From contig WFTY01000175.1 of the NCBI GenBank assembly GCA_015485245.1, positions 1 through 30,582 of the forward strand: a stretch of 30,582 bases of DNA. The letters are read 5' to 3'. The notes under the pieces are model-generated. The model ran no database searches. It saw nothing but the letters and a program-made list of their open reading frames with translations, and was not told the origin of the DNA. This document shows, one piece after another, positions 1 through 30,582 of this stretch (position 1 is the stretch's first letter; every line of letters starts with the position of its first letter). A program made the position numbers and the translations under genes. Source of the DNA: Anaerolineales bacterium. Lineage in GTDB: Bacteria; Chloroflexota; Anaerolineae; Anaerolineales; UBA11858.

Positions 1-311
1 AACATAATACGGCCGGGTTTGACCACAGCAGCCCAGTATTCCACCGCACCCTTGCCTTTACCCATGCGGCTTTCGGCCGCGCGCTTTGTGATCGGCTTAT
101 CGGGGAAGATGCGAATCCACACCTTGCCGCGGCGGCGCATGGCGCGGGTCATCGCCCGGCGGGCAGCCTCAATCTGACGGGCGGAAACCCACCCCGGCTC
201 CAGAGCCTGCAGGGCATATTCCCCAAAGTGGATCTCGGAGCCGCGATGCGCTTTGCCCTTCATCCGGCCGCGCATTTGCTTACGATACTTTACACGCTTT
301 GGCATCAACAT
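1..311 (-). CDS. rplP: 50S ribosomal protein L16 (partial; runs off window start)
   Basis: Not in the ORF track. Hand translation from ATG at 311 gives [24 protein letters not shown]...[39 protein letters not shown], the canonical L16 motifs. Position after rpsC fits. Confidence 0.97.
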
Positions 312-361
312 AGTTGATCACTCTCTTATCTTTCAAGTCGCATTGCGGCGACTTTCCTCGA

Positions 362-1039
362 TTATTCGCTGACGTACACGCCTTCCGTCGCTTCCGGCGT
401 CTCCTCGGATTCGGGGAAAATCTCGCCCTTATAAATCCACACCTTGACGCCAATGCGTCCATAGGTGGTGTGCGCCTCGGCGATGGCATAATCAATATCG
501 GCGCGCAGAGTCTGGCGCGGTACGCGTCCCTCGCGCATGTGAATGGTGCGGGCCATCTCCGAGCCGCCCAGGCGACCGGAAACCTGCACGCGGATTCCCT
601 CCGCACCCTGGCGCATAGCCTGACCAATGGCGCGCTTCATGGCGCGCGAGAAGCTGATGCGTCGCTCCAACTGATCGGCGATGTTGCGAGCCACCAGGAA
701 GGCATCCAGGTCGGGGTTCTCAATCTCTTTGATATCCAGATCGATCTTCTTGCCAACCAGCGCTTCCAGCGCCGCGCGGGTGTTCTTGACATTAGCGCCT
801 TTGCGCCCAATGAACACGCCCGGCTTGGCTGTGTGCACCACAACCTTCACTTTACCAGGGTAGCGTTCAATCTCAATGCGCGAGACCCCAGCGTTCTCAT
901 TTTCCTTGAAAATCAACTCGCGAATGGCGAAATCCTGATGTAGTTGATCGACGTAATTCTCGCCTTCGGCATACCAGCGGGCATCCCAGGTGCGGTTGAT
1001 CCCCAGACGAAATCCAATCGGATGTACTTTGCGACCCAT
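362..1039 (-). CDS. rpsC: 30S ribosomal protein S3
   Basis: [14 protein letters not shown]-terminus, KH domain, [10 protein letters not shown], and [22 protein letters not shown] motifs. Confidence 0.98.
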
Positions 1040-1051
1040 AGTCTCTCCTAA

Positions 1052-1396
1052 CTAAGCCTCACGCTCACGCAGAATGACAGTAATATGCGAGGAACGGCGC
1101 AACCAGGGTTTGAAACGCCCGCGAGCGCCAAAACGGCGCCATCGGCGCGTCGGCCCTTCATCTGCAACAATCTTGTGAATGTACAGATCCCTGCGATTCA
1201 AACCAAAATTCTCTTCTGCGTTCGCCATCGCCGAGGCAATAACCTTCGAAATCGGCCGCGCAGCTTTATTGGGCACGAACTTCAGCATGTCTAGCGCCTC
1301 GAGCACGTCTTTCCCGCGTACCAGATTAACCACTAGGCGGGCTTTTTGCGGAGAAACCTGAATATGTCGAGCATGAGCGCGAATATCATGTGTCAT
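1052..1396 (-). CDS. rplV: 50S ribosomal protein L22
   Basis: SPQKARLVVNLVRG, SAMANAE, DEGP...SSHITV motifs and S10-operon position. ATG at 1396 is preferred over GTG at 1399 from GAGG spacing. Confidence 0.96.
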   Translation of the reverse strand: MTHDIRAHARHIQVSPQKARLVVNLVRGKDVLEALDMLKFVPNKAARPISKVIASAMANAEENFGLNRRDLYIHKIVADEGPTRRWRRFGARGRFKPWLRRSSHITVILREREA

Positions 1397-1404
1397 CACT
1401 CACC

Positions 1405-1677
1405 TCACTTCCGTTTCTTCTCAACAATGTGCCCGCGGAACGTCCGGGTCAGGGCGAATTCGCCCAAGCGGTGCCCCACCATCGTTTCGGTGATGTAGAT
1501 AGGTACATGTCGACGGCCATCATGCACCGCAATCGTGTGCCCCACCATCTGGGGGAAGATCACGCTTTCCCGGCTCCAGGTGCGGATCACTTTCTTCTCG
1601 CCACTTTCATTCATGGCTTCAATCTTCTTCAGCAACTTCGGGTTTACGTAAGGCCCTTTTTTCAGTGATCGTGACAT
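1405..1677 (-). CDS. rpsS: 30S ribosomal protein S19
   Basis: [40 protein letters not shown] motifs. Confidence 0.98.
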
Positions 1678-1682
1678 ATCAA

Positions 1683-1769
1683 TAGTCTCCTGGTCTCCTG
1701 GTCTCTTAGTCGTATATCCTCTAGTCGTTCAGACTATTTGACAACCAGACTAACTGACCATGTGACTAA
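1683..1769. repeat. Period-8 inverted repeat array (TRGTC units facing GACYA units) in the rplB-rpsS spacer
   Basis: TAGTC/TGGTC at 1683, 1691, 1699, 1707, 1722; GACTA/GACAA/GACCA at 1732, 1740, 1748, 1756, 1764. Confidence 0.85.
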
Positions 1770-1771
1770 TC

Positions 1772-2608
1772 CTACCGGCGTTTCTTGCCGCGACGGCGGA
1801 TGATGTACTGATCCGTCCGTTTGTTGCGACGGGTCTTCTTCCCCAGGGTTTTCTTCCCCCAGGGGCTCTTGGGGCTGGGCATACCAATAGGGGAACGCCC
1901 TTCGCCGCCGCCGTGGGGGTGGTCGTTGGGGTTCATCGCCGAGCCACGCACCGTGGGGCGGATGCCCAGATGGCGCTTGCGCCCCGCCTTGCCGAGCTTG
2001 ATGTTACTGTGATCCAGGTTGCCCACCTGACCAATGGTGGCGTAACAATTACGATGGATCAGGCGGATTTCACCTGAGGGCAGGCGGACATGGGCATAGT
2101 GACCCTCTTTCGCCAGCAATTGCGCCGCCGTCCCGGCAGAGCGCACCAACTGCGCGCCGCGACCGGGTTGCAGCTCAATGTTATGGATCATCGTCCCGGT
2201 GGGGATCGCGCTCAGGGGCATGCTGTTCCCGGTGCGAATATCCGCATCCGGGCCAGCCATTACGTTGTCTCCTACTTTCAAGCCAACCGGCGCCAGGATA
2301 TAGCGCTTCTCGCCATCCACATAATGCAGCAACGCCAGACGGGCAGTGCGGTTAGGGTCATACTCAATCGCCGCCACGCGCGCCGGGATGCCACGCTTAT
2401 CGCGCTTGAAATCCACCAGGCGAATCTTGCGCTTGTGCCCGCCGCCGCGATGACGTACGGTGATACGCCCATAAGCGTTACGCCCGCCACGGGTGTGCCG
2501 TTTGATAACCAGCGAACGCTCCGGCTTGGACTTGGTAATCTCTTCAAATGTGTATCCCGTGCGGCCCCGCATACCGGGGGTCACGGGCTTGTATTTCTTT
2601 ACCGCCAT
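1772..2608 (-). CDS. rplB: 50S ribosomal protein L2
   Basis: [41 protein letters not shown] motifs. Confidence 0.99.
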
Positions 2609-2610
2609 GA

Positions 2611-2916
2611 CTACCGTACTCCTTCAAAGACCTCGATGGTGTCATCGGGGTGCAAAGTCACCAACGCCTTTTTATAAGCACTGCGGCGCACCAATAGACG
2701 ACGACTGAGCGCGCGGCGACTGCGTTTGGCAGGCATAACCATCGTGTTCACCCGCAGCACACGCACATCGAACAAAGTCTCCACCGCATCCTTAATCATT
2801 GTCTTGGATGCGCGCTTGTCCACCTCAAACGCGTATTGATGCAGTTTGGCAAACTGGTGGCTGGATTTTTCCGTCCACAGAGGACGTTTCAGGATATCGT
2901 AAACACTCAACGCCAT
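2611..2916 (-). CDS. rplW: 50S ribosomal protein L23
   Basis: [34 protein letters not shown] motifs. Start taken at MALSVYD (ATG 2916), not the ORF-track start at 2925. Confidence 0.95.
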
Positions 2917-2925
2917 TTTGATCAC

Positions 2926-3555
2926 CTATCCCAAGTGTTCCACAATCGCGTCCAAAGCCTGCAACGGGAGGATCACCTTATCATAATTCAGCAGGTCCCG
3001 GATGTTCAGGTAGCGGACGTTCAGCGTCTTAGCCTGCGGCAGGTTGCGCGCCGAAAGCTCCACCACGCGGTAGTTCTCATCCTTGACAGGAACCACAATC
3101 AACGCGCTGGCGTCGCCCGCCAGCTTCTGCAAAGCTTCCGCCATCAGGCGCGTCTTGGGTTCTTTGAGCTTCATTTCTTTGACGATCACAATCCCGTCTT
3201 CGGCCGCCTTAGCAGAAAGTGCGGAACGCAACGCTGCCCGGCGCATTTTAACAGGCATCTTCTTCGAATAATCGCGCGGGCGCGGGGTGTGCACCTTACC
3301 GCCGCCAACCCAGATGGGAGAGCGAGTTGTGCCCTGACGGGCCCGGCCGGTGCCTTTCTGGCGCCAGGGCTTTCGCCCGCCGCCTCGCACCTCACCGCGT
3401 GATTTTGTCTTGTGCGTCCCCAGGCGGGCGTTCGCCATCTGACGAACATAGGCCTGGTGCATCAAATCGACGTTAATAGGGGCTTCAAAAATGTTCACGG
3501 GGAGTTCCACCGTGTCCACCTTGCGGCCCTGCATGTTGACTACTTTCACTTCCAT
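2926..3555 (-). CDS. rplD: 50S ribosomal protein L4
   Basis: [18 protein letters not shown] and [13 protein letters not shown] motifs. Real start is MEVKVV (ATG 3555); the ORF-track extension overlaps rplC. Confidence 0.97.
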
Positions 3556-3574
3556 GATCGCTTCGCTCCAACCA

Positions 3575-4204
3575 CTACTGTTTGCGCGCTTCTTTGAGCA
3601 CCACAAGACCGCCCTTGGGGCCCGGCACTGCGCCGCGCACCCCAATCAGGTTGCGCTCAACATCCACAAACACAACCTTGAGGTTTTGCGCGGTCACGCG
3701 ATGATTGCCCATACGCCCCGGCATGCGTTTTCCAGGAAAAACGCGCGCCGTACCAGAGGTCGCGCCAATGGAACCCACCGCGCGATGACGATCGGATTGA
3801 CCATGGGTTTTGGGGCCGCCACGGAAGCCATAGCGCTTGACTGCGCCAGCAAAGCCGCGTCCCTTGCTGCGGCCAACCACATCCACGTGGTCGCCAACTT
3901 CAAAGACCTCCACAGTCATTTTGTCGCCTTCTTTAACCTCCACGCCCTTGACGCGAAATTCACGCAGAAAGCGCAGAGGAGGCAGGTCATGTTTCTTGAG
4001 ATGTCCCAATTGCCCGCCGGTCAGACGGCGCGGTTTGGATTCACCAAAACCCAGCTGCACAGCGGAGTAGCCATCGCTCTCCTCGGTTCGCACCTGGGTA
4101 ACATAGCAAGGCCCAGCTTCGATGACTGTGACGGGAATAGCCACACCTGCATCATCGAAAATCTGGGTCATGCCGATTTTCTTCCCGATCAGCCCTTTAA
4201 ACAT
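3575..4204 (-). CDS. rplC: 50S ribosomal protein L3
   Basis: GKKIGMTQIF, SKGRGFAGAVKRYGF, GKRMPGRMG motifs; AAGGAG SD upstream. Confidence 0.98.
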   Translation of the reverse strand: MFKGLIGKKIGMTQIFDDAGVAIPVTVIEAGPCYVTQVRTEESDGYSAVQLGFGESKPRRLTGGQLGHLKKHDLPPLRFLREFRVKGVEVKEGDKMTVEVFEVGDHVDVVGRSKGRGFAGAVKRYGFRGGPKTHGQSDRHRAVGSIGATSGTARVFPGKRMPGRMGNHRVTAQNLKVVFVDVERNLIGVRGAVPGPKGGLVVLKEARKQ

Positions 4205-4445
4205 CTCGATTGTTCTCCTTCATTTTTCGGTGTTGCCACTCATATTTGAGCGACGCACACACATGATGGGGACTGTCAGCCTGGGCTTGGCTGCATCATC
4301 CCGCCATAACGCAGTCAGTGGCCTCGCCGCGGCGAAGAAAATCTTTGGCCGCTCGTCCGATCACTCTTGCGCTATGCCGTACTCAGTTTTAATCGGGTTT
4401 TACAACCCGCTTCACCAGCCTGCCGTCGCCGGGGCAACGGCAGGC
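4205..4445 (-). ncRNA. Candidate structured 5' leader RNA of rplC (unassigned family)
   Basis: The 269-bp spacer has no credible ORF. Hand-found hairpins: 12-bp stem 4418-4445, CGGGTT-GTAA-AACCCG at 4394-4409, and further stems toward rplC. Confidence 0.45.
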
Positions 4446-4450
4446 CGACA

Positions 4451-4459
4451 ATTGTACCA
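4451..4459 (-). promoter_or_regulatory. Putative extended -10 promoter (TGGTACAAT) internal to the S10 operon, upstream of rplC
   Basis: TGnTAnAAT consensus match 14 nt after the rpsJ stop; no recognisable -35. Confidence 0.5.
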
Positions 4460-4473
4460 GTAAATATTCGACG

Positions 4474-4782
4474 TTATATCTTGATTTCGATATCCACGCC
4501 CGCAGGCAGGTTCAGGCGCATCAGCATATCAATCGTCTTGGAGTCAGGCTCCAACACGTCAATCAGCCGGTTATGAGTGCGGATTTCGAAATGTTCGTGC
4601 GAATCCTTATCAATAAAGGTCGAACGACGAACAGTAAAGCGCTCGATCTTGGTCGGCAAAGGGACTGGGCCAACCACCCGCGCGCCGGTCCGTTCAGCGG
4701 TATCCACGATGCGCTTGGCGGATTGATCCAGCACACGATGGTCGTATGCCTTCAAACGAATGCGAATCTTCTGGTTTGCCAT
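4474..4782 (-). CDS. rpsJ: 30S ribosomal protein S10
   Basis: [32 protein letters not shown] motifs. Confidence 0.98.
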
Positions 4783-4789
4783 AGTATTC

Positions 4790-5992
4790 CTACTCGATGA
4801 TCTTGGTGACCACGCCAGCGCCCACCGTCAGGCCGCCTTCGCGAATGGCGAAGTTCTGCCCCTGCTCCAGCGCCACCGGCACGATCAACTCCACTTCCAT
4901 GTTCACGTTGTCTCCTGGCATCACCATCTCCACGCCCTCCGGCAGCTTGATCGTCCCCGTCACATCAATCGTCTTGATGTAAAACTGCGGCCGATACCCG
5001 CTGAAGAACGGCTTGTGCCGCCCTCCCTCGTCTGCCTTCAGCACGTACACCTCCGCCATGAACTTCGTGTGCGGCGTGATGCTCTTCGGCTTCGCTATCA
5101 CCATCCCGCGCTCTACCTCGTCACGGTCGATGCCCCGCAGCAGCAAGCCCACGTTGTCCCCTGCCTGCCCTTCGTCCAGCAGCTTGTGGAACATCTCCAC
5201 GCCCGTGATCACCGTGCTCTTGATCTCCTCTCGCAATCCGACGATCTCCGCCGCATCGCCCACTTTGATCACCCCGCGCTCGATCCGCCCCGTCACCACT
5301 GTGCCTCTCCCCTTGATCGAGAACACGTCCTCCACCGGCATCATGAACGGCTTGTCCAGCTCCCGCTCCGGCTCCGGAATATACTCATCCACCACCCGCA
5401 ACAACTCTTTGATCGGCGCATACTCCGGCGCATCCGGATCCTTGCTGTCGCTCTGCAACGCCTGTAACGCACTCCCCTTCACTATCGGAGTCTCGTCCCC
5501 AGGAAATCCATATTCGTCCAGCAGCTCCCGCAGCTCCAGCTCCACCAGCTCCAACAGCTCCGGATCATCCATCATGTCCACTTTGTTCAGAAACACCACG
5601 ATCGACGGCACTTCCACCTGCCTCGCCAGCAACACGTGCTCCCGCGTCTGCGGCATCGCCCCGTCCGGCGCTGCCACCACCAGTATCGCCCCGTCAACCT
5701 GCGCCGCCCCCGTGATCATGTTCTTAATATAATCTCGGTGCCCGGGCATGTCCACGTGCGCATAGTGCCGATTCTCCGTCTCGTACTCCACGTGCGAGAT
5801 GTTGATCGTGATCCCGCGCTCCCGCTCTTCCGGCGCATTGTCGATCTCGTCAAACGCCCGAAAGTCCCCGTGCCCTACCAGCGCACAGTATTTCGTGATC
5901 GCCGCCGTCAACGTCGTCTTCCCATGGTCGATGTGCCCCATGGTCCCTACGTTCAGGTGCGGCTTGTCGCGTACAAACGTTTCCTTTGCCAT
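4790..5992 (-). CDS. tuf: Elongation factor Tu
   Basis: [35 protein letters not shown] motifs; 400 aa; GAGGAG SD. Confidence 0.99.
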
Positions 5993-6048
5993 AATGTACT
6001 ATCTCCTCGAAATTATTCAACCATTCCGGTCATAGGTTTGGCGAGAAG

Positions 6049-6121
<73 letters not shown>

Positions 6122-6178
6122 TAGTCTCTTACAGCATGAACCGCTGACGGCGCGCGGCCGCCAGCGTGTCCAGGCAAG

Positions 6179-6261
6179 TGGGCGGAAGAGGATTCGAACC
6201 TCTGAAGGCGTTCGCCAGCTGATTTACAGTCAGCCCCCTTTGGCCACTTGGGTATCCGCCC
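6179..6261 (-). tRNA. tRNA-Tyr(GTA), long variable arm, CCA not encoded
   Basis: Acceptor GGGCGGA/TCCGCCC, anticodon arm GCTGA-CTGTAAA-TCAGC, variable arm GGCGAACGCC, T-loop GGTTCGAATCC. Confidence 0.96.
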
Positions 6262-6264
6262 GCG

Positions 6265-6334
6265 CAGTCGTTAGTCGACTGGTCGCTTAGCCCCCTCGCG
6301 TGGAACGACGAGGCTAACCGACTGGTTGGCTAAC
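6265..6334. repeat. Second period-8 inverted array (TAGTC/TGGTC/TAGCC facing GGCTA/GACTG/GGCTA) in the tRNA-Thr/tRNA-Tyr spacer
   Basis: Left units at 6272, 6280, 6288; right units at 6312, 6320, 6328. On the + strand 6270-6292 pairs with 6312-6334 with one mismatch. Confidence 0.8.
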
Positions 6335-6339
6335 AGAGG

Positions 6340-6412
6340 AGCCGACGACGGGAATTGAACCCGTAACCTGCCGCTTACAAGGCGGCTGCTCTGCCGATTG
6401 AGCTACGTCGGC
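6340..6412 (-). tRNA. tRNA-Thr(TGT), full CCA not encoded
   Basis: Acceptor GCCGACG/CGTCGGC, anticodon arm GCCGC-CTTGTAA-GCGGC, T-loop GGTTCAATTCC. Confidence 0.96.
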
Positions 6413-6453
6413 TTGCTTTGCCTGGTAACGTGCAACCTTAAAAGAGCGCAGGC

Positions 6454-6482
6454 ATTATACCAGAGAGCCACATCAGCGACAA
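6454..6482 (-). promoter_or_regulatory. Sigma70-type promoter for the tRNA-tuf-S10 transcript
   Basis: TTGTCG (6482-6477), 17 bp, then TATAAT (6459-6454) with the TG extension, followed by the GC-rich discriminator GCCTGCGC. Confidence 0.75.
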
Positions 6483-6521
6483 GACCGGCGCTCTTCTACC
6501 ATTCAACGGCGGGGGAGTCTA

Positions 6522-7283
6522 TCAGGATTTAGATGAATCGTCAATGGACTGAAAGCCGCGTGCCCGCCAGGCGAAATACAAGGCTACCGAGCCTGCCACA
6601 GCGGCGTTAAGCGAATCTACGCGACCGCGCATGGGCAGGCGGATAAGCACATCACACGACTTGCGGATTAGCGCGCGCATACCGGAGGCTTCGTTCCCCA
6701 CAACCAGCGCCAGCGGGCCGCTCAAATCCAAGGTCTCAATTGAGCGGGACTGAGGCCCACCATCCAGACCATACACCCAGATGTTCTCCCGCTTAAAAAC
6801 ATTAACCGCCTGAGCGAGGTTAGCCTGAGCGACGAGCAGGTGCTCACTTGCCCCCGAAGAGGTGTTTACCACAGCGGGGGTGATGGTGGCGGTGCGACGC
6901 AACGGCAACACCACACCATGCACGCCCACTGCCTCTGCCGTGCGCAGCAACGCGCCGAGGTTGTGGGTATCCTGCACGGTGTCCAGAATCAGCAAAAAAG
7001 GGGGTTCTGCACGGCGCTCCGCCAGAAAGAGCATCTCGCCGAGATCGGCATAGGGATAGCCGCTGACTTCCACCGCCACCCCTTGATGAGTGCCACCCAG
7101 CGAATCAAGCTGCGACCGGGGAACGCGCTCCACGTGATAACCGCGGCGGGCGGCGATCTCCAGCGCGCTTTTCAAATGACGTTTCTGATCCACCCCCTCA
7201 GCCACCCGTAGACAGAACACCTGCCGCCGCCCGGCTCGCAGAGTCTCATACACCGGGTTGCGCCCGACAATCCATTCGCGCAT
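6522..7283 (-). CDS. rlmB: 23S rRNA (guanosine-2'-O)-methyltransferase, SpoU/TrmH family
   Basis: GRNPVYE, HQGVA, ILDTVQDTHNLGALLRTA, VVGNEASG, IRLPMRGRVDSLNAAVA SPOUT motifs; follows cysS. Confidence 0.9.
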   Translation of the reverse strand: MREWIVGRNPVYETLRAGRRQVFCLRVAEGVDQKRHLKSALEIAARRGYHVERVPRSQLDSLGGTHQGVAVEVSGYPYADLGEMLFLAERRAEPPFLLILDTVQDTHNLGALLRTAEAVGVHGVVLPLRRTATITPAVVNTSSGASEHLLVAQANLAQAVNVFKRENIWVYGLDGGPQSRSIETLDLSGPLALVVGNEASGMRALIRKSCDVLIRLPMRGRVDSLNAAVAGSVALYFAWRARGFQSIDDSSKS

Positions 7284-7300
7284 GCGTCACGCTCGGCGGA

Positions 7301-8691
<1,391 letters not shown>

Positions 8692-8692
<1 letters not shown>

Positions 8693-9750
8693 CAGGACTT
8701 CACCTCCGGGCGGGCGAAAATCATCCGCCCTGCTGCGGTTTGCAGAACTTTGGTCACGTTGACAACCAGGTCCTCGCCGATGTGACGGGCGCCATTTTCC
8801 ACAACCACCATCGTTCCATCGTCCAGGTAACCAACACCCTGACCGGGTTCCTTGCCTTCCTGAATAATGCTCACTTTGATTGATTCACCGGGAAGAAGAA
8901 CCGCCTTAACTGCGTTCGCCAACTCATTGACGTTGAGCACCGGCACTCCCTGCAACTCAGCGATGCGGTTGAGATTGTAGTCATTGGTGAGCACCAGCGC
9001 CTTCAATTGACGCGCCAGGATGACCAGCTTATCATCCACCTCGCGCGTGCCCTCAACGTCAATATCGCTGATCTGCACCATCACCGAGGGGTCTTCCTGC
9101 AAGCGGGCCAACACTTCCATCCCGCGGCGACCGCGCTGGCGACGAAGTGCATCCGCCGAATCAGCGATGTATTGCAGCTCGTTGAGCACAAAGCGGGGGA
9201 TCAACAACGTCCCTGAGAGAAAGCCAGTGTGGGCGATATCAGCGATGCGCCCATCAATAATCACGCTGGTATCCACCAGGATTTTGCGCCCGCTCGCCAG
9301 CGAGTCTTCTTCCAACCCTTTGCGGCGCGGCAACCGGTTGAGGAAGATGCCAAAAATATCGTTTTGGCGCATCACAAACACAGCGACGCCAAAATAGCTG
9401 ACGATCAGAACCCCCAGAAAGGGAAGGATCTCCCCAAACGGAGGCGGCAACAACGAGAGCGGGAAAGCGAGCAAAGCCGCGATCACCAGCCCCACAATCA
9501 AGCCAACCAGACTGGCGACCAGGGTTTGCGCATCCAGCCGGCCCAGCAACGAGCGCAGCGCGCGCACCGGGCGCGTGGTGATATAGGGCGTCAACACCAA
9601 CCCCACCAACACGCCCACCAGACTCAAAACCACGGAATAGATTATGCGCGGTTGGGGAAGCAAATCTCCGGCAACCGAGCCGCCAAAGTAGGCCCCCACA
9701 ACGCCAAAAACAACCATCCCCACAAGTCGAGCAATAAAATCAGAACTCAT
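8692..9750 (-). CDS. Membrane-anchored PIN/TRAM domain protein (YacL-like)
   Basis: About four N-terminal TM segments, PIN motifs [28 protein letters not shown], and [24 protein letters not shown]. Start MSSDF (ATG 9750) has a CAGGAG SD; its stop overlaps the cysS ATG (TGATG). Confidence 0.9.
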
Positions 9751-9794
9751 CGAATAACTCCTGCAAATAATGGCAAGGATAAAATTGCAGTTGG

Positions 9795-9823
9795 ATAATA
9801 GCACGCCCCCTTAAGATCGTCAA
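9795..9823 (-). promoter_or_regulatory. Sigma70-type promoter for PIN/TRAM-cysS-rlmB
   Basis: TTGACG (9823-9818), 17 bp, then TG-extended TATTAT (9800-9795). Confidence 0.7.
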
Positions 9824-9863
9824 CTCCGACGGCATTCAGAAGAGCAACGATGGCAAAACTCGC

Positions 9864-9892
9864 TTGACAATCCCCCCTGAGACGTGTAAAAT
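9864..9892 (+). promoter_or_regulatory. Sigma70-type promoter for the tRNA-Phe/Gly/Cys cluster
   Basis: TTGACA (9864-9869), 17 bp, TAAAAT (9887-9892), then a GC-rich discriminator. Confidence 0.8.
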
Positions 9893-9923
9893 TCTGCCTG
9901 CGTCCGGAAGGACGCCACCTCAG

Positions 9924-9996
9924 GCCGAGATAGCTCAGTTGGTAGAGCACGCGACTGAAAATTGCGGTGTCGCCAGTTCGATTCTGGCTCTCGGCA
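9924..9996 (+). tRNA. tRNA-Phe(GAA), CCA not encoded
   Basis: Acceptor GCCGAGA/TCTCGGC, anticodon arm CGCGA-CTGAAAA-TTGCG, T-loop GTTCGATT. Confidence 0.96.
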
Positions 9997-10036
9997 CTCT
10001 CGGCCTTGCCAGTGTGAAATTGTGAGGCCGAAACAT

Positions 10037-10108
10037 GCGGGCGTAGTTAAGTGGTATAACGTCTCCTTGCCAAGGAGAAGGCCACGGGTTCGAATCCCGT
10101 CGCCCGCT
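10037..10108 (+). tRNA. tRNA-Gly(GCC), CCA not encoded
   Basis: Acceptor GCGGGCG/CGCCCGC, anticodon arm TCTCC-TTGCCAA-GGAGA. Confidence 0.96.
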
Positions 10109-10109
10109 C

Positions 10110-10185
10110 AAGATTGCTGATTGAGGATTGAAGATTGTGGATTGACGAGCCAATCGGCAATCTTCACGAACCAATCAGCATTTTT
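10110..10185. repeat. Period-7 inverted repeat array (GATTG x5 facing CAATC x3) in the tRNA-Gly/tRNA-Cys spacer
   Basis: GATTG at 10112, 10119, 10126, 10133, 10140; CAATC at 10151, 10158, 10172 (10165 degenerate). Confidence 0.88.
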
Positions 10186-10189
10186 ATTT

Positions 10190-10260
<71 letters not shown>

Positions 10261-10273
10261 CAAAAACAGCAAC

Positions 10274-10305
10274 GCACCCCTCCCAGCGAGGGGTGTTTTG
10301 TTTTT
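10274..10305 (+). terminator. Intrinsic terminator after tRNA-Cys
   Basis: Stem GCACCCCTC-CCAGC-GAGGGGTGT followed by TTTGTTTTT. Confidence 0.88.
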
Positions 10306-10361
10306 CGGCGCGCCAGACAACGCGCTCCCCAGGGCGGGCTAAAGCAAACCAGCGGTGCGGG

Positions 10362-10367
10362 TATAAT
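10362..10367 (+). promoter_or_regulatory. Putative -10 box for the SARP regulator
   Basis: Perfect TATAAT just downstream of the terminator; no good -35. Confidence 0.45.
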
Positions 10368-10407
10368 GTCCTTAGAAGCCACTACCTGGAGATCAACGCG
10401 CCAGCTC

Positions 10408-13400
10408 ATGCCCCTCCTACGCGCTCATCTTTTCGAAACCTTGCGCCTGTACGCAGGTGACGGGGGCCCCCTCGATCTAGGGTCTCCAAAAACGCGGTCG
10501 CTGATCGCCTACCTGCTGTTGAATCGCGCCCACCCCATCGACCGGCGCAAACTGGCGTACACCTTCTGGCCCAACAGCTCAGAAGCTGCCGCCAGGCGCA
10601 ATCTGCGGCAATACCTGTATCACGCCAAAGCAGCCCTCACCCCCGCAGATCCCGACGGCGAGCCGCTGCACATCACCAACACCAGCATTCAGTTTAACCC
10701 TCAGTTATCACTGGAACTGGACGTAGAGCTTTTCCTCCACAAAGCCCGCCCCCAGGCATCACTGGAAGAATTGCTCGAGGCGATTGAACTCTACACCAGC
10801 GATTTACTCGAAGATATTTACGATGACTGGTGCATCGCCGAACGAGAACGGCTACGAAAAACCTGGCTCGCCGCGCTCGACCGCAGCAGCCAGATACTCC
10901 AGGCGGCGGAAAGGGACGCGGAGGCAATCGCCATCCTCGAGACCTGGGCGCAGGCCGAACCATTTCAGGAAACGGCGCATCAACGCCTGATCACGCTCTA
11001 CGCCCGCAGAGGGGAACGCACCAGGGCGCTGCAAACCTATCAGCACTTCGCCCGTCGCCTCGCCAAAGAGCTAAACGCCGATCCGCTTCCCGAAACCCAG
11101 GCGCTCATTCAGGCGATTCAAGAAGGTCAGCGCACACCGGCGCGCGCCCCCATCTCGCCGCCAGCCGCCCCCACGCGATGGAAGGAAGCCCAGGATGCCA
11201 CCGGAGCGATTCCTTTCATCGGGCGCAGAGAGGAGCTGGACACGCTCAACCGCGTCTACCAGCAGGCCAGCGGCGGCGCCGGACGACTGGTGCTCATCAG
11301 CGGCGAGGCCGGCATCGGCAAGACCCGTCTGCTCCAGGAATATCTCCACACCCATCCCGCCGTCGAGGCGCTGCACAGCACTTGCTACGAACTGGACAGC
11401 ATGATCCCCTTCGCCCCGCTGCGACAGGCCTTGCAGAATTCGACGCTCCTGGAGCAAATCTTCCAAACCCGGCTCCCGCCAGCCTGGTCGGCACCCCTGC
11501 GCCCCATCCTGCCGGAACTCCAGCGCTTCTTCCCCTACCAGCTTCCGGACGAGCACGCCGGAGCCAGCGTGGCGCTGCGCGAGTCGTTGACAAACTTCAT
11601 CCTCTATCTGAGCGCGGCTACCCCGCGCGCCCCTTTGCACATCATCCTGGACGACCTGCATTGGGCCGACACTTCCACCTGGGAGCTGATCGCCGCCCTG
11701 GTGCGCTTCGCCCCCACACATCCCCTGGTGTTGATCGGGCTTTTCCGCCGCGAGGATTTTCCCGCCGAACGGCGCAGCCTGTTGCGCAGCATCCAGCGCG
11801 CGGACGCCTTGCTGACGCTCGACCTCCCCCGATTGACTCCTGCAGAAACCGAGGACCTGGCGCGCCATCTCAACCCCACACGGGCAAAAAATTCCATCTT
11901 CATCCAGCGCCTCTATCAGGATACAGAAGGCAACCCTTTCTTTATTATTGAAACCATCCGGGTGTTACAAGAGAGTGGCGTCCAATCGTTGAAAGCGCTC
12001 ACGCCTTCAACGATTCCGCACTCCATCCAGCGCGTGATCGAAGCTCGCCTGGATCGTTTACCCCCGCCCAGCCGCGAGGCGTTGGGCTGCGCCGCCGCCA
12101 TCGGCCGCTCTTTCACCTTTCCACTGTTGCAAGAAATCCTCGAAGCACCCCAGGAAGCCATCATCACGTTTATTGAGGAATGGCAGCAACGCGGGCTGGT
12201 GCATGAAAGCGCTCGCGGCTACGACTTCCGGCACGACAAGTTCCGCCAGGTGGCTTACGGCAGTTTGAGCCGCGCCCGCCGGGAGTACATCCACGGGCGT
12301 ATCGCTGCCGTACTGGAAAACGCCATCCCCCCTGCCGACGCCACCACGCTGGCTCATCATTACGCCCGCAGCAATCATCCGCTCAAAGCGCTGCCCTTTC
12401 TCACCCAGGCGGGTGAACACGCCTTGCAATTGCGCTCTTACCACGAGGTGCGCCAGTTTGGCCTGCAGGCGGTCAGCCTGCTGGGGCAGCTCCCCGGCCC
12501 GCGGCAACGCGGCGAACGCGTGGACATCAATCTGCAACTGGCGCAGGCTTACGCTTTCACCGGCGACCTGCAACGCGCCATCGAAATTCTCAACGAAAGC
12601 GAGCACCTGGCTACCAGCCTGAACGATGAAAAGCGCCTGGGGCAGATCTTCCGGCGGGCGGCGCAATTTTTCTGGCTCTCCGGGCAATCCAAAACCGCCA
12701 GCGATTACGCTCGCCGCGCCCTGCGCGTGGCCGAAGAAACCGAAAACCAACATCTGCTGGGGGCTGCACTCCGCATGCTGGGACGGGTCAGCATCGCCCT
12801 GGCCGCTTTTGATGACGCCATCGCCTACCTGTTGCGCTACGTCAACATGCACGCGGGCCTGGGAGAAGAACGCGCCTACCCATCCATGCCCGCCGACATG
12901 CCCATTGTGCTCGGCTACCTGGGCGTGGCTTACTCACGCGTGGGCGCCTGGCAACGCGCCTTCAGCGTGAGTCAACAGGGTTGCGCGCTGGCCGAATCCC
13001 TCAGCGAAAATCCATTAGACGCCCGCAACATCTTCGCCCGCATGCAACTTGCGATGGTACGGGCCGCCTACCATGATTGGGGAGGTTGTCTGGAGGCCTT
13101 AGCTCCTCTCCCCAAACCGGAGTCCCTGGAAGAAATCACCCCGCCACTCTTCATGGCACTGGGGCTACGCGGCTACGCACAGGCGCAAAGCGGCGCACCG
13201 GCGCGCGGGTTGCAAATCACCCGCAAAGCTGTCGATTGGGCCGCCCAGACCGGCTACCATGTCTTCGCCTACCTTCCGCGCATCTTCCTGGCCGAGGAAT
13301 CTCTGCTCGCCGGCGACATCCCCACGGCGTTGAAACAGGCGCAGCAAGCCCTGCAGGAGGCCCAACAGGCCGCAGACCGCTGGGCGACCGGGATCAGCCT

Positions 13401-13770
13401 GCGATTGATCGCCGATATTCGCGCCCGTTTCCCCAAGCCGCCCTGGGCGCAGATCGAAAACGATCTGATCGCCTCCATGCACCTGCTGCGACAGATTCGC
13501 GCCCGTCCCGATCTGGCGCGCACCTACCTCTCTCTGCGGCGTCTCTATGACCGTGCCGGGCAGATCGCCTGGGCGGTGGATTGCCATTTCCGAGCAATCA
13601 CCATTTTTGAAGAACTCGGCATGAACGCCGAACTCCAGCTCGCCCAGGGCCAGGCAGCGCACGAACGCCAGGGGGCCGTGGTCATCGTCAACCTGCCGCT
13701 GCAAGGCCCCAATCAGCCCGTCCCAAACCCCAGAGGGGACGCCGAAGCCAACGCAGCAATATCCACCTGA
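10408..13770 (+). CDS. SARP/AfsR-like regulator: winged helix + BTAD + AAA/STAND ATPase + TPR repeats (~1120 aa)
   Basis: N-terminal KTRSLIAYLLL/LAYTFWP/RNLRQYLY, BTAD DDWCIAERERL and EPFQETAHQRLI, Walker A GEAGIGKT, Walker B LDDLHWAD, TPR-like C-terminus. The ORF-track start at 10135 crosses tRNA-Cys and is rejected; the start could also be 10366. Confidence 0.85.
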   Translation: MPLLRAHLFETLRLYAGDGGPLDLGSPKTRSLIAYLLLNRAHPIDRRKLAYTFWPNSSEAAARRNLRQYLYHAKAALTPADPDGEPLHITNTSIQFNPQLSLELDVELFLHKARPQASLEELLEAIELYTSDLLEDIYDDWCIAERERLRKTWLAALDRSSQILQAAERDAEAIAILETWAQAEPFQETAHQRLITLYARRGERTRALQTYQHFARRLAKELNADPLPETQALIQAIQEGQRTPARAPISPPAAPTRWKEAQDATGAIPFIGRREELDTLNRVYQQASGGAGRLVLISGEAGIGKTRLLQEYLHTHPAVEALHSTCYELDSMIPFAPLRQALQNSTLLEQIFQTRLPPAWSAPLRPILPELQRFFPYQLPDEHAGASVALRESLTNFILYLSAATPRAPLHIILDDLHWADTSTWELIAALVRFAPTHPLVLIGLFRREDFPAERRSLLRSIQRADALLTLDLPRLTPAETEDLARHLNPTRAKNSIFIQRLYQDTEGNPFFIIETIRVLQESGVQSLKALTPSTIPHSIQRVIEARLDRLPPPSREALGCAAAIGRSFTFPLLQEILEAPQEAIITFIEEWQQRGLVHESARGYDFRHDKFRQVAYGSLSRARREYIHGRIAAVLENAIPPADATTLAHHYARSNHPLKALPFLTQAGEHALQLRSYHEVRQFGLQAVSLLGQLPGPRQRGERVDINLQLAQAYAFTGDLQRAIEILNESEHLATSLNDEKRLGQIFRRAAQFFWLSGQSKTASDYARRALRVAEETENQHLLGAALRMLGRVSIALAAFDDAIAYLLRYVNMHAGLGEERAYPSMPADMPIVLGYLGVAYSRVGAWQRAFSVSQQGCALAESLSENPLDARNIFARMQLAMVRAAYHDWGGCLEALAPLPKPESLEEITPPLFMALGLRGYAQAQSGAPARGLQITRKAVDWAAQTGYHVFAYLPRIFLAEESLLAGDIPTALKQAQQALQEAQQAADRWATGISLRLIADIRARFPKPPWAQIENDLIASMHLLRQIRARPDLARTYLSLRRLYDRAGQIAWAVDCHFRAITIFEELGMNAELQLAQGQAAHERQGAVVIVNLPLQGPNQPVPNPRGDAEANAAIST

Positions 13771-13788
13771 CCTCTCATAAGCGCATAA

Positions 13789-13843
13789 AATCACAAACAC
13801 TAACACCGCCATTAACACTTTTTTAGCGCGCTCGAGCTATAGT
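13789..13843 (+). promoter_or_regulatory. Putative activator-dependent promoter of the ABC/ligase operon with direct repeats
   Basis: TATAGT at 13838-13843 with no -35 consensus; TAACAC at 13801 and 13813, AAACAC at 13795, AATCAC at 13789. Confidence 0.4.
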
Positions 13844-13874
13844 CACAGCACTACTCCCTTGCTCAGGAGCGCTT

Positions 13875-14744
13875 ATGCAACGCGGGTTCCTTAATCAACT
13901 CAACAGCAGCACGCTCAAGCCGGGCGAAACGCAGCTCAAGATCGATGATGTGCAACTCAACTTCGGCGGTGTGACTGCCCTGCTGGATGTCAGCCTGGAG
14001 GTGCGCCAGAGTGAGATCCTGGCAATCATCGGCCCAAACGGGGCGGGGAAAACCAGCCTGCTGAACTGCATCAGCGGGCTCTACCGCCCACAGCACGGCC
14101 GCATCACCTACTACAACGGCGAGGCGCATGAGCTCACGCGCCTGAAGCCGCACCAGATCGCCCGCCTGGGAATCGCCCGCTCGTTCCAGAACATCGAGCT
14201 GTTCCGCCATATGACCGTGCTCGACAACCTGCTCGCCGGGGCGCACATCCACATGAAGACCAACCTGCTCAGTTGTCTGCTCTATTGGGGGCCAGCGCAG
14301 CGCGAGCACCTGCAATACCGCCGCTTCGTCGAGGACATCATCGACCTGCTAGAGATCGAAGCCATTCGCTATAACACCGTCGGTTCGCTTTCCTACGGGC
14401 TGCAAAAACGCGTCGAAATGGGGCGCGCCCTGGCCATGCGGCCATCGATTCTCCTCCTCGATGAGCCTATGGCCGGGATGAACGCCGAAGAAAAAGAGGA
14501 TATGGCGCGCTTCATTCTTGACATCACCGAGGAGCACGGCGTGACCATCGTGCTGATCGAACACGACATGGGCGTCATCATGGATATCAGCGACCGCATC
14601 GCGGTGCTCAACTTCGGCCAGAAAATCGCCGAAGGAACGCCAGACGAGATCCGCCAGAACCCGCTCGTCATCGAGGCCTATCTCGGCGAAGAGACCAGTG
14701 TATTCCCCTTCAAGTTCCACCCCAAAACCGAGACAAGCGATTAG
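13875..14744 (+). CDS. Branched-chain-type (HAAT) ABC ATP-binding protein, LivG-like
   Basis: GPNGAGKT, RSFQN, LSYGLQKRVEMGRAL, LLDEP, LIEHD; CAGGAG SD. Confidence 0.92.
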   Translation: MQRGFLNQLNSSTLKPGETQLKIDDVQLNFGGVTALLDVSLEVRQSEILAIIGPNGAGKTSLLNCISGLYRPQHGRITYYNGEAHELTRLKPHQIARLGIARSFQNIELFRHMTVLDNLLAGAHIHMKTNLLSCLLYWGPAQREHLQYRRFVEDIIDLLEIEAIRYNTVGSLSYGLQKRVEMGRALAMRPSILLLDEPMAGMNAEEKEDMARFILDITEEHGVTIVLIEHDMGVIMDISDRIAVLNFGQKIAEGTPDEIRQNPLVIEAYLGEETSVFPFKFHPKTETSD

Positions 14745-14761
14745 CTCCCCCCCGACGAACC

Positions 14762-16660
14762 ATGGCCGAAACGCTCCCCCAACACCTTCTGGAACACGCC
14801 ACCCAAACCCCGCAGGCGACCGCCCTGCGCCTGCGCGATTACGGCATCTGGCAAGCCATCACCTGGCAGGAATATTTTCAGCACGTCAAACAGTTCTGCC
14901 TGGGGCTGGTCAGCCTGGGGCTGAAGCCCGAAGAAACCATCGCCATCATCGGGGATAACCGTCCCGAATGGGTAATCGCCGAGCTGGCCGCCCAAAGCGC
15001 GGGGGCCAAATCCATCGGTATTTATCAGGATTCCGTGGTCGCAGAGATGATCTACATTTTCAACCACGCCGATGTCTCTTTCATCGTGGTGGAAGACCAG
15101 GAGCAGGTGGACAAAATCATCGAAATGTGGGACCAGCTGGAGGGGGTGCGCAAGGTCATCTATTACGACCCCAAGGGGCTGCGCAATTACAGCGAAGATT
15201 TTTTGATGTATTTTCTGGATGTCGAGGAGCTGGGCCGCCAGTTCGAGCAGCAAAACCCCGGCTGGTTTGAGGAAAGCATCGCCCGCGGCAAAGGCAGCGA
15301 CATCGCTATCCTCTCTACCACCTCGGGCACCACAGGACATCCCAAGCTCGCCATGCTCACCCACGATTCCATGTTGAGCATGGGGCGCAATCTGATGACA
15401 GTGGACCCCCTCGCCCCGGAGGACGAGTTCGTCTCCTTCCTGCCGCTGGCCTGGATCGGCGAACAGATGATGGTGATGTCCTGCGGCCTGCTGGTCGGCT
15501 TCACGGTCAACTTCCCCGAAGAACCCGAGACCGTGCAGCACGACATCCGCGAGATCGGGCCGCAGGTGATGTTCAGCCCCCCCCGCATCTGGGAGAGCCT
15601 GGTCAGCCAGGTGCAGGTCAAAATCGAAGATAGCACCTGGCTGAAGCAAAAACTCTATAACTGGGCCATGCCCATCGGCTATCAAATGGCCGACCTCAAC
15701 TTTCGCAAGGAAAAGCCCTCTGTGGGGATGAAATTGAAATATTTCCTGGCGAACTGGCTGGTGTTTCAGGAGATTAAAGACCACCTGGGGCTGCGGCATC
15801 TCAAACGCGCCTACACCGGCGGGGCGGCGCTCGGCCCGGACGTCTTCCGCTTCTTCCATGCCCTGGGCGTCAACCTCAAACAAATCTACGGCCAAACCGA
15901 GATCAATGGCATCGCCGTGGTTCATCGCGATGGCGACATCAAATTCCAGACCGTAGGGACGCCGATCCCGGAAACCGACATTAAGATAGACGAGAATGGC
16001 GAAATTCTGATGCGCTCACCCGCCATGATGGCAGGCTACTACCGCAACCCCAAGGGCACCGCCGAAGCCATCAAAGACGGCTGGCTGTACTCTGGCGACG
16101 CCGGCTATTTTGACGAAGATGGGCATCTGATCGTGATCGACCGCGCCAAAGATGTGATGACTCTGCACGACGGCACCAAATTCAGCCCCCAGTTCATCGA
16201 AAACAAACTGAAGTTCAGCCCCCACATCAAGGAAGCGGTTGTCTTTGGCGGCGATTGGCCCTTCGTGAGCGCCATGATTAACATCGATTTCCCCAACGTG
16301 GGCAAATGGGCGGAAAACCACCACGTTGCCTACACCACTTACACCGACCTGGCGCAAAAACCCGAGGTGTATCAACTGGTGCGCGAGCACGTCGCCCGCT
16401 CCAACGCCGATCTGCCGCCCGCCGCCCGCATCCGCCGCTTTGTTTTATTGCATAAGGAGCTGGACGCCGACGACGCCGAGCTGACCCGCACACGCAAAGT
16501 CCGCCGCAAACTGATCGCCCAGCGCTATGAGGATATCATCTCAGCCCTCTACAGCCGCACCCCTCATGTGGATGTAGACACCCCAATCACCTATCAGGAC
16601 GGCCGCACGGTGAACATCCGTACCCGGCTGGCAATTGAAAACCTGGACACGGACGAATAA
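14762..16660 (+). CDS. Long-chain-fatty-acid--CoA ligase-like AMP-binding enzyme
   Basis: TTSGTTGHPK (A3), FLPLAWIGE, YGQTE, GYYRNP, GWLYSGDAG, IDRAKD motifs. Confidence 0.9.
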   Translation: MAETLPQHLLEHATQTPQATALRLRDYGIWQAITWQEYFQHVKQFCLGLVSLGLKPEETIAIIGDNRPEWVIAELAAQSAGAKSIGIYQDSVVAEMIYIFNHADVSFIVVEDQEQVDKIIEMWDQLEGVRKVIYYDPKGLRNYSEDFLMYFLDVEELGRQFEQQNPGWFEESIARGKGSDIAILSTTSGTTGHPKLAMLTHDSMLSMGRNLMTVDPLAPEDEFVSFLPLAWIGEQMMVMSCGLLVGFTVNFPEEPETVQHDIREIGPQVMFSPPRIWESLVSQVQVKIEDSTWLKQKLYNWAMPIGYQMADLNFRKEKPSVGMKLKYFLANWLVFQEIKDHLGLRHLKRAYTGGAALGPDVFRFFHALGVNLKQIYGQTEINGIAVVHRDGDIKFQTVGTPIPETDIKIDENGEILMRSPAMMAGYYRNPKGTAEAIKDGWLYSGDAGYFDEDGHLIVIDRAKDVMTLHDGTKFSPQFIENKLKFSPHIKEAVVFGGDWPFVSAMINIDFPNVGKWAENHHVAYTTYTDLAQKPEVYQLVREHVARSNADLPPAARIRRFVLLHKELDADDAELTRTRKVRRKLIAQRYEDIISALYSRTPHVDVDTPITYQDGRTVNIRTRLAIENLDTDE

Positions 16661-16663
16661 CCC

Positions 16664-17536
16664 ATGGATCTGTTCATTCAGCTCACCCTGACCGGATTGA
16701 CCAACGGCGCCATCCTGGCGATGGCCGCCCTCGGCTTCGTCTTAATCTTCAAAGCCAGTGACGTGATCAATTTCGCCCAGGGCGAATTTCTGCTCATTGG
16801 CGCGTACGTCACCTTTGCCATGCTCGCCCAGTTGGGGCTGCACTGGACCCTGGGGCTGCTGCTCACCCTGGGGGTGGCGGTCGCCCTGGGAGTAGCCGTT
16901 GAGCGCCTGGTGCTGCGCCCAATGATCGGCGAACCGATCATCTCCGTGATTATGGTGACCATCGGCCTGAGCAGCCTTTTGAAAGCCCTTGTCAGCGCCA
17001 TCTGGGGCAACCAGCCGAAAGCGTTCCCACCGTTCATCCCCAGCCAGCCGGTGAAAATCCTGGGCGCCACGGTGGGCGAGGATCGGCTGTGGGCGATTGT
17101 CATCGCCATCTTCATGTTGGGAATCTTCTCGGTGTTCTTCCGCCGCTCGCGCGAGGGCATCGCTATGCGCGCCGTGGCCGACGACCAGCAAGCCGCCCTG
17201 AGCATGGGCATCAGCGTCAAGAAGATCTTTGCCTGGGCATGGTCGATCGCCGCGGCCACCGCCGCCATCGGCGGGGCGCTGGTCGCCAACATCGTCGGCG
17301 TAGGGCCGGAGCTGGCCGGCTTCGGGTTGCGCGTCTTCCCCGTGGTCATCCTCGGCGGGCTGGATTCCATCCCCGGCGCGATCATTGGCGGCGTGGTCAT
17401 CGGCCTGCTGGAAGCCTACACCGGCGGCTACATCGGCCAGGGGCTCAACCAGGTTCTGCCGTTCATCGTGCTGATCCTCATCCTGATGATCCGCCCTTAC
17501 GGCTTATTCGGCCAGGAAATCATCGAACGCGTCTGA
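16664..17536 (+). CDS. HAAT ABC permease, LivH-like
   Basis: Hydrophobic; GFVLIFKASDVINFAQG, GIAMRAVADD, VILGGLDSIPGA motifs. Confidence 0.92.
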   Translation: MDLFIQLTLTGLTNGAILAMAALGFVLIFKASDVINFAQGEFLLIGAYVTFAMLAQLGLHWTLGLLLTLGVAVALGVAVERLVLRPMIGEPIISVIMVTIGLSSLLKALVSAIWGNQPKAFPPFIPSQPVKILGATVGEDRLWAIVIAIFMLGIFSVFFRRSREGIAMRAVADDQQAALSMGISVKKIFAWAWSIAAATAAIGGALVANIVGVGPELAGFGLRVFPVVILGGLDSIPGAIIGGVVIGLLEAYTGGYIGQGLNQVLPFIVLILILMIRPYGLFGQEIIERV

Positions 17537-17592
17537 GAACCTATCCGGCGCCCTTCTGAATTGACGGATACCAAGCAATTACCGGAGCAAGC

Positions 17593-18636
17593 ATGGATTC
17601 TGGAATCTTCCACACCACCTACGAAAAAGACATGGCCCTGCGCCGCACGCCGGCACAAAAGGTGCGCCTGGTCTTGCTGATCGCCTTCCTGCTGGTCTTT
17701 CCCTTCCTCGCCAATCGGTATTACCTCACGCTGGCCAACCAGGTCGCCATTGCGGTGATCGGCGCCGTCGGGCTGAACATCCTCACCGGCTACACCGGGC
17801 AGATCAGCCTGGGACAGGGCGGCTTCATGGCCGTGGGGGCGTATTCCGCCGGCATCCTGACGGCGCGCCTGGGCATGCCCTGGTGGGGCTCCACCATCGC
17901 CGCCTGCTTCATCACCGCGCTGATCGGCACTTTCTTCGGCATCCCCTCGCTGCGGCTCAAAGGACTGTATCTGGCGATCGCCACGCTGGCGGCGCAAGAA
18001 ATCATCATCTGGGTGGTAACGCACTGGCGCGCGCTGACCGGCGGCGTGGACGCCCTGGTGGTTCCCGACCCGGTTTCGTTCGGCATCCGCATCAACAGCG
18101 ACTTTAACTTTTATTGGGTAGCCTGGAGCATTGTAGGCATCGTGACCATCGCTGCGGTTAACCTCTTCCGCACGCCCTACGGGCGCGCCTTCATCGCCAT
18201 CCGCGACCAGGATATCGCCGCCTCGGTGATGGGGGTGGATCTGTTCAAGTACAAACTCCTGGCCTTCGCCATTTCCTCTTTCCTGGTGGGATTGGCCGGG
18301 GCGCTGACCGCCCACTACCGCAACATCGTCACCTGGGAGCGCTTCACCATCGACATTTCGGTGCTCTACCTCGCCATGATTATCATCGGCGGACTGGGTT
18401 CAATCACCGGCTCCTATCTGGGCGCGACATTCATCACCCTGCTCCCCGCGGTGCTGACCAACCTGGGGCGCGCCCTGAAAAGCACATTCCCCGCCATCGA
18501 CAGCGTGTTGCCGTTTATCCAGCAGGCCACCTTCGGTCTGGTCATCATCCTGTTCCTGATTTTCGAACCGGAAGGGTTGAACAAAATTTGGAAAAACATC
18601 AAGGACTATTTCCGCCTATGGCCGTTCAGCTATTGA
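17593..18636 (+). CDS. HAAT ABC permease, LivM-like
   Basis: GLNILTGYTGQISLGQG, LRLKGLYLAIATL, GRAFIAIRD, MIIIGGLGS motifs. Confidence 0.92.
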   Translation: MDSGIFHTTYEKDMALRRTPAQKVRLVLLIAFLLVFPFLANRYYLTLANQVAIAVIGAVGLNILTGYTGQISLGQGGFMAVGAYSAGILTARLGMPWWGSTIAACFITALIGTFFGIPSLRLKGLYLAIATLAAQEIIIWVVTHWRALTGGVDALVVPDPVSFGIRINSDFNFYWVAWSIVGIVTIAAVNLFRTPYGRAFIAIRDQDIAASVMGVDLFKYKLLAFAISSFLVGLAGALTAHYRNIVTWERFTIDISVLYLAMIIIGGLGSITGSYLGATFITLLPAVLTNLGRALKSTFPAIDSVLPFIQQATFGLVIILFLIFEPEGLNKIWKNIKDYFRLWPFSY

Positions 18637-18692
18637 TCATGCCCGGCCCCCGTTAACCAGAGGCCGTCACCGGTCTCACGACCCGAAGCAGC

Positions 18693-18703
18693 AAGGAGGT
18701 GAT
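18693..18703 (+). promoter_or_regulatory. Orphan full-length Shine-Dalgarno (AAGGAGGTGAT) 70 nt upstream of the SBP start
   Basis: 11-nt complement of the canonical 16S 3' end. Its nearest ATG is only 2 nt after GGAGG, and the SBP has its own GGAGG at 18762. Confidence 0.55.
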
Positions 18704-18773
18704 GCGCACACAACAAACCAGTCCCAACCGATGATCCATTTCGATCTTTTGATAACCCAATGGAGGAACCAAA

Positions 18774-19970
18774 ATGTCTCGCACAACCAAATGGCTTGTT
18801 TTCATGCTCATCCTGTCTGCCGCGCTGCTGAGCGGTTGTGGCGGACAGGAAAGCGGCGGAGAAGCAGCGCCCATTAAAGTTGGCGCCATCTTCGACCTGA
18901 CCGGGCCGACCTCGGATGTCGGCACACCGTATGCAGAAGGCGTCAAAGGCTTTGTCGAGTGGAAGAACGCCAACGGCGGGCTGGCGGGTCGCCCCATCGA
19001 GCTGATCTCGTCCGATTACGGCTACAAAGTTGACCAGGCGGAACAACTCTACAGCCAATATGTCCAGGAAGGCGTGGTGGCCTTCATGGGCTGGGGCACC
19101 GGCGACACCGAAGCCCTGCGCACCAAGATCGCCGCCGACAAAATTCCCTTCATGTCGGCTTCTTACTCCGCCAACCTGCTGGACATGGAAGTAGCCCCTT
19201 ACAACTTCCTGGTAGGCACATCCTACTCCGATCAGGCCATCATCGCCATCCGCTGGGCAATGGACGATTGGGCGTCCAAAGGGAACAGCGACAAACTCAA
19301 CGTAGTGCTCATCCATCATGACAGTCCCTTCGGGCAATCCCCCGTTCCCGACGCTCAGGCTTTCGCCGAGGCAAACGGCGTGGGCTTCACCGACATCGCC
19401 ATGCCTAAAGGCGCCACCGACTACGTAGCCGAACTGGCGCAAATTCAGCAATTCGGCGCCCAGTACGTCATCATCCAGAACGTCTCCAGCCCGGCAGCGG
19501 TGCTGCTCAAAGACGCCAAGAGTCAGGGCTTTGACGCCCAGTTCATCTGCCTGAACTGGTGCGCCGATGAAATCCTGCTCAACCTGGCTGGCGACGCGGC
19601 AGAAGGCGTCATGGGCACCATCCCCTTCACCCCACCCTCTTCGCCCGTCCCGGGGCACGAAGCCCCGGATGCCTGGCTGAAGCAAAACGGTTCCAGCCTG
19701 GCAGAAAAAGGGCTGCACTACTCCCAGGGGTGGTGGACAATGGCGGTCATGGCGCACGGCATTGAGCTGGTCATCCAGGATGGCAAGGAAGTCACCGGCG
19801 AAAACGTGCGCGCGGCGCTCGAATCCATCCAGGACTTCGACACCGGCGGCATCACCGACCCGATCTCCTTCTCGCCAACCAGTCACCGCGGCAGCACATC
19901 ACTGCGTTTGTTCCAGGTGCAAGGCGGAAAGTGGACGCAGGCCAGCGATTACATCTCCGCAGACCAGTAA
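18774..19970 (+). CDS. HAAT ABC solute-binding lipoprotein (LivK/Peripla_BP_6-like)
   Basis: Signal peptide with lipobox LSGC, IKVGAIFDLTGP, NANGGLAGRPIEL, DYGY motifs. Confidence 0.9.
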   Translation: MSRTTKWLVFMLILSAALLSGCGGQESGGEAAPIKVGAIFDLTGPTSDVGTPYAEGVKGFVEWKNANGGLAGRPIELISSDYGYKVDQAEQLYSQYVQEGVVAFMGWGTGDTEALRTKIAADKIPFMSASYSANLLDMEVAPYNFLVGTSYSDQAIIAIRWAMDDWASKGNSDKLNVVLIHHDSPFGQSPVPDAQAFAEANGVGFTDIAMPKGATDYVAELAQIQQFGAQYVIIQNVSSPAAVLLKDAKSQGFDAQFICLNWCADEILLNLAGDAAEGVMGTIPFTPPSSPVPGHEAPDAWLKQNGSSLAEKGLHYSQGWWTMAVMAHGIELVIQDGKEVTGENVRAALESIQDFDTGGITDPISFSPTSHRGSTSLRLFQVQGGKWTQASDYISADQ

Positions 19971-19983
19971 CCCCGCTCTTCCT

Positions 19984-20018
19984 GCAGGGGCGGAGGGGGC
20001 TTCCTCCTCCGTCCCTGC
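19984..20018 (+). other. 16-bp GC-rich hairpin between the SBP and ATPase genes, no U-tract
   Basis: GCAGGGGCGGAGGGGG-CTT-CCTCCTCCGTCCCTGC, with 2 G-U pairs. Confidence 0.75.
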
Positions 20019-20031
20019 CCCCACTGAACTC

Positions 20032-20823
20032 ATGCTCACACTAAACAATATCGAAGTTATTTATAACGAAGTCATCCTGGTGCTCAAAGGCATGTCCCTG
20101 CAGGTGCCGGAGGGAAAAATCGTCGGCCTGCTGGGCTCCAATGGCGCGGGGAAATCCACCACCCTCAAAGCGATCTCCGGGCTGCTCAAGCCCGAAGACG
20201 GCGAAGTCACCGACGGCTCGATCAAATTCATGGGCGAGGCAATCCACCACAAAGACGCCGCTGAAATCGTGCGCATGGGCATCTTCCAGGTCATGGAGGG
20301 GCGCCGCGTTTTTGAGCACCTGACCGCCGAGGAAAACCTGCTCGCCGGCGGTTACACCCGCCGCGAGCGCGATCTGAGCAGCGACCTGGAAATGGTCTAC
20401 AGCTACTTCCCGCGCCTCAAAGAGCGCCGCCACCAGACAGCCGGCTATCTCTCCGGCGGCGAGCAGCAAATGCTGGCGATTGGGCGCGCTTTGATGGCTC
20501 AACCCCGCCTGATGCTGCTGGACGAACCCTCCCTCGGCCTGGCCCCCATGCTGGTGCTGGAGATTTTTGGGATCATCAAGCGCATTAACCAAGAACAGGG
20601 AACCACCATCCTGCTGGTAGAACAAAACGCCAACCTCACCCTCGGCGTAGCCGACTACGCCTACATCATGGAGAACGGGCGCATTGTGCTTGAAGGTTAT
20701 CCCGAAGATTTACGCCAAAACGCCGATGTGCGCGAGTTCTACCTCGGCCTGACGGAGGTTGGACAGCGAAAGTCGTACCGTGATGTCAAGCACTATAAAC
20801 GACGCAAACGCTGGCTCTCCTGA
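20032..20823 (+). CDS. HAAT ABC ATP-binding protein, LivF-like
   Basis: GSNGAGKST, LSGGEQQMLAIGRALM, LLDEPSLGLAP, LVEQN. Start taken at MLTLNN (ATG 20032); the ORF-track extension overlaps the SBP. Confidence 0.92.
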   Translation: MLTLNNIEVIYNEVILVLKGMSLQVPEGKIVGLLGSNGAGKSTTLKAISGLLKPEDGEVTDGSIKFMGEAIHHKDAAEIVRMGIFQVMEGRRVFEHLTAEENLLAGGYTRRERDLSSDLEMVYSYFPRLKERRHQTAGYLSGGEQQMLAIGRALMAQPRLMLLDEPSLGLAPMLVLEIFGIIKRINQEQGTTILLVEQNANLTLGVADYAYIMENGRIVLEGYPEDLRQNADVREFYLGLTEVGQRKSYRDVKHYKRRKRWLS

Positions 20824-20831
20824 TTGCGGAT

Positions 20832-22076
20832 TTAGAATATCTTCTCACCTTCAAAATACGCCCCGGGCGCATCCACTTCCACGTCCCGGCCGCGCGGCGC
20901 TGCTCGCTTAAACTCCTTATAAAACTCGTGCTGGATGACCAGATTCATGATCTCGTTCGTCCCTGTCCAGATCGTGATCAGGCGCACATCGCGCAGCATT
21001 TTCTCCACCGGATAAACATTGGTATACCCAATCCCGCCAAGAATCTGCATGGCATGGTTGACCACATCCCAGGCTGCCTCGGTGGAAAACTTCTTCGCTT
21101 CGGAGACCAGCCGGCGGATTCGCCCGGCATCGCCGCCTGCCTCGATGGCATGCGCCACCACGAAGTTCAACGCTCTGGCGGCGTCCAATTGCGTCAGGCT
21201 CTCGGCGATCTTGAAGCTCACCCCTTCAAAACGGCGGATCTTCTGCCCAAATGCCCGCCGCCGATCGGCGTAACGGGCGGCAATCTCAATGGAGGCGCGC
21301 CCCATTCCCACAGCCGCGCCGGCGGAGGTCATGCGTTCAGGGATCATCATCTGGTGAAACACCGCCGTCCCCTGGCCGATACCAGCCTCGCCGCCGAGCA
21401 CATTCTCCACGGGGACGGGCGTATCGCGCAGCACAATTCGCCCGGTTCCACCGCCGCGCGTGCCCATCAGACCATACAGGTGCGCCACATCGACCCCGAA
21501 ATCACGCTCGACCAGAAAAGCGGTCATCGCCTCTTTAGGATCATCAACCCCCTCCACTTTGGCATAAATCAGGAAGAGATCAGCCCCCTCCGCGCCGACC
21601 ACGAAGCGCTTCTGCCCGGTCAGGTAGAAGACATCGCCCTCGCGGCGGGCGCGCGTGGTCGCTCCAAAGAAATCCGAACCGCCGCGCGGTTCCGTCAAGC
21701 CCTCCGCCACGCCAATCTCGCCAGCGATCATCGGGCGCAGATACTTCTCTTTCTGTTCCGGTGTACCAAAATGATGGATCGCCTCCCCCACGATGGACAC
21801 CAGCGAATACAGACACCCCAGAGCGGTGCCCAACACGCCGACTTCCTCCAGAGCGACGATCTCCTCCGGCCAACGGAGGCCCGCCCCACCGTACGCCGGG
21901 TCAAAGCGCAGGCCCAAAAGCCCGCGCCGGCCAGCGTCTTCCAAAAACTCTTTTGGATAACGCACCTGATCGGCGTCCATATCCACAAGCAACTGGCGCG
22001 GCACCGCGGCGACAAAATCGCGCACACGCTCCTGCAACGCCAGCATCTCCGGGGTCAACATGGCTGTAACGGACAT
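20832..22076 (-). CDS. Acyl-CoA dehydrogenase family protein
   Basis: [40 protein letters not shown] motifs. Start MSVTAM (ATG 22076) has a GAGGAG SD. Confidence 0.92.
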
Positions 22077-22090
22077 CCTGCCCTCCTCAA

Positions 22091-22540
22091 TTATTTTCGT
22101 CGGGCGCCGGGAATCGCCGCCCGTGCCAGGGCGTCTACGCGCGCGTTGGCGGGATCTCCAGCGTGGCCGCGCACCCAATGCCAGGCGACCTGATGACGCT
22201 GAATGGCTTCATCCAATGCTTTCCACAAATCCTGATTCTTAACCGGCTTTTTGGCCGCCGTCTTCCACCCCCGCCGCTTCCAGTTTCCTAACCAGGCGGT
22301 AATCCCTTTGCGCAGGTATTGCGAATCGGTATAAAAATCCACCCTGCAGGGCTGTTTCAAGGCCCGCAAGGCCTCCAGAGCGGCGGTCAGCTCCATGCGA
22401 TTGTTGGTAGTCTCCCGTTCACCACCGCTAAGCTCCTTTTCGTGAGCGCCATAGCGCAACAACGCCGCCCAGCCCCCCGGCCCAGGATTGCCGGAACAGG
22501 CGCCATCGGTGTAAATTGTGACGTGTGGTAAATCGGGCAT
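22091..22540 (-). CDS. rnhA: Ribonuclease HI
   Basis: [44 protein letters not shown]...NARVD motifs. Confidence 0.96.
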
Positions 22541-22547
22541 ATATCCA

Positions 22548-22553
22548 ATTATA
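22548..22553 (-). promoter_or_regulatory. -10 box TATAAT 7 nt before the rnhA ATG (leaderless-type)
   Basis: TATAAT-TGGATAT-ATG with no SD. Confidence 0.55.
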
Positions 22554-22605
22554 AATGCAGTTTCTGCAAAGTTCCGAAGTCTTTGATGCTTCGGAAGCCT
22601 GCATT

Positions 22606-22637
22606 AAACAAGCGGCCCGGACTGACGTCCGGGCCAC
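22606..22637 (-). terminator. Intrinsic terminator after the carbohydrate ABC SBP gene
   Basis: GTGGCCCGGAC-GTCA-GTCCGGGCCGC followed by TTGTTT. Confidence 0.7.
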
Positions 22638-22661
22638 GTTGAAAGGCGAATTTGCAGGCGT

Positions 22662-24149
22662 TTAGCCCTCGATCTCAGCCATTAGCTCTGCAGCGGTGTT
22701 GTTAAGCTCCTCCAGATAAGTGGGGATGTCCGCGGCGTCGCCCTGGATGATGGCGTCAAAGGCGTCCTGCACGGCGCGGCGCACCGAACCCCAGGAAGCC
22801 TTGGTCGGCTCAGAGTGACCCACGGCGAGCAGGTCAAGGCCGGTCAGCCACTGCGGGTGTTCGGCAGCGTAGTCCTTCAGCAGGTCGTTGGCGCTCTGGC
22901 GCACCGGATAGTAGGCGCTGGCGTTGATCCAGGTGGCCTGAGCTTCCGGCGAAGTGAAGTACTTCAGGAACAGCCAGGCCGCCAGGTTCTGCTCTGGCGT
23001 GGTATTGACCACGGCCACGTACTGACCAAAGGCGTTCACCGCCTGGTTGCCATCGGGGCCAACGAAGGGGATGAAGCCCCACTCATCCGCCACGCCCGCC
23101 TCTTCAAAAGCTGCCAACTGGTAGGGGATACCAGCGGTGGAGCTCATGGTGAAGAGCGCCTTGCGGGTAGCAAACTCGGGGTTGGGGTAACTTTCCGTGG
23201 CAAAAGCGCAGCCGCTGTCCCAAAGATCCTTCAGGAAGGTAGCCACATCCTGAACCGCCGGCGAAGTGAAGTCATACGCCGAGCCGTCCTCGGTCAGGCC
23301 GTCATCGCCAAAGGCGAACACCCACGACATCACGTTGGAAGCGCCCGTGTAGAGCACCAAACCGCCGGTGCCGTCGTTGTCGGGATCATCATCGTTGGCG
23401 TTGGCCTCCGCCGCGGCACAGGCCTGCTCTTTGAACTCGGCCGCGTTGGCGGGGGGAGCGTCAAAGCCCAGTTCCTTAGCCCAGGTCTGGTTGTAGAAGA
23501 TCACGTTGGTCGACTGGCTAAGCGGCAAACCGATGCGCGCGCCATCCGCCACCACACCCGCGCCAAAGGCGCCTGCGTAGAAGTCGGCGATCTCATCCGC
23601 GCTCAAACCCACAGCGGGATCGTCCACATAGGGCTGCAGATCAGTGATCACGCCCACATCGTACCAGCCCGCCAACGCGTTGGTGTAACCAACAACCACG
23701 TTGGGGAGGTCGCCGGACTGAATGGCCGCGTTCATAGCATCTTCCACATCACCGTAACGACCCTGGTCAAGAGCCTCAACCGTGATGCCATACTCATTGG
23801 TGGCGTTGAACTGCTCCACCACGGCAGCCATGCCCTCGCTGGGCGCGCCAGAACCCCAAACGTGCCAGAAGGTAATGGTCGTACCGGCGAGATCCGAGAG
23901 CTTGACGCCCATAACCATCGGCTCTTCGGCAGGCGCCTCTTCTGCAGGGGCAGCCTCCTCAGCGGGGGCGGCTTCCTCGGCGGGAGCAGCCTCCTCAGCA
24001 GGAGCGGCTTCTTCGGCGGGGGCGGCTTCCTCGGCAGGAGCGGACTCCTCGGCGGGGGCGGCCTCTTCTGCCTTCGGCTGGCAAGCCGTCAAGGCTACGG
24101 TGATCAACATCACCAACAACAATAGGATGGAAAGGGTCTTGCGATTCAT
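22662..24149 (-). CDS. Carbohydrate-type ABC solute-binding lipoprotein (family 1, UgpB-like)
   Basis: Start MNRKTL (ATG 24149) with a GAGGAG SD, lipobox LTAC, ITFWH, FNATNEYGITVE, IFYNQTWAKELG, WLFLKYF motifs. Confidence 0.88.
   Translation of the reverse strand: MNRKTLSILLLLVMLITVALTACQPKAEEAAPAEESAPAEEAAPAEEAAPAEEAAPAEEAAPAEEAAPAEEAPAEEPMVMGVKLSDLAGTTITFWHVWGSGAPSEGMAAVVEQFNATNEYGITVEALDQGRYGDVEDAMNAAIQSGDLPNVVVGYTNALAGWYDVGVITDLQPYVDDPAVGLSADEIADFYAGAFGAGVVADGARIGLPLSQSTNVIFYNQTWAKELGFDAPPANAAEFKEQACAAAEANANDDDPDNDGTGGLVLYTGASNVMSWVFAFGDDGLTEDGSAYDFTSPAVQDVATFLKDLWDSGCAFATESYPNPEFATRKALFTMSSTAGIPYQLAAFEEAGVADEWGFIPFVGPDGNQAVNAFGQYVAVVNTTPEQNLAAWLFLKYFTSPEAQATWINASAYYPVRQSANDLLKDYAAEHPQWLTGLDLLAVGHSEPTKASWGSVRRAVQDAFDAIIQGDAADIPTYLEELNNTAAELMAEIEG
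23919..24071 (-). repeat. Coding tandem repeat (AEEAAP)x7 + AEEAP + AEEP linker, 18-bp unit
   Basis: Read directly from the DNA; units differ mostly at synonymous positions (one AEESAP). Confidence 0.93.
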
Positions 24150-24356
24150 TCTACACTCCTCTTCTGTGAGATAAAGTGGATGTGAACTTCGCTCCAGACT
24201 GATACCCTGGAGCAACAACAAGCGCAGATGCGCAGGTATGCGCATTCCTCCGCCTGCCATTCATGCTGTCATTTCGTCTCCCCGATAACAATGCCCAACC
24301 CTGTGACACCACACCAACCGTACACCTTGAGTTTATCACAACTGTTCGCTCCAGCT

Positions 24357-25244
24357 TCAGCCCTTCAAACCGCTGCGGGCGATGCTCTCGGTAAACTGTT
24401 TTTGGGTAAAAAAGTATAACAACAAAATCGGGATGATGGTAATGAACGCGCCCGCCATCATCAGGTTTAACTGCTGCCCGGCCTCTTCGACGAAGTTATA
24501 CAACCCCACGGCAATCGGGCGCCAATCAGGGGAATTGGTCACCAGCAAGGGCCAGGCCAGCGCATTCCACGAACCAATGAACGACAACACCATAATTACC
24601 ATCACCGGAGCTTTGGAAAGCGGTAATACCACCGTCCACAAGAAACGCAGATGCCCGGCGCCATCAATGCGCGCGGCATCATAGAGTTCATCCGGTATCT
24701 GCGCAAAGAACTGTCGCAACAGGAAGATGGCAAAAATACTCCCCATAAACGGCACCGTAAGCGCCGGCCAGTTGTTGATCCATTTAATCGGCCCGATGCG
24801 CCCCAGCCAGGTAACCGTCAAAAAGTTCGGGATGATGTTGACCATCGCCGGGATCATGATGGTGGAGAGCAACAACCCGAAGATGGCGTCCCGCCCAGGG
24901 AACTTGATGCGCGCGAAGGCGTAGGCCGACAGAATGCTGAAGGACAACTCCCCGCTGAGCGTGATCACTGTAATCACCACACTGTTGAGGAAGTACTCCG
25001 AAAAATTCGCCTCCCGCCAGGCATTGGTATAGTTTTCAAAATGTAACTCCGAGGGGATCCAGCGAATTCCCTGTGCCTCACCCAGCGTCATGAAGGAGGT
25101 CAAAATCATCCACACAAACGGCGTGATTGAGATCACCACGCCCAAGATGAGGAAGGCATAGATGGACACATTCTTCACCACTCTGGCGCTGATCTCAACC
25201 AGGTGCTGAGGCGAGCGACGTTCCGCAGGAGAGATTTCAGCCAT
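24357..25244 (-). CDS. Carbohydrate ABC permease (MalG-like)
   Basis: EAA motif [31 protein letters not shown]. Start MAEISP (ATG 25244) overlaps the upstream permease stop. Confidence 0.92.
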
Positions 25245-26898
25245 AGAACACCCGTGACCCTTGAATCTTATTATTGACATACGTCAGACTGAGAATAACG
25301 GCGAAGAGCACAAACGCCAGCGCCGAGGCATAACCGTAGCGCAGTTTCTCAAAAAACTCGCTGAAGATCACCACACTGAAGGTGTCCGTCGTCCCCAATG
25401 CCGAGCCTTGACGCATCACCCAGATGTGGTTGAACGCCTTGAAAGTACCAATGATCGCCAGCAGCGAGAGGAAATACGTCGTCGGTGAGAGCAGCGGCAG
25501 CGTGATATAGCGAAAGACCTCCCAGCGGCCCGCGCCGTCAATCTGCGCCGCTTCCACCAGCTCTGTGGGGATATTACCCAGCCCGGCCAGGTAAATCACC
25601 GTATCGTAGCCGATGTAAGTCCAAATGGAATAGATCATGATGACGAGCAACGCCAGACTGGGGCCGGCAGCCCAATCGGGGATGGTGAGATGCAGGTTCT
25701 CCGCCAACAGGGTGAAAATACCGCGCGGTTCACGGATCCACTGCTGCGGCTCCATGCCTAATTTAATCAGCAACTGATTGACCGGCGCCTGATAACGATT
25801 GGAGAACAACTGACGGAAGATCGCCGCGCTGGCCACCGTAGGGGTGACATAGGGCAGGAAATACAACATGCGGAACAACTCTGAGCCCCACAACTTCTGA
25901 AACAGCAAAATGGCGAGGAAAAGCGAAAACGTCAACTGGAAGGGCACTGTTCCCAGCGAGTAAAAGATCGTCACCTTCAACCCCTGCCAGATATCTTTGT
26001 CGCCCGCGGCCATCACCACTGGCAGCTCACCGATCAACAGCCAGGCGCCAACCAGCAGCGTCATCGCCGCCAACACATAGCCAAAGAAAGAGCGATTGCT
26101 GCCTTGCCGCAAAGCGGCCTGCCACAGCTGCCAGCTCACTACCAGCAGTATCACCCCTGCGCCGATAGTGATCACCTGCGGCCAGATGCCGGGATCTTCG
26201 CCGGTTTCCAGAGCCGCGGCGTAAGCCGCCTGCACGGCATGATACGTCACCCAAAGCAGCCAGCTACCGATCAGCCCCGCCAGCCAGACGCCCCAAAAAG
26301 CGAAGAAGTACCCTGGGTTGTCCCCTCGCTGCAACCAGCCACGCCACAATAACACCGCCAGCATAGCCCCAAACCCAAGCAAAACAACCAAAAAGACCTT
26401 CCAGGCGGCAAACGCAGTTTCCGCATGAAAGGCCTCACTGAGCAATTGCATGAACAGCGCACGAGTCTTTTCCACGCCGATGATTTTATCGGCGATGTCG
26501 AGCAATTCGGGGAGCAGGCGATAGAGCCAATTGATCAGCGCCAGCAACATGCCCGCGCCCAACAATCCCGGCAAAGCCCACCACCAGAACACATCGCCGT
26601 GTTCCGCGGCCCGCCGTTGTGCTCCTCGCAGGCTGCGCCACCCCCAAAGCAACAAGCCGAGCGCCAGCGCAAAAAAGAGGATGTAGGCCAAATTATCCAG
26701 CGCCCGCACATAATTCCCCATCCCCAGGAAATTCCCTCGTTTCAAACGCCACTTGTGCAGGCTGACAAACAGCGCGAACCCAACCGGGAAAATCCCAAAG
26801 ACGAAGATCAAGATTGTTGACGGGGCGATCATCAAATATGCGGTAAGATAATCCCGCCATTCCCGCACGCGCCGGGCAGTCACAAAATGCTGCGTCAC
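25237..26898 (-). CDS. Carbohydrate ABC permease (MalF/UgpA-like) with large hydrophobic insertion, 553 aa
   Basis: GTG start with GGAGG SD; [26 protein letters not shown] (EAA), [11 protein letters not shown] motifs. Confidence 0.9.
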
Positions 26899-26956
26899 AA
26901 TAAGGCCTCCGCGTCCGTTACGCTAGCAGTGCCAACAATGTCTTTCCGGGCGGATC

Positions 26957-26965
26957 ATTATAACA
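26957..26965 (-). promoter_or_regulatory. Extended -10 promoter (TGTTATAAT) for the carbohydrate ABC operon
   Basis: Perfect TGnTATAAT about 58 nt upstream of the GTG. Confidence 0.6.
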
Positions 26966-26999
26966 TAACCTCAGCAACCACATTGTAAAAGGAGCCCCT

Positions 27000-28286
27000 A
27001 TGCCTGACCTGACCGCTACCCTGCTCCCCGACATTCAGAGCCACCGCCTCCCCGGGTTTGACCTGGGGGATGATTTCATCTACCCGCGCTACGAGGGTCA
27101 ATCCATCCTCAATATCCCCGCCAGCCTGTGCCACTGGCTGGACGCGCCGCCCATCGGAGTAAACGCCCCCCTGCGCCCCGAGATCCTTCTCTTCCCCCAG
27201 GGAAAAATCGAGCGCGTCGTCCTGATCCTGCTGGACGCCCTGGCGCTGCACCGCTTCCAGGAATGGGTGGCAGACGGTCTGGCCCCGGTGTGGAAGCAAC
27301 TGACCAACAACGGCCTGCTCGCCCCCTTGACCTCAATCACCCCCAGCACAACCAGCGCGGCCACCACCACCCTGTGGACAGGAGTCAGCCCGGCAACTCA
27401 TGGTATCGTCGGTTACGAAGTCTGGCTCAAGCAATATGGCGTGGTCGCTAACATGATCTTGCACAGCCCCATCACCTTTCGCGGCCATGTTGGCGATCTG
27501 GCCAAAGCCGGCTTCGACCCGGAAGAATACCTCACCACCCCCACCCTGGGCACCCATCTGCAAGCCCACGGCGTGAGCGCGCATGCCTTCATGCACCGCG
27601 GCATCGCCCGTTCCGGGCTTTCGCGTATGCACATGAACGCCGTAGACATCCACACCTTCAACACCCCCGCCGACCTGTGGATCAGCGTGCGGCAGTTGCT
27701 GGAAGCCAAGCCGCGCCGGCGGCTGTACACCTGGGTTTATTGGGGAGCGGTGGACGGGCTCTCCCACCACTACCAGCCCGACGACGAGCGCACCGCCGCC
27801 GAGTTCTCGCAATTCAGCGCCGCGTTCGAAAAATACTTTCTCAACCGCTTGCCAGCTGCAGAGCGCAAGCGCACGCTGGTGATCCTCACCGCTGATCACG
27901 GGCAAATCTACACACCGGATCAGCCCAAGTACCTGCTCACCCGCCATCCCAAACTCGATGACATGCTGCACATCCGCCCTACGGGCGAAAACCGACTGAT
28001 GTTCCTCTATCCGAAAGCAGGGCAATTGAGCGCCGTGCGCGCCTACATCGAGGCAACCTGGCCGGGGGATTTCGCCTGCTTCACTCCCGAGGAGGCATTG
28101 CAAAGCGAATTGTTCGGGCCGGGCCCCCATCATCGCGACCTGCGCAATCGTATGGGAGATCTGATTGTGGCGGCGCGCGGCGCGGCCTATTTGTGGTGGG
28201 GCGGGGAGGAAAATCCGCTGCGCGGGCGCCATGGCGGCCTGCATCCTCAAGAGATGCTCGTTCCCTTCCTGGGGGCGCAGCTTTAG
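27000..28286 (+). CDS. Alkaline-phosphatase-superfamily protein (type I phosphodiesterase/NPP family)
   Basis: Metal-ligand pattern LLDAL, PSTT (nucleophile Thr), VDGLSH, TADHG, RHGG; AAGGAG SD. Confidence 0.85.
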   Translation: MPDLTATLLPDIQSHRLPGFDLGDDFIYPRYEGQSILNIPASLCHWLDAPPIGVNAPLRPEILLFPQGKIERVVLILLDALALHRFQEWVADGLAPVWKQLTNNGLLAPLTSITPSTTSAATTTLWTGVSPATHGIVGYEVWLKQYGVVANMILHSPITFRGHVGDLAKAGFDPEEYLTTPTLGTHLQAHGVSAHAFMHRGIARSGLSRMHMNAVDIHTFNTPADLWISVRQLLEAKPRRRLYTWVYWGAVDGLSHHYQPDDERTAAEFSQFSAAFEKYFLNRLPAAERKRTLVILTADHGQIYTPDQPKYLLTRHPKLDDMLHIRPTGENRLMFLYPKAGQLSAVRAYIEATWPGDFACFTPEEALQSELFGPGPHHRDLRNRMGDLIVAARGAAYLWWGGEENPLRGRHGGLHPQEMLVPFLGAQL

Positions 28287-28320
28287 GGAACACAACCGGG
28301 AGATCGAAAAGGCACCGAAG

Positions 28321-29289
28321 CTAAAGCGTTAATTTCATCCACACCAGCGTGTGCTCCGGCTCGAACCCGGCGGCGCGCAGGGCCGGCGCGGCGCGACCAG
28401 CCGGGTAGTCCAGCGCCAGCGGGCGACGTAAACGCCCCTCGTCGCGGATGAACGGCAACGCGGCCTGCAAAACCAGTTCTTCCGTTTGCACAGGCGCGGC
28501 CAACCAGAGGCGGTCAGCGTAAGCGCCGGAGGGCTGCCAGCTTAACACGCCGAGCAGCCTGCCGCCCTCCTCCACCGCCCAGTGACGCACCGGCAACTCA
28601 ACAAAAAAACGATACAGCCGCCCCCATATTCCCGGGCGCATGGCAGCGATTTTCAGGGGAAAGTTCCAGCGCAACGCTGAGGGGTAATTCGCTTCCAGCC
28701 AGTGCGCCTGAGCGCGCCAGTGACGTTTCCATCGAGGCGTGACGCGCACCCCCCGAAGCCTCTCCCCCTTCAGTTGCGAGGCATGCGTCACCACCCAGGA
28801 AGTACGTCGCGTTTGCGGCTGGAACCCCACAGAGACGTACAGTGCAAACGCCGCCGGGTTGTCATCGCGCACGTGCAGCCACACTTCAGAAGCAAAGCGG
28901 CGGCGAGCCTTCTCCAGGGCAGTTTCGGTCAATTGACGGGCGATGCCGCGGCGACGATAATCGGGATGCACAGCCACATTGGCAATCAAATACAACGCCC
29001 GCCCACGATGCCACAAGGGGATCAGGCTCAGGTTGCCGACCAGGCGACCATCTTGCTCCCACACCAGCCCTCCCAAAGGGAAACCTGAGTGTAGCACCTG
29101 CCACTGCGTCGTCCGGCCGACCTTGGCGGCGTTGCGCATGCGCGCCAGATAACGACGGCCGTCGATGCTCAGGTTATCGACAAAGCACATCTCGATCAAA
29201 TCCGCAGCCGCTTCCAGATCACGGCGCGCGTCAAAGGGGCGGATGTGCTCCTGAGAAGAAGGTGACCAACGAGAGACAATGGTTGCCAT
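28321..29289 (-). CDS. GNAT family N-acetyltransferase (probably tandem fold)
   Basis: Acetyl-CoA motif NVAVHPDYRRRGIARQL and WLHVRDDNPAAFALYVSVGF; second half may be a degenerate GNAT. Confidence 0.85.
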   Translation of the reverse strand: MATIVSRWSPSSQEHIRPFDARRDLEAAADLIEMCFVDNLSIDGRRYLARMRNAAKVGRTTQWQVLHSGFPLGGLVWEQDGRLVGNLSLIPLWHRGRALYLIANVAVHPDYRRRGIARQLTETALEKARRRFASEVWLHVRDDNPAAFALYVSVGFQPQTRRTSWVVTHASQLKGERLRGVRVTPRWKRHWRAQAHWLEANYPSALRWNFPLKIAAMRPGIWGRLYRFFVELPVRHWAVEEGGRLLGVLSWQPSGAYADRLWLAAPVQTEELVLQAALPFIRDEGRLRRPLALDYPAGRAAPALRAAGFEPEHTLVWMKLTL

Positions 29290-29315
29290 AACAGCATCTC
29301 CGAAAGAACAGACTC

Positions 29316-29360
29316 ATTGTACCCCAACTTAACGCCGCATCCCTTGTTCTGGTGTACAAT
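29316..29360. promoter_or_regulatory. Back-to-back TACAAT -10 boxes for the divergent GNAT and DUF389 genes
   Basis: Minus-strand TACAAT at 29321-29316 and plus-strand TACAAT at 29355-29360; weak -35s. Confidence 0.5.
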
Positions 29361-29367
29361 AATTTCC

Positions 29368-30582
29368 GTGAACGAACCACCGATCATCCGTCCAACCAGC
29401 TGGCGCACGGCCATCCGCCACTTCTGGCGGCGACTGGCCCCACCCGTCAGCCAGGAGCGCCGCGGGGAAGTCCAGGTGCGCCTGCGAGAGGCCTCGCACC
29501 CCGATTTCAGCTTCTTTTTACTCGTCCTGCTCTCCAGCATAATCGCCACTCTCGGCCTGCTGATGGATTCGCCCGCCACGATCATCGGCGCCATGCTGGT
29601 TGCACCGTTGATGTCGCCGATCATCGGCCTGGGGTTGGGCTCGATCCGCGGCGACGACCGCCTGATTCGCGAGGCCGCCGCGGCGCTGCTGCGCGGCGCG
29701 GCGCTGTCCGTGATGATCGCTTTCCTCCTGGCGCTTGGCAACCGGTTGGTCCCCTTCCAGCCGTTGACTTCCAACGAACTCCCCGGCGAAGTGCTGGCGC
29801 GCACACGCCCCTCGCCGATGGATCTGGGCGTGGCCCTGGCCGGGGGCATGGCAGCGGCGTTCGCCCTGGCGATGCCCAACATCTCCGCCGCCCTACCGGG
29901 TGTGGCCATCGCCACCGCCTTGTTGCCACCGCTCTCCGTCGTCGGCATCGGGTTGGCATACCAACGCTGGGATGTGGCCGGCGGCTCGTTCCTGCTGTTC
30001 ATCACCAACGGCGTGGCGATCTCTTTCTCCGCCATGCTGGTGTTCTTCGCCCTCGGCTTCACCCCGCGCCTGCGCGAAAAAGTCGGGCGCGCCTTCGGCG
30101 TCCCGCGCAGCCTGGCTGTAATGTCCCTGGTGACCGTCTTTCTACTCGCCCCCTTGACGTTTTTCAGCATCCAGTTCGTCCGGGAGGCCAACGCCGCCCG
30201 CGCGCTGGCGGAGCGCAACGCCCAGATCGAAACCATCACCATCCAGGAAGTCGCCAGGTTTTACAACGCCGAAATCAGCAATTTGAAAATTTCCGACGAG
30301 GACAACCGCCTGGTATTGGAAATTGCGCTGCGCACGCCCAGGCTGCTCGACTACGACGATACCCTCCGGCTGCGCGATGCCATTGGCACGCGCCTGCGCA
30401 GCGAAGAAATCCTCAGCGCCGGGCAGGAGTTCCAGCTCTTTCTGGATCAAAACCAGGTCCAACGGTTGAACCCACAGGTTCCACCCACGGCGACCAACAC
30501 CCCCACCTTGACTCACACACCCACTATCGGCCCCAGCCCCACACCCACCGCCAGCCCAACCGCTACCTCTTCCGTGACCCCC
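29368..30582 (+). CDS. DUF389 membrane protein with C-terminal extension (partial; runs off window end)
   Basis: Not in the ORF track. Frame is open from GTG 29368 to the end; motifs IIGAMLVAPLMSPII, EVLARTRP..DLGVALAGG, ALPGVAIATALLPPL. Confidence 0.85.
   Translation, partial: MNEPPIIRPTSWRTAIRHFWRRLAPPVSQERRGEVQVRLREASHPDFSFFLLVLLSSIIATLGLLMDSPATIIGAMLVAPLMSPIIGLGLGSIRGDDRLIREAAAALLRGAALSVMIAFLLALGNRLVPFQPLTSNELPGEVLARTRPSPMDLGVALAGGMAAAFALAMPNISAALPGVAIATALLPPLSVVGIGLAYQRWDVAGGSFLLFITNGVAISFSAMLVFFALGFTPRLREKVGRAFGVPRSLAVMSLVTVFLLAPLTFFSIQFVREANAARALAERNAQIETITIQEVARFYNAEISNLKISDEDNRLVLEIALRTPRLLDYDDTLRLRDAIGTRLRSEEILSAGQEFQLFLDQNQVQRLNPQVPPTATNTPTLTHTPTIGPSPTPTASPTATSSVTP
30481..30582 (+). 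repeat. Pro/Thr-rich low-complexity coding linker
   Basis: PPTATNTPTLTHTPTIGPSPTPTASPTATSSVT in frame with DUF389. Confidence 0.8.

Follow-up and report, generated by a model that had tools for sequence, protein, structure and literature searches.

The window, i.e. the whole stretch of 30,582 nucleotides analysed here, belongs to a MAG of an Anaerolineales bacterium (2.6 Mb in 513 contigs, 81% complete, 60% GC), and the DNA runs holding it come from hydrothermal-vent and microbial-mat metagenomes. In protein sequence the genome is much more similar to named Chloroflexota contigs, most of them from Anaerolineales (median identity 50%, maximum 83%, 41 of 163 at 60% or more), than to other phyla (median 40%, 2 of 110 at 60% or more), in keeping with a member of Anaerolineae and probably of Anaerolineales. 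Its first 5 kb carry, on the minus strand, the S10-operon genes rpsC, rplV, rpsS, rplB and rplW. The gene rplB, which codes for the 50S protein L2, extends over 1772-2608 (ORF list; NCBIfam TIGR01171, E 6.9e-130) with its stop TAG at 1772-1774, and rpsS, which codes for the 30S protein S19, over 1405-1677 (NCBIfam TIGR01050, E 8.6e-43) with its start ATG at 1675-1677. The two are separated by an intercistronic spacer of 94 nt (1678-1771, minus strand), nearly all of which is a period-8 ladder hairpin, as indicated by its predicted fold, by shuffled controls and by its identity in the sister species (see below). The GC content of the spacer is 43%, against 60% for the genome.

Read on the mRNA, the 5' arm of the hairpin (1732-1768) consists of the units UAGUC / UGGUC / UAGUC / UUGUC / UAGUC joined by 3-nt linkers; it is followed, in the MFE structure, by an apical loop UGAAC (1727-1731) and by a 3' arm (1683-1726) of six units, namely GACUA, a degenerate GAUAU, GACUA, GACCA, GACCA and GACUA. 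The array is thus of the tandem head-to-tail type with a period of 8 and five plus six units. On the plus strand TRGTC is found at 1683, 1691, 1699, 1707 and 1722, and GACYA-like units at 1732, 1740 (GACAA, with one mismatch), 1748, 1756 and 1764. The preliminary description of this DNA had reported a 94-bp spacer made of 8-bp units at these same positions, and both the spacer coordinates and the pattern matches reproduce it exactly. In a scan of the window with four-unit period-8 patterns of the TRGTC and GACYA arms, allowing at most one mismatch, each pattern gave 3 matches, all inside the rplB-rpsS spacer, and neither was found in any of 100 dinucleotide shuffles of the window, which settles the shuffled-control check proposed earlier in favour of the array. 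The pattern is genuine and did not arise by chance.

The linkers of the 3' arm are purines (GAG/AGA/GGA/GGA), and on the mRNA this arm ends in ...GACCA-GGA-GACCA-GGA-GACUA-UUGAU-AUG, with the array in forward orientation and its last unit stopping 5 nt before the rpsS ATG. The AGGAG Shine-Dalgarno (SD) sequence of rpsS (1687-1691, minus strand; 9 nt before the ATG) is thus itself made by the repeat: its first base closes unit 5, the next three are the GGA linker, and the last is the G that opens unit 6. The earlier reading of the 3' arm sequence, and of the SD as a part of the repeat unit, was correct on this point. A search of the MAG for the 3' end of 16S rRNA recovered no rRNA, the 10 matches to GGATCACCTCC all lying in unrelated contexts.

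The Rfam scan of the window at the gathering threshold returned tRNAs only, and at a permissive threshold the region 1600-1850 gave just chance-level hairpin matches (E > 6) and no ribosomal leader. An intrinsic terminator or attenuator was considered and rejected: it requires a GC-rich stem and a U-tract, and the promoter/terminator scan of 1400-2100 detected no terminator-like site on the mRNA strand of the spacer, where the hairpin is followed by UAUUGAUAUG. The same scan detected no promoter-like site in 1400-2100, and an internal promoter suspected by eye (TTGTCA ... TATACG) was dropped on account of its spacing of 22 nt.

Folding of the mRNA strand of the spacer predicts a ladder in which helices of 4-6 bp alternate with internal loops of 2-3 nt, in line with the ladder of short helices and small internal loops proposed previously. 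Its energy is -36.4 kcal/mol, which corresponds to z = -3.46, and equal stability was reached by 0 of 200 shuffles. All 13 orthologous ladder spacers (see below) are likewise predicted to fold as rods, with z between -1.9 and -4.2. In 10 of 11 distinct orthologues the sense strand has a better folding energy than the antisense strand, by a mean of 3.1 kcal/mol, a comparison among kindred genomes and hence not a formal test; this bias of the sense strand points to RNA as the level at which the element acts. RNAalifold covariation is confined to a double change in one of 17 consensus pairs, from GC to AU in four sequences, and is weak because the GTC/GAC cores never vary. Pairing of the arms in the spacer mRNA is hence plausible, not proven, and the combination of invariant cores with little covariation means that the conservation may be due to a reader that recognises the sequence and not to pairing.

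In the MFE structure the rplB stop UAG is paired with the CUA of the last unit. The computed cost of opening this last unit of the ladder is only about 1.9 kcal/mol, and the ensemble prediction leaves the AGGAG SD unpaired in part (P about 0.5). A model in which a terminating ribosome unmasks the SD was rejected: the accessibility predicted for the SD is about 0.5-0.7 whether the stop region is blocked or left free, and blocking it plus 13 nt gave no consistent rise across the 13 orthologues. As the unmasking model finds no ensemble support, coupling between the two genes is retained here only in the weaker form of a juxtaposition. A structure shifted by one unit lies 2.9 kcal/mol above the MFE, and a register-slip switch, which has nothing beyond this energy gap in its favour, is retained only as part of the operator proposal discussed below.

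Comparison with related genomes was informative on both the age and the constancy of the ladder. In what follows G000 is the present genome, of genus g1, and G001 its sister species, while G012, G073 and G077 belong to the neighbouring genus g11. Orthologous ladders occupy the rplB-rpsS spacer in all three genomes of genus g1 (94, 94 and 93 nt) and in 11 of the 13 genomes of genus g11 (91-99 nt); the spacer of G019 holds a degenerate remnant of 75 nt, and those of G074, G076, G010 and G015 are free of the ladder and only 15-19 nt long. In a tree of L2 plus S19, built on 364 columns and not resolving the inner g11 nodes, the ladder-bearing genera form one clade (support 95/92), with the genomes that have 15-19 nt spacers nested inside it. 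The simplest history would be one gain followed by at least two losses, and the ladder appears to be dispensable, having apparently been lost in at least two lineages. The expectation that relatives would offer empty sites was thus borne out by the short spacers, but a variable number of units was not encountered, nor, in any orthologue, an ORF separating the arms. In three other metagenomes, contigs from related strains run through the spacer with no indel (these being contigs only, rare variants lie outside their reach), and rapid gain or loss of units is not seen at this locus either within the genus or across g11.

Between G000 and G001 the ladder spacer is identical (0/94 differences), although the flanking genes have diverged by 6.3-8.3% (21% at their third codon positions) and the 269-nt rpsJ-rplC spacer by 16.7%, a rate at which about 16 changes would have been expected. 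G000 and G002 differ by 9.6% in the ladder spacer and by 42% at third codon positions; within g11, G012 and G073 differ at 0/98 spacer positions and 8.7% of third codon positions, and G012 and G077 at 4/98 and 37%, respectively. Across the genera (G000 versus G012) the corresponding values are 22% and 58%. In G002 the nine changes affect linkers of the 5' arm, the apical part and the tail; they spare the 31 nt of the 3' arm closest to rpsS, which do not vary among the three g1 genomes. The last 27 nt of this arm are also identical between G000 and G012, G073 and G077, and the AGGAG SD with the last unit, AGGAGAC, is invariant in the 13 orthologous ladders, even where other linkers are CCA. In the closest pair conservation includes the loops and linkers, beyond the need of a purely structural spacer. 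These comparisons show, at the level of the sequence, that the ladder is under purifying selection; its stable unit number, the absence of indels and the few substitutions are unlike what is seen in a hypermutable simple repeat or in neutral junk.

A clue to the origin of the repeat is provided by relatives with short spacers, in genera g3, g5 and g6 and families f9 and f16, in which the RBS of rpsS is GGAGAC(A/G)N with a tail like ...GAATT-ATG. The last ladder unit and tail (AGGAGACUA...AUU-AUG) are homologous to this RBS of the ladder-free relatives, and the array units of the 3' arm have the form (A/G)GAGACYA. The most economical account, which we infer from these similarities, is that the repeat unit is a duplicated SD octamer: the ancestral ribosome-binding octamer GGAGAC(A/G)G of rpsS would have been tandemly duplicated in place to give the (A/G)GAGACYA array, the inverted TRGTC array would then have formed upstream of it, and the ladder would have originated in this way once, in the common ancestor of the three genera. 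In family f16 (G096) a period-8 GTC/GAC ladder ending in ...ACAGACUA-GGAGAC is present at the same site. It is either independent or very old, and fits nucleation on a GGAGAC seed.

The ladder is not an isolated oddity of its genome. A census of the host with TRF (period 7 or 8, at least 2.5 copies) recovered 142 such arrays at 124 loci; their units are of many sorts and they occupy spacers of every kind, so that the suggestion of a family targeting translation operons is not supported. Arrays of period 6 and 9 are mainly coding, while those of period 7/8 are enriched outside ORFs, and 21 of the latter have an inverted partner (at least 80% identity, within 130 nt) versus 0 in the reversed-sequence control. 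Examples of the period-7/8 arrays (C21:11994-12081, C21:15043-15132, C125:1412-1478, C79:6337-6422, C354:87-133 and C402:2299-2373) form long ladders or hairpins that are nearly perfect, and these commonly lie directly ahead of an SD and ATG. In the period-7/8 units of the host GAC/GTC exceeds expectation more than any other trinucleotide, being present in 51% of units versus 19% expected. Array loci lie in divergent and convergent spacers in a ratio of 17:7, versus a baseline of 236:238, a rough comparison that rests on a home-made gene caller.

Two further arrays noticed earlier in the window proved to be real, and the rplB-rpsS array is one of a family of periodic palindromes. One is a period-8 inverted array (TAGTC/TGGTC/TAGCC ... 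GGCTA/GACTG/GGCTA; 6262-6337, minus strand) that fills the spacer between tRNA-Thr(UGU) and tRNA-Tyr and has orthologues with altered units in G001, G002 and G021, a different hairpin being present in G017. The other is a period-7 inverted array of five GATTG units and their CAATC counterparts (10110-10189, plus strand), which fills the tRNA-Gly/tRNA-Cys spacer and is kept with small changes in G001, G002, G012 and G017; the corresponding spacer of G021 has a GATGG-type array instead.

Beyond the host, arrays of the AGACYAnn type are present in 16 of the family's 67 genomes (72 matches versus 10 for the reversed control). Of 13 that are not orthologous to the present ladder, 10 stop 2-34 nt ahead of an ORF start (ORFs of 80 aa or longer) in the sense orientation, against 3 of 13 on the other side; at these other loci the arrays often come without an SD. 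In a scan of species representatives, which shows enrichment and is no census, 35 of the 120 AGACYAnn stretches among the matches listed are from Chloroflexota, and some are from Bacteroidota. Loci outside Chloroflexota include four in Neolewinella persica (L107, L114, L171 and L180) and one in Lewinella sp. (L066), and a GACTAARA array of about 30 units was seen in Prevotellamassilia timonensis (L073). A TAGTC/GACTA period-8 ladder was also recovered inside a SAM-I riboswitch aptamer (RF00162, 81 bits; L038, G074:C218, 1406-1583), where the match spans 178 nt versus the 108 positions of the Rfam model, suggesting that such ladders are tolerated as helix extensions of functional RNAs. In other families of the order the rplB-rpsS spacer itself carries either unrelated heptamer ladders (GATAGCS, ACGTGAG/AACACGC or CAGATRG) or a period-8 GTC/GAC ladder (L208 in G284, L209 in G277, L214 in G261, L018 in G026 and L223 in G096), and in many further genomes plain hairpins of 47-136 nt. 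The presence of unrelated hairpins in the same junction implies that it is either a hotspot for such elements or a position at which a hairpin is of use. Inverted tandem arrays with units of 7-8 nt are widespread in Anaerolineae.

Repeats of this kind are known from other bacteria. The canonical STRR units of cyanobacteria are heptamers; as the rplB-rpsS unit is an octamer with a GTC/GAC core, identity with them is not claimed. To our knowledge STRR-type short tandem-repeat hairpins have been catalogued for decades with no function shown. One that lies in the hupS-hupL spacer of filamentous cyanobacteria is described as being of unknown function, with stability or translational coupling suggested (PMC2670836). 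The present ladder resembles the cyanobacterial hairpins in being formed by short tandem units between co-transcribed genes and in belonging to a type dispersed genome-wide in intergenic DNA; it differs in its host phylum, Chloroflexota, in its 8-nt rather than 7-nt unit with a GTC/GAC core, in that its unit carries the SD of the downstream gene and is apparently derived from it, and in its demonstrated purifying selection and cross-genus orthology.

A second parallel is offered by the TAACTGA heptamer repeats of marine Beggiatoaceae, some Cyanobacteria and Bacteroidetes, which have a patchy phylogenetic distribution and a suspected role in translation (MacGregor 2015, PMC4679880). These also form forward arrays a few nucleotides before start codons, and also within ribosomal protein operons, but they are nearly all direct, with one inverted set, and mostly lack an SD, in contrast to the present array with its inverted partner and the SD in its unit; the unit (A/G)GAGACYA moreover differs from TAACTGA in sequence and length. 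The intergenic heptamers GGGAATC of Xanthomonas and GGGGA(C/T)T of Nostoc have been studied as G-quadruplex formers (Rehm et al. 2015, PMC4692102). Xanthomonas has 70-75 convergent, i.e. inverted, pairs of them per genome, which are potential stem-loops, and the single or inverted-pair type is mostly kept between species (PMC4692102). Unlike these G-rich heptamers, the rplB-rpsS unit has 8 nt, cannot form a G4 and is situated within an operon beside a start codon. The view that the family is an unnamed one is therefore superseded by these close published analogues, the STRR hairpins, the TAACTGA repeats and the convergent heptamers of Xanthomonas: the ladder represents, in a form maintained by selection, an enigmatic class of repeats already described in cyanobacteria and other bacteria, and not a new kind of element.

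With respect to function, the reading that we favour, with a probability of about 0.5, is that the ladder is an STRR-like hairpin acting as a self-folding intercistronic spacer which sets the rplB stop beside the rpsS SD. On the S10-operon mRNA base-pairing between the two arrays would produce a rod, made of 4-6 bp helices and small internal loops, in which the 94 extra bases double back on themselves; at the foot of this rod the rplB stop would come to lie next to the last unit, i.e. the rpsS SD, which would be largely accessible. Initiation at rpsS could in this manner proceed as across a short spacer of 15-20 nt, by local coupling or re-initiation, and the stable local hairpin might also shield the rpsS RBS from other structures.

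Several other explanations account for parts of the same evidence. The rod might be a processing or stability element, serving as a site for a double-strand-specific RNase or as a barrier to exonucleases, by which the long r-protein transcript would be split or segments of it protected, tuning the amounts of upstream versus downstream cistrons. Purifying selection is compatible with this, as are the stable hairpins of unrelated sequence in the rplB-rpsS spacer of many other families of the order and the similar conserved ladders in tRNA-tRNA spacers, where processing is obligatory; stabilisation of the transcript has also been proposed for the hupS-hupL STRR hairpin (PMC2670836). Ribosomal proteins are, however, required in equal amounts, which leaves differential stability of no obvious use, and a rod with 3x3 internal loops every 5 bp makes a poor continuous duplex; we hold this explanation to be rather unlikely. 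The invariance of the GTC/GAC cores and of the whole 3' arm, the scarcity of covariation and the conservation even of unpaired linkers would be accommodated by an operator for an RNA-binding protein that sets rpsS translation through the spaced GAC/GUC cores or the GGA linkers, the candidate readers being a multimeric or repeat protein, an autogenous ribosomal protein, or an S1-, Csp- or CsrA-like regulator. The excess of GAC/GTC in period-7/8 units and the AGACYAnn arrays that lie just before start codons elsewhere, often with no SD, are in keeping with such an operator, and readers of this type have been proposed by MacGregor for the TAACTGA repeats (PMC4679880). Yet no candidate reader protein was identified, no ribosomal leader of Rfam was matched, and the many unrelated units used by the ladders of the host argue against one sequence-specific reader; we consider a protein operator of this sort improbable. 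A related and similarly improbable proposal is a translational operator built from duplicated SD octamers, in which the GGAG units would constitute a ribosome-loading or standby platform, or a lattice for a GAC-reading protein. The rod would then be register-slippable opposite the GUC array, and the protein would read GAC cores every 7-8 nt. Were this true, the STRR-like arrays of Anaerolineae, and perhaps those of cyanobacteria and Beggiatoa, would represent post-transcriptional control and not junk.

At the other extreme, the ladder might be a neutral by-product of slippage or strand-switching, of which the SD unit alone matters while the remainder is tolerated junk that folds on itself. The genome-wide occurrence of the class with many different units, the rise of unrelated ladders in the same spacer of other families, the tolerance of a ladder even within a riboswitch stem, and the clean loss in some lineages with no visible consequence speak for this explanation. 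Against it stand the spacer differences of 0/94 and 0/98 in pairs whose neutral-like sites have diverged by 9-21%, and of 4/98 against 37%, as well as a length of 91-99 nt kept across two genera with no indels among strains; a purely neutral origin accounts for the class, not for the conservation at rplB-rpsS, and we consider it improbable for the present locus. The preliminary description had suggested that the operon was colonised by a MITE- or REP-like element, or that the ladder is what a small gene cassette left behind. In favour of this are that the spacer is self-complementary and AT-richer than its genome, and that AGACTA-core arrays occur at several loci of some related genomes. REP/BIME and MITE palindromes are intergenic, hairpin-forming and sometimes intercistronic, and stabilise the upstream mRNA; REP and MITE consist of near-identical dispersed copies with defined ends. 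The rplB-rpsS ladder, unlike them, is single-copy in its genome, has internal tandem units and evolves in place. The proposed genome scan for further copies, carried out with blastn-short and with a TRGTC/GACYA cluster scan on the 81% complete genome, found this locus only; terminal repeats beyond the arrays and a target duplication are absent, as is an ORF between the arms in the orthologues. Moreover, the orthologous position and stable length over a long divergence, and a last unit and tail that are homologous to the RBS of ladder-free relatives speak against an insertion, which we regard as very improbable indeed.

The contribution of the rplB-rpsS locus is an octamer variant of the class whose unit is the SD, its orthology across genera and the strong purifying selection on it. 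This provides clean comparative evidence that one short tandem-repeat hairpin in an essential operon is under such selection, and turns a vague puzzle into a testable case, in which the rod may couple rpsS to rplB, stabilise the mRNA or bind a protein. For annotation it means that long, AT-richer, periodic spacers are to be expected in operons of Anaerolineae and should not be taken for assembly errors, mobile elements or missed genes.

Two other repeat or spacer regions of the window deserve mention. In the rpsJ-rplC spacer (4205-4473), the 45 differences to G001 are clustered at 4225-4261 and 4391-4472, with only 7 in the region from about 4262 to 4390; if a leader RNA is present there, its conserved core would be the middle third. 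At 23935-24068 there is a tandem repeat of GCCTCCTCGGCGGGGGCG-like units with a period of 18/36/54 and about 7 copies; since three divides the period evenly, it probably represents coding sequence of low complexity.
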